64,000 nucleotides of DNA from the IMG/VR virus record IMGVR_UViG_3300033066_001786, positions 49,119 to 113,118 of that record. One strand, written 5' to 3'. Source of the stretch: a virus. Its lineage: Duplodnaviria > Caudoviricetes. Position numbers and translations under genes: made by a program. The notes under the pieces were generated by a model that was not told where the DNA came from, searched no databases, and saw nothing but the letters and a program-made list of their open reading frames with translations. This document shows positions 1-64,000 of the stretch, piece by piece (position 1 is the stretch's first letter; the number at the start of each line of letters is the position of its first letter).

Positions 1-111
1 TTTTACAATCACAGGATTAGTAAAAAAGAAGATGCTGCTATATTCGAAACTAGAAAGGTAGAATCTATGCTACATATACAAGAAATCGAAGAAAGACTAA
101 AATATTTCTAA
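1..111 (+). CDS. 3' end of a gene truncated by the window edge
   Basis: Open frame 1 (FYNHRISKKEDAAIFE...RLKYF) ending TAA at 109-111. Confidence 0.6.
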   Translation, partial: FYNHRISKKEDAAIFETRKVESMLHIQEIEERLKYF

Positions 112-113
112 AT

Positions 114-123
114 TTGATAAATA
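114..123 (+). promoter_or_regulatory. T4-late-like promoter TTGATAAATA
   Basis: Intergenic motif repeated exactly at 15747, 30666, 36325, 36812, 54001, 56896, each just upstream of a gene. Confidence 0.7.
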
Positions 124-150
124 ATATAATAAAGTATCGTAAGGGCCAAG

Positions 151-1584
151 ATGCTATTAAATGACATTACTATAACTAATGAACATAAAGTTGCGAAGAT
201 AAATACCTTTCTTAAGGAAAAGTATGGGTTTTCCTTACCAACTAATGCAAGTGTAGATAAACTTGAAGAAGCATATGATTATTTAAAAAATAGTCTAGTT
301 GACATGAAAAGAAGAAAAATGTCACCTAATGACCCAGATTATATTAAGGGCCTGCTTGTATTTGAAGGTGTACAAGTTCTACTTGATAGGGAATATGTTA
401 ATAGCAACATACCTAATCGCACTTTTAGAAAAGTGATTACAGATTTAGTAGATAAAGGCATAAACTTAATACGCCTAGGCGATACATTCAAAGAAGCCAT
501 GAATAGCTTAATGCGAGATTACAGATCGAGTATATATCGTTACAATGATTCCACTATCGAATCTGAAGTATCAAACGGATTAAAGGGTTTTTTTAAAAAA
601 GAATTAGCAGAAATGGAAGCTGAACATATGCAAACAACAAATAATGAAATTTTAGAAAATGAATTACAATGCGGCGCAGAAGTCCAGCCCATATTAAACG
701 ACGAAGAACGCGATCAATTAATTGCAAATGACTATGTAATACACGATGTGTGTGTATTAGTTAAATTACTTGATTATTATAGCGACGAAATTAGCAGCTC
801 AGGTATTGACGCAGCTGACACTGACGCCCTTATCGATTGTGTAAGAAGTTACTTAGCAAGAGATATCGGCGGGATGGAACAAGAAGCATATGATTACAGA
901 AAAGAAGCACCGGTTAATAGAAAAGACAGAGAAGAGATATCCAGAGAAGTAAGAGATGCAGCCTCAGTATATTTAAAAAATAAAGATAGCAAGTTAAGTG
1001 TTATGGGTTTAGAACCAAAAACAGATGACGGACGTCAAACTTTTATACACCCTAAATTCATCAAGAAAGAAAGTATCGATGAATCATATATTAAGAGAGT
1101 GCGCTCTTTACTTGAAAGCGAAGTGGGCCAAGCAGAAGTTTTAATGGCAGCAAAAGGCTTTGCTAAAGATTTGCAAGAAATGATAGAAAAATTAGGAAGA
1201 CTAGTTAACGAAGATTTAGGCCCGGTAGTTGATCAAATGAGAGAAACATACGGCATGGATGTTGCGGAACATTTTTCAGATACTATGAGAAGCGATATGG
1301 ACAGTGCTTTAGATTTGTTACTTTCGTTAAAAGACAATATTGAATTATCTGTACATAACATTGCAGACGGAGAATACAATTCCCAAGAAAACGACATGGA
1401 TGTTATGCCTAGCAACGACAAAACAGATTTGAGTGTAGATTTAGGTGCTAACGCAGAGTTTGGCGATGATTTCGGCGATGTTTCAACTGAAGAACCATTA
1501 GGAAGACCAACTAAAGAATCAGTTGAACACTTAAGAGCACAAATTACCGAAATGAAAAATGCACTCAAAAAAGTCAAGAAATAA
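151..1584 (+). CDS. Hypothetical acidic, coiled-coil protein, possibly virion/head assembly
   Basis: 477 aa ORF directly after a late-type promoter; function inferred from context only. Confidence 0.55.
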   Translation: MLLNDITITNEHKVAKINTFLKEKYGFSLPTNASVDKLEEAYDYLKNSLVDMKRRKMSPNDPDYIKGLLVFEGVQVLLDREYVNSNIPNRTFRKVITDLVDKGINLIRLGDTFKEAMNSLMRDYRSSIYRYNDSTIESEVSNGLKGFFKKELAEMEAEHMQTTNNEILENELQCGAEVQPILNDEERDQLIANDYVIHDVCVLVKLLDYYSDEISSSGIDAADTDALIDCVRSYLARDIGGMEQEAYDYRKEAPVNRKDREEISREVRDAASVYLKNKDSKLSVMGLEPKTDDGRQTFIHPKFIKKESIDESYIKRVRSLLESEVGQAEVLMAAKGFAKDLQEMIEKLGRLVNEDLGPVVDQMRETYGMDVAEHFSDTMRSDMDSALDLLLSLKDNIELSVHNIADGEYNSQENDMDVMPSNDKTDLSVDLGANAEFGDDFGDVSTEEPLGRPTKESVEHLRAQITEMKNALKKVKK

Positions 1585-1913
1585 TGAGACTATACGAGAT
1601 CGATTCAGGTTATGATGTGTCTACTTTAAAAGTAGACACTGAATCGCTTCTTATGAACTTATTAGCGGATGGCGTTACAAAAGTTGATACTGCCAAAGTA
1701 GTAAATTATTTAAACCAATTAGGTAATACTGTTACTACTGATTCGATTCAATCTATATTACATGCAATACCTAATGTAGTAGAATCTAATAGCGAATATA
1801 TTACGTTAGGTAACGACGAAGCAACTGGATCCGACGAAAATACCAAAGATGATAATGCAGATGCTGTAGAAAAGATGGCAATAGATTCTGCAGAAAAGAG
1901 TATAAACAAATGA
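1584..1913 (+). CDS. Hypothetical protein
   Basis: 109 aa, TAATG coupling to upstream gene. Confidence 0.7.
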   Translation: MRLYEIDSGYDVSTLKVDTESLLMNLLADGVTKVDTAKVVNYLNQLGNTVTTDSIQSILHAIPNVVESNSEYITLGNDEATGSDENTKDDNADAVEKMAIDSAEKSINK

Positions 1914-2245
1914 GTTGCGAATCAAAAGGTTTTTTAACAGCAGTAGATGCACGTAGTTCATCTAGAGACTATCAGACAATTTTTTCTGAAATATGCACAA
2001 TAGAGCATGCGATTTTAGATTCTGTTGATTCTAAGCTTTTTAGTGCATTAGTTGACCATAATAGTGCTTCTATTATGACTACTGACGAAGCGTACTATAA
2101 TTCCTATAATAAAATTTCTGTTAGTAGAGAAATCGACGACCAAATTCAATATGTTAGCAGCTATTTTACTTCACTCGGTTACACTTTTAGAATACAAACA
2201 GACCCAAGCACAACAAATACACTTCAATGGTATATCTCCTGGTAA
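1910..2245 (+). CDS. Hypothetical protein
   Basis: 111 aa, overlaps upstream stop. Confidence 0.7.
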   Translation: MSCESKGFLTAVDARSSSRDYQTIFSEICTIEHAILDSVDSKLFSALVDHNSASIMTTDEAYYNSYNKISVSREIDDQIQYVSSYFTSLGYTFRIQTDPSTTNTLQWYISW

Positions 2246-2258
2246 TTTAGAAATTTGC

Positions 2259-2286
2259 TTGTTTTATTTTGTTTAAACTGTATAAT
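2259..2286 (+). promoter_or_regulatory. sigma70-like promoter inside an RBS-masking hairpin
   Basis: TTGTTT-N16-TATAAT; flanks TTTTATTTTGT/ACAAATAAGA and ATTTG/CAAAT can pair. Confidence 0.5.
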
Positions 2287-2310
2287 TTATACAAATAAGA
2301 AGAAAAACAA

Positions 2311-2991
2311 ATGCAAATCTCGAATACATACACTTTCCCCGTTTTAAATAGAATAGATTCGGATTCCGGAAGAAAATACGTAACCCCGGAAGGTGAACAC
2401 TTACCTTCTGTTACTACTATACTTTCCGCAACAAAAGAAAATGAAATAGGTTTAATAAAGTGGAGAGAAAGGGTAGGGGAAGACGAAGCAAACCGAATTG
2501 TTAAAGAATCGACAGATATAGGTACAGCACTACATAGTAACTTAGAGAATCATTTATTAACTAATACACCGCCTACAGGGTCTGTATTAGTTAAATTAAT
2601 GACAAAGTTAGTCATAGACAAAGGCCTAACAAATGTGTCAACAGTGTGGGGTTTAGAATCACCGTTATACGCTAAGGGATTATTTGCAGGAACAACTGAC
2701 TTGATTGCAACATATAAAGGTAATTTGGCAATTGTCGACTATAAGAATAGTAAAACAATTAAAAAAGAAGAATATGTTTTAGATTATTATACTCAACTTT
2801 GTGCATATTCGATGGCATTCAACGAAATGTTCAACGAGAACATTAAAGTTGGTTATATTTTAATGGCATCGAGAGATTTAAAATTTAAAGAATATGAATT
2901 ATCCGGTAGTAACTTTATAAAACATAAAAGCATTTGGGACAGTAAACTAGAGAAGTTCTACGGTTCAGATAAATACAATAATAAGATTTGA
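2311..2991 (+). CDS. PD-(D/E)XK exonuclease (lambda-exo/Cas4-like)
   Basis: PSVTTIL, GTALH, E..L, AGTTD, IVDYKNS, QLCAY motifs. Confidence 0.85.
   Translation: MQISNTYTFPVLNRIDSDSGRKYVTPEGEHLPSVTTILSATKENEIGLIKWRERVGEDEANRIVKESTDIGTALHSNLENHLLTNTPPTGSVLVKLMTKLVIDKGLTNVSTVWGLESPLYAKGLFAGTTDLIATYKGNLAIVDYKNSKTIKKEEYVLDYYTQLCAYSMAFNEMFNENIKVGYILMASRDLKFKEYELSGSNFIKHKSIWDSKLEKFYGSDKYNNKI
2968..2975 (+). promoter_or_regulatory. Late-like promoter GATAAATA
   Basis: Motif 23 nt upstream of the ATG at 2999, followed by SD GAGG. Confidence 0.55.
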
Positions 2992-2998
2992 GGATAAT

Positions 2999-4492
2999 AT
3001 GCCATCTGACCAATTTGGGAATAGAATTTATTCGCGTATGTTAAATAGGCGCGGTAATCGTGTTAATTTACCGCAACCTTTAGAACCCGCCGAATTAGGT
3101 TGGGCAACTGATGTTAAGAAGTTATATATCGGTTTAGATGATGCCAATGCTCTTCCTATAATTGATTTGTATGAAGGCGTAGGGCTATTAGCAGAAGCTG
3201 AAAACAACATTAACAATAAGATGTTAGAATTTAATACTGTACCTTTTAGATTGTCTACAGTGTCTAATATTTCAGTAACAGGTTTGGGTATATTTAGCGA
3301 AGAAGGGTTAGTTGATAAATTAGACGAAATACCGTCGTCGTTAATGATATCTGAGAATAATAGACAGCCGTTAAATAATATAGAAAACAATTTGATGTTT
3401 TTTGGCGCAGCAAAATCAACAATGAATGATTTGTTAGCAGAATACGGCCAACATCAGTATGTTTATGCATACGATTGGGCTAAATTACCTAATGTGACAG
3501 CTACAGCGTCGGCCTCTATTCTCTTTGGAAATCTTGTATCTGTTAATATTATCGATTATGGTTTAGGTTATTATTCAACAGTTCCAAATATTACTATAAC
3601 AGGCGATGGATCAAATGCCGCTGCATCTGCAACTATATCAAATGGAAGATTATCAGGTATTAATATAGATAATTCTGGTTCAGGTTATACTACACTTTCT
3701 ATTACGATTGATCCTCCAGAGTTGCCCGGTATAGGGGAATCTGCATTAAATTACATCTTCACTTTTCATATGGGTATTTTAGATTTAAACGACGGCACAG
3801 AAATAACAAATGCAAATCTTAAAAGTATTCAAGACGGAATAATAGCATCTGATATTTTTTACGATTGCGGTGTAGTAGGTGTTAACGCATATTCGGGTTT
3901 AGATACTTACCAAAAAAGCTATGCTTTCGTTGACAACGTAATGACGTTGTTATCAACGCCAAGGGCTACTGCAAATATAGCAGGTATTATAAATAGATTA
4001 TCTGCAGATTCGTATATTAGCGGATTAGTCAACGTTAGACAGAATGTTGAAATTTTAACTAGTTTATCAGGAGTAGGAGGCGCAACTACAGATGAAGTTG
4101 TACTTACCTTTGTTTTAGCACCTAGTGCAGTGTTAGTTGATATTTATAGTGTAGAAAATGGTTATTTAGCATGGGATACTGCTGTAACTGAAAATCAAGT
4201 AGTTGAGTATGCATTGGGTTTCGAGGATTCGTTTTGTAGAACCGGACGTTTAAATGTTTCAACATTAAACGCATCGTTAAGTAGTGGTATAGTAGGTGAC
4301 GATTATGTAGACAGTCGAGACGGAGTTTTACCGGTAGATATCGGTGGCCCAGATTTTAATTTTTATGCACACCATGACACTGGAGACGGTTTTGTGTATT
4401 TGCGATACTGTCATGATTTTCCAGACGTAGTTACTTTAAGAGTGCATGTCGAATTAGAATGGCAAGCGTTCCCTTTTGAAGGTCCAATCTAA
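2999..4492 (+). CDS. Putative virion structural (tail) protein
   Basis: RRG..NLPQPLEPAELGWATD N-terminal motif typical of tail-fibre/tropism N-domains; beta-rich GxGY repeats. Confidence 0.6.
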   Translation: MPSDQFGNRIYSRMLNRRGNRVNLPQPLEPAELGWATDVKKLYIGLDDANALPIIDLYEGVGLLAEAENNINNKMLEFNTVPFRLSTVSNISVTGLGIFSEEGLVDKLDEIPSSLMISENNRQPLNNIENNLMFFGAAKSTMNDLLAEYGQHQYVYAYDWAKLPNVTATASASILFGNLVSVNIIDYGLGYYSTVPNITITGDGSNAAASATISNGRLSGINIDNSGSGYTTLSITIDPPELPGIGESALNYIFTFHMGILDLNDGTEITNANLKSIQDGIIASDIFYDCGVVGVNAYSGLDTYQKSYAFVDNVMTLLSTPRATANIAGIINRLSADSYISGLVNVRQNVEILTSLSGVGGATTDEVVLTFVLAPSAVLVDIYSVENGYLAWDTAVTENQVVEYALGFEDSFCRTGRLNVSTLNASLSSGIVGDDYVDSRDGVLPVDIGGPDFNFYAHHDTGDGFVYLRYCHDFPDVVTLRVHVELEWQAFPFEGPI

Positions 4493-4517
4493 CTAGTAAG
4501 AAAAAGGCAGATTATTG

Positions 4518-4931
4518 ATGCAGTGGAACAATAGTACCTTGCAGTCTAAAATATTAGACTGGCGAGTTTTTAGAAGTAATTTAGAAGCATTAACATTAGA
4601 AGAACAACTAAGAAGAATTGCAGAATATTTCTCAACTATACCTACTACTAGTAGATTATTAGATTACTACGATTCTTCCACTTGGCCGACGCCTTGGGAA
4701 ATATTGGATTATTCTGTATTAGATGCAAATTATGTGTCTCTTCTAATGTATCACACTTTAAAGTTGATAAATGTTAGTTCTGAATTACATCTAATAGAGT
4801 CGCCCGATAATAAATACATCGTATTATTAGTTGAACAAAAATATCTGTTAAATTACATTCACAAAGAAGTTGTTAATTTAAACGATTACGTCAGAGAAAT
4901 AAAATTTTTAGAAAAGCATACTGGAGTATAA
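4518..4931 (+). CDS. Hypothetical protein
   Basis: ORF with WPTPWE motif, abuts nrdA. Confidence 0.65.
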   Translation: MQWNNSTLQSKILDWRVFRSNLEALTLEEQLRRIAEYFSTIPTTSRLLDYYDSSTWPTPWEILDYSVLDANYVSLLMYHTLKLINVSSELHLIESPDNKYIVLLVEQKYLLNYIHKEVVNLNDYVREIKFLEKHTGV

Positions 4932-7385
4932 ATGCGAGCAATATTAATTAAAAAAAGAGACGGAAGTAAAGAAGAATTTGATGCTGAAAAAATTCATAAA
5001 ATATTATTTTGGGCGACAGAAGGTATTGCAGGTGTTTCAGTTTCCCAGATAGAAATGAAATCACAGCTTCAAATGTATGCAGGCATTAAATCTACAGATA
5101 TACATGAAATTTTGATTGCGGCAGCCCACGAACTTATATGCGAAGATACTCCGAATTATCAATGGGTTGCGGCCCGATTAAGATTGTTTCAGATACGTAA
5201 AGAAGCAATAGGTCAATATGAGCCGATCCCGCTTTTAGATTTAGTTAAAAGAAATGTTAAATTAGAATATTATACAGGTGAATTGCTTAGTTGGTACACT
5301 GAAGAAGAATGGGAAACAATTGATAGTTTCATTCAGCACGACAGGGATTATTCCTATGCATATGCAGGCATTGAACAAATTAGAGGAAAATATTTAGTAC
5401 AGAACAGAGTTTCGAAAACTGTATATGAAACTCCTCAATATATGAATGTGTTAATTGCAGCAACAGTTTTTAATAATTATCCAAAATCTACAAGATTACA
5501 TTTCGTTAAAGAGTTTTATGATTCTTTAAGTAAAATGCAAATATCCTTACCTACACCTATCATGTCAGGTTTGAGGACAAAAGTTAAACAGTTTTCTTCT
5601 TGTGTTTTAATTGAATCCGATGATAGTTTGCAGTCGATAAATGCAACGACTAGTTCTATTGTTAATTACATAAGTCAGAAAGCCGGCATCGGCATAGAAG
5701 CAAGTAAAATTAGGGCAGTTAATTCTCCTATTAGAAACGGAGATGCAAAGCATACAGGTGTTACACCGTTTTTCAGATTGTTTCAAGCTGCTGTTAAAAG
5801 CTGTAGCCAAGGCGGAGTCAGAGGTGGAGCCGCAGTATTAAATTCTGTTTTTTGGCATTTGGAAATTGAGAACATACTCCAGTTGAAAAACAACAAAGGC
5901 ACCGAAGAAAATTCCGCAAGGCAACTTGATTACTGTGTTTTATTCAATGGCTTTGCATATGAGCGTTTATTGTCGGGCGGAGATTTAACTTTATTTAATC
6001 CTTCCGAAGTAAAAGATTTACATGCAGCTTTTTATTCCGATCAGGCAAAATTTAAAGAATTATACGAGAAATACGAAAAGACTCCAGGATTAATGAAAAA
6101 GACTATTCCTGCTAGGGATTTATTTTCGTTGTTTCATACTGAGAGAAAAGAAACTGGACGAATTTATAAATTAAATATTGACCATGCAAACAGTCACGGC
6201 GCATTTAATCCTGAGGTTGCCCCAATTAAAATGTCAAACCTCTGTTTGGAGGTCATACTTCCAACTAATCCAGTTAATGATATTAATGGGGGATTTGAAA
6301 AAACATACATAAAAGTACCGTATGAAAAGTTAGATGATTATTTTGTCTGGAAGGCATTAAATAAAGAATGTGTGTTACGTTCCGGTCTTAATAAATATTT
6401 CTTTGATGCTATGGGCGAAGAAGGAAAAGAGTCAATTGAATATGTATATTTTAATGAATTAGTTGAAATTGAGAAAGCACCGGAAATTGCACTTTGTACA
6501 TTAGCCGCAATCAATATGGGACAAATAAAAGAGTCGATCGATTTTAAAAAGCCCACAGAATTACTTGTCCGTGCATTAAATGAAATATTAGATTATCAAG
6601 ATTATCCAGTTGACGCTGCTAAAATTGCAACTATGAAACGTAGACCGTTAGGTGTAGGTTTTATTAATATTGCATACTGGCTGGCTAAAAACGGTTTTAC
6701 TTATAGTGGAATGGAAGGTCTTTCTAGATGGCACGAAATGACAGAAGCTTTCCAATATTATTTAATTTCTGCAAGTGTAGAAGTAGCAAAAGAAAAAGGA
6801 ATGCCGTGTGCGGCATTTTCCGAAACAAAATATTCAAAGGGTATATTGCCAATTGATACTTACAAGAAGACGATCGATTCCGAAATTGGCAAGATTGATT
6901 TAAAGCTCAATTGGGAAAGATTAAGACAAGATGTATTGACTTACGGTATGTATAATAGTACATTATCTGCAGGGATGCCGTCGGAAGCAAGTTCGCTAGT
7001 AAGTAATGCAACAAACGGATTTGAAGCACCTAGGAGTTATGTTAGTGTTAAAGGCTCAGGAGAAGGCAGATTAAAACAAGTTGTGCCAGGTTTCCCAAAG
7101 CTAAAATCTAAATACGAATTAATGTGGGATCAGAAAGATTGTAGGGGATATTTGCGAATTTGTGCAATTGCACAAAAATTCTTCGATCAGACTATTTCCA
7201 CTAATACGTTTTATAATCCTGACTTCTATGGCGGAGACGTGCCAATGTCAGAATTAATTAAAGATGACATTTATGCATACAAGCTTGGGTTAGCAACATT
7301 GTATTACTGTAATACATATGATGGTCAATCAGACGAAGTAAACGACAAAGACGATGATTGCGCAGGCGGCGCATGTAAAATATAA
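4932..7385 (+). CDS. nrdA: Ribonucleotide reductase class Ia alpha subunit
   Basis: ATP cone (KKRDG), PTP, FSSC, SNLCLE, EIALC, LYY, C-terminal CAGGAC. Confidence 0.97.
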   Translation: MRAILIKKRDGSKEEFDAEKIHKILFWATEGIAGVSVSQIEMKSQLQMYAGIKSTDIHEILIAAAHELICEDTPNYQWVAARLRLFQIRKEAIGQYEPIPLLDLVKRNVKLEYYTGELLSWYTEEEWETIDSFIQHDRDYSYAYAGIEQIRGKYLVQNRVSKTVYETPQYMNVLIAATVFNNYPKSTRLHFVKEFYDSLSKMQISLPTPIMSGLRTKVKQFSSCVLIESDDSLQSINATTSSIVNYISQKAGIGIEASKIRAVNSPIRNGDAKHTGVTPFFRLFQAAVKSCSQGGVRGGAAVLNSVFWHLEIENILQLKNNKGTEENSARQLDYCVLFNGFAYERLLSGGDLTLFNPSEVKDLHAAFYSDQAKFKELYEKYEKTPGLMKKTIPARDLFSLFHTERKETGRIYKLNIDHANSHGAFNPEVAPIKMSNLCLEVILPTNPVNDINGGFEKTYIKVPYEKLDDYFVWKALNKECVLRSGLNKYFFDAMGEEGKESIEYVYFNELVEIEKAPEIALCTLAAINMGQIKESIDFKKPTELLVRALNEILDYQDYPVDAAKIATMKRRPLGVGFINIAYWLAKNGFTYSGMEGLSRWHEMTEAFQYYLISASVEVAKEKGMPCAAFSETKYSKGILPIDTYKKTIDSEIGKIDLKLNWERLRQDVLTYGMYNSTLSAGMPSEASSLVSNATNGFEAPRSYVSVKGSGEGRLKQVVPGFPKLKSKYELMWDQKDCRGYLRICAIAQKFFDQTISTNTFYNPDFYGGDVPMSELIKDDIYAYKLGLATLYYCNTYDGQSDEVNDKDDDCAGGACKI

Positions 7386-7397
7386 TGGAAGAAAATA

Positions 7398-8534
7398 ATG
7401 AAGTATAAGACTTTTGAAACAGAAAAAAATGATATTTTAAAAGAGCCGATGTTCTTTGGTAATCCAATTAACATTTCTAGGTTCGATAAACAAAAATATC
7501 CATTTTTCGAAAAGCAAACAAAAAAACAATTAAGTTTCTTTTGGATACCCGAGGAAATTAGTTTAGATCAAGATTCGTCTAATTTTCATAAGAATCTTGA
7601 TGCAGCTAGTCAGCACATATTTACGTCTAATTTGAAGTATCAGATTATACTAGATTCTGTCCAAGGCAGGGCACCTAATATTGCCCTTCTTCCTCACACT
7701 TCTTTGCCTGAGCTTGAATCTTTTATTGAAACTTGGACAATGTTTGAGAATTTACATTCTCGTTCTTATACTCACTTAATTAAAAATATATACCCAGATC
7801 CGGGTAAAATATTAGACGATGTAGTTGATGTAAAAGAAATAGTAGAACGTGCGCAAGCAGTTACTAGTTATTATGATAGTTTTATTGAATATGCTAACTG
7901 GTATAATATGTTAGGTTATGGCAAACATATTGTTAACGGTGAGGAAATATACATAAATGAAGTAGAATTGCATAAGAAGTTATTCCTTATGTTAGTTGCA
8001 ATTAACATCCTCGAAGGTGTTCGTTTTTATGTGAGTTTTGCATGTACTTGGGGATTCTCCGAAGCACTCGGTTTAATGAATAAAAGTGCAAAGATAATTA
8101 AAATGATATGCAGAGATGAAAATTTGCATCTTGCAGTTACTTCTACTATAATTAAAAAATTCTTAGATGGCAGCGAAGGCGAGTTGATTAAGAGAGTTGC
8201 AAACGATTGTAAAGAAGAAGTTTACAATATGTATTCAATTGCAGTAGAACAAGAGAAAGAATGGGCAGATTATTTATTTAAAGATGGGTCTATAATAGGG
8301 CTAAATGCAGAAATTCTTAAAGATTATGTAGAATATATTGCAGACCGGCGTTTAAAAGGAATTGGACTAGAACCAATGTTTAAGCAAACTAGTAATCCGT
8401 TACCTTGGACAGAGCACTGGATCGGGTCAAAAGAAACACAAGTTGCCCCGCAAGAAGAAGAAATAACTTCGTATCTTGTAGGTGGTATTAAAAATGATCT
8501 CGGCGATGATAGTTTCGCCGGACTAAGTTTATAA
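7398..8534 (+). CDS. nrdB: Ribonucleotide reductase beta subunit
   Basis: FFWIPEE, LDSVQ, ENLHSRSY, LEGVRFY, RDENLH, VAPQE..SY. Confidence 0.97.
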   Translation: MKYKTFETEKNDILKEPMFFGNPINISRFDKQKYPFFEKQTKKQLSFFWIPEEISLDQDSSNFHKNLDAASQHIFTSNLKYQIILDSVQGRAPNIALLPHTSLPELESFIETWTMFENLHSRSYTHLIKNIYPDPGKILDDVVDVKEIVERAQAVTSYYDSFIEYANWYNMLGYGKHIVNGEEIYINEVELHKKLFLMLVAINILEGVRFYVSFACTWGFSEALGLMNKSAKIIKMICRDENLHLAVTSTIIKKFLDGSEGELIKRVANDCKEEVYNMYSIAVEQEKEWADYLFKDGSIIGLNAEILKDYVEYIADRRLKGIGLEPMFKQTSNPLPWTEHWIGSKETQVAPQEEEITSYLVGGIKNDLGDDSFAGLSL

Positions 8535-8544
8535 GGTACATATA

Positions 8545-8832
8545 ATGTTACAAGAAATAAAAACTAACAACGTAAAAGGGTTTGTTTTTTCAAATGGGTT
8601 AGAATCTATTTGTAAAATAATAGAAGAAACAGAATCTACATATGTTGTAGAATGCTTGCGTTTAATAATTATGAACCCAGTTGGGGAATTGGCACTTAAA
8701 CCTTTCCCGAATACAATTAACGATAATGAAAAACTAACAGTATACAAGAACGGTTTAACGATGGAATTTGATCCCGAATCGAACATTGTTAAACAGTATA
8801 GTCAATTAACTACTACTATCGCCTTAATCTAA
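8545..8832 (+). CDS. Hypothetical protein (possible Sm-like fold)
   Basis: 95 aa ORF with SD AAGG. Confidence 0.6.
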   Translation: MLQEIKTNNVKGFVFSNGLESICKIIEETESTYVVECLRLIIMNPVGELALKPFPNTINDNEKLTVYKNGLTMEFDPESNIVKQYSQLTTTIALI

Positions 8833-9221
8833 TGCATTACGACCTAAGTAGGAATCTATGTGAGATTCTAGAGGAGTCTGACTCCGTTAAGCATCTGATA
8901 AAATACAATAGCGATTTTGCAGGCGAATTATATTCTTCATTGTGTAATATTGAGTGGGTAGATTTAGAAGCTAAATTACCAGAAGGTGTTGATGCAATGG
9001 TTGATAAACTTAACGGAGTTACATACAATACTACATGGTCGTGTTCCTGGCGAGCAGCAGGTGGCATAGTAGCCGATCTTAGAAATAAGTACCTAAAAGC
9101 AAACGAAGATTACATGGACTGGTATTGTCGTGGAAACGAAGGTTATGTTAGCGATTTAGTTTTACACACTCTTGCACAGCATGGTTTTAAACCGAGGGAA
9201 ATATCTTGCGAAACTATTTAA
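8832..9221 (+). CDS. Hypothetical protein
   Basis: 129 aa; SCSWRAAGGIVADLR and DYMDWYC motifs. Confidence 0.7.
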   Translation: MHYDLSRNLCEILEESDSVKHLIKYNSDFAGELYSSLCNIEWVDLEAKLPEGVDAMVDKLNGVTYNTTWSCSWRAAGGIVADLRNKYLKANEDYMDWYCRGNEGYVSDLVLHTLAQHGFKPREISCETI

Positions 9222-10060
9222 ATTTATTAAGTGAAATATTAGAAGAAGGTACAGATTATGATGATCGTACTGGAGTAGGTTCTAAAAGTATTTTTGGTTC
9301 GACTATGAGGTGGGATTTATCTAAAGGTTTCCCAATTATAACAACTCGCAAAGTACCCTTTAGGTTTGCATTTGAAGAAACTATGTTATTTTTGCGCGGA
9401 CAAACAGATACTAAAATACTAGAAGAAAAAAACATCAACATATGGCAAGGCAACACCTCCCGAGAATTTTTAGACAGTAGAGGACTATTTGATTTAGAAG
9501 ACGGTTCGCTAGGATTAGGTTACTCGCACCAATGGCGTAATTTCGGGGGAGAATTAAATATTGAAGGGTCAGGGGTTGACCAAATTAAGAATTTACTTAA
9601 CGGTTTAAAAAACAACCCAAACGATAGAAGACACATTGTAACAGCATGGAACCCAACCCAGCTTAGTGGCACACCGTTGCCTCCCTGCCATTTAATGAAC
9701 ATGTATGCAGTAGAGAACGGCAAACTTAATAGCTGTTGGATACAAAGGTCCTGCGATACTGTCTATGGCATCCCAATGAACATAATGTGTTATGCATTCT
9801 TAAATATTGCATTTTCTAAGATATTAGGATTAGAACCCGGTAAGCTAGTGTTTTTTGGGTGGAACGTACACATATATAATAATCAGATAAGTATAGCTTC
9901 TGATCAAATTACACGTAAACCTTTTAGTTTGCCAACTCTTAATATTGCAAAAGATTTAACTTGTTTAGAAGATTTATTGCTGTTACAATATGAAGATATA
10001 AAAATAGAAAACTATATTTCTCACCCTGATTATCCAAATAAACCTAAAATGGCAACTTGA
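9206..10060 (+). CDS. thyA: Thymidylate synthase
   Basis: DRTGVG, QWRNF, RRHIVTAWNP, PPCH, QRSCD..G.P.N, HIY; TTG start. Confidence 0.95.
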   Translation: MRNYLNLLSEILEEGTDYDDRTGVGSKSIFGSTMRWDLSKGFPIITTRKVPFRFAFEETMLFLRGQTDTKILEEKNINIWQGNTSREFLDSRGLFDLEDGSLGLGYSHQWRNFGGELNIEGSGVDQIKNLLNGLKNNPNDRRHIVTAWNPTQLSGTPLPPCHLMNMYAVENGKLNSCWIQRSCDTVYGIPMNIMCYAFLNIAFSKILGLEPGKLVFFGWNVHIYNNQISIASDQITRKPFSLPTLNIAKDLTCLEDLLLLQYEDIKIENYISHPDYPNKPKMAT

Positions 10061-10061
10061 T

Positions 10062-10448
10062 ATGCTCGACGAAGTCACAGTTAGTAAATTAGATGAGGCA
10101 ATATCTTATCTGCTATATTTGCATTCTACTCAAGATTGCCAGACATTCTTAATGGCTAAGAAATTAGAAACTGGCGTTAATACTAACGTTACTATTTTTA
10201 ATTCTATTTTAGCAAGACTTGATGCAACAGAAGATGCAATAATAGATTGCGAAGCCAACGTAGATAGTTGTAGAAAAGATGTTTCTAGTTTAGATGATTT
10301 AGTAGACGATGCAAATAAGTTTGCCATGCAGTTAGAATCGAAAATAGAAGATGTGTCGGATAATATAGATTTGGCAGAAAGAGAATTAAAAGAAATCGAA
10401 AAAAGAATTAGTAGCTTAGAATATGATGTAAGTAGGATAGAGACATGA
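10062..10448 (+). CDS. Coiled-coil hypothetical protein
   Basis: Heptad repeats. Confidence 0.65.
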   Translation: MLDEVTVSKLDEAISYLLYLHSTQDCQTFLMAKKLETGVNTNVTIFNSILARLDATEDAIIDCEANVDSCRKDVSSLDDLVDDANKFAMQLESKIEDVSDNIDLAERELKEIEKRISSLEYDVSRIET

Positions 10449-10978
10449 TAAGCCAAAAATACGCAGGTAGTTTTAAAACTAGTAGCTTATATCCGCCATT
10501 TGAGGAAATTGCAAATATATTTGGTGAATTTTTATTTTATTACAGCCAATACAAAAACGAATTCGCTCAAGACATCAATAGTATTGCAGACTTACTGTTA
10601 TTTGCTCAGAATATTGAAAAATACAAAACAGTAGGAAAGTTAAAACACGGTTTTGTCCCATATCCGAATATATGGTATCTACAAGAGGAATTACGTGCTG
10701 GTCTGCCAGCATATGTAGATATGAGATTTAACGATTTTGTTATTGAAATAAATAATTTGTTAGGTAAATCTCATTTAAATGATCAACGTATAACTAATCA
10801 ACAAGTTGAAATTCAACGTCTTAAGGTTCAACTTGAAGATAGTGATAGAAAAATGGAAGAATTACAAAACCAGATAAATAGCATTGTAAGCAACAACGAT
10901 AGGTTGCATACTTTTCAAAAACGAGTAAGGAGAACAGCAATTAAACGTTCGCATCCTCCTATAAAAAATAAAACATGA
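10445..10978 (+). CDS. Hypothetical protein with C-terminal coiled coil
   Basis: ATGA-coupled ORF. Confidence 0.65.
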   Translation: MISQKYAGSFKTSSLYPPFEEIANIFGEFLFYYSQYKNEFAQDINSIADLLLFAQNIEKYKTVGKLKHGFVPYPNIWYLQEELRAGLPAYVDMRFNDFVIEINNLLGKSHLNDQRITNQQVEIQRLKVQLEDSDRKMEELQNQINSIVSNNDRLHTFQKRVRRTAIKRSHPPIKNKT

Positions 10979-10988
10979 GGAAATATAA

Positions 10989-11684
10989 ATGTCATTTAAT
11001 AAAACAAAAACTGACCCAGAGTTAGGAAGAAAAGTTCACGCACATTTAAGATCTTTGGGATTAGAAACCCCAGTAATAGACAGCAAATTAAATGTTGATG
11101 CAAAAGATAAAATCGAAAGCATCGAGAAACATATGACTAAAATTTTAGAAACTATGGGTATGGATTTATCCGACGATTCGTTAATCGAAACACCTAAGCG
11201 TGTTGCAAAGATGATGGTGTTAGAACAAGGGTGGGGATTAAAACCTGAGAATTTCCCGAAATGTACTGTAGTTGATAATAAAATGAACTACGACGAGATG
11301 GTAGTCGAGAAGTGCTCAGTAAACTCAATCTGCGAACATCATTGGATTTTCTTCGGTTCCATACATAGTCCGGAATTGGGCGCGTGGATAGCGTATATCC
11401 CTAAGAAAAAAGTAGTAGGATTAAGTAAGCTAGGTAGGGTCATGGAGTATTTCTCTGCAAGGCCGCAAATACAAGAAAGACTTACTCAGCAAGTATTAGA
11501 AACTTTAAAATTTATTTTAGAAACAGAAGATGTTGCCGTTGTTATAAAAGCCCAGCATTTTTGTGTTCTTACTCGCGGAGTTGAAGACGCACAAGCAAAC
11601 ACTATTACAAGTGCGTTATCGGGCTCGTTTAAAACAGATTTACAAACTAGGTCAGAGTTTATGGCCCACATACGGAAAGGCTAA
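10989..11684 (+). CDS. folE: GTP cyclohydrolase I
   Basis: DDSLIETPKRVAK, CEHH, GLSKL.R, RPQIQERLT, HFCV..RG. Confidence 0.96.
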   Translation: MSFNKTKTDPELGRKVHAHLRSLGLETPVIDSKLNVDAKDKIESIEKHMTKILETMGMDLSDDSLIETPKRVAKMMVLEQGWGLKPENFPKCTVVDNKMNYDEMVVEKCSVNSICEHHWIFFGSIHSPELGAWIAYIPKKKVVGLSKLGRVMEYFSARPQIQERLTQQVLETLKFILETEDVAVVIKAQHFCVLTRGVEDAQANTITSALSGSFKTDLQTRSEFMAHIRKG

Positions 11685-12868
11685 TGTTTTTCGGTATACT
11701 TACACTTTTAACATCGTTGCTGTTAGCTCTGGTATCGGGTTGGTTCTCGATAGCAGGGCTGATGGCTATCTTCTCCGGTATAAAAGTTGCAGGTCTTGCA
11801 GCAGGTGTAGTGTGCGAAATTGGTAAGTTAGCAGGTGTAAGTTGGCTGTACCGCACATGGTCTGATAAAGTTTGGTTTAGATACCCATTACTTCTTGTTA
11901 CTATTGTGGCAATGTTTGTTACTAGCTTCGGTGTTTTCGGGTATCTATCTAAAGCACACAATGACCAAGGTGCACCAGTTGCTAATAGTTACGCTATGAT
12001 TAAAAACATAGACGAAAAGATAAACCGAGAAAAATCTAAAATAATCGATTATCAGCGAAATCTAGATATATTAGATCAACAGTTGCAAGTGTTAATCGAA
12101 TCTAAGAAAGTAAACGATACAGGTAAAAAGAAAGGCGTACTATCTGTTAAACAAGATCAACAAAACGAAAGAGATCAGTTATCTGCCAGTATTAAACAAT
12201 CTAGAGAAATAACTGATTCGCTCGAAAATGAGAAATTAAAAATCAGCCAAACTATACGTGATTTTGAAATAGACGTAGGTCCAGTTTTATATATTGCTCA
12301 GCTTTTTTATGACAACCCAAAAGATAATTTAGAAAAAGCAGTTAAGATAGTAGTGTTGTTAATAGTAATAACATTAGACCCTATGGCAATATTACTACTT
12401 ATGGGTGCAAATCATATATTCCTTCGAAGGAATGCAAATCTTGTGCAAAATACTACCGAAATAGTAGAAGAAAATAGCAAAAAAACAGAAGAAGATTTAC
12501 ATTCTCAAATCAGCGAAGAAGAGTTAAACGAATCTGCCATTGCATCGTCGTTGAGTATCGAAGAACAATTTCTTGCAGATGCAGAGTTAGGCAATGAAGT
12601 AATAGCAGATTCTTTTGATTATAATATTGCCGTAAAACCGTATACTAGAGATATTAGTGATTTGGAAGGGTTATGGGCAGTCGATCAAAAAACTGACGAA
12701 AAAATAATAGCCGAAAATAAAGAGCAAGAACCTATTCAGATAAATACACATACTAGTAGATATGGTTCTCAAAGAAACCACGACGAAAAGATTGCAGAGG
12801 CCCGGCAGAAAATAAGCCAGAGCCCTAAAAATTGGATAAATAGTTTAACAAGACCCAACAATGAGTAA
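11684..12868 (+). CDS. Membrane protein with long coiled coil
   Basis: Several N-terminal TM helices, FGYLSKAH, coiled coil, DPMAILLL TM. Confidence 0.7.
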   Translation: MFFGILTLLTSLLLALVSGWFSIAGLMAIFSGIKVAGLAAGVVCEIGKLAGVSWLYRTWSDKVWFRYPLLLVTIVAMFVTSFGVFGYLSKAHNDQGAPVANSYAMIKNIDEKINREKSKIIDYQRNLDILDQQLQVLIESKKVNDTGKKKGVLSVKQDQQNERDQLSASIKQSREITDSLENEKLKISQTIRDFEIDVGPVLYIAQLFYDNPKDNLEKAVKIVVLLIVITLDPMAILLLMGANHIFLRRNANLVQNTTEIVEENSKKTEEDLHSQISEEELNESAIASSLSIEEQFLADAELGNEVIADSFDYNIAVKPYTRDISDLEGLWAVDQKTDEKIIAENKEQEPIQINTHTSRYGSQRNHDEKIAEARQKISQSPKNWINSLTRPNNE

Positions 12869-12873
12869 CTTGC

Positions 12874-14091
12874 ATGGCTGCACCTATAACTTGCACATTT
12901 TGTTCTAAAGGTAAAAAAGAAGTAAAAAAATTATTTGCAGGTCCTACTCTAAATAAGGTAAAGATATATATCTGCAACGAATGTATAAATTCAGCATATC
13001 AATGTGTAAATGAAATAAAACCCAAAGAAAAAAGTACAGATATTGGCGAAATAACACCCGAAACAATAAAAGCCCACTTAGATGAATATGTGATAGGCCA
13101 GGAATCTGCAAAAAAAGTATTAAGTGTTGCAGTGTATAATCATTATAAAAGAATAAATAACCCTTCGTATAACGGGGTAGAGTTAGATAAATCAAATATT
13201 ATAATGGTTGGCCCAAGTGGCACTGGAAAGACTTTATTAGTATCGACCATAGCAAAGATTTTAAACTTACCGTACGTTGTTGTAAATTCTACTTCCCTTA
13301 CTGAATCGGGTTACTCCGGTAAAGATGTAGAATCTATATTTGAAAGATTATATATTTCGGCAGGTAGCGATTTAGAATTAGCACAAAAAGGTATAGTCTT
13401 TATAGACGAGATTGACAAGAAAAGTAAGAAAGTTGTGCATGGTTCTGATTCTAGGGATGTATCCGGCGAAGGTGTACAACAAGCATTGTTACGTTTAGTC
13501 GAAGGAGAATTAGTACAAATTGAACATTCCGAATCTATGTTCGAGAATGATACTATTGATTTTAATACTAAAGATGTTTTGTTTATCGCGAGCGGGGCAT
13601 TTATAGGCATAGATGAAATCATACAAAAAAGAGTACACACTGGAAATTCGATAGGTTTTGGTTCGAATTTAAAAAGTAATAAGATGTTAAATGTGTTAGA
13701 ATACATCGATGCAGAAGATTTACACGAATACGGAATGATTCGAGAATTCGTAGGAAGATTTCCAATCATTGCCCCGTTGCATGATCTAGATGTGAATTTA
13801 TTATCTCAAGTTTTAACTGAAACTAAAAATTGTCTAACATTACAGTATGCGAGTTTGTTCTCGATGGACGGTGTTGATTTGACATTTGATAAGGATTTTA
13901 TTGGTAGCGTATCGCGGCAATGTATATCTAAAAAAGTAGGCGCAAGGGGTTTAAGATCTATAATGGAAAAAGTGTTACAACCTGTACAATATGAGTTACC
14001 ATCCCTGAAAAAGAAAGGCATTAAAAAAATACATATAAATTCAACCGGCGAAGCAATTTGCCAAAATCAAGTAAAGGAAAATAAGAAGTGA
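12874..14091 (+). CDS. clpX: ATP-dependent Clp protease ATPase ClpX
   Basis: C4 zinc finger, YVIGQE, GPSGTGKT, IDEIDK, RDVSGEGVQQALL, IGF loop, GARGLR. Confidence 0.95.
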   Translation: MAAPITCTFCSKGKKEVKKLFAGPTLNKVKIYICNECINSAYQCVNEIKPKEKSTDIGEITPETIKAHLDEYVIGQESAKKVLSVAVYNHYKRINNPSYNGVELDKSNIIMVGPSGTGKTLLVSTIAKILNLPYVVVNSTSLTESGYSGKDVESIFERLYISAGSDLELAQKGIVFIDEIDKKSKKVVHGSDSRDVSGEGVQQALLRLVEGELVQIEHSESMFENDTIDFNTKDVLFIASGAFIGIDEIIQKRVHTGNSIGFGSNLKSNKMLNVLEYIDAEDLHEYGMIREFVGRFPIIAPLHDLDVNLLSQVLTETKNCLTLQYASLFSMDGVDLTFDKDFIGSVSRQCISKKVGARGLRSIMEKVLQPVQYELPSLKKKGIKKIHINSTGEAICQNQVKENKK

Positions 14092-14333
14092 GTAGCGAAT
14101 TTAGAAAAATGCCAGTTAGAATTTCTGGTTTAGCAGTTGAAGTAAAAAACGGTAACGTTGATAAAGCTTTGCGTTTGCTAAGTAAAAAAGTTCAAAGTTC
14201 GGGTATTTTACGCGAATACAGAGAAAGACAAGAATACGAAAAGCCCTCGGTTAAAAAAAGAAAAGCAAAAAAAGCTGCAATTAAAAAGTATGCAAAAATG
14301 CTCGAGGAAGCAAAGAATCCTACTTACGATTAA
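14088..14333 (+). CDS. rpsU: Ribosomal protein bS21
   Basis: VEVKNGNVDKALRLL.KK...GIL.E.RERQEYEKPSVKKRK. Confidence 0.9.
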   Translation: MSSEFRKMPVRISGLAVEVKNGNVDKALRLLSKKVQSSGILREYRERQEYEKPSVKKRKAKKAAIKKYAKMLEEAKNPTYD

Positions 14334-14339
14334 AACTTA

Positions 14340-14403
14340 CTTGTTATTTTATGCAAAAAAACAATAAATACTATACGGTATATTGTTTTTGCATAAAGAC
14401 AAG
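14340..14403 (+). promoter_or_regulatory. Long hairpin overlapping AATAAATA late-like promoter and masking the SD of the next gene
   Basis: CTTGTT/GACAAG plus TTTATGCAAAAA(AA)CAATA/TATTGTTTTTGCATAAA. Confidence 0.65.
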
Positions 14404-14405
14404 GG

Positions 14406-14843
14406 GTGTTAGTGAGAAGAATGCTATCTTTAAATACCAAAAAAGGTATCATATCTGTAGTTACAGTATTCGTGACTGTGATCATTCCTACCCTTTTTTT
14501 AAAGGTTCCTATGCCTGCTACCCAGAAAGATATACAAGTAGTGGAAGATAAACATGCAAAGTTATCTAAAAGGGTAGACGAATTAAACGGCGACACTGCA
14601 AGAATATACATGATAGAAAAAGACGGTCTTACGAGACTTAGGGATTTCTATGTTGCCCAAAAAATAACAACCACAAAAGCCATGGATAAAATTGTAAAAT
14701 CTGGTGCAGATTTACCAGACGTATATCCAACTGAACTTTCCAGGATAGATAAAAATATAAAAGAAATAGATGATACTATAGTATTTATTAATACTAATAT
14801 CGAAAATATTACAATAAAGAAATTTGAAGAAAAAGATAAATAA
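14406..14843 (+). CDS. Membrane-anchored coiled-coil protein (start 14406, 14412 or 14421)
   Basis: Single N-terminal TM helix followed by helical domain. Confidence 0.65.
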   Translation: MLVRRMLSLNTKKGIISVVTVFVTVIIPTLFLKVPMPATQKDIQVVEDKHAKLSKRVDELNGDTARIYMIEKDGLTRLRDFYVAQKITTTKAMDKIVKSGADLPDVYPTELSRIDKNIKEIDDTIVFINTNIENITIKKFEEKDK

Positions 14844-14919
14844 ATTTAAGTATTCCCAATGGCGGGAATACTTAAACTGGCAATGGTGCCAACAAAACTC
14901 GCTTAACAAGGAGAAAAGC
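14835..14919 (+). promoter_or_regulatory. Late-like promoter plus ROSE-like RNA thermometer 5' UTR of hsp20
   Basis: GATAAATA at 14835, then three hairpins; the last pairs CUCGCUU with AAGGAG (ROSE U(U/C)GCU:AGGA signature). Confidence 0.75.
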
Positions 14920-15333
14920 ATGAGTAACAATCTACCATCTGGTCTTTCCAGATTCGCAATCGGTTTCGAACCTATATTCAGAGACATGGAACGTCTAATT
15001 AATACTAGTACGTATCCTCCCCATAACATAATTAAAATATCAGAAGACAATGTTAAAATACAAATTGCAATAGCAGGGTTTGATAAATCGAACGTAGCTG
15101 TTATATTCGAAGAAGGTAAATTAATTGTATCTGCGGATAAACAAACAGAAGAAACAGAGGGAACGTTTGTTCATCACGGTATTTCTACTAGGGCATTTAC
15201 TAAAGAATTTAGTATTTCGGATAAGTTTGAAATTGTAGACGCAGTGATGGTTAATGGTTTACTTGACATTAACCTAAAGAAAAAAGTACCAGATCACTTA
15301 AAACGTAAAGTAATTGAAATTTCGGATTTTTAA
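14920..15333 (+). CDS. Small heat-shock protein Hsp20/IbpA-like
   Basis: IGFE, YPPHNI, IAIAGF, HHGISTRAF, A.MVNGLL.I; start corrected to the ATG after AAGGAG. Confidence 0.93.
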   Translation: MSNNLPSGLSRFAIGFEPIFRDMERLINTSTYPPHNIIKISEDNVKIQIAIAGFDKSNVAVIFEEGKLIVSADKQTEETEGTFVHHGISTRAFTKEFSISDKFEIVDAVMVNGLLDINLKKKVPDHLKRKVIEISDF

Positions 15334-15348
15334 GGTACAAAACAATAC

Positions 15349-15402
15349 TTGACAAATACCCTACATGGCATTATGCTGTCTACAGTTATTTCCATGTAGG
15401 GT
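15349..15402 (+). promoter_or_regulatory. sigma70-like promoter with 11-bp inverted repeat covering the clpS RBS
   Basis: TTGACA-N17-TATGCT; ACCCTACATGG (15358-68)/CCATGTAGGGT (15392-402). Confidence 0.7.
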
Positions 15403-15408
15403 TAAATT

Positions 15409-15720
15409 ATGTCAGCTAATTCCGATGTCGCCGAAATTGTTGCAACCAAGAAACAACAAAAAGTTAAAAAACCATCAATGTATAATGTTATTTTACATAA
15501 CGACGACAAAACTTCTTTTGAGTTTGTTATTGGAATACTAACATATGTGTTTCATAAAGACATCGAAGAAGCAGCTGAAATTACAACTAATGTTCATATT
15601 AATGGCCAAGGTGTAGCAGGCACTTATACTCAAGAGATAGCCGAGCAAAAAGTGCAAGAAACTGTTAGTCTTGCAAAAGCAAACGGTTTCCCGTTAGTTG
15701 CAACATGCGAGCCTAACTAA
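15409..15720 (+). CDS. clpS: Clp protease adaptor ClpS
   Basis: PSMYNVILHNDDKT.FEFV, VH..G.GVAG, AEQK, FPL. Confidence 0.95.
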   Translation: MSANSDVAEIVATKKQQKVKKPSMYNVILHNDDKTSFEFVIGILTYVFHKDIEEAAEITTNVHINGQGVAGTYTQEIAEQKVQETVSLAKANGFPLVATCEPN

Positions 15721-15731
15721 ACCAATAATAT

Positions 15732-15796
15732 AAACTCCTGTTGTTTTTGATAAATATCTGTAGTTGTTCTTCTGGTATTTAAAAACGAAGGAGTTT
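15732..15796 (+). promoter_or_regulatory. Late promoter (15747-56) within an SD-masking hairpin
   Basis: AAACTCCT/AGGAGTTT and GTTTTT/AAAAAC flank TTGATAAATA. Confidence 0.7.
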
Positions 15797-15798
15797 GT

Positions 15799-16086
15799 AT
15801 GAGAAGGAAGTCGCACTTTAAAAATTGTAAAGAGTTTCCATCTTACCATTATGCTGTTAAATTAGGACTGCAATTAAAGGAATTAGCAAAACAACAAGGT
15901 TTTAATCCGAAGTGCATTAAGATATTAAGTAAAGAAGAAGTGCTCGAACACGGTACTGGCCCGGCAGATGCACAGCTCATATTCGTTGATATGCCAGACG
16001 ATTGGTTAACAGAAGTGCATCTGTTGCAAGATAGTGAAATTTCTGTTATTATAGACAATAAAATTATATCGGTATTTAATGTATGA
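15799..16086 (+). CDS. Hypothetical protein
   Basis: 95 aa, strong SD. Confidence 0.65.
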   Translation: MRRKSHFKNCKEFPSYHYAVKLGLQLKELAKQQGFNPKCIKILSKEEVLEHGTGPADAQLIFVDMPDDWLTEVHLLQDSEISVIIDNKIISVFNV

Positions 16087-16385
16087 TAAATTTAAATAAT
16101 TTTGGCGTAATGTATAATGCACACGATAAGACAACTGGCAATAGTGTTTCGATAAACGTGATTTATTTAGATGAAATTTTAATGGCTTGCAACAAACACG
16201 AAGATTTTAAAAAAGGTAACTTAGATACTTTCCCGGACTGTTTTACTAAGTTAGATGTTCCTAGCCCATGTCACGTTACTTATTATCGCAGTAAAAATCA
16301 AAGCGAGAACGAATTAATATCCGAAGCAATATCTCAGGCAATTATAGAAAAAAACAATTATGTCTTAATAGACAACATGGATTAA
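16083..16385 (+). CDS. Hypothetical protein
   Basis: ATGA-coupled. Confidence 0.65.
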   Translation: MINLNNFGVMYNAHDKTTGNSVSINVIYLDEILMACNKHEDFKKGNLDTFPDCFTKLDVPSPCHVTYYRSKNQSENELISEAISQAIIEKNNYVLIDNMD

Positions 16386-16386
16386 A

Positions 16387-18162
16387 ATGTTAGATAAAAA
16401 TAATGGTATATTTTTTCTTTTAATGGTAATTTTAGTTGCTGTATTATCAAATTTTGCATCGTATTCTTTTAAATTAACTAAACCTAAAGATACATCGTAT
16501 GTTGTGTTTTTAGACGATTTAAAAAGCGCCAATATAAAAAGCGCCAACATGGTCGGTACAGAACATGTAGTTGAGTATGTTGATAAATTCGACATTTCTA
16601 GACGTGTAGTTTTGCCAAAAGAGTCTAAAGATTACATTGATCGATTTGTAGAAAAAAGCATACCTGTAATTTTAGAAGAACCTAGTAGTAACTTAACATC
16701 TTCATTCTTTTTTAATATTTTTGCATCGTGCGTTCCTGTTATTCTTTTAGTGGGTTGTCTTTTATGGATGGCTAGAAAAAATAGAAGTGAGCCTGGTTTT
16801 GCAAATCAATTTAGCAAATCGAAAGCAAGATTATATAAACCTGACGAATTAAAAGTGACATTAAATGATGTTGCAGGTTGTCAAGAAGATATAACAGAAA
16901 TAGTTGAAATTATCGATTTCCTAAAAAATCCTAACGACTACAAAAATGCAAATGCCGAAATCCCACACGGTATTTTATTATCTGGTCCGCCGGGTGTAGG
17001 TAAAACACATATCTGTAAAGCAATTGCAGCAGAAGTAGGTGTACCTTTTTATTACGTTTCCGGTTCTGATTTTAATGAAATGTTTGTAGGTACAGGTGCA
17101 AGCAGAGTAAGGGATATGTTTGAAGATGCAAGACATAATACGCCTTGCATAATTTTTATAGATGAAATAGATTCTATCGGATCTAAAAGGGGTACTAGTG
17201 CAAACAATAAAGAGAACGATAATACATTGAACCAGCTTTTAGTGCAAATGGATGGCTTTTCGGAATCAGAAGGTATTATAGTAATGGGTGCTACAAACAG
17301 AGTTGACACATTAGATTCTGCATTACTAAGACCTGGTAGATTTGATAGATTGATAAATGTTAGCTTGCCGGATTTTGAAGCCAGAAGAAAAATATTCGAT
17401 TTGTTACTTACTAAAAAAACAATAGCAAAAAATGTAAATGTTGAAAAGTTAGCAAAAGGCACGCCTGGTTTTTCAGGAGCAGAAATATCAAATTTAGTAA
17501 ATGAGGCTGCAATATTTGCAGCAAGAGAAAAAAGATCAACAATCACATCAGATGATTTAGAAAATGCAAAAGATAAAGTTGTAATGGGAATAGAAAGCCC
17601 AAAGACACTAAGCGAAAAAGAAATTACATTAACTGCGTACCACGAGTGCGGGCATGCCATAGTCGGATATCTATCACCCGAACATGATAATGTATATAAA
17701 GTAAGCATTATTCCTAGGTCGAATTCTTTAGGTGTTACTATGTTCCTACCTGAAGAAATATCATATAGTAATAGTAAGGCTAAGTTATTAAGTGAAATTT
17801 CAGCTTTATTAGGTGGACGAGCTGCAGAAGAAATAATGTTCGGTGAAGATAAAGTAACAACTGGTGCAAGCAACGATATAGAAAGAGCAACAGCAATTGC
17901 ATATTCCATGGTTACAAAATGGGGTTTAAGTGATATAGGTATTGGTTTCTTTGGAAAAATATCAAGATACGGAGAATACGAAGTGTCATCTGATATGTCT
18001 AAAAAAATAGACGAAGAAGTACAAAAGATTTTAAATATGTGTTATAATAATGCAAAAGAATTACTAAATGCTAATAAAAACAAATTAATGGAAATGTCTA
18101 CTTTGCTAATAGCTAAAGAGACCTTAGTAGAAGAAGATATAAACCAATTAATGACTAATTAA
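16387..18162 (+). CDS. ftsH: ATP-dependent zinc metalloprotease FtsH
   Basis: Two TM helices, GPPGVGKT, FIDEID, ATNR..LD.ALLRPGRFDR, HECGH, GASND. Confidence 0.96.
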   Translation: MLDKNNGIFFLLMVILVAVLSNFASYSFKLTKPKDTSYVVFLDDLKSANIKSANMVGTEHVVEYVDKFDISRRVVLPKESKDYIDRFVEKSIPVILEEPSSNLTSSFFFNIFASCVPVILLVGCLLWMARKNRSEPGFANQFSKSKARLYKPDELKVTLNDVAGCQEDITEIVEIIDFLKNPNDYKNANAEIPHGILLSGPPGVGKTHICKAIAAEVGVPFYYVSGSDFNEMFVGTGASRVRDMFEDARHNTPCIIFIDEIDSIGSKRGTSANNKENDNTLNQLLVQMDGFSESEGIIVMGATNRVDTLDSALLRPGRFDRLINVSLPDFEARRKIFDLLLTKKTIAKNVNVEKLAKGTPGFSGAEISNLVNEAAIFAAREKRSTITSDDLENAKDKVVMGIESPKTLSEKEITLTAYHECGHAIVGYLSPEHDNVYKVSIIPRSNSLGVTMFLPEEISYSNSKAKLLSEISALLGGRAAEEIMFGEDKVTTGASNDIERATAIAYSMVTKWGLSDIGIGFFGKISRYGEYEVSSDMSKKIDEEVQKILNMCYNNAKELLNANKNKLMEMSTLLIAKETLVEEDINQLMTN

Positions 18163-18163
18163 T

Positions 18164-18427
18164 ATGCTGCCAAAAACTCCAATTCTAGTAATAGGGGAAT
18201 CTTCCTTTTATCACAGTAGGACTTATTATTTAAAAACGAACGGGACTTATTCTTTGCAAGAAATGTACCAATATACCGGTAGCAAAGTAATAGGTATTTA
18301 CCCACTTAAAGAAGATTTCTTAGAAGATGCTGATGCATTAAGCAATATAATGGATTATGTAGACGAAACCGGTTGCTTCCCAAAAGGAACAACTTTATAC
18401 GAAAAGCAAACAGGCGAAAAAACATGA
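18164..18427 (+). CDS. Hypothetical protein
   Basis: 87 aa in operon context. Confidence 0.6.
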   Translation: MLPKTPILVIGESSFYHSRTYYLKTNGTYSLQEMYQYTGSKVIGIYPLKEDFLEDADALSNIMDYVDETGCFPKGTTLYEKQTGEKT

Positions 18428-19203
18428 AGAATATTATAGTATTAGATACAGAAACAACAAATAAAGATAAAAATTTAGCAGAAGTAATAGAATTAGGAGT
18501 AGTTTACTACGACGACAACGAAATAAAAAGTTTTAATAAATTGTATAAACCAAAAGACATAATTTCACCAGAAGTTTCGGCAGTTACAAACATAACTAAT
18601 AAAATGGTCGAAGATTGCGAATATTTTGAAAACTGCGTTGATGACTTAGTTCCTTTTTTACAGTTAGTAGATGCTACTAAAGGTGCAATTGTTGCACATA
18701 ATTCTGCGTATGATTCTGTAGTGCTGTCCCATTACCAATTAGGTTACGATTGCAATGCACCGTGGGTATGTACAATGAGGTTTGCAAAAACACTCTTTAT
18801 CAACGACGAAACGGTAACACAGTATAATTTACCATATTTGCGATATAGATTTGACTTAGACATCCCTGAAAACCTAGAACACCATAGAGCTTCATCTGAT
18901 GCATATATTACTTTGAAACTTTTTGAATATTTAGTTTCTGTTGCAATCGAAAGAAAAGTGTTAACTGCTGACGATACACTTTTAGATCAGATCGTTTCTC
19001 TTACAAGCAAACCACTGTATATGCCACGTATGCCATTTGGAAAACACGCCAACCAAACATGGGATATTATACCGCCTAGTTATATAAAATGGGCACTAAA
19101 TACTCTTGATTGTTTAAAAGACAATGACCCGTTGTACGATGTTGATTTGTCGCACACAATAGAAGTAGTAGCAACAAAATTAATAGAGGAAGGGAAGCTT
19201 TGA
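18424..19203 (+). CDS. DEDDh 3'-5' exonuclease (ExoX/DnaQ-like)
   Basis: LDTETT, VAHNSAYD, HRASSDA, C-terminal MPFGKH. Confidence 0.9.
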   Translation: MKNIIVLDTETTNKDKNLAEVIELGVVYYDDNEIKSFNKLYKPKDIISPEVSAVTNITNKMVEDCEYFENCVDDLVPFLQLVDATKGAIVAHNSAYDSVVLSHYQLGYDCNAPWVCTMRFAKTLFINDETVTQYNLPYLRYRFDLDIPENLEHHRASSDAYITLKLFEYLVSVAIERKVLTADDTLLDQIVSLTSKPLYMPRMPFGKHANQTWDIIPPSYIKWALNTLDCLKDNDPLYDVDLSHTIEVVATKLIEEGKL

Positions 19204-19364
19204 AAATAAAGTATAGGATGAGATATGCGTATTTTCCAATCCGTATTTCAGGGGAATGGGTTTGGCAAATGCACTATTATGTTAGTGAAGACGGCGAGAA
19301 AATAAATCATGCACAATTCGATTTGGATGTCATACATGGAAAAGCTGAACTTATACAAGATTAA
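19200..19364 (+). CDS. Small hypothetical protein (not in ORF track)
   Basis: TTG start overlapping the upstream TGA, 54 aa; YAYFP..W motif resembles ORF 48158. Confidence 0.45.
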   Translation: MKIKYRMRYAYFPIRISGEWVWQMHYYVSEDGEKINHAQFDLDVIHGKAELIQD

Positions 19365-19396
19365 CCAATATGCTTTTTTATTAGAAGCACACTATG

Positions 19397-19669
19397 TTAT
19401 TTTTGTTTATCAATTATGCCTGCTCTTACTTTAACATCTTGTAAGGAACGATAACCCGGTGATCCCTCTTCATATGATTTTGGAACCACTGTAAACTTAT
19501 CTTTTTGTGGTGCGGGCTTTAAAAAAACAGAGGTCGAATTTGGATCTAATTTTTTGTATCTTTTTCTTTCGTTGTTAATCATATTGCTCAATTCTGGATT
19601 ATACACATCTTCTGGTCCAAAATCGCCAAATATGTTATCGTCTTTGTATATGAATTCAAATAGTCGCAT
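19397..19669 (-). CDS. Hypothetical protein, late-like promoter 5 nt before the ATG
   Basis: TGATAAATA on - strand at 19675-19683. Confidence 0.65.
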   Translation of the reverse strand: MRLFEFIYKDDNIFGDFGPEDVYNPELSNMINNERKRYKKLDPNSTSVFLKPAPQKDKFTVVPKSYEEGSPGYRSLQDVKVRAGIIDKQK

Positions 19670-19687
19670 ATTATTATTTATCAGATG

Positions 19688-19716
19688 TTGACAATATTGT
19701 TAAAATGCTATATTAT
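19688..19716 (+). promoter_or_regulatory. sigma70-like promoter for clpP operon
   Basis: TTGACA-N17-TATTAT. Confidence 0.65.
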
Positions 19717-19750
19717 TAACATACTTTTGTAACTTCCCAAGGAGAAGTAT

Positions 19751-20344
19751 ATGACGTTAGTACCTATGGTAGTAGAAAACACCGCAAGAGGAGAAAGGTC
19801 GTATGACTTGTACTCCAGAATGCTTAAAGAACGGATTATTTTCCTTAACGGCGAAGTAAACGAATCAATGGCAAATATCATAGTTGCCCAGCTTTTGTTT
19901 TTAGAATCCGAATCTGCAGAAAAAGATATTAGCATGTATATTAATTCGCCCGGCGGATCAGTAATGGACGGACTTGCAATATATAATGCAATGGAGTATA
20001 TTTCTTGCGATGTTGCTACTTTTGTTACTGGACAAGCAATGTCTATGGGTTCTTTCCTTGCATCGTCGGGTGCAGCCGGTAAGCGGTATGTTATGTCCGA
20101 AAGTACAACAATGATTCACTCTGTTTCTTCTGGAAGTCGAGGCACAGTACATGACCAAATTATTCAACTTGAGGAAGCAAAAAGACTCAATACAAGATTA
20201 ATGGAATTGTATGTCCGACATAATTCGAAAGGTAAAACCTTCGACGAACTTAACAGTGCAACTATGCGAGATAATTTCTTAACTGCACAAGGTGCTGTTG
20301 ATTTTGGTTTAGCAGATACAGTAGTATATAAAAGAAATAAATAA
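19751..20344 (+). CDS. clpP: Clp protease proteolytic subunit
   Basis: [22 protein letters not shown], catalytic S (AMSMGS), H (MIH), D (RDNF). Confidence 0.96.
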
Positions 20345-20363
20345 AAATGAGGACACACAGCTC

Positions 20364-20612
20364 ATGGATGAGCTTTATTTAATTAAGAACAATAATGGTC
20401 TTTTTTCCACAGGTGGTTATCACCCTACCTTTTCTAAAAAAGCAAAAGTGTATAATATTGGATCTTTGCGTCAACACCTAGCAAATATTATATCTACTGG
20501 CAAATGGCCATATGACGATTGTAATATAGTCGCATACCGCGAAAGCAGGGAAGATAATGCAGAGTTTGAAAAGTACAAGAAAAAACTTATGATGAAGAAG
20601 TTAAAACAATAG
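20364..20612 (+). CDS. Hypothetical protein
   Basis: 82 aa with SD GAGG. Confidence 0.6.
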   Translation: MDELYLIKNNNGLFSTGGYHPTFSKKAKVYNIGSLRQHLANIISTGKWPYDDCNIVAYRESREDNAEFEKYKKKLMMKKLKQ

Positions 20613-21080
20613 ATGGATGTATTAGGCGAAAAATGGTGTAGACGATTCATGAATATTGCACTTGAATCTGCTACTTGGTCAAAAGACCCTCACACTAAAA
20701 CAGGCGCAGCAATAGTAACACTTGAAGGCGACCCCGTGTCTTGGGGTTTTAACGGTATACCTAAGAAAGTAGAAGACCGCGAAGAAAGATACCAACGACC
20801 TGAAAAATATAAATGGATACAGCATGCTGAACGTAATGCAATAGATTTATCAAAGTATGACTTGAAAAATTGTGTTATTTTTTGTACCCACTTCCCATGT
20901 CACGAATGTGCTAAATCTATCATACAAAAAGGTATAGTTGCAGTAGTTGTTGATTCTAAACATTTTCAAAATTCCAATTCCGGTTTTTCAGAAAGATGGG
21001 CAGAATCATTAGAAATATCAAAACAAATGCTTGAAGAAGCAAATATAAAAATAATTAAAATAGGGACAAACGATGAGTGA
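20613..21080 (+). CDS. dCMP deaminase
   Basis: SKDP.TK.GA, GFNG, HAE.NA, PCHEC. Confidence 0.92.
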   Translation: MDVLGEKWCRRFMNIALESATWSKDPHTKTGAAIVTLEGDPVSWGFNGIPKKVEDREERYQRPEKYKWIQHAERNAIDLSKYDLKNCVIFCTHFPCHECAKSIIQKGIVAVVVDSKHFQNSNSGFSERWAESLEISKQMLEEANIKIIKIGTNDE

Positions 21081-21477
21081 TTTAAATAATAAATATAATG
21101 ATTTTGTAAACGGTTTACTTAGTAATGAAAGTGTAGATTTTGATTCTTTTATTTCGCGTTTAGTAGAATTAAAAAACGCAAAATGTCAAATTAATACATT
21201 ATTAACAGGTGCGGTCGGTATGTCAGCCGAATCTGGCGAATTTATGGAAATTGTTAAAAAAGTAATATTCCAAGGTAAGCCGTGGGACGAAGCAAACCAA
21301 ATACATTTGAAAAAAGAATTATCAGATATTATGTTTTATGTAATGTCGTCTTGCATCGGTTTAGGTATTTCGTTAGACGACGTAATACAAACAAACATTG
21401 ATAAACTTGAAGCAAGATACCCGGGTGGTAAATTTGACGCACATTATAGCGAAAATAGAAAAAAAGGAGATCTGTAA
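21073..21477 (+). CDS. MazG-like nucleotide pyrophosphohydrolase
   Basis: AESGEFMEIVKK, KKELSDI, N..KL..RYP. Confidence 0.9.
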   Translation: MSDLNNKYNDFVNGLLSNESVDFDSFISRLVELKNAKCQINTLLTGAVGMSAESGEFMEIVKKVIFQGKPWDEANQIHLKKELSDIMFYVMSSCIGLGISLDDVIQTNIDKLEARYPGGKFDAHYSENRKKGDL

Positions 21478-21938
21478 TGGCTTCAATTAATACTACAACA
21501 GGTACAACGCCAACAACACATCTGGGGCAGTTGCCAAATCCAAATTACGGTTTTTATGGCGGGTCCTACGTGAATGCAGAGGCTAATAAAATTAAAAAAT
21601 ACATTGCCACTTCTAAAACTAAAATTAAATTCATTGAAACAGTCGAAGGTAGCATTTTTAAAATATCTGATTTTAATATGGCATATAGCAAATTACCAGA
21701 TACTACAGAAGGTATGGTTTTAAAGCTTAAAGGTGAAATAAACTCATCTATACATTTAATACTACAACACGAAGACGATTCCTTACATCTAGTTGATTTA
21801 ACTTCTAATTTTTACCAAACCCAAATACATAAAGCCGAAGTAACAGTTGAGTACGTTAATATTTCACTCTATTCGCCATCTGTTATTGCATATAACCCAG
21901 ACGATGTTAAATATGTAATTTTAAATTCTATTTATTGA
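21477..21938 (+). CDS. Hypothetical protein
   Basis: TAATG-coupled ORF. Confidence 0.6.
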   Translation: MASINTTTGTTPTTHLGQLPNPNYGFYGGSYVNAEANKIKKYIATSKTKIKFIETVEGSIFKISDFNMAYSKLPDTTEGMVLKLKGEINSSIHLILQHEDDSLHLVDLTSNFYQTQIHKAEVTVEYVNISLYSPSVIAYNPDDVKYVILNSIY

Positions 21939-21998
21939 TGTTGCATATTGTACAGAATGATAGTATAGTCTACATATTAATATAGTGCGGGGTTTTTC

Positions 21999-22223
21999 AT
22001 GGCCGAAGACAGTACATTCGTAGTTAACATTAGAGATGTTGATCATTTCTATAAGGTTACTAAATTGTTAACCAGTAACTTTGGTCACGACAAATGGAAA
22101 GGTTCTCGGAGAATAGTAAAAAAACTTCAAAAGGGCGGTCCTGCTATATTTACAGTGACAGTGATAGGCGAAGTCGATGTTAATAAATGCAAAAATGCCC
22201 AACTTATGGCGACATTATTATGA
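21999..22223 (+). CDS. Hypothetical protein, paralogue of next gene
   Basis: NIR..DH.....K.L...[FY]G shared; TTGCAT-N17-TATAGT upstream. Confidence 0.6.
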   Translation: MAEDSTFVVNIRDVDHFYKVTKLLTSNFGHDKWKGSRRIVKKLQKGGPAIFTVTVIGEVDVNKCKNAQLMATLL

Positions 22224-22492
22224 AGTTAGAAAATAGCCCTAAATATGGGAATTATTATCGTCTTACTTTGAATATTCGAAGTAAAGATCATTATGTTAGA
22301 ATTATTAAATACTTAGAAAAAACTTACGGTTGTGTTTCTAACCCGTATTTGTTTGCAACGGAGACGAGAGTTTTATCTGAATTAAACGGAACAGATAAAC
22401 CCGTAGTTGCAGTTTTTAGATTGTATGAGAAATTCATAAATGATAGAAATATCTCTATTAATAATCTGTCGGTTTATTTGAGTTTATTATGA
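22220..22492 (+). CDS. Hypothetical protein, paralogue of previous gene
   Basis: Start corrected to the ATG overlapping the upstream stop. Confidence 0.6.
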   Translation: MKLENSPKYGNYYRLTLNIRSKDHYVRIIKYLEKTYGCVSNPYLFATETRVLSELNGTDKPVVAVFRLYEKFINDRNISINNLSVYLSLL

Positions 22493-22821
22493 CTACAGAA
22501 GTAAACGTTGAAAAGGAAAAACTTTATACTTGTCTAAATAGGCACGGTATATCTTGCCCTTCGTTGTCTCCCCCCGGCAATCAGTTTGTTTTTACAAAAG
22601 TGTACGATGTTAGTTTATATACTTTCTTAGGGTCTGGTTTAAAATATTACGTGCACCTTAACGGCGTGGACGAGTCAGTTTTTGAGAATTCAATATCTAG
22701 TATTAGAAAAAAATATAAATCAATTGGCAGTATTTTCTACGATAGTAGACGCATTGTATTTTTCGACGAGAAAGAGTCAATGATGATTAAGTTTAAATAC
22801 GGCGAATTCTTAGAGATTTAA
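22489..22821 (+). CDS. Hypothetical protein (FxDEKxxM motif family)
   Basis: FFDEKESMMIKFKYG. Confidence 0.6.
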   Translation: MTTEVNVEKEKLYTCLNRHGISCPSLSPPGNQFVFTKVYDVSLYTFLGSGLKYYVHLNGVDESVFENSISSIRKKYKSIGSIFYDSRRIVFFDEKESMMIKFKYGEFLEI

Positions 22822-22822
22822 A

Positions 22823-23239
22823 ATGCCAACTTCTGACAAAATTAAGTTATTTCGTGAAATATTTAGTAACAGTAATTTTGTATCCTTTCTCTTCGTTATT
22901 TGCACATTGGCGCAAGTTTGGTTTCTCAATACGTTTGCACTGAATATGTTAATGGTAGATTTAATATACATTACGGGTTCATTACAATTATTTAATATAG
23001 TATTGTATACAGTGTGTAACATAGGTAACCCGTTAAAGCCTTTTAAGAATCACATAATTGATGTAGTTTTTCTAGTAGCAAGAACATCTATGTTTTGGCT
23101 TTTTTGTATACCTGCAGCATTAGTTATTATGGTTTGCGAATCTTATATTTTCGACGAAGCAATAAAAAATAACTATATTATACCAACTAGAAAAAATAAA
23201 ATCAAGCATATGTATTCTAAATTGGCAGGTGACATGTGA
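22823..23239 (+). CDS. Membrane protein
   Basis: Hydrophobic helices; C-terminal PTRKNK shared with next gene. Confidence 0.65.
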   Translation: MPTSDKIKLFREIFSNSNFVSFLFVICTLAQVWFLNTFALNMLMVDLIYITGSLQLFNIVLYTVCNIGNPLKPFKNHIIDVVFLVARTSMFWLFCIPAALVIMVCESYIFDEAIKNNYIIPTRKNKIKHMYSKLAGDM

Positions 23240-23619
23240 ACAAATTTTTAACTATGAGTACATTTTTGGCTCGGTTAGTTCTAGTGTTTTTTATTATGGC
23301 TAACTTCCTACCTTATTTTATATTAAATGGTGATTTGTTTTTCTATTTCCTATTGTTTAATATTTTTTCTTATTTAATAATTATGTTTATTGCTTTAGCC
23401 GATAGAAGTCAAAGTAGCGATGCATTGGAATTTATTTCATTAGTATCTTTTTGTCTAGCTGTTAACATGTACTTTGTTCCGATTTATTATATTTGTGAAA
23501 AGATAATTTATAAGGAAAAAGGAATACTTGAAAAGTATTACAAACGAGGTTATTTCTTACCAACTAGAAAAAACAAGAAAAACCAAATGATGCACATTTT
23601 AAAAGGCAACCTAGGATGA
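23236..23619 (+). CDS. Membrane protein, paralogue of previous gene
   Basis: Hydrophobic helices; CE...PTRKNK. Confidence 0.65.
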   Translation: MNKFLTMSTFLARLVLVFFIMANFLPYFILNGDLFFYFLLFNIFSYLIIMFIALADRSQSSDALEFISLVSFCLAVNMYFVPIYYICEKIIYKEKGILEKYYKRGYFLPTRKNKKNQMMHILKGNLG

Positions 23620-23918
23620 AACATAATTTGTTTTTAAATCATAACATCGAAAACGACGATGTTACAATGGTTGTTGTTGAGCTGCCTTGCAAAGGTGCCG
23701 AGTACACTTATTTTGTAAGGGAATTAAAAAACAATACTAGTGGATCATTTTATATATATCGAACTACTACATACGCTATATCCGATGTAGAAAAATTATA
23801 TGTAGGTTTTGAAAATGAAAAAGATGCAATGTTCTTACGTTTAAGGTATGATGTTAAAGTTATAAACAGCTGGAACAAAGATATTCGTTTTTCCTATTTT
23901 AAATATGTTGACAACTGA
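23616..23918 (+). CDS. Hypothetical protein (FxNEKDAM motif family)
   Basis: GFENEKDAMFLRLRY. Confidence 0.6.
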   Translation: MKHNLFLNHNIENDDVTMVVVELPCKGAEYTYFVRELKNNTSGSFYIYRTTTYAISDVEKLYVGFENEKDAMFLRLRYDVKVINSWNKDIRFSYFKYVDN

Positions 23919-23935
23919 GCAAAATAATGTATAAT
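23908..23935 (+). promoter_or_regulatory. sigma70 consensus promoter
   Basis: TTGACA-N16-TATAAT; flanked by TTTCCTA (23890)/TAGGAAA (23948). Confidence 0.75.
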
Positions 23936-23959
23936 AGCACAATAAATTAGGAAATAGAA

Positions 23960-24463
23960 ATGATTACGCATAGAATTGGGAATCTACTTGAAACAGTAAC
24001 TGAAGGCCATATATTGCACGGATGTAATGCGCAGGGTGTAATGGGTTCGGGTTTTGCAAAACAAGTAAAACTTAAATACCCTCATGTGTTCGAAACATAT
24101 AAAATTGCACATTCTAAGAAATTTAGTAATACAGGTTTAGTTCTTGGTAATGTTATTGGCGCACAAGCAACAGTTACACCAACAAATAACCTATATGTGT
24201 GGAATATGATTACACAGGAATTCTACGGTTATAACGGTAAAAGACAAGTAGATTATAATGCTGTTCGATTGTGTATGAAGAAATTTAACAAAGTTATGCT
24301 TGATGGTTTTTATGATGCATACAGTAAAGAAGTTCATTTTCCATTGATAGGTTGTGGATTAGGAGGCGGATCTTGGAAAGTTATATCTGCCATAATAGAC
24401 GAAGAAATTACTTGTACAGAAGACAAGTACCTCTGGACCTTAACTAGCGACATTAGGAGCTAA
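23960..24463 (+). CDS. Macrodomain protein (TARG1/T4 tk.4-like ADP-ribose processing)
   Basis: GNLL, HGCNAQGVMGSGFA, N.ITQ, PLIGCGLGGGSW. Confidence 0.9.
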   Translation: MITHRIGNLLETVTEGHILHGCNAQGVMGSGFAKQVKLKYPHVFETYKIAHSKKFSNTGLVLGNVIGAQATVTPTNNLYVWNMITQEFYGYNGKRQVDYNAVRLCMKKFNKVMLDGFYDAYSKEVHFPLIGCGLGGGSWKVISAIIDEEITCTEDKYLWTLTSDIRS

Positions 24464-24465
24464 AT

Positions 24466-24921
24466 ATGAGCAATCAAGCAGAATCAGTAGTTGTAACAGT
24501 TACTAAACGTAAGAAACTGTGGGGGCGAGTTAAAGCAATAGTGGCCCAAGTTAAATTCGAAAAACCTTATTTGTTGCTATGGCGATACAATATGTTTTTA
24601 AACCTGTGCTTTTTTGCGCAGGGCTTGATTGGGTTATTAACCTTAGGCGCATATATGCCGTGGTGGACAGGAAAAGCATCGAAATTGGTTTCTATTGCTA
24701 AATCCGACATTACACAGTACGAGAAAGCAAAAACAGAATCAAAACAAGAAGTTGAAAAAGAAACACAAAAACAAGAAGAAGTTAAGGATGTTTCTAAATC
24801 GGAAATGATTAGGCGAATGGTTGAAGAAATGGCAACTAAACGCGAATATGATATGTTCGGTAATGTGATATCTATTAACGGCGAGCTTGTTAAAAAGGAG
24901 ACTGACAAAAAGGATGTTTGA
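24466..24921 (+). CDS. Hypothetical membrane protein
   Basis: Central TM segment; SD AGGAG. Confidence 0.65.
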   Translation: MSNQAESVVVTVTKRKKLWGRVKAIVAQVKFEKPYLLLWRYNMFLNLCFFAQGLIGLLTLGAYMPWWTGKASKLVSIAKSDITQYEKAKTESKQEVEKETQKQEEVKDVSKSEMIRRMVEEMATKREYDMFGNVISINGELVKKETDKKDV

Positions 24922-25198
24922 ATTAAGTGATATGAAGCTCCTCACGGACGAGGAGTTATTTAACAGAATAATGAAATTAAGAAGATATTTATTCCAGTCC
25001 CAAAATCATCCAGAAATGATGTATAGTATTGAGATAACACTTGCTGTGCTCGAAGAGGAAAAAGAATATAGGGATTTAAGAAAAATAAATACAGAAACAG
25101 AAAAAAGAAATAAGAAAAATAAAAACACAGATATGTATCCTATTAACTTCGGTAAAGTTAATAGTTTGGAAGACGACAATGAGAAACCAAAAGAATAG
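24914..25198 (+). CDS. Hypothetical protein
   Basis: Start corrected to ATG 24914. Confidence 0.6.
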   Translation: MFELSDMKLLTDEELFNRIMKLRRYLFQSQNHPEMMYSIEITLAVLEEEKEYRDLRKINTETEKRNKKNKNTDMYPINFGKVNSLEDDNEKPKE

Positions 25199-25850
25199 TA
25201 GAACAGACATGACGCTTAAACATACGTTTAAGGGATGCCGATTTCACCCACATAAAATGAATATTGTAGAATGGAATCTACGTGTGTACTTAGTAGGAAG
25301 ACCACCTAAAGACAACGAAGGCGACGAATTTAAACAATCCGTTTCTTTTGCATTCCATAAACTTCATGGTTGGCTCGAATACTTTATTAATGATGTAATC
25401 GTAGTTGATTTTAATAATAAAGACCAATATTTCTCTGCATTAGATTTGCAAGTAGAAAACCAAATAATTCTAACTCCTACTATTGCATCTGACGATGTCC
25501 TTGCACAATTATTCCATGCTAAAATGCGTTCTATTGTAAACGGTGATATATCGGTCGAGGCAGTAGAACTAGAATCGTCAGATTGTAATGTCGTTTACAC
25601 TTATACTAATTTAGACGGAAAATACGATCTGCCCTCGCAGGAAGAATTCGTCGGCAAAAAATCGCTTTTTGATAAACCTTGGTGGGAAAGGAACGATTGC
25701 GATACGTATGATTTTGAATTGCCTAAAGGCGAAAATAAAAAAGAACTAATTAAGGATTTAGATACATCTAAATTCTTCGACGAGTTAAAATCGACGTTAT
25801 TTGGCGAAGAACCCGAAGCAGATATTATAGAGATCAAATGGAAAAAATAA
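25179..25850 (+). CDS. Conserved-looking hypothetical protein
   Basis: 223 aa, KPWWER motif. Confidence 0.65.
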   Translation: MRNQKNSRTDMTLKHTFKGCRFHPHKMNIVEWNLRVYLVGRPPKDNEGDEFKQSVSFAFHKLHGWLEYFINDVIVVDFNNKDQYFSALDLQVENQIILTPTIASDDVLAQLFHAKMRSIVNGDISVEAVELESSDCNVVYTYTNLDGKYDLPSQEEFVGKKSLFDKPWWERNDCDTYDFELPKGENKKELIKDLDTSKFFDELKSTLFGEEPEADIIEIKWKK

Positions 25851-26335
25851 ACGGTATTGTTCCTACTGTAGATGCAAATGAATATATAGAATTGCTACTT
25901 AACGGTGCTAATGTTAAGTCTTTATGTTTGTCTGATAATATTGCCTTAGAAGAATATAACAAAATTGCAGATTATTTTGAAACTAAAAAATTACCACAAA
26001 TTGACGATTTAAGTGCTAATATTTTAGAAAAAGCATCAACATGGAATATACCTGATTATTTTTTAAATTTAGACGTTGAAGAATACATAACATCATTATG
26101 TTTAACAGACGAAGAGAAGAATAGGATAAATAAAGAACTGGTGCTATATAAAGAGAAGAATTTGTTTAGGTTGTTGCAATGTTTAATTTATATAGTCGAC
26201 ACGTTTAGAAAGAATAATGTAGTATGGGGTGTCGGGAGAGGATCAAGTGTATCGTCGTATTGTTTATTTTTAATAGGTGTACATAAGATTGATTCCATAA
26301 AATATGGATTAGAAATTGAAGAATTTTTAAAATAG
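25838..26335 (+). CDS. Stand-alone DNA polymerase III alpha (DnaE) fragment
   Basis: RI..EL, WGVGRGSS.SS..LFLIG...ID..KYGL..EEFL; stops before the PDxD catalytic motif. Confidence 0.8.
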   Translation: MEKINGIVPTVDANEYIELLLNGANVKSLCLSDNIALEEYNKIADYFETKKLPQIDDLSANILEKASTWNIPDYFLNLDVEEYITSLCLTDEEKNRINKELVLYKEKNLFRLLQCLIYIVDTFRKNNVVWGVGRGSSVSSYCLFLIGVHKIDSIKYGLEIEEFLK

Positions 26336-26345
26336 GAAAATAAAA

Positions 26346-26606
26346 ATGAATGATTTTGAGAAACTGTGCAAAGATGTAGATGAAAAATTTGCAGATAAAA
26401 TAAAAAGTGGAAAATTCGAGTCTTTAGGTGTTAATACATCGGACGGTCTTAAAGAACAATTTGATGCGGTAGTTGGTAAATGCGGCGTAGTTAACATATG
26501 TTATATGGACTATAAAGTTAACGATGAAGACACCAGTAAATATACCCTGCAAATACTTACACAAAGATTTGACTCGGATGGCATGATAATTGAGAAAGGA
26601 GAATAA
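26346..26606 (+). CDS. Hypothetical protein
   Basis: 86 aa with SD. Confidence 0.6.
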   Translation: MNDFEKLCKDVDEKFADKIKSGKFESLGVNTSDGLKEQFDAVVGKCGVVNICYMDYKVNDEDTSKYTLQILTQRFDSDGMIIEKGE

Positions 26607-26607
26607 A

Positions 26608-26979
26608 ATGATTAGAAGCACAAGAGGCGGTGTCCCAATTGATACCGACCGTATTAAAATGAAAAACGAAAATAAAGTCGCGGTCGGCAACATGAACGTT
26701 AATGCAAGAGGTGACGTTTTAGGCAGAGGCGGAAAAATAATAAAACCGGTTGTACAACGTGTAAACGAAGTGCAAAATGTTAATAGAGTAGAACAAGTTT
26801 CAATTAAAGGTAAAATGGCACAGGAAGCAACTTTAAATGAAGATCAGATTAAGAAAGAAACACCAGAAGAAACTTCAATCGAACAGAAGAAGAGTAATAG
26901 CAACAAGAAAGCAGTAAAAAAACTACCAAACGAAATTGAACTTCCGGATGGTTCTATACAGGTAATAGACGATGAATAA
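26608..26979 (+). CDS. Hypothetical protein
   Basis: AVGNMNVNARGDVLG.GG motif; SD AGGAG. Confidence 0.7.
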   Translation: MIRSTRGGVPIDTDRIKMKNENKVAVGNMNVNARGDVLGRGGKIIKPVVQRVNEVQNVNRVEQVSIKGKMAQEATLNEDQIKKETPEETSIEQKKSNSNKKAVKKLPNEIELPDGSIQVIDDE

Positions 26980-27439
26980 TAAACAAGAATTAATAAACGA
27001 CGATGTGTTAGTGGCATATGTTGATTGTGGCGTTTTGCCTCCGCACCTAAAGAAAGAAAAATTAGAACAATATACAGCAGATTATCTCCCCGAACTAGAA
27101 AAAACGGGGAAAAGAGTTATTATTTTCCCCGACGATATTAAGTTGGAAAGAATGAGTTTAAATAAAAACGACATCGTAATTGCAACGATGAAGGATACGT
27201 TACTGCCGCCAAAAAAACTAGAAGAGTATTCTAGTGTTCTAAGGGACAATTTAAGTAGATTCTTTCCGGATAATAAAGTTTTAGTAAAAGGGAACCCTTT
27301 AACATTAGAAACTACTACGGAAGTAGAACTTGTTTGTACAGGAGAACGTAATCAATACGTAATAGATATCGGTGATTTAGACCCAGGTGTTTTCCAAGAG
27401 TACATTGAAAAGTTTATGCAAGAGAAGAGAAATAAGTAA
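26972..27439 (+). CDS. Hypothetical protein with internal repeats
   Basis: Repeated [DG].LPP...EEY-like units. Confidence 0.65.
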   Translation: MNNKQELINDDVLVAYVDCGVLPPHLKKEKLEQYTADYLPELEKTGKRVIIFPDDIKLERMSLNKNDIVIATMKDTLLPPKKLEEYSSVLRDNLSRFFPDNKVLVKGNPLTLETTTEVELVCTGERNQYVIDIGDLDPGVFQEYIEKFMQEKRNK

Positions 27440-27682
27440 GTGGAAGAAATAATAATTTACTACAAAGAGAAAAATAACATCCTAAATAACTGTATTGTTC
27501 TTTGTGAAACATACGAATATAATCATGTTGCAAAAAAGATAGGTTTTGATGTTTCCCCTAATTTATTTGAAGATAAGGAATACTATTATCCGGCAGTATT
27601 TCTAGGGGAAAAATATATAGGAAGCTTATTGCAGTTATCTAAATACTTAGAAGAGTGGGACAGAGTGCATGGCACAGATTAA
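27440..27682 (+). CDS. Glutaredoxin-like protein (degenerate)
   Basis: C..C, YPAVFLGEKYIG. Confidence 0.5.
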   Translation: MEEIIIYYKEKNNILNNCIVLCETYEYNHVAKKIGFDVSPNLFEDKEYYYPAVFLGEKYIGSLLQLSKYLEEWDRVHGTD

Positions 27683-27998
27683 TGTAAAAATGCTCAACGG
27701 TAAAGTTTTAGTACATGAAATGAAACGTGGCACTAGAATGATAGGCGGTATTATATTGTTAAACGATGACGGTAAAGAACATGGCATACGCCCAAGATGG
27801 GCAAAAGTATATGCTGTAGGTGAAGATGTAACTGATTTAAAAGTGGGCGATTGGATATTAATTAAACACGGACGTTGGACACGAGGCTTTAAAATCGACC
27901 AAGACGGAGAATACCTCTGGGCAGCAGAATATCCTGAAGGTGTACTGGGTGTGTCAGACGGAGAACCAGAAGATAATTTAGTTAAAGATAACAGGTAA
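27669..27998 (+). CDS. groES: GroES-like co-chaperonin
   Basis: GGIIL mobile loop, VYAVG, LKVGD.IL. Confidence 0.8.
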   Translation: MAQINVKMLNGKVLVHEMKRGTRMIGGIILLNDDGKEHGIRPRWAKVYAVGEDVTDLKVGDWILIKHGRWTRGFKIDQDGEYLWAAEYPEGVLGVSDGEPEDNLVKDNR

Positions 27999-28003
27999 CA
28001 ATC

Positions 28004-28924
28004 ATGTCATTATGGACAGAAAAGTACAGGCCTAAAAATGTATCTGAATATGTTTTTATGGATCCAAAACAAAAAGAAAAAGTAGAGCAGTGGATCAAGG
28101 AAGGAAAGGTTCCAAATGTAATATTTGCCGGCCCTGCAGGTACAGGTAAAACTTCCCTTGCTAAGATGTTGCTTAAAGAACTGAAAGTACACGATGCTGA
28201 CATTAAAGTAATTAATGCTTCTAAGGATAACGGCGTAGATTATATTAGAGAAACAGTAGATGGGTTTTGTAGTGTAATGCCTTATGGCGACAGGAGATAT
28301 ATTCTTCTAGACGAAAGCGACTTTTTAAGTCTGAATTCACAAGCTGCATTGCGTAATCCGATGGAAGCATGCAGCGATACTGTTAGTTTCATATTAACAT
28401 GTAATTTTCCAAATAGGATAATGCCTGCATTGCATAGTAGATGTCAATCGATGCACATTGAAAAAATGGATAAAGTTGAATTCACAGCAAGGATGGCAAC
28501 AATTTTAATAGAAGAAAATGTGCAATTTGAAATAGACGATTTGGATATTTTTGTAAATGCTGCATACCCAGATTTGAGAAAATGTATTAATAATTGCGAA
28601 CTTAATACGAACAACGGCATATTAACTCTCCCTACTCAAAATGCGTCCGACTCTTCCGATTACAGACTTAATGCAGTTGCATTGTTTAGAGACAGAAAGT
28701 ACGAAGAAGCAAGAAAATTAATATGTAAGCAAATAGCCCAAGAAGAATACGAAGATTTTTATAGATTTATGTATGAAAATACAGATCTTTGGGCAGCAGA
28801 CGAATCACAAACTAAACAAGTTATACTTGCAATACGAGATGGACTTGTTAAAGATTCGTGCGTTGCAGACAGAGAGATAAATTTAGCAGCAACACTTATA
28901 AACTTAGAACTAATTGGAATGTAA
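28004..28924 (+). CDS. Clamp loader (RFC small subunit/gp44-like)
   Basis: WTEKYRP, GPAGTGKT, INAS, LDESD, SRC. Confidence 0.93.
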   Translation: MSLWTEKYRPKNVSEYVFMDPKQKEKVEQWIKEGKVPNVIFAGPAGTGKTSLAKMLLKELKVHDADIKVINASKDNGVDYIRETVDGFCSVMPYGDRRYILLDESDFLSLNSQAALRNPMEACSDTVSFILTCNFPNRIMPALHSRCQSMHIEKMDKVEFTARMATILIEENVQFEIDDLDIFVNAAYPDLRKCINNCELNTNNGILTLPTQNASDSSDYRLNAVALFRDRKYEEARKLICKQIAQEEYEDFYRFMYENTDLWAADESQTKQVILAIRDGLVKDSCVADREINLAATLINLELIGM

Positions 28925-29278
28925 ATGATTAAAAATGCCTATGTAATACTAACCCATATATATCGACCTGCTGCCGAAAAAGACAAATGGCAAGTAATAG
29001 AAGAAATATCATTTGTTGACAAAATAAATAAAACACAGAATAAAGAAGCATCTGTTATTATCGATGTAATGCGGGAAAAATTAAGTAAGTGCCGCTTCCC
29101 AGATTTCGAATATCAATATTACATTGATTATTTAATCAAACAGTATCCGCAGAATTACAAATTATTACTTGAATTATTAGAAAGAGAATTACCGCAAGAA
29201 CTCATTGATAAAATTGCCGAAATTGAGAATCCGCCAGAGGTGGAAAATGAAAGCGAAGGAAAAGTTAATACTAACTGA
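28925..29278 (+). CDS. Hypothetical protein
   Basis: 117 aa abutting clamp loader. Confidence 0.65.
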   Translation: MIKNAYVILTHIYRPAAEKDKWQVIEEISFVDKINKTQNKEASVIIDVMREKLSKCRFPDFEYQYYIDYLIKQYPQNYKLLLELLERELPQELIDKIAEIENPPEVENESEGKVNTN

Positions 29279-29849
29279 TGTAGACGGTACTATTTTATCT
29301 TGGAATGATAGTTTTTCTAAATACATGGCATTAAAAGGTCATGCGGAAAATTTATATTTTCAAGACAAATATTCTTTAGATAAAAGATACGGACTAGATA
29401 GAAATGTAATGCACGGTTATATTGAGGATTTTAATAAATCTGATTATATTAGTTGTTTACCCGCATTAGCAGATGCAGAATTTTATGTTAAGAAACTTGC
29501 AAGTTTAGATTTTCGATTTATAGCAATCACAAGTTTCGGCGACGACAAGGATGCATATGCTAAACGTCTATGCAATTTAAAAAATATATTCGGCGATGTA
29601 TTTGATGAATTAATATGTTTGCCAGTAGGGCGTGACAAATATGAGGCACTAGATCGTTGGTATAACAGGGAGTTGTTTTGGATCGAAGATAAATTCTCTA
29701 ATGCACTAATAGGTCATGCTGCCGGGCTAAATGCAGTATTAATTGATTCAGATCATAATAGAGATTTAATTACATCGCGCTTCCCAAGGGTGTCTTCTAA
29801 AACACCCTGGAAAGAGATATACGATTTAATTATTGCTGATTATTTTTAA
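29247..29849 (+). CDS. HAD-family 5'-nucleotidase-like protein
   Basis: TDVDGT, ITS, K, WIED. Confidence 0.85.
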   Translation: MKAKEKLILTDVDGTILSWNDSFSKYMALKGHAENLYFQDKYSLDKRYGLDRNVMHGYIEDFNKSDYISCLPALADAEFYVKKLASLDFRFIAITSFGDDKDAYAKRLCNLKNIFGDVFDELICLPVGRDKYEALDRWYNRELFWIEDKFSNALIGHAAGLNAVLIDSDHNRDLITSRFPRVSSKTPWKEIYDLIIADYF

Positions 29850-30574
29850 TCTTCGCCGTAAATTGTTAGTATTTTTGTTACAATCGGATCACGTTCTACG
29901 TGTGCTTTTGTAAAGTAGCACACTGCGATCTCTCGATAGCTTCGTCCTTCTATGCGGCCCAAGAAATCCTCTAAACCGTTCACACCCCTTCTGTCAGTCT
30001 GTCTCATATCGCCAGTAACAAACACTCTACTATTGCTACCCATTCTAGTTAATAAAACTTTAAGTTGCTCAACGGTGGAGTTCTGGCATTCGTCTGCTAT
30101 GATTGCACAGTTGTGGAAAGTTCTTCCTCGCAAAAATGCAAAAGGGCATATTTCTATATATTTGTCATATACCATACGCTGTATTTCAGCCGTAGACCAA
30201 TACTCTTCGAAAACATCAAATATAGGTTTAGTCCATGGTTCTAATTTTGCATTTATATCTCCCGGTAAGAAACCAAATTTCTCATCGTCAACCGTAACTG
30301 TTGGTCTAGTTATTACGATTTTGTCGATGTTACCTTCTTTAAAGTCTTTAATTGCTTGCAAAACAGCTAACATAGTTTTACCTGTGCCAGCAGATCCAAC
30401 TGCAAATATGATTCTTTTTTGTGGATTAGATAGGTAAGTGAAATATTCTTCTTGAGCTACGTTTTTGGGGATTATTTGGACTTTTGTTTTCTTACTGCGG
30501 TATGCACCGCCGCTTTCGTTTTTAACATCTTCTACTATATCTTTGAAAGTTTTCTTTCCGCTTTTTTTATGCAC
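29846..30574 (-). CDS. phoH: PhoH-family protein
   Basis: GSAGTGKT, ITRP, GFLPG, RGRTF, DECQN, GD..Q.D; GTG start after AGGAG; TTGCTAAATA at 30605-14. Confidence 0.93.
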   Translation of the reverse strand: MHKKSGKKTFKDIVEDVKNESGGAYRSKKTKVQIIPKNVAQEEYFTYLSNPQKRIIFAVGSAGTGKTMLAVLQAIKDFKEGNIDKIVITRPTVTVDDEKFGFLPGDINAKLEPWTKPIFDVFEEYWSTAEIQRMVYDKYIEICPFAFLRGRTFHNCAIIADECQNSTVEQLKVLLTRMGSNSRVFVTGDMRQTDRRGVNGLEDFLGRIEGRSYREIAVCYFTKAHVERDPIVTKILTIYGED

Positions 30575-30665
30575 AGTAAGGACTCCTAAAATTACGTACA
30601 ATAGTATTTAGCAAAAGTTAACCTAATTTAAAACATATGTGCAAATTTTTTAAATTGTCTAAAAT

Positions 30666-30675
30666 TTGATAAATA
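30666..30675 (+). promoter_or_regulatory. Late promoter TTGATAAATA
   Basis: Exact motif upstream of ORF 30698. Confidence 0.7.
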
Positions 30676-30697
30676 ATAGAAAAGACGAGTTATACAG

Positions 30698-31195
30698 ATG
30701 CCAATTGAACAAGATAGTGTAAAGGATATATTAGTTAGGGTATCAAACGATGTTACTGCTATGGATCTTTTGCTCGAATTTGAACGTTCCCTTGAGAACG
30801 CATGTATCTATGCCTATGAAAATTGGGAATACGGCGAAATAGTTGCTGGCCCAGAAATAAGCCGTTATTGGATAACAGTAACATTGATGTTCCCGGAAAC
30901 ATTGAAACCAGACCTTAATGCGCTAAAAAGACTAGAAAAGTACGGATGCATAATCGATTTAAAAACAGACATTTTTAAATATCCTATGCGAGTTAAAGGA
31001 CCACAGTCATATCGTGACACTAAATCTAAAAAGACAAGATTAGTAGATGTTAATGTGCAATTGATAAAAATAGATATGCCAAGAAGGTATATAGATGAGC
31101 GTATAACTGATCGACTATCTTCTAATACTACAACAGTTGACACAAGCGAACTAGATAGTGCATATACATCGCAAATGCCAACGGATAACGGTTAA
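30698..31195 (+). CDS. Hypothetical protein
   Basis: FER.L...YA..NW.YGE...GP..RYW pattern. Confidence 0.7.
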   Translation: MPIEQDSVKDILVRVSNDVTAMDLLLEFERSLENACIYAYENWEYGEIVAGPEISRYWITVTLMFPETLKPDLNALKRLEKYGCIIDLKTDIFKYPMRVKGPQSYRDTKSKKTRLVDVNVQLIKIDMPRRYIDERITDRLSSNTTTVDTSELDSAYTSQMPTDNG

Positions 31196-32049
31196 TGTTT
31201 TACGATTTGTATTTAATTAAAGACTATATTAATTTGTTATATCAAAACAACGAAGGTTGTAAATGTGTGGAGTTAGATAACAGGAATATGAATTTAAAAA
31301 ACGTGAAGCTTCATAAAGGTGTAGACCAAGTAGTTAGGTTCAAAGTATTTGATACTGATAGAAGGGTAGTGTCGATAGACCCTATGCGAGTCATTGCAAC
31401 TCTAATAGACAATAATAGTAGAGAACGTGTATTAGTAAAAGAGGCGTATTGTACCTCTACTAAAGGCGTAATAGAGCTACAAGTAACTGAGGGCGACTTA
31501 ATGAACATATCAACAGGTTACTATACTATGTCGATTGTTGCGCAAGAATATTCTATTCCAGAAGTAGAACAATACACTGTGTCGACACCTTTTTACACGA
31601 ATGCAGCAGGCGATATTAATTTAAATGTTGAAGTATTTGATAGCGTTGATAAAACACCGGTGCCAACGATTGAAATAGCAGATAGTAATTGGAACCTAAT
31701 AATCGAAGGTGTAGATAACCATGCAGTATATTACACTGGGCCGTACATGGCTAATTTGTTAAAAAATTATACATCGGGACTGCACACTATAGCATTGCAA
31801 ACAAACGACTATAGTGGCAAATTTGAAGTATTAGGTTCGTTAGAAAGCACACCGTCTTTAAATGCAGTTGATTATTTTGCGGTTAATTTTGCAAACGGTG
31901 AAGATAATGTAGTGTTCGACCATTACACTGGAATAGTATCGTATACGTTTAATGCTAACATAATGTGGTTAATGTTTAAACATACACCCGATGCACTATT
32001 ATTACCCGAAGACCAAGGAAATATCGCAAAAGTACAGTTGAGATCATGA
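31195..32049 (+). CDS. Putative virion structural (baseplate/tail-associated) protein
   Basis: Beta-rich; C-terminal LHTI...SG...GSL module also seen in ORF 36356. Confidence 0.55.
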   Translation: MFYDLYLIKDYINLLYQNNEGCKCVELDNRNMNLKNVKLHKGVDQVVRFKVFDTDRRVVSIDPMRVIATLIDNNSRERVLVKEAYCTSTKGVIELQVTEGDLMNISTGYYTMSIVAQEYSIPEVEQYTVSTPFYTNAAGDINLNVEVFDSVDKTPVPTIEIADSNWNLIIEGVDNHAVYYTGPYMANLLKNYTSGLHTIALQTNDYSGKFEVLGSLESTPSLNAVDYFAVNFANGEDNVVFDHYTGIVSYTFNANIMWLMFKHTPDALLLPEDQGNIAKVQLRS

Positions 32050-32050
32050 T

Positions 32051-32791
32051 ATGTTAAAAAGATTTGATTTAAAAAATACAGTTCTCCCAAAAATATCGAT
32101 TGACGAGTTCGAACCAAAGACCGGGAAAGTAGAAGAAGTTATAGTTGTTGCATTTTACACAATTGATCAAGACCCTGCCAATGATTTGTCTGAATTTTTA
32201 GATAAGTCGTTTTTGCCAATATTAGATGTAGAACCAAGCCCAAACCCAAATGATAAAGGTGAATTCTTAGTATTTGTTGAATTTAGGAGAAATACTAATT
32301 TTAATAATGTTTTTGAATCGTTGATTGCAGAGGTTGAAAATTTAACAAACGAGATGCGTTGGAAAGTAATGCCATATTTAGCCAAGCACACATATGATTT
32401 TAAATCGGGAGAATGGGCTAGATTTGTTATTGTTGAACCTTCTAAATATGTAAGTAGGAAGGAATTCTTACTGGGAATGAGAGACGGTATTAATATACAA
32501 GCTAAAGATTTTTTTAAAAACGAAGAAATTAAGGTAGACGAGAATAAAAGCAGCATATCGCTTACCCGCGGCAATCGTACTATTGTATTAGAAAAATACT
32601 ACTATGAAAAAGAATCAATATTATCCGAAGACGAAAAGTTCACATCTACTCCTATGATATTTGAAGGTAACTACGATGTGTCTGTACTTAGTGGCTTACT
32701 AGGCCCGAACTGGCTAGTTATACAGCACGGTCAAAATTTAATCATTAAAGAAAACAACAACGATATTATACTTTACGCAACCTTTCAATAA
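32051..32791 (+). CDS. Hypothetical protein
   Basis: IDEFEPKTG, FVEF.R motifs. Confidence 0.7.
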   Translation: MLKRFDLKNTVLPKISIDEFEPKTGKVEEVIVVAFYTIDQDPANDLSEFLDKSFLPILDVEPSPNPNDKGEFLVFVEFRRNTNFNNVFESLIAEVENLTNEMRWKVMPYLAKHTYDFKSGEWARFVIVEPSKYVSRKEFLLGMRDGINIQAKDFFKNEEIKVDENKSSISLTRGNRTIVLEKYYYEKESILSEDEKFTSTPMIFEGNYDVSVLSGLLGPNWLVIQHGQNLIIKENNNDIILYATFQ

Positions 32792-33492
32792 TGGACTTAT
32801 ATTCAATACTCGGGTTAGCATACCCATCTTCTGAAAATGAAATAAAAATATCATATAGGAAACTTGTAAACAGGTATCACCCTGACAAAAAAAATGGAAA
32901 TGAAGAAAAATTTAAAGAAATACAAAATGCGTATGATACTCTTAGTAATAGAGTTAAGAAAGAAAAATACGATAATGTCACATATAAAACTAGCAAGTAT
33001 ACTAATTATGGCAATTTCGGGTATAGCAGTGGAAAATATTATAACACGGATTATGATTATCGACTCGCAATAACACTTGAAGATGCATTTGTTGGGTCTA
33101 CGTTCGACACAGGGCAAGGACTATTAAAAATTAAAAAAGGTGCAAAAACAGGAGATAGGTATTCTCTTGGAAAGTTCACTGTAGAAATAATAGTCGAAGA
33201 TCATACTCTGTTTAGTAGGACTAATAATGATTTATTAGTTAAAATAGACATAGATTATATTAGTGCAATATTTGGTAAAAAACATACATTAATGATGTTA
33301 GATGGGAAATATATTGACGTAACTATACCAGAAATGGTATCTTATGATCAAGTAATAGTGTTAGAAAATAAAGGTATGTTTTGCGAAGACAAAAACAAAT
33401 ACGGAGACCTGTTTATTCAACTTAAATTGGTTCCTCCTACATACTTGACAAACCGACATAAGAGTGCTATATTGTCTGTACTTAATCAGTAG
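32791..33492 (+). CDS. dnaJ: DnaJ/CbpA-type co-chaperone
   Basis: J-domain with HPD, FKEIQNAY.TL, C-terminal GDL. Confidence 0.9.
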   Translation: MDLYSILGLAYPSSENEIKISYRKLVNRYHPDKKNGNEEKFKEIQNAYDTLSNRVKKEKYDNVTYKTSKYTNYGNFGYSSGKYYNTDYDYRLAITLEDAFVGSTFDTGQGLLKIKKGAKTGDRYSLGKFTVEIIVEDHTLFSRTNNDLLVKIDIDYISAIFGKKHTLMMLDGKYIDVTIPEMVSYDQVIVLENKGMFCEDKNKYGDLFIQLKLVPPTYLTNRHKSAILSVLNQ

Positions 33493-33495
33493 GAG
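33434..33495 (+). promoter_or_regulatory. sigma70-like promoter for clpA within an SD-masking inverted repeat
   Basis: TTGACA(33445)-N17-TATATT with extended TG; CTCCTAC/GTAGGAG. Confidence 0.7.
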
Positions 33496-33501
33496 TGTGT
33501 T

Positions 33502-35715
33502 ATGTCTTCAGATAAAGAGCGTGTATCCAAGGTACTTGAAAAAGCAGTAGGTACAGCAAAAGCAAACAATCACGAATATCTAACAGTCGATCATATCGCT
33601 GTTGCTCTTTTATGCGACACAGGGATTATAGATTTAATTAATGAAATTGGTGTAAACCCAAGTCAAGTTGAAAAAGATTTAATCGGATACATTTCTACTT
33701 ACGAAAGAATGATACGTCCAACTGATCCAAAAAGAACAAATGCACTTGAAAATCTACTTCGGATGTCAAAAGTATATGCGTCCATATCTGGCAAAGATAT
33801 GTCGCCAGAGACACTTCTAATTTGTATTTTAGGAGAACCAAGTGTTGCTAATTCAGGTGCATGCTACGTTTTTGACAAGCATGGTATCGTAAAAGACGAA
33901 GTAGTCGAAATACTGAAAAAGAAAACAGTAGGCAGCGAAGAAGGCACGTTACTCGACCAATTTTGCCGAAACTTAAACGAAGATGCACAAAACGATCTTG
34001 TCGATCCAGTTATTGGGCGAGAAAAAGAAGTCCAGGACACTATTGAGATTCTTGCAAAACGTAAGAAAAATAACGTAGTGTACGTCGGTGCGCCAGGTAC
34101 GGGTAAATCTGCACTTGCTGAAGGTCTTGCAAAAAAGATCATTAATAAGGAAGTGCCCGCTGCAATACAAGAAAAAGTAGTGTACAGTTTAGATGTTCCT
34201 GCAATGTTAGCCGGGACAAAATATCGCGGCGAATTCGAAGAAAGATTTAAAGGTGTCCTTAAGGAAATTAAAAAGAAAGGAAACGTAATCCTGTTCATTG
34301 ACGAAATACACATGATTATGGGTGCAGGTTCGTCATCTGGCCAGCCAATGGATGCAGCAAATATGCTGAAACCGATGTTAGCTAAAGGCGAACTGTGTTG
34401 TGTAGGTGCTACTACATATGACGAATATTCTTCGCATATGGAGAAAGACAAAGCACTTATGCGTAGATTTCAAAAAATCGACGTTGAACCAACATCAGTC
34501 GAAGATACTAAGAAAATACTGCATTCCGTAAAAGGTTACTATGAGAATTTCCATAAAGTAACATACGAAGAAGGTGCTCTTGATTTAGCTGTTGAATTAG
34601 CAGACAAGTACATTAAAGGTAAGTTCTTCCCAGACAAAGCATTTGACGTTATCGATTCTGCAGGCGCTAAAGCAAAACTTGAAGAGAACCCAATTGTGGA
34701 TTCTAAGTTAATAATGGAGAGGGTATCTAAGATTAGTCGTGTACCTATGTCAATGATCGACGTAGATGAAAGTTCGTCGCTTGAAAACCTTGACGTGAGA
34801 TTGAAGGCTAAAGTTTTTGGCCAAGAAAAAGCAATAGACGAAATGGTTTCTGCAATTGCAATTTCAAAAGCAGGTTTGCGAGATAAAAACAAACCGATTG
34901 GTTCTTACTTGTGCGTTGGATCAACAGGCACAGGCAAAACTTTTCTTGCTAAACAGTTAGCAGAGATGCTTGGTTCCAAGCTTGTACGCTTTGATATGTC
35001 TGAGTATCAAGAAAAGCATAGTGTTTCTAAATTGATTGGTGCACCCCCAGGGTACGTAGGTTACGGTGTCGGCGAAGCAGGTTCTGGCCAGCTTATTGCA
35101 GAAATTGAAAAAAATCCTAACTGTGTACTGTTGTTAGACGAAGTAGAAAAAGCTGCACCGGAAGTAATGACAGTATTGCTTCAAGTAATGGACGATGGTC
35201 GTCTAACGTCTAATACTGGTAAGGTTGTAGATTTTAGTAATGTTATATTAATCATGACGAGCAACTTAGGTGCACGTGATGCTGAAAAAAATAGCATTGG
35301 CTTTATGAAAGAAGCCGGTAACCCGACTGCTTCAGACGATGCAATTAAAACTTTCTTTGCACCTGAGTTTAGAAACAGACTTGACGGTGTAATTAAGTTT
35401 AATAAGCTAACACATAACGAGATTGACATGATTGTTAATCGGACTGTTAAAGAGCTTGAATTGCTAGTCCAAGAAAAGAATATTAAAATTAACGTGTCGA
35501 TTACTGCACGTAAGTGGCTTGCCGAAAAAGGATTTGATGCAGAATTTGGTGCAAGACCTCTTGCACGTATTATTCAGGAAAATATTAAAAAGCCACTTAG
35601 TAAAGAAATGCTGTATGGCAATCTCAGAAACGGCGGCAATACTATTATTGATGTTGAAGATGATCAAATAGTATTGCGTTCTACTAAAATCGAAGTTAAG
35701 TCGGAAGTAATCTAA
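33502..35715 (+). CDS. clpA: ATP-dependent Clp protease ATPase ClpA
   Basis: HEYLT..H, DPVIGRE, two AAA domains, RFDMSEYQE, IGF loop, no ClpB middle domain. Confidence 0.93.
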   Translation: MSSDKERVSKVLEKAVGTAKANNHEYLTVDHIAVALLCDTGIIDLINEIGVNPSQVEKDLIGYISTYERMIRPTDPKRTNALENLLRMSKVYASISGKDMSPETLLICILGEPSVANSGACYVFDKHGIVKDEVVEILKKKTVGSEEGTLLDQFCRNLNEDAQNDLVDPVIGREKEVQDTIEILAKRKKNNVVYVGAPGTGKSALAEGLAKKIINKEVPAAIQEKVVYSLDVPAMLAGTKYRGEFEERFKGVLKEIKKKGNVILFIDEIHMIMGAGSSSGQPMDAANMLKPMLAKGELCCVGATTYDEYSSHMEKDKALMRRFQKIDVEPTSVEDTKKILHSVKGYYENFHKVTYEEGALDLAVELADKYIKGKFFPDKAFDVIDSAGAKAKLEENPIVDSKLIMERVSKISRVPMSMIDVDESSSLENLDVRLKAKVFGQEKAIDEMVSAIAISKAGLRDKNKPIGSYLCVGSTGTGKTFLAKQLAEMLGSKLVRFDMSEYQEKHSVSKLIGAPPGYVGYGVGEAGSGQLIAEIEKNPNCVLLLDEVEKAAPEVMTVLLQVMDDGRLTSNTGKVVDFSNVILIMTSNLGARDAEKNSIGFMKEAGNPTASDDAIKTFFAPEFRNRLDGVIKFNKLTHNEIDMIVNRTVKELELLVQEKNIKINVSITARKWLAEKGFDAEFGARPLARIIQENIKKPLSKEMLYGNLRNGGNTIIDVEDDQIVLRSTKIEVKSEVI

Positions 35716-36092
35716 TGGCACACCATAATAGTGTTGAACTATTATCGGATTTGCAGATAAATGATACTTTATTTTATAGAGGGGATAAAGTATCAATTTA
35801 TCGCATAACAGACGATAACGGAATACTATTGTCTAATGGTGTGTGGGTTTGCAGGTCCGATTTATACGAAGTTGTGCCTTCGATTAATTCTGTATCTAAC
35901 GATGCAAAGATTCGATTCATGGAAAAGTATGTTGCTTCGTACTTGGCTGCAGAAATGGCAAACTATCCAAAACACCGTGACCCACATGTTTTTGCTGAAA
36001 ATAACCAGCCGGTTGAAGATGCAGAATGTTGTGCAGAAATGGCGTGGGATTTATTAAACAAACATTGCTCAAAAAGAGATTATTTTAAATAG
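35715..36092 (+). CDS. Hypothetical protein
   Basis: TAATG-coupled. Confidence 0.6.
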   Translation: MAHHNSVELLSDLQINDTLFYRGDKVSIYRITDDNGILLSNGVWVCRSDLYEVVPSINSVSNDAKIRFMEKYVASYLAAEMANYPKHRDPHVFAENNQPVEDAECCAEMAWDLLNKHCSKRDYFK

Positions 36093-36101
36093 GCAAAGAA
36101 C

Positions 36102-36320
36102 ATGACTAAAAAACTAGAAACATTAGAGGAATTTAACAAAAGAAAAATGCAAACACATTTGCATATTAAGAACGGAGGAAGCATCGGTAACGGTATTGCA
36201 TGCCCTTGCTGTGGCAATGAGCTTTGTGACAGTAATCACACTACTATCTTAACTAGTTACCCTCCGCAAATTAGAGTCGAGTGTAAGCATTGCAATCATA
36301 AAGGGACAAGAGTTCTTTAA
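36102..36320 (+). CDS. Zinc-ribbon protein
   Basis: CPCC...CKHC. Confidence 0.65.
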   Translation: MTKKLETLEEFNKRKMQTHLHIKNGGSIGNGIACPCCGNELCDSNHTTILTSYPPQIRVECKHCNHKGTRVL

Positions 36321-36349
36321 AGTTTTGATAAATATACAAAACAAGGAAT
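36312..36349 (+). promoter_or_regulatory. Late promoter in the loop of an SD-masking hairpin
   Basis: GTTCTTT/AAGGAAT and GTTTTG/CAAAAC around ATAAATATA. Confidence 0.6.
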
Positions 36350-36355
36350 AGTTTC

Positions 36356-36742
36356 ATGGCAATCCAAAGAACAGTAGTAATGATGACTAACACTTCTGGG
36401 CAGTACACTGTAACCGGAGATAAATATCGCGCCGATAGTTGGTGGGGATATACTGACGGTCTGCATACGATACAAGTTAAGTATAGTAACCTTGACGGTT
36501 CTTTTGGTGTTGACGGTACACTATCTTTGTCGCCAAGTGAAAACGATTGGTTTCCTATACCACTTAGCGATTCGGCTGACACTATTTTGTTTGATGTAGA
36601 ATCTGGTACAAAAGCATATACTTTTACGGGCAATTATACTTATTTAAGGGCAAAATTAATTAGACCTGAAGTGGTAACATTACCTACTCAAATGGAAATA
36701 GAAGCAATGGGTTCAATTGATAAAGTAATATTGGCAATGTAA
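36356..36742 (+). CDS. Putative virion structural protein
   Basis: DGLHT, FTGNYTYLRA; late promoter; next to tail fibre. Confidence 0.6.
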   Translation: MAIQRTVVMMTNTSGQYTVTGDKYRADSWWGYTDGLHTIQVKYSNLDGSFGVDGTLSLSPSENDWFPIPLSDSADTILFDVESGTKAYTFTGNYTYLRAKLIRPEVVTLPTQMEIEAMGSIDKVILAM

Positions 36743-36777
36743 CTTATTTCTACCTTACGATGTAAGGTTTATATTCT

Positions 36778-36799
36778 ACCCCGCAGTTGCGGGGTTTTT
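36778..36799 (+). terminator. Intrinsic terminator
   Basis: ACCCCGC-AGTT-GCGGGGT plus T-tract. Confidence 0.85.
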
Positions 36800-36811
36800 A
36801 ATGACTAAAAT

Positions 36812-36821
36812 TTGATAAATA
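36812..36821 (+). promoter_or_regulatory. Late promoter TTGATAAATA
   Basis: Exact motif after terminator, before tail fibre. Confidence 0.7.
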
Positions 36822-36847
36822 TAAGAAAGACTGCCTGCAGGAAAAAT

Positions 36848-39800
36848 ATGGCCACATTTTTAAGTTTAGATGATACCTCGAACACCCCCATACCAAATGG
36901 TTATCTACGTTGGAACAGTGCAGGCGATAACATTTTATATGAAACGTCTGTATCTGCTTTAAACGTAACAGGGTTAGCCACTGTTGCTACTAGCGGGGAT
37001 ATAGGGGATTTAGCTAACGTTGATGTTACAGGCGTAGTAGATAACTATATTTTGACATATAATGCAACTACTAGTAAATGGGAAGCAAAAGTCAACGATG
37101 GTGGCATGCTATCTTCTTTTTCATTATCTGATATAAGTGATGTCATTATATCAACACCTATTGCAGGTAAAATTCTATATTTTGACGGTACGGACTGGGT
37201 AGACCATAGATTGAATTATGCAACTGATATAGACGGTATACCATCAAACAATACATATTCTTTTATTGGTTTAAGTGACACAAATAATGCATCAGTTGGA
37301 AACGGTTATTTAAAATGGTCAAGTGGCGGCACTGCTATAGAATATGTAACTTCTATACCTTCTAGTGCAATAACTGGTTTGGCAGATGTGGCAACTTCAG
37401 GTGATTATGTCGATCTAATTAACCCACCTACTATTTACACACAATTAAATGATTTGGAAGATGTGGATGTTTTGTCGTTAGCCGACCAAGATGTTTTACT
37501 CTGGAATGCAACTTCTAGCAAATGGACATCGCAATCATGGACTACTAGCTCGCCTACTTCTTTTATATCTTTAACAGATACAGTTAATACAATTGTGCCA
37601 GACGGGTATTTACGTTGGAATAGTGTAGGTTCTGCAATAGTGTACCAAACAGCAATAGCTTCGTCGGACATTACCGGTTTAGCAGATGTTGCAACTTCAG
37701 GTGATTACACTGATTTAATTAATAAGCCCGATTATACATTTGCTACGTTAGGTGACACCGCAGGTGCAGGTACTGCAGATTATTTCTTAAGATGGGACGG
37801 GTTAGGACTTCAAGTAGCTTACCAACAATATATTGATGCAACAACTGATATTTCTAATTTAGCAGATGTTGCAACTTCAGGTGATTACACTGATTTAATT
37901 AATAAGCCTGCTAATACTTTATTAGGTTTAAGCGATACATCTAATAGCTCTCCTGCAGACGGTGCATATGTTATGTGGTCTACTGGGTCGGGCGAATTTG
38001 TCTACACAACCGGCATTACTGTTGATGTGTTAGACGTTACGTCACTACAACAAGTTGCAATAGATGGCTGGTTAGATAGTTTAAACGATGTAGTTATTGA
38101 TTCGCCCTTTGATAAGCAAATACTGCAATACGACGGTACGGACTGGGTAAACACATATCTTGATAATTCTAGAACGTGGACTGTTGTGTCTGCATCTTTT
38201 TCTGCAACAAAAAATAGGTCATATATTGTAGATACTTCCTCAGCTGTAGTAACTATAACTTTACCAAGTTCGCCTGTTGCAAATGATTATATACGTATAG
38301 CAGATTATGCTGGTACTTTTGAATTGCACTCGTGCATCATTGCAAACAACTCAGATAAGATTCTAGGCGAAGTAAAAGATTATATATTAGCAACTAATAA
38401 TGCCTGTGTTGAATTAACCTATGTTGACTCAACATACGGATGGAGAATAACATCTGGAAACGGCGAAAAATATAATTGGCAGGAAATTAGCGGTGATTAC
38501 ACTGCAGATCCAAACGAGGGTTTATTGTTAGATACTACAGTTGACGGACCTATAACAATAACGTTGCCGCCTATTACAATTACTAGACTATACGATACAG
38601 TTAAGATTGTAGACTTAGTCGGAAATTTTAACGTAAACTCTTGTATTGTTGCACGTAACCTTTCGGACGCATCGCCTGCTAAAATAATGGGAGATACAGA
38701 CAACTTAGTAGTTACAGCAAAAAATATATCGCTTGAATTAACGTATGTTGGCGGAACAACAGGTTGGGTAATTACAGACGGTCTTGCTGAAATAGAATTT
38801 GAAAATACTGACATTTTAGTAGATACTACTCTATATGTCGACATTTCGGGCGACGATGTTTTAGGAACAGGTACAATCTTAGCACCATATGCAACCCTTG
38901 CGGGTGCATTAAGTGCAGTAGATAAAAGATACATTGCAAACGATGTATTTTTAACTATAGATGTTGGTGCTGCAAACTACGGTGCTAACGTACCGACAAT
39001 AATATCTCACCCGCAAGGAGATCGTATTAAAATAGAAGGCGCAGCACCGACTGTAACTGCTAACATAACAAGTGTAAACGGAACTCCAACATCAACTTCT
39101 TTCTCGATTAACGTGTCTAGTGTTGCAGGTATATCCACTGGCCAATTTGTTAAAATTAAAAATACCTCGGGAACAGGATACCATACTTTAATACGCGGTA
39201 TATATTCTATTATCGATACTGGTCCAACATATATAACTGTTGATTTAAATTACCAAGGAGAAGTTTCTGATTTAGAAGGTATTGTATTAACTGGCGGAGA
39301 TATTGAAATACAAAAAACCATATTAACATACGGCGGAGTATCTGGTATTGTATTAAACGGCAGTAAAATTAATTCAATTAATAATATTACAATTGTGGGC
39401 GATAATACAGTAAATACATATGGTGTTTTGTGCGGACAAGACGACAACGACATGGGAAGTACATCTAACACTGGAGGGTCTATATCCTTTGGTTCAAACG
39501 TAAACATATATTTGTTTGGCGGCAGTGCAGTTTATTGTTCGTATAATAGTTTTGTTTCGGCTAGCTATGCTTACATGACTAGAAACAAAAACGGATTGTA
39601 TGCATCTTACAACGGTGTAATCCGTTCGGCAGAATCTATAATTACTAATACACCCGAAGTTGCAGCAAAAGCATCATATGGCGGCGTAATAGATTTAAAA
39701 GATGAAGAAATTTATGGAACTGGCAAACAAGCATTTAAAGCAGTTAATCGAGGAACTATAAAGTCAGATTCAACTGGAGTAACAGACAGGAACGATTTAA

Positions 39801-39934
39801 CAAGTTCTGGCCAGATTGTATATGCATCGGGTATGTCGGCTATATTTATGGCGGATTTTTCCGGCAGCGGAGTATCTTATAGTCCAACATATAATAGTGT
39901 TGGCAATGGCAATTCTTTTATTGGCGCAATCTAA
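36848..39934 (+). CDS. Tail fibre/tailspike-like protein
   Basis: LADVATSGDY.DL.NKP and L.D..DV..L.YDG..W repeats, ITLP modules, C-terminal beta-helix-like region; start corrected to ATG 36848. Confidence 0.85.
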   Translation: MATFLSLDDTSNTPIPNGYLRWNSAGDNILYETSVSALNVTGLATVATSGDIGDLANVDVTGVVDNYILTYNATTSKWEAKVNDGGMLSSFSLSDISDVIISTPIAGKILYFDGTDWVDHRLNYATDIDGIPSNNTYSFIGLSDTNNASVGNGYLKWSSGGTAIEYVTSIPSSAITGLADVATSGDYVDLINPPTIYTQLNDLEDVDVLSLADQDVLLWNATSSKWTSQSWTTSSPTSFISLTDTVNTIVPDGYLRWNSVGSAIVYQTAIASSDITGLADVATSGDYTDLINKPDYTFATLGDTAGAGTADYFLRWDGLGLQVAYQQYIDATTDISNLADVATSGDYTDLINKPANTLLGLSDTSNSSPADGAYVMWSTGSGEFVYTTGITVDVLDVTSLQQVAIDGWLDSLNDVVIDSPFDKQILQYDGTDWVNTYLDNSRTWTVVSASFSATKNRSYIVDTSSAVVTITLPSSPVANDYIRIADYAGTFELHSCIIANNSDKILGEVKDYILATNNACVELTYVDSTYGWRITSGNGEKYNWQEISGDYTADPNEGLLLDTTVDGPITITLPPITITRLYDTVKIVDLVGNFNVNSCIVARNLSDASPAKIMGDTDNLVVTAKNISLELTYVGGTTGWVITDGLAEIEFENTDILVDTTLYVDISGDDVLGTGTILAPYATLAGALSAVDKRYIANDVFLTIDVGAANYGANVPTIISHPQGDRIKIEGAAPTVTANITSVNGTPTSTSFSINVSSVAGISTGQFVKIKNTSGTGYHTLIRGIYSIIDTGPTYITVDLNYQGEVSDLEGIVLTGGDIEIQKTILTYGGVSGIVLNGSKINSINNITIVGDNTVNTYGVLCGQDDNDMGSTSNTGGSISFGSNVNIYLFGGSAVYCSYNSFVSASYAYMTRNKNGLYASYNGVIRSAESIITNTPEVAAKASYGGVIDLKDEEIYGTGKQAFKAVNRGTIKSDSTGVTDRNDLTSSGQIVYASGMSAIFMADFSGSGVSYSPTYNSVGNGNSFIGAI
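37678..37908 (+). repeat. Two identical 51-bp direct repeats in the tail fibre gene
   Basis: 37678-37728 = 37858-37908. Confidence 0.9.
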
Positions 39935-39951
39935 AAAATATTTAAAAAGTA

Positions 39952-40005
39952 TTGTTTCTATGTGATTTTTCCTTTATTATTACTGAATAAAATAATAAGG
40001 GAAAA
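39952..40005 (+). promoter_or_regulatory. sigma70-like promoter with 15-bp SD-masking hairpin
   Basis: TTGTTT-N17-TATTAT; TTTTCCTTTATTATT/AATAATAAGGGAAAA. Confidence 0.65.
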
Positions 40006-40008
40006 CAT

Positions 40009-40278
40009 ATGGAAAATCCTAATTCAAAAACCTATTCCTCTGAAGATGTACGTCGACTAAAAGAGATAGTTAACGAAGGTATGGCTGTTCTCCAAGAAAT
40101 CGAAACCTTAAACGAAGGTTTAAGAGAAACAGTTAAATCAGTAGCAGAAGAAGTCGGAATTAAACCTGCACAATTATCAAAAGCAATTCGCATTGCACAC
40201 AAAGCTTCACTTGGCGACGAAAGAGAAAAATTCGACCAAATTGAAGAAATTTTAGAAATCGTAGGTAAAGCTGTATGA
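40009..40278 (+). CDS. Small dsDNA-binding protein (T4 DsbA/GapR-like)
   Basis: Helical; L.E...EG...L.E....K..AEE..IKP..L.KAIR pattern. Confidence 0.6.
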   Translation: MENPNSKTYSSEDVRRLKEIVNEGMAVLQEIETLNEGLRETVKSVAEEVGIKPAQLSKAIRIAHKASLGDEREKFDQIEEILEIVGKAV

Positions 40279-40652
40279 ACAAGCTTAATTATAAAAATGA
40301 TCTAACAACTAAGTTTTTAGATGAAACAGGTACAGTGTTAAAAGAGGGATCGTCAGTGTACGATTTGCTCTTAGCATCAGATGTTCCGTCTTCTATAAAA
40401 AACGAATTGCTTTGTTTTTTATCTGGTGTAGAATCTGCAATAATTGGAATGGTAACTACTGATCACTATGCTACTGTTGCAGCGATCAGTAATAATTCTG
40501 ATCGATTTCAAAAAGGTAGTAATAAAGTAGTAGAAATATTTCAAGAATATTGTGCATATATTCCAGTGGAAAATTATATTACTATTACCGGAAAAGAATT
40601 CAACGGAAGTAAAATGAATGGCGGTTTAGATACTTATACAGGTGACGAATGA
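40275..40652 (+). CDS. Hypothetical protein
   Basis: ATGA-coupled. Confidence 0.6.
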   Translation: MNKLNYKNDLTTKFLDETGTVLKEGSSVYDLLLASDVPSSIKNELLCFLSGVESAIIGMVTTDHYATVAAISNNSDRFQKGSNKVVEIFQEYCAYIPVENYITITGKEFNGSKMNGGLDTYTGDE

Positions 40653-41257
40653 GCAAAGATTTAATTCTTAAAAGTACAAAAGCATTTCACAAATTACCCG
40701 TTGCACATATGCAATGGTTTGATACTGATGCAAGCGGAGAACCATGTACAGGGCCTTGTGCAAAATGGCACGGTTATGACCGATCTGTTATTTTTGAATT
40801 CTGCGGTACACCTGACGAACACGGTTGGATTGTTCCTTTTGGTAATCTGAAAGATGTTAGAAAATTCGTCGAATATTATTTTGATCATACTGCTGTTGCA
40901 CCTGCTGATGACCCACGTATGAAAGACATTTTAGAAGCAGATGCAAAAGGCTTGGTAGATTTACGTGTTCTACCTTACGGCGTTTCGATGGAAATGAGTT
41001 CATTGTTTATATGGGAACAAGTAAACCCATATATCCAAAAAGTTACAAACGGCAGATGCTGGGTATCTAGAGTTGAATGTCGGGAACACGATTCTAATAG
41101 TGCATTCTTAGAAATACCAGAACATTTAGGCAGAAAAAAGATTGTATTAAACGAAAGCGAAATGTTACAAATGCGCAAAATATGGCCAGTTTGCTCGCCC
41201 GCAGACGTACTACACAAATACAGTGTAATATCTTTATTCCCGGATAAAAAATTATGA
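40649..41257 (+). CDS. queD: 6-carboxytetrahydropterin synthase (QueD/PTPS family)
   Basis: AH.QW, C..WHGY, FDH, SME, VECRE. Confidence 0.88.
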   Translation: MSKDLILKSTKAFHKLPVAHMQWFDTDASGEPCTGPCAKWHGYDRSVIFEFCGTPDEHGWIVPFGNLKDVRKFVEYYFDHTAVAPADDPRMKDILEADAKGLVDLRVLPYGVSMEMSSLFIWEQVNPYIQKVTNGRCWVSRVECREHDSNSAFLEIPEHLGRKKIVLNESEMLQMRKIWPVCSPADVLHKYSVISLFPDKKL

Positions 41258-41487
41258 TGCTTCTGGAAATATTCGAAGCAACAGGTACTTTCTTTGGTAT
41301 ATTAGGTTGTATTATTTTAAATATTTTATCTGCAAATCCGCCTATTTTGTTAATAAACAGTTTGTATATTATTAGTTCTATATTGCTTGCATATACTTCT
41401 TATAAGAGAAATGCAAAATCAATTATGTGGTTGATGATATTCTACGGTGTAATGGGCATGTACGGCATACATAACCTTGGAGGTTAA
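41254..41487 (+). CDS. Small membrane protein
   Basis: Three hydrophobic segments. Confidence 0.6.
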   Translation: MMLLEIFEATGTFFGILGCIILNILSANPPILLINSLYIISSILLAYTSYKRNAKSIMWLMIFYGVMGMYGIHNLGG

Positions 41488-41488
41488 T

Positions 41489-41917
41489 ATGGATAATTTT
41501 TATATTGCAAGAGAACAACAAAAAACAATATTTCATAATTTGAAAACACTTTATGTGAAAGGTGTTGATTTCGATCCAAACGAAATTAGAAGTTTAGCAC
41601 ATGTTAATAATTGTGAGCACGTATATTTAGGTGCAGATCGTTCTCTTGCAACTTCCGAATATATGCATTATTTCCAATTTCTAGAAGATACTATCGAGTA
41701 TTTAATCAGAAACAAAAATTGTGTCTCCCTTGAGATTCCGCATAAATACTATGCAAAATTTTTAGAAAACTCAAAACACACTGATAATGATTTTTTCAAC
41801 TTAGTATTAACTGTTGAAGTTAACGATATACCTAGAACTAAAAATGTAACATTTGGAATTGTAGCAGGCAACAATGTTGTTCATTCTGTATCTTTCCAAG
41901 AAGGAAAAAATATATGA
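41489..41917 (+). CDS. Hypothetical protein, paralogue of 41914
   Basis: TL.V.G, NCEHVYLGA..S shared. Confidence 0.7.
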   Translation: MDNFYIAREQQKTIFHNLKTLYVKGVDFDPNEIRSLAHVNNCEHVYLGADRSLATSEYMHYFQFLEDTIEYLIRNKNCVSLEIPHKYYAKFLENSKHTDNDFFNLVLTVEVNDIPRTKNVTFGIVAGNNVVHSVSFQEGKNI

Positions 41918-42456
41918 AACGGGATTACACTACTGGCGAAAAACAAGATATTATATTTTTCGTCGGAAAGGAAATCGAACCTTCCTCTTTTTATATGATG
42001 CAGACATTGTTTGTAGTTGGGTTACAGTCTACAGATAAAATAGTAGAACTGGCTAAATTACATAATTGCGAACATGTATATCTAGGTGCAAATAAATCTA
42101 ATATTTTACAATTACTAAATACTGGTCTCTTAGATACTGCTATTAAGGATTTAGAAGAACAAGTTGGCAAATTAATAGATAATAATCTAAAAGTGACAAT
42201 TGATACATCTCATAGTAATTATGGAACATTTTTAAATTATTTTAAATATATTGATTCTGAGAACTTTAATTTAATGTTATCAGTTGAAATGCCAAATATT
42301 AAGAAATTTAAAAATGTATCTGTTAAAATAGATGACACCGGATTCAAAGAAACAAACGACAATATAGTAGTTTATAGTTTTAAAGATGGCATTCAAAAAA
42401 TGTCAAAAGTAGTAAGCTGGGACGAATACAGTCAGGATTTAATTATAAAGGAATAA
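41914..42456 (+). CDS. Hypothetical protein in 7-deazaguanine gene neighbourhood
   Basis: FFVGKEIE, TLFVVG, HVYLGANKS, KIDD..F..TN, W..Y..D. Confidence 0.7.
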   Translation: MKRDYTTGEKQDIIFFVGKEIEPSSFYMMQTLFVVGLQSTDKIVELAKLHNCEHVYLGANKSNILQLLNTGLLDTAIKDLEEQVGKLIDNNLKVTIDTSHSNYGTFLNYFKYIDSENFNLMLSVEMPNIKKFKNVSVKIDDTGFKETNDNIVVYSFKDGIQKMSKVVSWDEYSQDLIIKE

Positions 42457-42457
42457 C

Positions 42458-45379
42458 ATGTACATTGATGCACTATATGATAGAGAAAAAGAAATAATAA
42501 AAGTAGTAGAAAGAGTTAACGGAAAAAGAAATTATATAAATTACCCAGTAGATCATCATTTCTATGTAGACGATCCTAGAGGAACACACAGGACAATATA
42601 CAATACGCCCGTTGCAAAAATAACACCGAAAACTGCAATGGAAAAAAATAAATTAATAAAAATGAATAACGGCAAAACTTGGGAATCAGACATTAACCCA
42701 GTTTTACGTTGCCTAGAACAAAATTATAAAGATTCGCCTTTACCTAATCCCCAAGTTGCATTTTTCGACATAGAAGTTGACTTTGACCCTGTAATAGGGT
42801 ATTCGTCTGCACAAGAAGCAGCTAATCCTATCACGGCAATTGCAGTTCATTTGCAATGGCTAAATCAAACTGTGTGTTTAGCTATACCTCCTAAGACAAT
42901 CACAATGGAAGAAGCAGAAGAAGCAGCTAAACGTGTGGGCAATGTTCTTCTGTTTGAATGCGAAGGAGAATTACTGCAAACGTTTCTAACGTTGATTGAA
43001 GATGCAGATATTTTAAGTGGGTGGAACAGCGACTTTTTCGATATAGTTTACACAACAAATAGAATAATTAGATTGTACGACGAAAACGAAACCAGAAAAC
43101 TTTGTCTGTGGAATTTAAAACCTAAAAAGAAAGAAATTGAACGCGGCGGAGAAGTAACAATATCGTATGAGTTGTTAGGCCGTATTCATTTAGATTACAT
43201 GGATTTATATAAAAAATATAGATTAGAAGAAAGACAAAGCTATTCACTCGATAACATATCGTCTATTGAATTAGGAGATAGCAAAGTACCATATGAAGGT
43301 ACACTTGATCATTTATATAAATATGACTTTGAAAAGTTTTTAAGATATAACATACAAGATACAGAGCTTTTAGGAAGATTAGACGACAAGTTAAGATATA
43401 TATCTCTTGCAAATTCTGTTGCACATACCGCACCTGTTAGAATACAAGATACTATGGGCACAGTAACAACAACTGAAACATCCATTGTTGTACAAGCACA
43501 TGCCGAAGGATTAATCGTGCCGGATAAAAAACGTGGCGAGCACGGTAAAAAAGCTGCAGGCGGGTGGGTATCAGAACCCAAAACAGGTCTTAAAAAGTGG
43601 ATAGGGGTATCAGATATAAATTCTCTGTATCCGTCTACTATACGTGCATTAAATATGTCACCTGAAACGATAATCGGTCAAATCAGAACAGACGAAACAG
43701 ATAGTGCAATTGAAAATTTTATAGCTGCATCTAAGAAGAATTCGTTTGCACTATGGTGGAACGATAGATTCTCAACATTAGAAATGGAAAATTATTTTTC
43801 AGATAACATTTCTAACAAACTAATACTAGATATGGAAGACGGTAAATCTTATACGGTTACGGGTGCAGATTTAAGAGCATTAATATTAGAATCTGGTAAA
43901 CCTTGGGCAATATCTGCAAATGGTACAATATTTAGTTTTGAGAAAGAAGGTATTATCCCTAAACTTTTAGCTACGTGGTATTTCGGAAGAAAGATCATGC
44001 AAGCATACGAGGGCGGGTACGAATATCTAATTGACACAAACGGAATAGAACTTCCATCTAATTTAAAAGGTAAAATATCTAAATTGGATATCCCTTGTAC
44101 TGCAGATGGCAAAAATGAAAAAACATGTTTCGATAAAAAACAGTTAGAAACTTTATTTAACGATGTTGTGGCGACAACTGAATATTTAAAGTTACACGGT
44201 TTAACTGTAGTAAACGATAAGATTGTTGCGATTGATCAGAAATTAAATCGAGAATACATAGGGTACTGGAATCAACAGCAACAAACGCGGAAAATTTTGT
44301 TAAATGCTTTATATGGTGGTTTGTTGAACGAGCACCACCGATTCTACGATCAACGATTAGGCCAAAGCACTACGTTAACAGGTAGATGTATTACTAGGCA
44401 TATGGTTTCTAAAACAAACGAATTAATCACAGGCGAATACGACCATTATGGTAGTGCAGCAATATATTCGGATACGGATTCAAGTTTCTTTACTGCATAC
44501 GAACAGTTAAAACCGCAAATCGAAAGCGGAGAAATAGAATGGACAAAAGAATCCGTTATTAAACTGTATGACGAAATTGCAAACCTTGCATGTGATTCTT
44601 TCCCTGCGTTTTTAAATAGTACATTTAATGTACCTTTGGAAAAAGGCGCAATTATAAAATCATCTAGGGAGGTTGTTGCTACAACCGGTATATTCATTAA
44701 GAAGAAAAGATATGCTCTTATGGTGTATGACAAGGAAGGAAAACGTCAAGACGTTAAAGGTTTACCCGGTAAACACAAAGTAACTGGTTTAGATTTAAAG
44801 CGTTCTGACACGCCTAAACGTGTACAAGCATTCTTGTCGGGCATATTAAACGATGTGCTTACAGACGTAGCACAGGACGATATAATAGCCAAAATAAGAG
44901 ACTTCAAGGAAGAATATTATAATTTAGATCCTTGGTTGATGGGTGTGCCAAAATCTGTAAACGGGTTATCATCGTACAAACTTAAATTAGAAGCATATAT
45001 GGCCGATAAGATGAAATATAGTAACGTTGCAAAACCAACTATACCGGGCCATGTAAACGGTTCTTTGAATTGGAACCATATGGTTGAAATCAACAACGAT
45101 CGACATACGACTAAGGTATTAAACGGTTCAAAGATTGTAGTTTGCCAACTTAAAGAAACCGACACAAATAAAATGTCAAGTATTGCATATCCGACAGATG
45201 AAAAACACTTGCCTGATTGGTTTACAAGTTTACCCTTCGATAAAGATATAATGCTTGAATCTGTAGTCGATGGCAAAATACAAAATTTACTCGGTGTATT
45301 AAAATGGGATCTGTCAAGGACAGATAAAAAAGCAGTATTGAGAGAAAGTTTATTTGATTTTTCAAAGATAAACGTTTGA
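42458..45379 (+). CDS. Family B DNA polymerase
   Basis: FDIEVD, GWNS.FFD, YNIQD, DINSLYPS, K..LN.LYG, YSDTDS, KKRYA. Confidence 0.96.
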   Translation: MYIDALYDREKEIIKVVERVNGKRNYINYPVDHHFYVDDPRGTHRTIYNTPVAKITPKTAMEKNKLIKMNNGKTWESDINPVLRCLEQNYKDSPLPNPQVAFFDIEVDFDPVIGYSSAQEAANPITAIAVHLQWLNQTVCLAIPPKTITMEEAEEAAKRVGNVLLFECEGELLQTFLTLIEDADILSGWNSDFFDIVYTTNRIIRLYDENETRKLCLWNLKPKKKEIERGGEVTISYELLGRIHLDYMDLYKKYRLEERQSYSLDNISSIELGDSKVPYEGTLDHLYKYDFEKFLRYNIQDTELLGRLDDKLRYISLANSVAHTAPVRIQDTMGTVTTTETSIVVQAHAEGLIVPDKKRGEHGKKAAGGWVSEPKTGLKKWIGVSDINSLYPSTIRALNMSPETIIGQIRTDETDSAIENFIAASKKNSFALWWNDRFSTLEMENYFSDNISNKLILDMEDGKSYTVTGADLRALILESGKPWAISANGTIFSFEKEGIIPKLLATWYFGRKIMQAYEGGYEYLIDTNGIELPSNLKGKISKLDIPCTADGKNEKTCFDKKQLETLFNDVVATTEYLKLHGLTVVNDKIVAIDQKLNREYIGYWNQQQQTRKILLNALYGGLLNEHHRFYDQRLGQSTTLTGRCITRHMVSKTNELITGEYDHYGSAAIYSDTDSSFFTAYEQLKPQIESGEIEWTKESVIKLYDEIANLACDSFPAFLNSTFNVPLEKGAIIKSSREVVATTGIFIKKKRYALMVYDKEGKRQDVKGLPGKHKVTGLDLKRSDTPKRVQAFLSGILNDVLTDVAQDDIIAKIRDFKEEYYNLDPWLMGVPKSVNGLSSYKLKLEAYMADKMKYSNVAKPTIPGHVNGSLNWNHMVEINNDRHTTKVLNGSKIVVCQLKETDTNKMSSIAYPTDEKHLPDWFTSLPFDKDIMLESVVDGKIQNLLGVLKWDLSRTDKKAVLRESLFDFSKINV

Positions 45380-45432
45380 AAACTATAATTTATTAGTATA
45401 TAATTATCTACATAAAAATAAGGAGTTACAAG

Positions 45433-46173
45433 GTGTTATACGACAATTTAAAAGATATTTTAAAGCACACAAGGGGATTCTTCGAATCTGTAAAAATTAG
45501 TAATGTTGAAGGTTCTACTTTAGTAGAAGCTATCAACGAAAAGAAAACAGTAGTGTTGAGTTCAAAGCTTGTTAATACAATTACTGAAATCGAAGGCTGC
45601 ATCGGTTTTACAAGAATGGATATTATTAATGGCTTATTAAACTTTCCTGCTTTTACAGAAAAGACAGCTAAGATTGAATTTGTAAAAGAAGAAAAAGGCG
45701 GCGAAACTGTAATGTCGGAAATTAATTTCGACTCAGGTGTAGGTCATAATGCAGTATATCGTTTCATGCCAAATAAAATTGCAGAAAGACAAATTCAAGT
45801 GCCGCCATTTAAAGGTGTTACATGGGATGTTATTGTTGAGCCGACTAAAAAGAACTTATCAGATTTGTCATATTTTTATGGAATCTTAGGTGCGATCGAA
45901 AGTGATTTTGCCGTAAGTGCAAAAAATGGCAAATTAGATTTTAAAATTGGAGGCTTAGGTGCAGATAGATCAGTTGTGCCTATTGCAACCGGTATCACTG
46001 GTTCTTTGAGCTCCGAATGGTCGTGGCCGTTTAAAGATGTAATTGATATTTTAAAACTTGGCGAAACATCAAGTAGCAAACTGTATATTTCAAATCAGGG
46101 TGCTTTGAAAATCGAAATCAATTCCGGTTTAGGTGTATACGAATATATTTTACCTGCATCGTCTAGGAAGTAA
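45433..46173 (+). CDS. Probable sliding clamp (gp45-like)
   Basis: 246 aa directly after polB, C-terminal YEYILPA; inferred from size, position and pattern. Confidence 0.65.
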   Translation: MLYDNLKDILKHTRGFFESVKISNVEGSTLVEAINEKKTVVLSSKLVNTITEIEGCIGFTRMDIINGLLNFPAFTEKTAKIEFVKEEKGGETVMSEINFDSGVGHNAVYRFMPNKIAERQIQVPPFKGVTWDVIVEPTKKNLSDLSYFYGILGAIESDFAVSAKNGKLDFKIGGLGADRSVVPIATGITGSLSSEWSWPFKDVIDILKLGETSSSKLYISNQGALKIEINSGLGVYEYILPASSRK

Positions 46174-46174
46174 G

Positions 46175-47695
46175 ATGAGAGATCTGAGCGGACTAAATCA
46201 AAAGAATGATTGGGCAACTTTTTTGCCTGCCATTTCAAGTTTCTATACTTCTACACTTGGTAGACAAAAAATAAATAGCAATTATCATGCACAAAGTAGA
46301 ATACCTTCTGGTTTTGAGAACGGGTTAGAAGGTATGAATTTCTTCAACGAAGACAAAGGATACTTTTATTACGATTCCGCTCTGTATTCTGCAGGACATG
46401 CTGTATTAGACTTAAATAAAAATCAAGATTTAGATTATATGATTTATAGTAGGTCTAAAGGAAAAACTGCATTAGTAGGCGATTCCGGTGGGTTCCAAAT
46501 AGGTAAAGGTGTAATTAAGTTCGATTGGGAAAACTTCTTCGAAAAGAAAGGCGATGCAAATTACAAAGGCAAAGCAGATCAGACGCGCCTTAGTATTCTT
46601 AGATGGCTCGAAGCTACAGCAGATTGGTCAATGACGCTCGATGTTCCTGGTTGGGCATGCGAAGGTAAGAATAGGGAAATGACAGGTTTAAACTCATTTG
46701 ACGAATGTATGAAAGCTACAATACACAACAATGAGTTTTTCGAAAACAATCGTGTGCCTGGCAAAACTAAATTTTTAAATGTTTTGCAAGGTTCAAATGA
46801 CGAAAATGCAGACATCTGGTACGAGGCTGTAAAAAATCATAATTTTGAAGGCTGGGCACTTGGTGGCGCGCATACTACTGATTTAGCTTTTGCACTCCGC
46901 AGAATTATTATTATGCGCGACGAAGGCATGTTCGAAGGTAAAGATTGGCTGCACACATTAGGGACAAGTAAGTTAGACTGGGCATGTGGGTTAACTTCAA
47001 TTCAACGACAAATTAAAAAGATTAATCCAAATTTTAGATTAAGTTTTGATTGTGCTTCTCCTTTTATCGCAACGGCAAAAGGGTTAATTTATTACATGAA
47101 TTCTTTTGAAAATAAAAGATTTAGTTATTTAATGTGCCCTTTTGTAGATGATAAATCTTTCAAAGGTTCGATTACACCTCTGCCTTTTGATAGTGAAATT
47201 GCAAAACGTTTAAATATGGGCGACATTTGCACGTATGGCCCAACTGATACTAATAGATTAGGAAAAGTAGGAAAGAGTAGTTGGGATACACTATCTTATG
47301 CAATGATGATGTCGCACAATACATATATGCATATTAGAGCTGTTCAAAATGCCAATGCATTAATGGACATTGAATCTAAAAAATTAGGCGTCGATTATCG
47401 CGACTGGAAAAGAACTAAAAGAAACGACAAGTCAGGCGAGATTTCAGAATTTGTCCCACAGAAAGTTTTATACTTTAATTCTTTTGTTGAAGAACTTTTT
47501 GCATCCGATAAGCCCATGTCAATGTTAAACGATGCTAAACTTTTGTTAAAAGAATTTAGTAGCGATAAACGATCCACAAATCAGATTTTCGGAAATTTGT
47601 TTTCCGAAGAAGCAACTGGCATAATTGAAGATTCTGGTTTTGACGAAAACGACACTGCATTAGATGATATGGAACGAGATATTATTAATGGGTGA
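46175..47695 (+). CDS. TGT-fold guanine transglycosylase (DpdA-like)
   Basis: GDSGGFQ, MTLDVP, NVLQG, GWALGG, HTLG, SFDCASP. Confidence 0.8.
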   Translation: MRDLSGLNQKNDWATFLPAISSFYTSTLGRQKINSNYHAQSRIPSGFENGLEGMNFFNEDKGYFYYDSALYSAGHAVLDLNKNQDLDYMIYSRSKGKTALVGDSGGFQIGKGVIKFDWENFFEKKGDANYKGKADQTRLSILRWLEATADWSMTLDVPGWACEGKNREMTGLNSFDECMKATIHNNEFFENNRVPGKTKFLNVLQGSNDENADIWYEAVKNHNFEGWALGGAHTTDLAFALRRIIIMRDEGMFEGKDWLHTLGTSKLDWACGLTSIQRQIKKINPNFRLSFDCASPFIATAKGLIYYMNSFENKRFSYLMCPFVDDKSFKGSITPLPFDSEIAKRLNMGDICTYGPTDTNRLGKVGKSSWDTLSYAMMMSHNTYMHIRAVQNANALMDIESKKLGVDYRDWKRTKRNDKSGEISEFVPQKVLYFNSFVEELFASDKPMSMLNDAKLLLKEFSSDKRSTNQIFGNLFSEEATGIIEDSGFDENDTALDDMERDIING

Positions 47696-47840
47696 GTTAA
47701 TATTAGATACGTTAGATGCTATAATAGACATGCAGCAACAATTAATTTATGCTGCAAAATTATCTGGTGCAGATTTTGATTTTATTAAAGCATTAGAAGA
47801 AGGCTTGTTATTATACTTAGAGGCAAGAGATCAAAAATGA
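47688..47840 (+). CDS. Small hypothetical protein (not in ORF track)
   Basis: 50 aa MGELILDTLD..., fills the gap, ATGA-coupled to next gene. Confidence 0.55.
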   Translation: MGELILDTLDAIIDMQQQLIYAAKLSGADFDFIKALEEGLLLYLEARDQK

Positions 47841-48157
47841 ACATAGCATTAGATTTCGACGATACCATTACTGCAGATCCTATATTCTGGGCCCAATTTA
47901 TAGAGCTCTCAAAAAAGCACGGTCATGAAATTACAGTAGTAACTATCAGATTTGATAACAAAACATTAAATCGGGAAATGATAAATTTCTGTTGTGACAA
48001 CGATGTTCAGTACCTATGTACAGCAGGTAAACAGAAATCGCATTGTTTTAAAGCAGATATTTGGATAGACGATATGCCACTTACAATACCAAGTTATAGT
48101 GCGTTAAAAAGTATGTCTATTGGTTGCGAAAATAACGGCGACACCGAAGCTAAATAA
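47837..48157 (+). CDS. Minimal HAD-family hydrolase
   Basis: IALDFDDT, VT.R, K, WIDD. Confidence 0.8.
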   Translation: MNIALDFDDTITADPIFWAQFIELSKKHGHEITVVTIRFDNKTLNREMINFCCDNDVQYLCTAGKQKSHCFKADIWIDDMPLTIPSYSALKSMSIGCENNGDTEAK

Positions 48158-48511
48158 ATGTCTACTCCTTTTCATTATAATTTGCCAGATTCTGCTTTTT
48201 GGTATTTTCATTCAGGTGACCCTAATACAAAATTACAGAAGAAATACGCATATTTTCCTAAGAAGTTATCGTGTGGCAACTGGGTAATATTCGAAGTGTT
48301 TTATTTTTTAAAGAATATATATTATTTCAGTGATAAAGTTACAGGAGTAGAATGCAATATAACATTATCAGAAAAAGAGATGATGATGTTGCGGCTGCAA
48401 GGGTATAAGAATCAAGCAGTAGTGCATTGTTGCAATGATGCAGATTTAGATATTAATCGTGCATTTAATATTAAATCAAACTACATATTAACTAGATATA
48501 TAGGGGAATAA
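48158..48511 (+). CDS. Hypothetical protein
   Basis: YAYFP, SEKEMMMLRLQG. Confidence 0.6.
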   Translation: MSTPFHYNLPDSAFWYFHSGDPNTKLQKKYAYFPKKLSCGNWVIFEVFYFLKNIYYFSDKVTGVECNITLSEKEMMMLRLQGYKNQAVVHCCNDADLDINRAFNIKSNYILTRYIGE

Positions 48512-48512
48512 T

Positions 48513-48896
48513 ATGACACGTATTAATGTTGTACCGGTTGAAACGTTGCATAATAAACATCTTGTTGCAGAATACAGGGAATTACCCAGAATATTTACGT
48601 CTGTTAAGAAGGATTTATTAAAAGGTAAAAGCCATGTTATTCCTGATAGATATGTTCTAGGTAAAGGACATATGAAGTTTTTCTATAACAAATTGTCATA
48701 CCTGTCTAAGAGACAAGAATCTCTAATAAACGAAATGAAACGTAGAGGCTACAATCCGAATTTTACAGATGTGAGTTCTTTACTTTGCGGTATACCCGAA
48801 GAGTACATGGGCGATTATTACCCTACAGAAGAAGCAATTATGTTAAACAAAGAAAGAATTGATCTAAGATTAAAGGGCATGGAAAATGGAAAATAA
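48513..48896 (+). CDS. denV: Pyrimidine-dimer DNA glycosylase (T4 endonuclease V)
   Basis: MTRIN, HL.AEYRELPR, LG.GH..FF, EM..RG. Confidence 0.95.
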   Translation: MTRINVVPVETLHNKHLVAEYRELPRIFTSVKKDLLKGKSHVIPDRYVLGKGHMKFFYNKLSYLSKRQESLINEMKRRGYNPNFTDVSSLLCGIPEEYMGDYYPTEEAIMLNKERIDLRLKGMENGK

Positions 48897-49140
48897 TGAT
48901 GACTGCACGAACATATCAGATGACTACATAAACATAATGACTGCGGCACATGGTTCTTTTAATCCAGCATCGTGGTCAACGTTAACCTCTAAGGGCGAAT
49001 ATACTATTTTAGAACGTTTAACTAAAATAGAAGAAAGATTGTCAATAATTGTTCCAGATTTAGAAAAATTAGAAAAGCATAAAGTATTGCGCGAAGCATA
49101 CGAAAAGTATAAAATGTTAGAGAAACTACTTGGAGAATAA
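48886..49140 (+). CDS. Hypothetical protein
   Basis: IEERL.I..P...EK...L..AY..YK..E.L. Confidence 0.65.
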   Translation: MENNDDCTNISDDYINIMTAAHGSFNPASWSTLTSKGEYTILERLTKIEERLSIIVPDLEKLEKHKVLREAYEKYKMLEKLLGE

Positions 49141-49142
49141 TA

Positions 49143-49616
49143 ATGACAAATAAAATACACGTTGATTTCCACGATTTAGAATATTTACTTGAAAAAATAT
49201 GTGCAGAAATTGACAACGACGGATTTATGCCAGATAGAATTGTAGGTGTATCTCGCGGAGGCCTAATAGCGGGCACTATGCTTAGTCATTATTTCGATGT
49301 TCCCTTCACTGCACTACATTGGTCAACTAGAGATCATACTGAACGCGAAGCTAACCTCTGGTTACCAGAAGAAGCTTACAACGGACAACAGATTCTACTA
49401 GTAGATGATATTCTAGATAGCGGAAAGACAATAGAAGAGATATGCGATAATTGGGAAGAAGCAGTTGCTAGTTTTCCAGATGCATCGAAGATGTATGATA
49501 ACATAAGAATAGTAACATTACATAAAAGAAAATCCTGCACTACAGAAATTGATTATTACGCACTTGAAGTTGAAGACGAATGGGTTGTTTATCCTTGGGA
49601 GAAATGGTGGAAATGA
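49143..49616 (+). CDS. Purine phosphoribosyltransferase (Gpt-like)
   Basis: VSRGG, LLVDDILDSGKT, WVVYPWE. Confidence 0.9.
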   Translation: MTNKIHVDFHDLEYLLEKICAEIDNDGFMPDRIVGVSRGGLIAGTMLSHYFDVPFTALHWSTRDHTEREANLWLPEEAYNGQQILLVDDILDSGKTIEEICDNWEEAVASFPDASKMYDNIRIVTLHKRKSCTTEIDYYALEVEDEWVVYPWEKWWK

Positions 49617-49939
49617 TATACGAACTTGAAAATGAAAGCGATTTCGAAAAGTTTCTAGATGACAACGAAAATGTTTTAGTTGACTTTTATGCAGAATGGT
49701 GTAACCCATGTAGTGCGATGTCTACGATTTTACCTGATGTTGCCGAAAGTAGCCTATTCCGAGAAAAAGATATTAAGATATTAAAAGTAGACGTTGATAA
49801 GTTTGAAGGCATTTACAAAGGGTACAATGTAAGGTCTCTGCCCACTATTATGCTTTTTCAGACGGGATTAGCACTTGCAACTAAAACAGGTGTTCAGAAT
49901 AAAGATACTATTGTTTGGTTTGTTGAGGAGAATGTTTAA
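49613..49939 (+). CDS. trxA: Thioredoxin
   Basis: VDFYAEWCNPC, VRSLPT. Confidence 0.92.
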   Translation: MIYELENESDFEKFLDDNENVLVDFYAEWCNPCSAMSTILPDVAESSLFREKDIKILKVDVDKFEGIYKGYNVRSLPTIMLFQTGLALATKTGVQNKDTIVWFVEENV

Positions 49940-50412
49940 TGTCTAGTAATCCATATGAACTTCTGAAGTCATTAGCTGATAAAGATCCGTATGCAGCAAA
50001 ATCGACTACTAAAAGTTATACGACACCGTCGTGGGAAGATACTGTGTATGCATCTTGCGAAATTAAAATTAAGCCAGTAAATGAAAAAACTGAAATGTTA
50101 ATGGCTTTAAAAGATGACGGGATACGTGATAAATTGCCAAATTGTATTTCGGATCTAAAGTGTAGTTTGATTGATAGTAATCAAGCAATTGTTGAATTTA
50201 CGTTATTTATTCTGGACAACGATAAATTTTCAGATTGGGATAAATTTTTACGAGGAGATGACGGTTTTGTCATAGTGCAAGAATACGGCGAAACGCATAC
50301 AGACTCGTATTCTGTAAAATTTAAAAGTAGAGTTACAGGATTTTCATCCGAAGGGTATGAAAATATACCTTCGTATCGTTATACTTTCGAGGGAAAATAT
50401 TTAAATGGTTAA
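49939..50412 (+). CDS. Hypothetical protein
   Basis: TAATG-coupled. Confidence 0.6.
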   Translation: MSSNPYELLKSLADKDPYAAKSTTKSYTTPSWEDTVYASCEIKIKPVNEKTEMLMALKDDGIRDKLPNCISDLKCSLIDSNQAIVEFTLFILDNDKFSDWDKFLRGDDGFVIVQEYGETHTDSYSVKFKSRVTGFSSEGYENIPSYRYTFEGKYLNG

Positions 50413-51331
50413 AAAGTACAGATACAGCGAACAGTTTTTTTCAGCACAAGGCGAGGCAAAGTACACGGGTGTGCCGACTGCATGGTTAAGATTGTGGGGT
50501 TGCAATTTCGAGTGTACTGGTTTTTCGCAATCAGATAAACCCAGGGAAGAATGGAAAAAAGAACATGATTTAATAGATTTAACAAACGTAACAACCATGG
50601 AAGAGCTGCCAGTCTTTACGTTAAATTGTGATAGTGCATATTCCTGGTCTAAAAGATACAGACATCTTGCTTATTTAGAAACCGCATCCGAAATTGTAGA
50701 TAAGTTAACAAATGAAATGAAAAGCGAATTTAACCCCGACGGTTTGTTTAAACACGCTAGAAGTTTGCAAGAGACGCATATGGCATTTACCGGTGGCGAG
50801 CCAATGATGTCGCAGCATGCAATTGATGCGATAATTAGAGAATTTACTAGTCGAGATAATTGTCCTGCTTTTGTAACAATTGAAACAAACGGCACACAAA
50901 AATTAAAAGATGCAACAAAAGAACTAATTAATTTACATTCGATGACTAGCGAGTTCGGTGGATTCGTACCTGATAATCGCGGTCGAACAGAATGGTTTTG
51001 GTCGGTTAGTCCTAAATTAAGTGCAAGTGGCGAAAAATGGGAAGATGCAATTAAGCCAGATATATTAGCTGAGTATTCTCTTTTAAGTAATTATGGTCAG
51101 CTTAAATATGTAGTCGACGGTAGTAAGCAATGTTGGGAAGAAGTAGAAGAAGCGACTAATATGTACAGAAAAGCAGGTGTTAATTTCCCAGTGTGGATAA
51201 TGCCGGTAGGTGCAACAGAAGAACAACAACGAAACATTGCAGGCGATATAGCAACGGAAACAATTAGACGCGGATACAATATTTCAACTCGTTTACATTG
51301 CACGTTGTGGGGAAATAAAATAGGAACATGA
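50405..51331 (+). CDS. queE: 7-carboxy-7-deazaguanine synthase (radical SAM)
   Basis: E.F.S.QGE, R..GCNF.C, CDS, TGGEP, IETNGT, SPKL, K.VV, RLH. Confidence 0.92.
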   Translation: MVKKYRYSEQFFSAQGEAKYTGVPTAWLRLWGCNFECTGFSQSDKPREEWKKEHDLIDLTNVTTMEELPVFTLNCDSAYSWSKRYRHLAYLETASEIVDKLTNEMKSEFNPDGLFKHARSLQETHMAFTGGEPMMSQHAIDAIIREFTSRDNCPAFVTIETNGTQKLKDATKELINLHSMTSEFGGFVPDNRGRTEWFWSVSPKLSASGEKWEDAIKPDILAEYSLLSNYGQLKYVVDGSKQCWEEVEEATNMYRKAGVNFPVWIMPVGATEEQQRNIAGDIATETIRRGYNISTRLHCTLWGNKIGT

Positions 51332-51558
51332 TGCATAGTAATAGATCTGAGTATGGCTTTAAAATTGAATTAAAAAACTTAAAAACTGTTTTTGAAGTAT
51401 TTAAGGGTTGCTGTTGGGCATACAGTAACAGCTCAGGAACATATTGTTTCTTTTTCAGAAAAGACGAGTACGAGTTAGCAAAAGATAAGTACAATGCTCA
51501 CTTTTTAGGTGAGTACGTATATAAAAATAAAATAATAAGGTTAAGAGATGAAACGTAA
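51328..51558 (+). CDS. Hypothetical protein
   Basis: ATGA-coupled. Confidence 0.55.
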   Translation: MMHSNRSEYGFKIELKNLKTVFEVFKGCCWAYSNSSGTYCFFFRKDEYELAKDKYNAHFLGEYVYKNKIIRLRDET

Positions 51559-52174
51559 ATTATTACCATTCTGGCTGATGCCAGGTAGTTGGGGTTTAAA
51601 AGGTAAAACAAAAGAGATAGCAAAAGCAGAATATGAACTTGAAGGAATAGACTTAGAAATTCGTCTTCTCCAAATAGAATGCCCTGATGCAACTTCTTTG
51701 AATAAATTTAACTTAGGCATGCTAAGTATTAAGAAAAAGTATGGACTTATAGATGAATATGAAGAAAAAGTCGAAACTATCAGAATCGAAGACCCTGAGC
51801 ATTTCGATATTAAGAAATTAGGCGTCGATTACGACTTTGGCAAGATTACAAAAAGGGAATATGAAAAGTCCAAATGTAACATGCTCAAACTTCCCTGGTT
51901 AGATATTTTAAATATAAACGTTGATGAGACTGATCCTAATTTTGGAAGTATGGAATTTGATTGGAACGAGCACTTTATTGAAAAATTAGAAAAAGACGGA
52001 TTTATAGGTAAGACAGACGAAGAAACAGTAGACTTGTGGTTTGTCGAACTTTGTAAAAACGTTGCACTTGAAGAAATAAGACAAGAACTTGAAGACAAAG
52101 AAATCGACGAAGATCAAGTATCTATTAATCATATCAAGAGAAAAGATCTTGGCGATAAGAAAGAGTTTAGATGA
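51548..52174 (+). CDS. Hypothetical protein
   Basis: PW......G..EFDWN..FI..L...G..G..DEE.VD.WF..LC. Confidence 0.7.
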   Translation: MKRKLLPFWLMPGSWGLKGKTKEIAKAEYELEGIDLEIRLLQIECPDATSLNKFNLGMLSIKKKYGLIDEYEEKVETIRIEDPEHFDIKKLGVDYDFGKITKREYEKSKCNMLKLPWLDILNINVDETDPNFGSMEFDWNEHFIEKLEKDGFIGKTDEETVDLWFVELCKNVALEEIRQELEDKEIDEDQVSINHIKRKDLGDKKEFR

Positions 52175-53157
52175 TGAACTATATTTTATTGGATTACATG
52201 AACGTTGCATTCCGTGCAAAACACGGTGTTACAGCAACAAGTGCAGAAATGAAAGTAGGTATGACTTTTCATATCATTCTCAATAGCATAAGAACTGCAT
52301 ATGAGAAAAATAAAGGTGACCATCTTGTTGTATTTTTAGAGGGAAGGTCTTGGCGTAAAGACATATATCCGCAGTACAAACTACAGAGAAAAACAGCACA
52401 ACTTGCAAAGCCTATTTCTGAACAAGAAGAAGATCAAGTTTTTTTTGAGGCAGTAAGTGAGTTCGCACAATTCCTAAAAGAAAAAACCAATTGCACAGTT
52501 ATACAATGCCCAATAGCAGAAGCAGATGATATGATTGCAACATGGGTAGGCATGCATAAAAACGACAATCACGTAATAGTAAGTACGGACTCTGATTATT
52601 ATCAATTGCTGTCAGATAATGTAACTTTTTACAATGGAATACAAGATGTAACAGTTACCCTTGATGGTTTTTTTGATAATAAGGGAAAACCTGTAAAAGA
52701 TAGTAAAGGTGTAATTAAAGAGAAAATTGATCCCGAATTTTATCTTTTTGAAAAATGTGTACGCGGTGACCCAACTGATAATATTTTTTCTGCTTATCCA
52801 GGCGTAAGGAAAAAAGGATCAAAAAATAAAGTTGGGATAATAGATGCCTATGAGGACAGACACAATAAGGGTTTTAACTGGAATAATTTCTTTAATCAAA
52901 AATGGACAGATATGGATGATAAAGACGTAATAGTTAAAGATGCATACTTAATGAATAAAACATTAATCGACTTAACAGCACAACCGGATGATTTTAAAGC
53001 ATTGTTTGAAGAATCGATTAACGAATGCACGACAAATCATAAAACTATGCCCAACGTAGGTGTACATTTAATGAAGTTTTGTTCTAAGTGGCAACTAAAT
53101 AGAATTAATGATAATATTAATCCATACGCTAAGATTCTGAATTCGAGATACGTATGA
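52171..53157 (+). CDS. rnh: RNase H / 5'-3' exonuclease (T4 rnh-like)
   Basis: D..N, SWRK..YP.YK..R, EADD, STDSD..QL, RGD.TDNI. Confidence 0.92.
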   Translation: MMNYILLDYMNVAFRAKHGVTATSAEMKVGMTFHIILNSIRTAYEKNKGDHLVVFLEGRSWRKDIYPQYKLQRKTAQLAKPISEQEEDQVFFEAVSEFAQFLKEKTNCTVIQCPIAEADDMIATWVGMHKNDNHVIVSTDSDYYQLLSDNVTFYNGIQDVTVTLDGFFDNKGKPVKDSKGVIKEKIDPEFYLFEKCVRGDPTDNIFSAYPGVRKKGSKNKVGIIDAYEDRHNKGFNWNNFFNQKWTDMDDKDVIVKDAYLMNKTLIDLTAQPDDFKALFEESINECTTNHKTMPNVGVHLMKFCSKWQLNRINDNINPYAKILNSRYV

Positions 53158-53594
53158 AGAAAGTTTTAAAATTAAGTAATAGTAGTTGGCTAATCGACAA
53201 TACCGGGTTGTTAAGCGAAAACCTAGGTATTTACTCTTATACTAGCAGTAATGTTAAGAAAAAATTTAATAACATTGAACAAGTTAAAGAATATTTTAAT
53301 AGTGAGATATTAACAAAGACGTACAAATTACAAAAACCAAAAATAGAATTATATGTAAGGGGTTATCCCGTAGATTTTGAAAAACCCATAGTATCCACTG
53401 ATGACAGTCTTCCTGTTTTTTATAAATCAAAAAAGAAGCTTGTTAAATATTGTGCAGGATATTATTATTTGCTTAAAAATAATAAGTGGATAGTTAGTTT
53501 TTGTCCCGATAAGAGAATACTCGAAAATACACAATTTTATGGCCCTTTTAAAACAGAACAAGAAGCGAGTAATAAAAATGGAAAAAATACTTGA
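53154..53594 (+). CDS. Hypothetical protein
   Basis: CAGYY, FCP, GPFKT. Confidence 0.7.
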   Translation: MKKVLKLSNSSWLIDNTGLLSENLGIYSYTSSNVKKKFNNIEQVKEYFNSEILTKTYKLQKPKIELYVRGYPVDFEKPIVSTDDSLPVFYKSKKKLVKYCAGYYYLLKNNKWIVSFCPDKRILENTQFYGPFKTEQEASNKNGKNT

Positions 53595-53979
53595 AATTGT
53601 AGAATTTGAAGAAACGTCTCCCGGGGTTAATACTAACGTAACTAAAAATCTCGGCGGTTTTATAATCACTACTACTAGCAAGAATGTATTAATTGGTATT
53701 ACAACGGGTCAGTCGTGCTGCGAATCATTTGGGTACTTCTGTACTAACGACGACACATCGGAGTTTATAGGTGCAGAGTTATTCGAAGTTAAAATAGTAG
53801 ATGAGTGTCTCAATGTAGAGAAGGCACCAGCTATATACGAAGGGGGTGCTATTTTTGTTAATTTTGAGACTAGCAACGGGACTCTTCAATTTACAGTTTA
53901 TAACGAGCACAATGGGTATTACGGCCATAGTGTTATCGTTAAAACCGAAGACAAAGAGATAATCAGTACGGTTTTATAG
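53578..53979 (+). CDS. Hypothetical protein
   Basis: QSCCE, HNGYY.H motifs. Confidence 0.7.
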   Translation: MEKILEIVEFEETSPGVNTNVTKNLGGFIITTTSKNVLIGITTGQSCCESFGYFCTNDDTSEFIGAELFEVKIVDECLNVEKAPAIYEGGAIFVNFETSNGTLQFTVYNEHNGYYGHSVIVKTEDKEIISTVL

Positions 53980-53991
53980 TATTTAAATTTT

Positions 53992-54032
53992 CGCCTTTTT
54001 TTGATAAATATAACAAATAGTTTTAAAAGGCG
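53992..54032 (+). promoter_or_regulatory. Late promoter (54001-10) within an SD-masking hairpin
   Basis: CGCCTTTT/AAAAGGCG flank TTGATAAATA. Confidence 0.7.
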
Positions 54033-54036
54033 TTGT

Positions 54037-54360
54037 ATGGCACGTAGAAAACCTGTTATAATTAGTGAAGTATTAGATAGTAAGACATATGTCTCAGAAC
54101 AGATTTTACAATCGGACGGGTTATATGCTGTATTTTACGAAGGTAAACCCTTCGGTTTAAGAATGGAAAATACCCTAATAGATTATCCGGGCCCAAAGTA
54201 TAAAAAAACTGCATTTCCTTCTTCTGGTCATGCACACAACTTAGCAGAGCGTCTTAATGCAAAATTCAACACAGATAAGTTCGAAGTTTACAAGTTAACT
54301 ACAGGCGAATTCTGCGATGAATCCAGAACAAAGAATACAAGTAAAACAGGGAGTATTTGA
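54037..54360 (+). CDS. Hypothetical protein
   Basis: MARRKP..., GPKYKK, GHA.NL; start corrected. Confidence 0.7.
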   Translation: MARRKPVIISEVLDSKTYVSEQILQSDGLYAVFYEGKPFGLRMENTLIDYPGPKYKKTAFPSSGHAHNLAERLNAKFNTDKFEVYKLTTGEFCDESRTKNTSKTGSI

Positions 54361-54661
54361 TGAATTACTCCGAGCAGGAAAACTTAACCCAGGCGGAACA
54401 TACAACGATAACAACAAAGTTATATTCCGCCATCCTAGACATTTACGACTTTCTAAACTCGGTTATACGCTATTAAAAAGCATTAAAAAACCGTATTGTT
54501 TTGAAGTCGATCTTAATAAAATAAAAACCCAACACCTCGTAAATTTAGCATCAAAAGCCAGATACACCTATTTCTTTGAAAATAATAAGATATACCTTTT
54601 TGACGAAAAAGACGCAATGATGTGCAAATTACACGGTGATATACTTAACTGGCTGTCTTGA
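54317..54661 (+). CDS. Hypothetical protein (FxDEKDAM motif family)
   Basis: LRLS..G, LFDEKDAMMCKLHG. Confidence 0.65.
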   Translation: MNPEQRIQVKQGVFDELLRAGKLNPGGTYNDNNKVIFRHPRHLRLSKLGYTLLKSIKKPYCFEVDLNKIKTQHLVNLASKARYTYFFENNKIYLFDEKDAMMCKLHGDILNWLS

Positions 54662-55629
54662 TGAAGAACTCAACAAAAGAAAAAAAACAACAAGTATTTT
54701 TAAAATTACAAGGTAAAATAGAAAAAAACTTTACTAATCTTAGTTGTAAAGAGTGGGTTAAGTTGTTGCATGATGATCCTTCTTTAATATCTAGTGTTCG
54801 TGTTTCTAAGCTAAAAAGAAGAGAAAAACTCGAGATAATAAAAATAAATCTAGTAGAATTTTATGATAAAATTAAAATAGATTATACTGCATACGACAAA
54901 GCAGTATGTTTGTATTCTAGTTTACATATAATGAATGATTATCAATTCGTTTCTATGTTTTTAGGAGAATATTTAAACGATAGTAAGTTCTGGAGTATTT
55001 TTTTAACTGCGTATAGAGTTTTACCCAGTATGAATGAATGGATATTGTTGTATAAAAAACATATAAATGTTGATACTCTTTCAAATCATGCAAAATACAA
55101 TGTCTGGTGTTGTAATCAAGAATTAAAACCAACATTAGACATTAATACTTTTAATTATATGGTGAGAGTTGTAAGCGGTCACTATACATCCCTAGAACCA
55201 ACCCTGTGCATAATAGACGAGTTAAACGCACATGAACATTTTTTTGATTCGTACTTAGAAAATGTAAAACCTTATTATAATTTAGAAAAATCGGTAATGT
55301 TATTTCCAAAAGTTAAAGAATTAGTAAAAGTGGAAATATATAAAGGTAATAGAAAATACACTAACATGCGAATGTTAGATTATATATTAGATGAAATTAA
55401 CGTAAACGATTTACCAGATAAAACCTTGTTAAAATTAAACCCATACGTCCACCATGATAAGATTGTAAATGTTGATCAGGTTAAATTACAAGCAATTGCA
55501 AAAATTTTAATCAAAGATAGATTTCCTCACCGTAGAGATTGGCTTAATTACTTAATTAATACACAAGATAAAATATCGCCTGATACTATGGTTAAAATTA
55601 AAAAAATATTCAACATAGAATATAGTTGA
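54658..55629 (+). CDS. Hypothetical protein
   Basis: 323 aa ORF. Confidence 0.65.
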   Translation: MMKNSTKEKKQQVFLKLQGKIEKNFTNLSCKEWVKLLHDDPSLISSVRVSKLKRREKLEIIKINLVEFYDKIKIDYTAYDKAVCLYSSLHIMNDYQFVSMFLGEYLNDSKFWSIFLTAYRVLPSMNEWILLYKKHINVDTLSNHAKYNVWCCNQELKPTLDINTFNYMVRVVSGHYTSLEPTLCIIDELNAHEHFFDSYLENVKPYYNLEKSVMLFPKVKELVKVEIYKGNRKYTNMRMLDYILDEINVNDLPDKTLLKLNPYVHHDKIVNVDQVKLQAIAKILIKDRFPHRRDWLNYLINTQDKISPDTMVKIKKIFNIEYS

Positions 55630-55654
55630 CATTTTTAAAATATTCATATATTAT
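55626..55654 (+). promoter_or_regulatory. sigma70-like promoter
   Basis: TTGACA-N17-TATTAT. Confidence 0.6.
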
Positions 55655-55683
55655 AATATAACAATTTTACATAGGGTTATTTT

Positions 55684-55896
55684 ATGGGATGGTTTGACAA
55701 ATTTAAACCAATTAAAAAAGAAAAAGATCTTAAGAAACAGCAAACAAACTATACTTCTAGAAGTGAAGACGATAGTTTTGCGAATATGGCTGCAACTGTT
55801 ATTTTAACAGATAGCTATAATTCAAATTGCGACTCTAGTAGCTCTTATAGCGATAGTAGTTCAAGTTGCGATTCTGGCAGTTCAGGCTGCGATTAA
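55684..55896 (+). CDS. Small Ser/Asp-rich protein
   Basis: DSSSSYSDSSSSCDSGSSGCD tail. Confidence 0.65.
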   Translation: MGWFDKFKPIKKEKDLKKQQTNYTSRSEDDSFANMAATVILTDSYNSNCDSSSSYSDSSSSCDSGSSGCD

Positions 55897-55897
55897 T

Positions 55898-56254
55898 ATG
55901 AAGAAAAAAGAATACGAGTTAATGTTGCAAAAGCATAACGCAGATATTAACAGTATGTCTGTTTTTGGTAATAGTAGAAGTCACTTGAAATCTAAAAAAG
56001 GGCAGTCGACAATACAAGTTGTGCCTCGATATAGATCGGAATCTACTAAACATTATCCCGGTCTTACAATAGATCCTATTAGAAGAGATAATGTTCCTGT
56101 CTTATCCGAAGACATAGTAGAAAGAGAAAAAGTTGCAAAAGCAGAAACCGAACGTAAAAAGAAATACGTAGGTCTTGCTTATAATAAAGGTAATTATGTT
56201 TATCTGGGCGAGAACCCAGATCCGGAAATAATTAAAAGCCTTGGAAGAAAATGA
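55898..56254 (+). CDS. Hypothetical protein
   Basis: AYNKG.Y...LGRK C-terminus. Confidence 0.7.
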   Translation: MKKKEYELMLQKHNADINSMSVFGNSRSHLKSKKGQSTIQVVPRYRSESTKHYPGLTIDPIRRDNVPVLSEDIVEREKVAKAETERKKKYVGLAYNKGNYVYLGENPDPEIIKSLGRK

Positions 56255-56402
56255 TGTATACACTAATTAAAAAATCAGAACTGCAATATATAGTTACTAT
56301 CCGCCAAGTAGTAATGAACCACGTGAATGGTATATACAAACTACAGAAGAACATCACGAAAAATTAGTCGAAGAATTTAATACTTGGAAGAAAAACAGAT
56401 AA
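56251..56402 (+). pseudogene. Small gene with apparent 1-nt frameshift in an A6 run
   Basis: ATGA-coupled start; the -1 frame ends in TAATG coupled to next gene. Confidence 0.4.
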
Positions 56403-56674
56403 TGTCAGCCCAAGAAATGTATAACAAGTTACGCGGCCCTATTTTAGTAGTGCCGCCAAAGGCAAATGTAGAATACGTTACAATTGGACGTAGTAGTTAT
56501 CCCGTAAAAACTGGCGTATCAAATTGTGTAATAGATGGCAATTTAGAACTATATGAGAAATATGAGCAACTCGAAATCAACGGTATAGTTTTATGTGGAG
56601 TAGTACCGATATCTAAATCTGGTACACAATTCAATTGTGCAGTTGATTGCTTTTGGTATACTTATGGAATCTAA
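56402..56674 (+). CDS. Hypothetical protein
   Basis: VIDGNLEL shared with next gene. Confidence 0.6.
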   Translation: MSAQEMYNKLRGPILVVPPKANVEYVTIGRSSYPVKTGVSNCVIDGNLELYEKYEQLEINGIVLCGVVPISKSGTQFNCAVDCFWYTYGI

Positions 56675-56906
56675 AGTTGATATGGTTGCTAAATTAAAAG
56701 GTTACAAGTTTAGAGGTAACGTATATTTAAACGGCGGACGTACTCGTACTGTTGCTGTAATCGATGGATATTTAGAATTAAACAGGTACTACAATACATT
56801 AATGGTGGAAAGATATGTATTTTACGGTCTTATTCCAGTTCTTAAAGTAACCGATGGGTTTTATTGTAAATATTCCTCGCGGGCTTGTCTTGTTTTTGAT
56901 AAATAG
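56664..56906 (+). CDS. Hypothetical protein, paralogue of previous gene
   Basis: VIDGYLEL...G..P. Confidence 0.6.
   Translation: MESKVDMVAKLKGYKFRGNVYLNGGRTRTVAVIDGYLELNRYYNTLMVERYVFYGLIPVLKVTDGFYCKYSSRACLVFDK
56896..56905 (+). promoter_or_regulatory. Late promoter TTGATAAATA
   Basis: Exact motif. Confidence 0.65.
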
Positions 56907-56927
56907 TATAAACTATTGCGGTATATT

Positions 56928-57476
56928 ATGTATAAAAATATCTTAAATGAAATGTTTGCTTTAACTGGTATTCTTAACGAAGACGAAAATATTAAAACTA
57001 TATTAATCGAGGATATAGACGATATTAGTTTCGGTGTATTTGGCTTATATAACTGTAATATAGTAGCCCGTTACGATTTTGTTAATAATAATGTAGTTTC
57101 GATTCTTTCACTTAAAGTATACGGCAAGAAACAAGAATATGCATCTTTAATTACTAACGTATTCGATGCTACGGAATATTTTAAAGATGCAATATCCGAC
57201 GGTAATTACACTGTAGTTGATTCATATTCGAGAGCATATACTATTCCGGCAAAACTTAAACCAGACGGTTCGTATGTAATTGACGGCGGCATCTTAGGTA
57301 ACGAATTAGATTTAAATTACGAATATAACTATTATAAAGGCGAACGTGCCTCAATGGACGGTCCGGGGGAAAACGAAGAGTTTGACATCAGGGAATATTC
57401 GATTAACAATGTGTCAATGAACGAACTTGCAAGTAAAGAATTAGACCAAAGAACAATAAGTGAGATAAAAAGTTAA
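56928..57476 (+). CDS. Hypothetical protein (late)
   Basis: Acidic ORF after late promoter. Confidence 0.6.
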   Translation: MYKNILNEMFALTGILNEDENIKTILIEDIDDISFGVFGLYNCNIVARYDFVNNNVVSILSLKVYGKKQEYASLITNVFDATEYFKDAISDGNYTVVDSYSRAYTIPAKLKPDGSYVIDGGILGNELDLNYEYNYYKGERASMDGPGENEEFDIREYSINNVSMNELASKELDQRTISEIKS

Positions 57477-58054
57477 TGAAAGACTCGTTAAGGTTAATGA
57501 TTAAGGAATCCGAAAATATACTCGAAGGCGAAAAGGATTATAATAAAATATATCCAGATACTGCCGAAGGCGCATTGCTTGCATTTAAATCACTTGCAAA
57601 AACTCCAAAATACGATTTATCAAATATAAAAATTAAACCAGATCCAGAGGTTCAAGGTGTATGGCTTATAACCTTTGAAAAGTTTAATAAGAATACAAAC
57701 AGTAACAGCGTAATTGTATATATGAGAGGTTATAAAGAACCGGGCGGCGAAATACGCCAATACAACGATTACGAAGATGTAACTGATCCAAAAGGACCGC
57801 AATTAGAAACTGATAAAGTAAATTCAACTAGTAATATATCAATTGTATATGATACTGGTTCCGAAGTAGAAATTAAAGGTATTACGGGTACCGTAATAGA
57901 ACATGATATACATTGGAAAGACCACGGCGACGAAGTGATTGATTCAGTTGATTACAGAATAAGAAAAGATTACGGGCAAGCAGAATGGGTTACAGTATCA
58001 GATGATAAAGATGTTGACTGTGTTGGAAATTGCAAAACTTATATTAAATTATAA
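57476..58054 (+). CDS. Hypothetical protein (late)
   Basis: TAATG-coupled. Confidence 0.6.
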   Translation: MKDSLRLMIKESENILEGEKDYNKIYPDTAEGALLAFKSLAKTPKYDLSNIKIKPDPEVQGVWLITFEKFNKNTNSNSVIVYMRGYKEPGGEIRQYNDYEDVTDPKGPQLETDKVNSTSNISIVYDTGSEVEIKGITGTVIEHDIHWKDHGDEVIDSVDYRIRKDYGQAEWVTVSDDKDVDCVGNCKTYIKL

Positions 58055-58060
58055 AAGTAG

Positions 58061-58088
58061 TTGACAAATGATAAATAAACTGTATAAT
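58061..58088 (+). promoter_or_regulatory. Composite promoter of tRNA operon (sigma70 plus nested late motif)
   Basis: TTGACA-N16-TATAAT with GATAAATA at 58070-77 in the spacer. Confidence 0.8.
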
Positions 58089-58115
58089 ACAACAATTAAT
58101 TAAAGGTAATTAGAA

Positions 58116-58193
58116 ATGAACATGCAGCAAGACCATATTAAGTTTATCGAACAGGAGGATTTTAAATCGTCCGGGGTCTTTTTGCATCTGTAA
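58116..58193 (+). CDS. tRNA-operon leader peptide MNMQQDHIKFIEQEDFKSSGVFLHL
   Basis: SD AAAGGT 8 nt upstream; 25 codons plus TAA; codons 4-17 match the downstream tRNA set. Confidence 0.8.
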   Translation: MNMQQDHIKFIEQEDFKSSGVFLHL

Positions 58194-58241
58194 TTTATAG
58201 TACAAGAAACGCAAAAAGCCCCACAAGTTGGGGCTTTTTTT
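58122..58241 (+). promoter_or_regulatory. Transcription attenuator (1:2, 2:3, 3:4 alternative helices)
   Basis: 58122-34 pairs with 58175-87; 58173-85 pairs with 58211-22; 58213-41 forms a terminator. Confidence 0.8.
58213..58241 (+). terminator. Intrinsic terminator between promoter and tRNA array
   Basis: AAAAAGCCCCA-CAAGT-TGGGGCTTTTTTT. Confidence 0.9.
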
Positions 58242-58291
58242 ATGTTTAAAATTTATACTCATGCAGTATAAATGTTTTTTAAAATTTATTT

Positions 58292-58367
58292 GGGTCGTTA
58301 GCTCAGTTGGTAGAGCAGTTGGCTTTTAACTAATTAGTCGATGGTTCGAATCCATCACGGCCCACCA
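58292..58367 (+). tRNA. tRNA-Lys(TTT)
   Basis: Full cloverleaf, loop CTTTTAA, encoded CCA. Confidence 0.96.
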
Positions 58368-58374
58368 TTTAAAT

Positions 58375-58449
58375 ACACCATTCGAACATTGGTTAGTTCG
58401 CCAGTCCTTCAAACTGGAGAAAGGAGTTCAATCCTCCTATGGTGTACCA
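58375..58449 (+). tRNA. tRNA-Glu(TTC), atypical C33
   Basis: ACACCAT/ATGGTGT acceptor, CCAGT-CCTTCAA-ACTGG, 4-nt variable loop, CCA. Confidence 0.85.
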
Positions 58450-58457
58450 ATTTTTAC

Positions 58458-58528
58458 AGGGGTATAGCCAAGTGTAAAGGCAGCGGGTTTTGATCCCGCC
58501 ATCGGGAGTTAGATTCTTCCTACCCTTG
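58458..58528 (+). tRNA. tRNA-Gln(TTG)
   Basis: GCGGG-TTTTGAT-CCCGC, G73; followed by CC and then tRNA-Phe. Confidence 0.9.
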
Positions 58529-58530
58529 CC

Positions 58531-58605
58531 GGAGACTTGAATCAGAAGGATGATTGACTGTCTGAAAAACAGTATAGGTTGGATCGTTACCAACAGTCCC
58601 CACCA
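58531..58605 (+). tRNA. tRNA-Phe(GAA)
   Basis: ACTGT-CTGAAAA-ACAGT, atypical T-loop ATCGTTA, CCA. Confidence 0.85.
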
Positions 58606-58609
58606 ATTT

Positions 58610-58685
58610 TGTCCAATAGCTCAGATGGTAGAGTCCACCTCTGATAAAGGTGAGGTCGTTGGTTCGAACCCAACTTGGACGACCA
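58610..58685 (+). tRNA. tRNA-Ile(GAT)
   Basis: CACCT-CTGATAA-AGGTG, TTCGAAC, CCA. Confidence 0.94.
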
Positions 58686-58691
58686 ATTAAT

Positions 58692-58766
58692 GGTAATTTT
58701 GATGTAGTGGTAGCATAGCAATTTGTGGCATTGCTTGGATGGGTTCGATACCCATAAATTACCCCA
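58692..58766 (+). tRNA. tRNA-His(GTG)
   Basis: G-1:C73 identity pair, GCAAT-TTGTGGC-ATTGC, CCA. Confidence 0.93.
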
Positions 58767-58772
58767 ATTTAA

Positions 58773-58847
58773 GGCCTAGTAGTTCAGAGGTTAGAGCGCC
58801 GCCCTGTCAAGGCGGAGACACGGTTTCGAGTACCGTCTAGGCCGCCA
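58773..58847 (+). tRNA. tRNA-Asp(GTC)
   Basis: CCGCC-CTGTCAA-GGCGG, G73, CCA. Confidence 0.95.
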
Positions 58848-58850
58848 ATT

Positions 58851-59261
58851 TTAAACGAAATATAGTTTTTTAACGTGTGTTCTACGATTTTCTATCTTTC
58901 CATTAGATACTAAAAAATCATGTATGCGATAACAGGCGCCGAAACTTAATTTTGACATGTTTGCAACTTCAACTATGTTTTTATTTGTGTTCTGTAAGAA
59001 CAAATTTGCAGTTTCTAAAAACAATGCATTGTTAACAGTCGTACGTTTCTTTCTTAAACCGTTTGCAGCAGTTTTTAAATGTACTTTTAAAGCCCTGGAT
59101 TCTATGCGATCTATATCGACTAAATATTCATGTGCTTTTTTTGCAGTTGACGGTGAAGTTTGATTTCTGATTGCAGCTTCGTTATACGTTAAAGTATCAT
59201 CTGAAAGTAGATCTCTCTTAACTTTAATCAATTTCTCTTTTGTTTTTTTATGTAAAGTCAT
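58851..59261 (-). CDS. Tandem HTH-like DNA-binding protein
   Basis: Two internal repeats (E.A.....S......H..LV....IE.R). Confidence 0.6.
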   Translation of the reverse strand: MTLHKKTKEKLIKVKRDLLSDDTLTYNEAAIRNQTSPSTAKKAHEYLVDIDRIESRALKVHLKTAANGLRKKRTTVNNALFLETANLFLQNTNKNIVEVANMSKLSFGACYRIHDFLVSNGKIENRRTHVKKLYFV

Positions 59262-59324
59262 TACAATATAGTCCCCTTAGGTTTCTTATATTTTAATACA
59301 TATTTTTTAAAAAACAATAACTAT

Positions 59325-59888
59325 TTAATATATTCTTAAAGATCTAAAAGGATTAGCATAGTCAACTGATGTTTCTATTATACCGTGTTTTTTGTTTAAA
59401 TATACTTGAACCAATTCTACATATTCTCTTTTAGTGCAACGTTGGATAAAATGACAGTCTTTTAAAAGTGCATTTTTAGTTTCGGCTGTTACCTTCTTTG
59501 CTATAGTATTAACTTTGATAATATCGCCCATTAATAATATCACATCGTTATATTCTACTTCAAGTTCTAACTTACACGGTATTTTAAATCCAACACCAGT
59601 GTACAGAAACATCTCGTATGTTTCTTCTTTAGATATTTTAACAGACTTGTCGCCCATTATGTTTGCAATTTGTTCCGGGTCTAAATATCCTGCAGAACGT
59701 CTTTCGTCTTCTTCTGCTTTTATTTTTAAATTATCAATGTCGAATATAAAATACTTTTTAGTCCAAGTTGGAATATTAGTATCTGCTAATATACTTTCTT
59801 TGGTTTGACTATGTAAATTACTATGTAACTCTTTTAGGTATTTCTTTTTGCTTACGGCATGCAAGTAATGCTTATATGTTCCTCTCAT
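59325..59888 (-). CDS. Hypothetical protein
   Basis: ATGA-coupled to upstream endonuclease. Confidence 0.6.
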   Translation of the reverse strand: MRGTYKHYLHAVSKKKYLKELHSNLHSQTKESILADTNIPTWTKKYFIFDIDNLKIKAEEDERRSAGYLDPEQIANIMGDKSVKISKEETYEMFLYTGVGFKIPCKLELEVEYNDVILLMGDIIKVNTIAKKVTAETKNALLKDCHFIQRCTKREYVELVQVYLNKKHGIIETSVDYANPFRSLRIY

Positions 59889-61495
59889 CTTTTTAACTCC
59901 CAAACGTCATGTCCGCAATCCCATAATATATCATATCCATTATTAATCATATTTTGCAATGCAGATAGGCTACTATTATATACGGGAAGTATATCTTTTA
60001 ATTTGTGTTTTTGATACTTCATTCTGTTCTCATATGTCTTATGCATATAGGTATAGTGGAAGCTTGGTTTTTGTTTAATGTCTTTTAATTCGAAGCTAAG
60101 TTTTCCATATACTGCATTATTGCTTGAGCTCCATCTTCTATCTGCATAAGATATAATTGACTGTGGATTTATATCTTTAATAAACGCAGATAATAACTTA
60201 CTTGCACCACCTACTACAGTATGGTTTAATTTGTGACAAAATCTATAAAGCTCATATTCGGAATCCTTATTAAATCTAGGTTTACCAAACGTCATTACAG
60301 ATACAAGTTCACCGTTATAATATAAACCGTAATTATATGATGATTGACATTTACCCTGGATATGGTTTTCTTCTAGAAATGTATTTGCAATGTTGGAAGT
60401 TATAAGTTCAACTTTGCATTTACGTCCGTGTAATTTTTTAGTTTGACCAAGTGCAGATGCTATGCGAGATTTAACTATTTCTTTTTTATTTTCCCACTCG
60501 TGACTCCAAACATGGAATAACTTAATTCCTTTTGTCTCGGCTAAATTAGTTTTATTTAAGTGATAATGTTTGTCTTTACCCATTCCAAATTCAGAATGAT
60601 AAAATAAACCATTGTACTCAATAGCAAGATTATAATCTGGCAAATAAATATCCAACTCTTTTCCGTTTAATACTTTTCTATCTTTTGTTACTATATTGGT
60701 AATATTGAGCTCGCGAATATAATCTGCTATTTCTCTTTCGCCCATACTTGTGCCACGTGTAGGATCTAATTCTACTCCGTGCTTACAATAATAGTAGTTA
60801 ACAGTATGATATGTTACATCGCCGAGTGTAGCTGCAAGCTCTACTAAATTCTTATTTTTGTTTTCTGTTAACCATTCTATACTGTTAAGTTTATCAAGTG
60901 TATTTTGGCTAATATTAAGTTGTTGGAAAAGTTTACCATATTTTGCAATTTGGCTTTCCCTTATCTTCTCTATTACTATAGGTGACTTAGATGGATTATC
61001 AACACCATACTTTAATAAACTTTGTTCTTTGAATTGTTCTTTCCACTCCGTTGTTTTGGAAAAATGATCAACTCCGTATTTTTCAACGTTTGTGGCTTTT
61101 ACTCTACTATTAAAATCTGTGTTTGCTCTAATGTCCTTCATCATTTCTGATTTTGCAAGTTTATTAGATTCTAAATGTGATATATTTTCAACTCCATATT
61201 TTTCTAATACAGTAGCTTTTACCTTTTCTTTAATTTCGATTCTATTCATATGATGCGGTACACCATATAACTCTATGTTTCTCTGTTGGTTTAATATTTT
61301 AAATTCTTCCGAAGAATGATAAGTTTTGGAACCATAACGTTCCATAGATGTTGCCATCATCTTATCTCTGGAATTTCTAGAATTAACCGTAGCAGTACAT
61401 TTTTTAGAACAGCATAATGCAGGTTTACCTTTTTTTGTTAAGGTTACCTTGTTATTACAATCTTGGTTTGCACACTTAGGTAAATCGACGTACAT
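59885..61495 (-). CDS. Hef-like homing endonuclease with KYG repeats and C-terminal GNAT-like domain
   Basis: Zn finger, (E)KYGV repeats, S.GE, ELDIYLP..LAIEYNG..H, FL..NHIQG, GGASKL, SYADRRW, DCG. Confidence 0.8.
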   Translation of the reverse strand: MYVDLPKCANQDCNNKVTLTKKGKPALCCSKKCTATVNSRNSRDKMMATSMERYGSKTYHSSEEFKILNQQRNIELYGVPHHMNRIEIKEKVKATVLEKYGVENISHLESNKLAKSEMMKDIRANTDFNSRVKATNVEKYGVDHFSKTTEWKEQFKEQSLLKYGVDNPSKSPIVIEKIRESQIAKYGKLFQQLNISQNTLDKLNSIEWLTENKNKNLVELAATLGDVTYHTVNYYYCKHGVELDPTRGTSMGEREIADYIRELNITNIVTKDRKVLNGKELDIYLPDYNLAIEYNGLFYHSEFGMGKDKHYHLNKTNLAETKGIKLFHVWSHEWENKKEIVKSRIASALGQTKKLHGRKCKVELITSNIANTFLEENHIQGKCQSSYNYGLYYNGELVSVMTFGKPRFNKDSEYELYRFCHKLNHTVVGGASKLLSAFIKDINPQSIISYADRRWSSSNNAVYGKLSFELKDIKQKPSFHYTYMHKTYENRMKYQKHKLKDILPVYNSSLSALQNMINNGYDILWDCGHDVWELKR

Positions 61496-61538
61496 TATGT
61501 ATACTTTTTATTATTATTTATCGTCTTCTAAAAAGTAG

Positions 61539-61567
61539 TTGACAACAGACCCAGTAGATGTTTTAAT
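61539..61567 (+). promoter_or_regulatory. sigma70-like promoter
   Basis: TTGACA-N17-TTTAAT with extended TG; AAAAGTAGTTGACAA identical to 58053-67. Confidence 0.7.
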
Positions 61568-61630
61568 GTGTGAAGTGTAAGAGATTACACAAAACAACCC
61601 ATCCAAAAACAGCTTTACGGAGATTATCCA

Positions 61631-62941
61631 ATGGCAAAAGCAGAAAGTAAAAAAACAGCAGATTTGGTAACCGTCACGCCTAATAAGGCTAAAACGTTGA
61701 TCAAAGTATGTATGGACAGCGGTCGCCCAATTATGTTGTGGGGCGCACCAGGCATCGGCAAGTCAGATCTTGTTGAGGCGATTGCAACATCGTATGCAAA
61801 ACCACGCAAAGTTATTGACATGCGTCTTTTGCTCCTCGACCCAACTGACCTTCGCGGCATCCCATATTTCAACTCAATTGACAATCGTATGGAATTTTCT
61901 AAGCCATCTGATTTGCCGGAAGTTGTAACACAGGCAATGATTGACGAAGCTAAAGTTGTATTGGCCAAGAAAAAAGAGATCCTGGAAAAATACACCGCAG
62001 GTTCAGACTACAATCACATCCAGTCTGCTTCGATTGAGACTGAGATTGAAAAAGCCCAACGCCGTGTAAATCGACTTGTTGGTCAGTTTGAATTCCAAGA
62101 TGCAATTTTGTTTTTGGATGAGATGACTTCAGCACCGCAGTCTGTACAAGGTGCAGCATATCAGTTGATTTTAAACCGCCGCATTGGCGAGTATCGTCTC
62201 CCAGATGGTATTAGCATGATTGCAGCAGGCAACCGTGAAAGCGACCGCGGTGTTGTGCATCCAATGCCTAAACCACTGCAAAATCGTTTTGTTCACTTGA
62301 ACATGGACACTAGTTTTGAAGACTGGCAAGCATGGGGTGTTACAAACGGTGTAAGTGCAGATGTTGTTGGTTTTCTCTCAGCCCATCCGCAACACTTGTT
62401 TGAATTTGATCCCAAGTCTGCATCTAAAGCTTTCCCTACACCGCGTAGCTGGAAGTTTGTGTCAGATCTCATCAGCAACAACCACCAGCTGTCAATTGAT
62501 GCATTGCATCCTTTGATTTCAGGTACAGTTGGCGACGGTGTAGCATTCAAGTTCTTGCAACACTTGAAAATTGCATCAAAAATGCCAAGTCCGCAAGCTG
62601 TATTGCGTGGACAAGAAAAGAAAATGAAAATCGATGAAATCAGTGCAAAATACTCGCTGACCATTGGTATGTGCTACGTTCTCAAAGAATGGATCACAAT
62701 TGCCAAGAACAACGAGCAACACAAAACAGTCGGCAAAGGCGAAATGGACTTTGGCATTGATTTGTGGCACAATTACTTCGATAACTTCCTGAAGTTCATG
62801 ATGGATAACTTCGAAGATGAGATGTGCGTACTAGGTGCAAAAACCGCAATCCGCGACTATGCGCTTCCGTTGCAGCTGGACAAGTTGAAAGAAATGGATA
62901 CTTTCTACGACAAGTTCGGCAAATTAATCCTTGCCGTGTAA
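61631..62941 (+). CDS. MoxR-like AAA+ ATPase
   Basis: WGAPGIGKS, D.TDLRG.P, LFLDE, AAGNR, NRF.H, PTPRSW. Confidence 0.9.
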   Translation: MAKAESKKTADLVTVTPNKAKTLIKVCMDSGRPIMLWGAPGIGKSDLVEAIATSYAKPRKVIDMRLLLLDPTDLRGIPYFNSIDNRMEFSKPSDLPEVVTQAMIDEAKVVLAKKKEILEKYTAGSDYNHIQSASIETEIEKAQRRVNRLVGQFEFQDAILFLDEMTSAPQSVQGAAYQLILNRRIGEYRLPDGISMIAAGNRESDRGVVHPMPKPLQNRFVHLNMDTSFEDWQAWGVTNGVSADVVGFLSAHPQHLFEFDPKSASKAFPTPRSWKFVSDLISNNHQLSIDALHPLISGTVGDGVAFKFLQHLKIASKMPSPQAVLRGQEKKMKIDEISAKYSLTIGMCYVLKEWITIAKNNEQHKTVGKGEMDFGIDLWHNYFDNFLKFMMDNFEDEMCVLGAKTAIRDYALPLQLDKLKEMDTFYDKFGKLILAV

Positions 62942-62961
62942 GCGGCTTTGGGTGGGTGGAC

Positions 62962-62991
62962 AGGGCAGTGTAGTTAACGCTACACTGCCCT
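62962..62991 (+). terminator. 12-bp GC-rich hairpin after the ATPase (terminator or processing site)
   Basis: AGGGCAGTGTAG/CTACACTGCCCT; weak U-tract. Confidence 0.55.
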
Positions 62992-63021
62992 AGTCTTATT
63001 TAAGACGGAGAAAATCGTACA

Positions 63022-63345
63022 ATGAACCTTAAGCCTGGAATGTTGTGTTTAATAATTGGATCTAAACATGCACCTGAAAACATTGGAAAACAGGTTACGT
63101 TAGTTAGATATTTTGGAAAAGACGAAAGCATTGTAACCCAGGACGGTGAATTTAACAATTTAACTGGTTCAGATGTGTGGCTCGTCGAAGGTGCCGATTT
63201 AGTATGTACAATGAGAGACGAAATCGGGGCGATATGTTATATGAAAAAAAACTGGACAGCATGTATTTCAAACCACCTCATGCCTTTAACTGGCTTAGAA
63301 GATGAATTTGTAAAAACCCAGCAAACTGAAATGTTAAATTCTTAG
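63022..63345 (+). CDS. Hypothetical protein
   Basis: LKPG.L.LI...ENIGK.V, HLMPL. Confidence 0.7.
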   Translation: MNLKPGMLCLIIGSKHAPENIGKQVTLVRYFGKDESIVTQDGEFNNLTGSDVWLVEGADLVCTMRDEIGAICYMKKNWTACISNHLMPLTGLEDEFVKTQQTEMLNS

Positions 63346-63353
63346 AGTGCAAT

Positions 63354-63566
63354 ATGGATGATATTAAGGTTTTTTCTTTAGAAGATATAATTTTTAAAAC
63401 AGTATCATATTTTTCAGAATTAGATGCACCGGATTGGCTTACAAGCAAAAACACTGTTAAGGGTTCAACTATGGATAACAGATGGTTTTGGGAAGGGTAT
63501 GTTATGGCATTACGTGTAGGCGAAACAGTTAAAACAGATTTTAAAATAATTACCCGGATCGTATGA
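63354..63566 (+). CDS. Hypothetical protein
   Basis: 70 aa. Confidence 0.55.
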   Translation: MDDIKVFSLEDIIFKTVSYFSELDAPDWLTSKNTVKGSTMDNRWFWEGYVMALRVGETVKTDFKIITRIV

Positions 63567-63754
63567 TTATGGAAGAATTAAGTATATGTCAGCATATAGT
63601 ACGATCAATAAAATACGGAGAATGGTCGTGTGGATTTGCCACAAAGAAAGAATGGCCAACTAAAGAACAATTTAGTTTATCAACAATGTATTATGATGGT
63701 TGGCATTGGGCGTTACATATTGGCTGTTTTTATATTAGTGCAAGTTTTTATTAA
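63563..63754 (+). CDS. Hypothetical protein
   Basis: ATGA-coupled, YYDG.H. Confidence 0.55.
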   Translation: MIMEELSICQHIVRSIKYGEWSCGFATKKEWPTKEQFSLSTMYYDGWHWALHIGCFYISASFY

Positions 63755-63761
63755 GGATAAT

Positions 63762-63941
63762 ATGCAAGTATTTTTAGTGTATGAAACTTACTATGACTTT
63801 TGTAATAACTGGGAAACTTTATTGTTTCTATATGCAGATCGTTACATGGCTGACTATAAGGTATTAGAGTTAGAAGAAGCAAATGAAGATGAACAAAAAT
63901 CTTATTTTGTCAGAGAAGAAAATGTAATTGGGGTAGAATAA
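63762..63941 (+). CDS. Hypothetical protein
   Basis: ATG after SD AAGGA; start corrected. Confidence 0.55.
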   Translation: MQVFLVYETYYDFCNNWETLLFLYADRYMADYKVLELEEANEDEQKSYFVREENVIGVE

Positions 63942-64000
63942 ATGGAAAAGAATGCGCTTAACATGACCGAAAGTAACATGCGATTCTGGACAGAACGTTC

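What the first reader, a model, noticed from the sequence alone, without database searches (positions are those of the whole stretch)
58061..58847. Leader-peptide attenuator that appears to sense the seven tRNAs it controls
Seen in sequence: promoter (58061-88), SD AAAGGT, then a 25-codon ORF at 58116-58193 that is too short for the ORF track: ATG AAC ATG CAG CAA GAC CAT ATT AAG TTT ATC GAA CAG GAG GAT TTT AAA TCG TCC GGG GTC TTT TTG CAT CTG TAA. A strong intrinsic terminator (58213-41) lies BEFORE the tRNA array. Codons 4-17 (Q Q D H I K F I E Q E D F K) use only the seven amino acids whose tRNAs follow (Lys, Glu, Gln, Phe, Ile, His, Asp), cover all seven, and sample two synonymous codons each for Q, D, I, K and E. 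If those residues make up about 40% of codons (my assumption), a run of 14 has a chance of about 0.4^14, roughly 3e-6. The RNA has mutually exclusive helices: 1:2 ATGCAGCAAGACC (58122-34)/GGTCTTTTTGCAT (58175-87); 2:3 antiterminator GGGGTCTTTTTGC (58173-85)/GCAAAAAGCCCC (58211-22); 3:4 terminator. Established: this is the trp/his/ilv ribosome-stalling attenuator layout. Inference: normal translation to the stop covers segment 2 and transcription terminates. Stalling on a sensor codon, because a host tRNA is cleaved, uncharged or depleted, frees segment 2 and induces the replacement tRNAs. That would be an inducible OR-gate counter-defence against tRNA-targeting immunity. I know of no described phage tRNA operon regulated this way.
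Basis: partly seen in the sequence, partly recalled or inferred. Interest (0 to 1): 0.97.

Follow-up and report, generated by a model that had tools for sequence, protein, structure and literature searches.

The report
Attenuator gating a phage tRNA array
A jumbo phage places a 25-codon test gene, written in the codons its seven tRNAs read, inside a terminator/antiterminator RNA switch in front of those tRNA genes, so it probably makes more tRNA only when ribosomes run short of them; I found no paper describing this trp-operon-style control for tRNA genes.

Summary
Observation confirmed. The promoter, SD, 25-codon ORF, three helices, terminator and seven tRNAs are all at the stated coordinates. 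Codons 4-17 fall only in the 14 codons these tRNAs read (p about 2e-6). Only 1 of 77,520 seven-amino-acid sets fits that run, and it is the tRNA set. The antiterminator beats shuffles (p about 2e-4) and is absent from the genome's other terminators. In folding models the sensor run ends where a ribosome starts to block the antiterminator. No close relative exists, but the same layout recurs in unrelated phages, including cultured phiCbK. Twelve content-blind leaders track their own arrays (permutation p about 5e-6). New here: the phage's late-type motif also lies upstream of the switch. Best reading: a multivalent ribosome-stalling attenuator acting as a tRNA-supply homeostat (0.8). The counter-defence purpose is plausible but untested; the tRNA-Lys anticodon arm is an ordinary one. 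There are no RNA data. Nine literature searches found no description. This scan has reported the same system before on many other phage genomes.

The parts
58061..58088 (+). sigma70-type promoter TTGACA-16-TATAAT; predicted start about 58094-95
   Evidence: 12/12 match; the same promoter-SD-ATG cassette drives genes at 19688, 23908 and 33445
58070..58077 (+). phage late-type promoter motif GATAAATA embedded in the sigma70 spacer (second start, also upstream of the switch)
   Evidence: 21 of 37 genomic copies are intergenic and 16 lie within 80 nt of a gene start, in a genome about 90% coding; the promoter role is inferred from T4 gp55-type late promoters
58102..58107 (+). Shine-Dalgarno-like AAAGGT, 8 nt before ATG
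   Evidence: sequence; same spacing as the cassette at 23908
58116..58193 (+). 25-codon leader ORF (possible second start ATG 58122)
58125..58166 (+). sensor run, codons 4-17: 14 codons all read by the 7 downstream tRNAs, 12 distinct
58122..58134 (+). segment 1 (protector arm, pairs with 58175-58187)
   Evidence: p=0.03
58173..58187 (+). segment 2 (shared by protector and antiterminator; leader codons 20-24)
58211..58222 (+). segment 3 (antiterminator partner and 5' arm of terminator)
   Evidence: 2:3 duplex -19.6 kcal/mol, p=2e-4
58213..58241 (+). intrinsic terminator (3:4 hairpin plus U-run), -15.7 kcal/mol
58251..58273 (+). weak AU hairpin (-5.9 kcal/mol) between terminator and tRNA-Lys; contains TATAAATG, 2 mismatches from the phage late motif
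   Evidence: role unknown
58292..58847 (+). tRNA array Lys(UUU), Glu(UUC), Gln(UUG), Phe(GAA), Ile(GAU), His(GUG), Asp(GUC)
   Evidence: ARAGORN, Rfam RF00005

Best explanation
This is a multivalent, ribosome-mediated transcription attenuator that sets the output of the phage tRNA array by tRNA supply. Shown in sequence or by computation: promoters upstream, a translatable leader, exclusive helices, a terminator before the tRNAs, and a codon match. Inferred steps: host RNA polymerase starts at about 58095 (early) or just after 58077 (late), and helix 1:2 forms and probably pauses it. A ribosome loads at 58116 and melts 1:2. If charged tRNAs for K/E/Q/F/I/H/D are plentiful, it reaches codons 19-26, covers segment 2, 3:4 forms, and transcription ends at about 58241. 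If any of those codons is decoded slowly (tRNA cleaved, degraded, under-modified or uncharged), the ribosome stalls on codons 4-15, segment 2 is free, 2:3 forms before segment 4 exists, and polymerase reads into the seven tRNA genes. Their products restore decoding and close the switch again (negative feedback). With no translation at all, 1:2 plus 3:4 terminate, so the switch responds to elongation stalls rather than to shut-off. Counter-defence against anticodon nucleases is one likely use.
For: Codon match. Antiterminator significant, and absent at the 3 other genome terminators. Folding: naked RNA Pterm 1.0; stall at codons 2-11 gives Panti 0.14-0.92; before segment 4 is made, 2:3 is 1.0 through codon 15, 0.68-0.40 at codons 16-18 and about 0 from codons 19-20; ribosome at codons 20-26 gives terminator only. 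The sensor run therefore ends at the switch boundary. The same layout precedes the 24-tRNA array of a MoxR-linked relative L017. In 27 viral blocks of 3 or more tRNAs with an upstream terminator, 22 have an ATG ORF of 15-50 codons ending 15-35 nt before the hairpin. For 12 distinct leaders the summed z against their own arrays is 33.6, versus 0.2+-5.1 permuted, and none of 200,000 permutations reached it. Cognate-codon bias is 64 vs 50 expected, z=3.2. Three phiCbK blocks have matched leaders.
Against: No RNA, Ribo-seq or Term-seq data. No close homologue exists to test conservation of this leader. Helix 1:2 is only p=0.03. At equilibrium, stalls at codons 12-16 let 1:2 re-form behind the ribosome. 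Several survey leaders show weak or no computed switch (L188, L194, L205, L289). A weak promoter-like sequence lies downstream of the terminator. PA5oct, 7t3, Kashira and PaBG arrays show no such leader, and CC31's array directly follows a coding gene.
Confidence: 0.8

Rival explanations
1. It is an attenuator that responds to general elongation slowing (e.g. EF-Tu cleavage, ribosome damage, phage take-over), like antibiotic-sensing leaders, and the codon roster matters little.
For: Any stall on codons 2-15 gives the same fold. Broad leaders such as L017 contain nearly every amino acid.
Against: The exact 7-of-7 match and array-specific leader content across phages need selection on codon identity.
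Confidence: 0.08
2. It is an ordinary short early gene or sRNA with its own terminator. The tRNAs are made from a separate downstream or late promoter, or by leaky read-through, and the pairing and codon match are chance.
For: The promoter-SD-ATG cassette is the phage's normal gene cassette. TATAAATG at 58267 resembles a T4 late promoter.
Against: Codon match p about 2e-6 and antiterminator p about 2e-4 are independent. TATAAATG differs at 2 positions from the phage's own GATAAATA and shows no upstream-of-gene enrichment. Leader content co-varies with arrays in other phages.
Confidence: 0.07
3. The read-through switch exists but is thrown by a trans factor (a phage antiterminator protein, uncharged tRNA T-box style, or a ribosome-independent RNA-binding protein), and the peptide is secondary.
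For: Naked RNA truncated before segment 4 already favours 2:3. A weak HTH-like gene (phrog_11046, E 5e-4) converges on the array.
Against: No Rfam T-box or other family reached threshold. A 14-codon, 7-amino-acid in-frame roster is a translation signature: the other frames give runs of 1-2.
Confidence: 0.05

Closest known systems
Leader-peptide transcription attenuators of enterobacterial amino-acid operons (trpL, hisL, pheL, leuL; multivalent thrL and ilvGMEDA leaders) - from my own knowledge
   Same: Promoter, short translated leader with sensor codons, 1:2 / 2:3 / 3:4 helices, and an intrinsic terminator before the regulated genes.
   Different: The regulated genes are tRNAs, not biosynthetic enzymes. 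It senses seven amino acids at once with about two codons each, rather than tandem repeats of one or two. It is in a phage. It shows no sequence homology: Rfam Phe_leader 25.7 bits vs cut-off 55, Thr_leader 16 vs 55.
pheM attenuator of E. coli pheST; T-box riboswitches - from my own knowledge
   Same: tRNA charging state controls read-through into translation-machinery genes.
   Different: pheM controls a synthetase with a single amino acid. T-boxes bind uncharged tRNA directly without a leader ORF, and no T-box match was found.
Anabaena PCC 7120 trn operon (PMC10272220)
   Same: A mobile-element tRNA array that is silent normally and induced by translational stress.
   Different: It is controlled by the RHH repressor TrcR at initiation, not by attenuation.
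Phage tRNAs countering anticodon nucleases: T5 tRNA-Lys vs PARIS (10.1101/2024.01.02.573894); van den Berg 2023 (PMC10264068)
   Same: Provides the selective context in which phage tRNAs replace cleaved host tRNAs.
   Different: In the passages I searched, these papers address tRNA sequence and resistance, not regulation. Here the Lys anticodon arm is a common one.

Membership tests
Ribosome-mediated (leader-peptide) transcription attenuator | Promoter followed by a short ORF with a ribosome-binding site | tested here: met
Ribosome-mediated (leader-peptide) transcription attenuator | Leader enriched in codons linked to the function of the downstream genes | tested here: met
   (1 of 77,520 sets; p about 2e-6); co-variation in other phages
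Ribosome-mediated (leader-peptide) transcription attenuator | Intrinsic terminator between leader and regulated genes | tested here: met
Ribosome-mediated (leader-peptide) transcription attenuator | Mutually exclusive antiterminator whose 5' arm is freed by a stall and covered by a ribosome at the stop | tested here: met
   (computed only)
Ribosome-mediated (leader-peptide) transcription attenuator | Protector/pause hairpin 1:2 | tested here: inconclusive
   Forms in naked RNA (P 0.93) but p=0.03 against shuffles; pausing not testable
Ribosome-mediated (leader-peptide) transcription attenuator | Leader is translated and read-through depends on stalling in vivo | not testable with these tools
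   No RNA runs available
Known Rfam attenuator families (Trp, His, Phe, Thr, Leu leaders) and T-box | Covariance-model score above the gathering cut-off | tested here: not met
   Phe_leader 25.7/55, rimP 26.7/47, Thr_leader 16/55; no T-box
Anti-defence (nuclease-resistant) phage tRNA module | tRNA anticodon-arm changes that escape host nucleases | tested here: inconclusive
   The Lys arm matches at least 120 metagenome tRNAs; host unknown, so the others were not compared

The most novel reading that the evidence does not exclude
Many unrelated phages have converged on multivalent leader-peptide attenuators that audit exactly the codons their tRNA arrays serve. The leader works as an OR-gate sensor of anticodon-nuclease immunity or other tRNA loss, and deploys replacement tRNAs on demand under negative feedback. 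Each leader would then be a readable list of which tRNAs become limiting in that host during infection.
Probability: 0.55. Interest if true: 0.9.

Novelty: new variant of a known kind. Interest (0 to 1): 0.82.

Why it matters
Why phages carry tRNAs is a decades-old question (codon compensation versus replacing tRNAs destroyed by host defences or by the phage). A codon-matched attenuator implies that these tRNAs are conditional, demand-driven genes rather than constitutive codon boosters. It makes the question directly testable with a 190-nt reporter. It would be the first attenuator shown to control tRNA genes, and a ready-made biosensor of tRNA cleavage or depletion. It also warns that such uORF-terminator leaders are missed or mis-annotated: phiCbK gp083 is a 'hypothetical protein' with predicted terminators before tRNA blocks, and the genome paper never mentions attenuation.

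Tried and rejected
Close relatives: none found. The downstream 136-aa protein is a singleton, the nearest MoxR is 56% identical, and exact or degenerate leader, terminator and tRNA-Glu patterns found nothing. Seven exact hits to the first 18 leader bases were chance matches in unrelated contexts without tRNAs. MoxR neighbourhoods of the nearest relatives that I could read had no tRNAs; two more came without DNA. Sequencing runs: no RNA holder listed; laid contigs showed no variants, so no covariation could be read for this leader. Rfam: only sub-threshold leader hits. Control: 14 metagenome tRNA blocks of 3 or more genes that look bacterial (Asn-Pro-Lys, Lys-Lys-Lys) had no upstream terminator, but this is not like-for-like because part of the viral set was selected on an upstream U-run, and my detector missed the large-loop terminator of L112. 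Literature: nine searches found no description; the 2026 jumbo-phage review has no mention of attenuation; the 2025 Trends Microbiol phage-tRNA review was not held. A nuclease-escape signature in tRNA-Lys was considered and not supported.

Full report
Context. The window is the end of a 113,118-bp viral contig, 35% GC, from riverine and wastewater samples. It is a fragment of a non-cultured jumbo phage related to PA5oct (MoxR ATPase 41% identical; shared DNA polymerase-QueE-RNase H-ATPase gene order). The nearest MoxR in 5.8 billion clusters is 56% identical, and the gene next to the array is a singleton, so no close relatives are available.

Observation. Every element is present at the stated coordinates: the 12/12 sigma70 promoter, the SD and 25-codon ORF, the terminator at 58213-41, and seven tRNAs at 58292-58847, the only ones on the contig. 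Three other assemblies and one wastewater contig carry the identical leader. One addition: the phage's own late-type motif GATAAATA (21 of 37 copies intergenic, 16 just upstream of genes) sits inside the sigma70 spacer at 58070-77. Both predicted starts therefore lie upstream of the switch. The only downstream candidate, TATAAATG at 58267, has two mismatches to that motif and no enrichment.

Is the codon match chance? The 14 codons read by the seven anticodons make up 33.9% of the phage's codons. A run of 14 or more in 24 codons has p about 2e-6. Real genes reach at most 9, and shuffles at most 11 in 300,000. The other two frames give runs of 1-2. Of 77,520 possible seven-amino-acid sets, only one yields such a run, and it is the array's set. 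The run uses 12 distinct codons of 14 (P=0.001 given the run), as expected of a roster sampling both synonymous codons.

Is the switch real? The 2:3 duplex is -19.6 kcal/mol against -9.0+-2.3 in dinucleotide shuffles (p=2e-4). The three other terminators in the genome have no such partner. Helix 1:2 is weaker (p=0.03). Constraint folding gives the following. Naked full-length RNA terminates (P=1.0, with 1:2 at 0.93). A ribosome on codons 2-11 shifts it toward 2:3 (0.14-0.92 even at equilibrium with the full terminator). Before segment 4 is transcribed, 2:3 is complete for stalls through codon 15, partial at 16-18 and gone from 19-20. A ribosome at codons 20-26 leaves only the terminator. The sensor run (codons 4-17) thus ends where the ribosome begins to occlude segment 2. 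Caveat: at equilibrium, stalls at codons 12-16 permit 1:2 to re-form behind the ribosome unless a trailing ribosome or kinetics prevent it.

Independent evidence from other phages. A MoxR-linked relative (L017, also L113 and L127) has a promoter, an SD, a 42-codon ORF containing every amino acid but Leu, an antiterminator (p=0.002) and a terminator before a 24-tRNA array. I sampled viral tRNA loci by tRNA motifs, partly with an upstream U-run, which is blind to leader content. Of 27 blocks with 3 or more tRNAs and an upstream terminator, 22 carry an ATG ORF of 15-50 codons ending 15-35 nt before the hairpin. For 12 distinct leaders (query excluded; one representative per family chosen by hand; some share a genome), enrichment for their own array's amino acids sums to z=33.6, against 0.2+-5.1 for permuted arrays; none of 200,000 permutations reached it. 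Examples are a K/M/R array behind a K/M/R-rich leader, and C/L/V, F/N/S, A/D/E/F/P and K/L/R/W arrays each behind matching leaders. Within matched amino acids, codons cognate to the phage anticodons are over-used (64 vs 50, z=3.2). In cultured phiCbK, three tRNA blocks (E/D; P/K/L/S; F/V/I/Q) each follow a promoter, a matched mini-ORF and an annotated terminator. The layout is not universal: PA5oct, 7t3, Kashira and PaBG lack it, CC31's array directly follows a coding gene, and several survey leaders show weak computed switches.

Mechanism. This is a multivalent ribosome-stalling attenuator with negative feedback on tRNA supply (confidence 0.8); the steps are given under Best explanation. Inducing more tRNA genes does not cure amino-acid starvation. 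The selective logic therefore points to loss of tRNA molecules or function: cleavage by anticodon nucleases, degradation during host take-over, or under-modification (inference). Lys, Glu, Gln, His and Asp are known targets of PrrC, RloC, colicin E5 and PARIS (own knowledge; for context), so counter-defence is plausible. However, the tRNA-Lys anticodon arm is a common one and the host is unknown, so that purpose is not shown.

Comparison and novelty. It works like the trp/his/thr/ilv attenuators and meets the four core sequence-testable features of that mechanism class (the 1:2 protector helix is inconclusive), but it is not a member of any Rfam leader family. The only translation-stress-induced tRNA array I found in the literature (Anabaena trn) uses a repressor. 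Nine full-text searches found no attenuator-controlled tRNA genes, although most subscription journals are not covered. This scan has reported the same system on many other phage genomes. Those notes are not evidence, and my scores rest on the tests above. Verdict: real, a new variant of a known kind, interest 0.82; in vivo proof is lacking.

Noticed in passing
window 58458-58605: tRNA-Gln ends in CC directly abutting G1 of tRNA-Phe (no encoded CCA, no spacer), so RNase P cleavage of Phe would release Gln needing CCA repair. The Gln and Phe T-loops deviate from the consensus.
   Followed up: no
window 58851-59261 (-): 136-aa singleton ORF convergent on the array end, with a weak HTH regulator match (phrog_11046, E 5e-4).
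   Followed up: partly
window 59885-61495 (-): 536-aa homing endonuclease (phrog_3339, DUF7487) with a GATAAATA motif upstream at 61522, inserted before MoxR.
   Followed up: no
window 19682-19720: Overlapping divergent signals: a sigma70 promoter on + and a GATAAATA motif on -.
   Followed up: no
L017:3300-3468: About 170 nt of structured-looking sequence between the terminator and the first tRNA of the 24-tRNA array; possible additional ncRNA.
   Followed up: no
L112:661-850 (- strand): 42-codon leader rich in rare amino acids, and a large-loop terminator, before a long mixed tRNA cluster in a 72-kb viral contig.
   Followed up: partly
L185:1890-2060 (PA5oct 267.4-267.6 kb): Tandem duplicated promoter-like block before the Met-Leu-Asn-Thr tRNAs, with no leader or terminator; the Met-Leu pair also appears duplicated.
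   Followed up: no
window 50405-51331: QueE-like radical SAM gene, syntenic with the PA5oct 7-carboxy-7-deazaguanine synthase; possible 7-deazaguanine DNA or tRNA modification.
   Followed up: no
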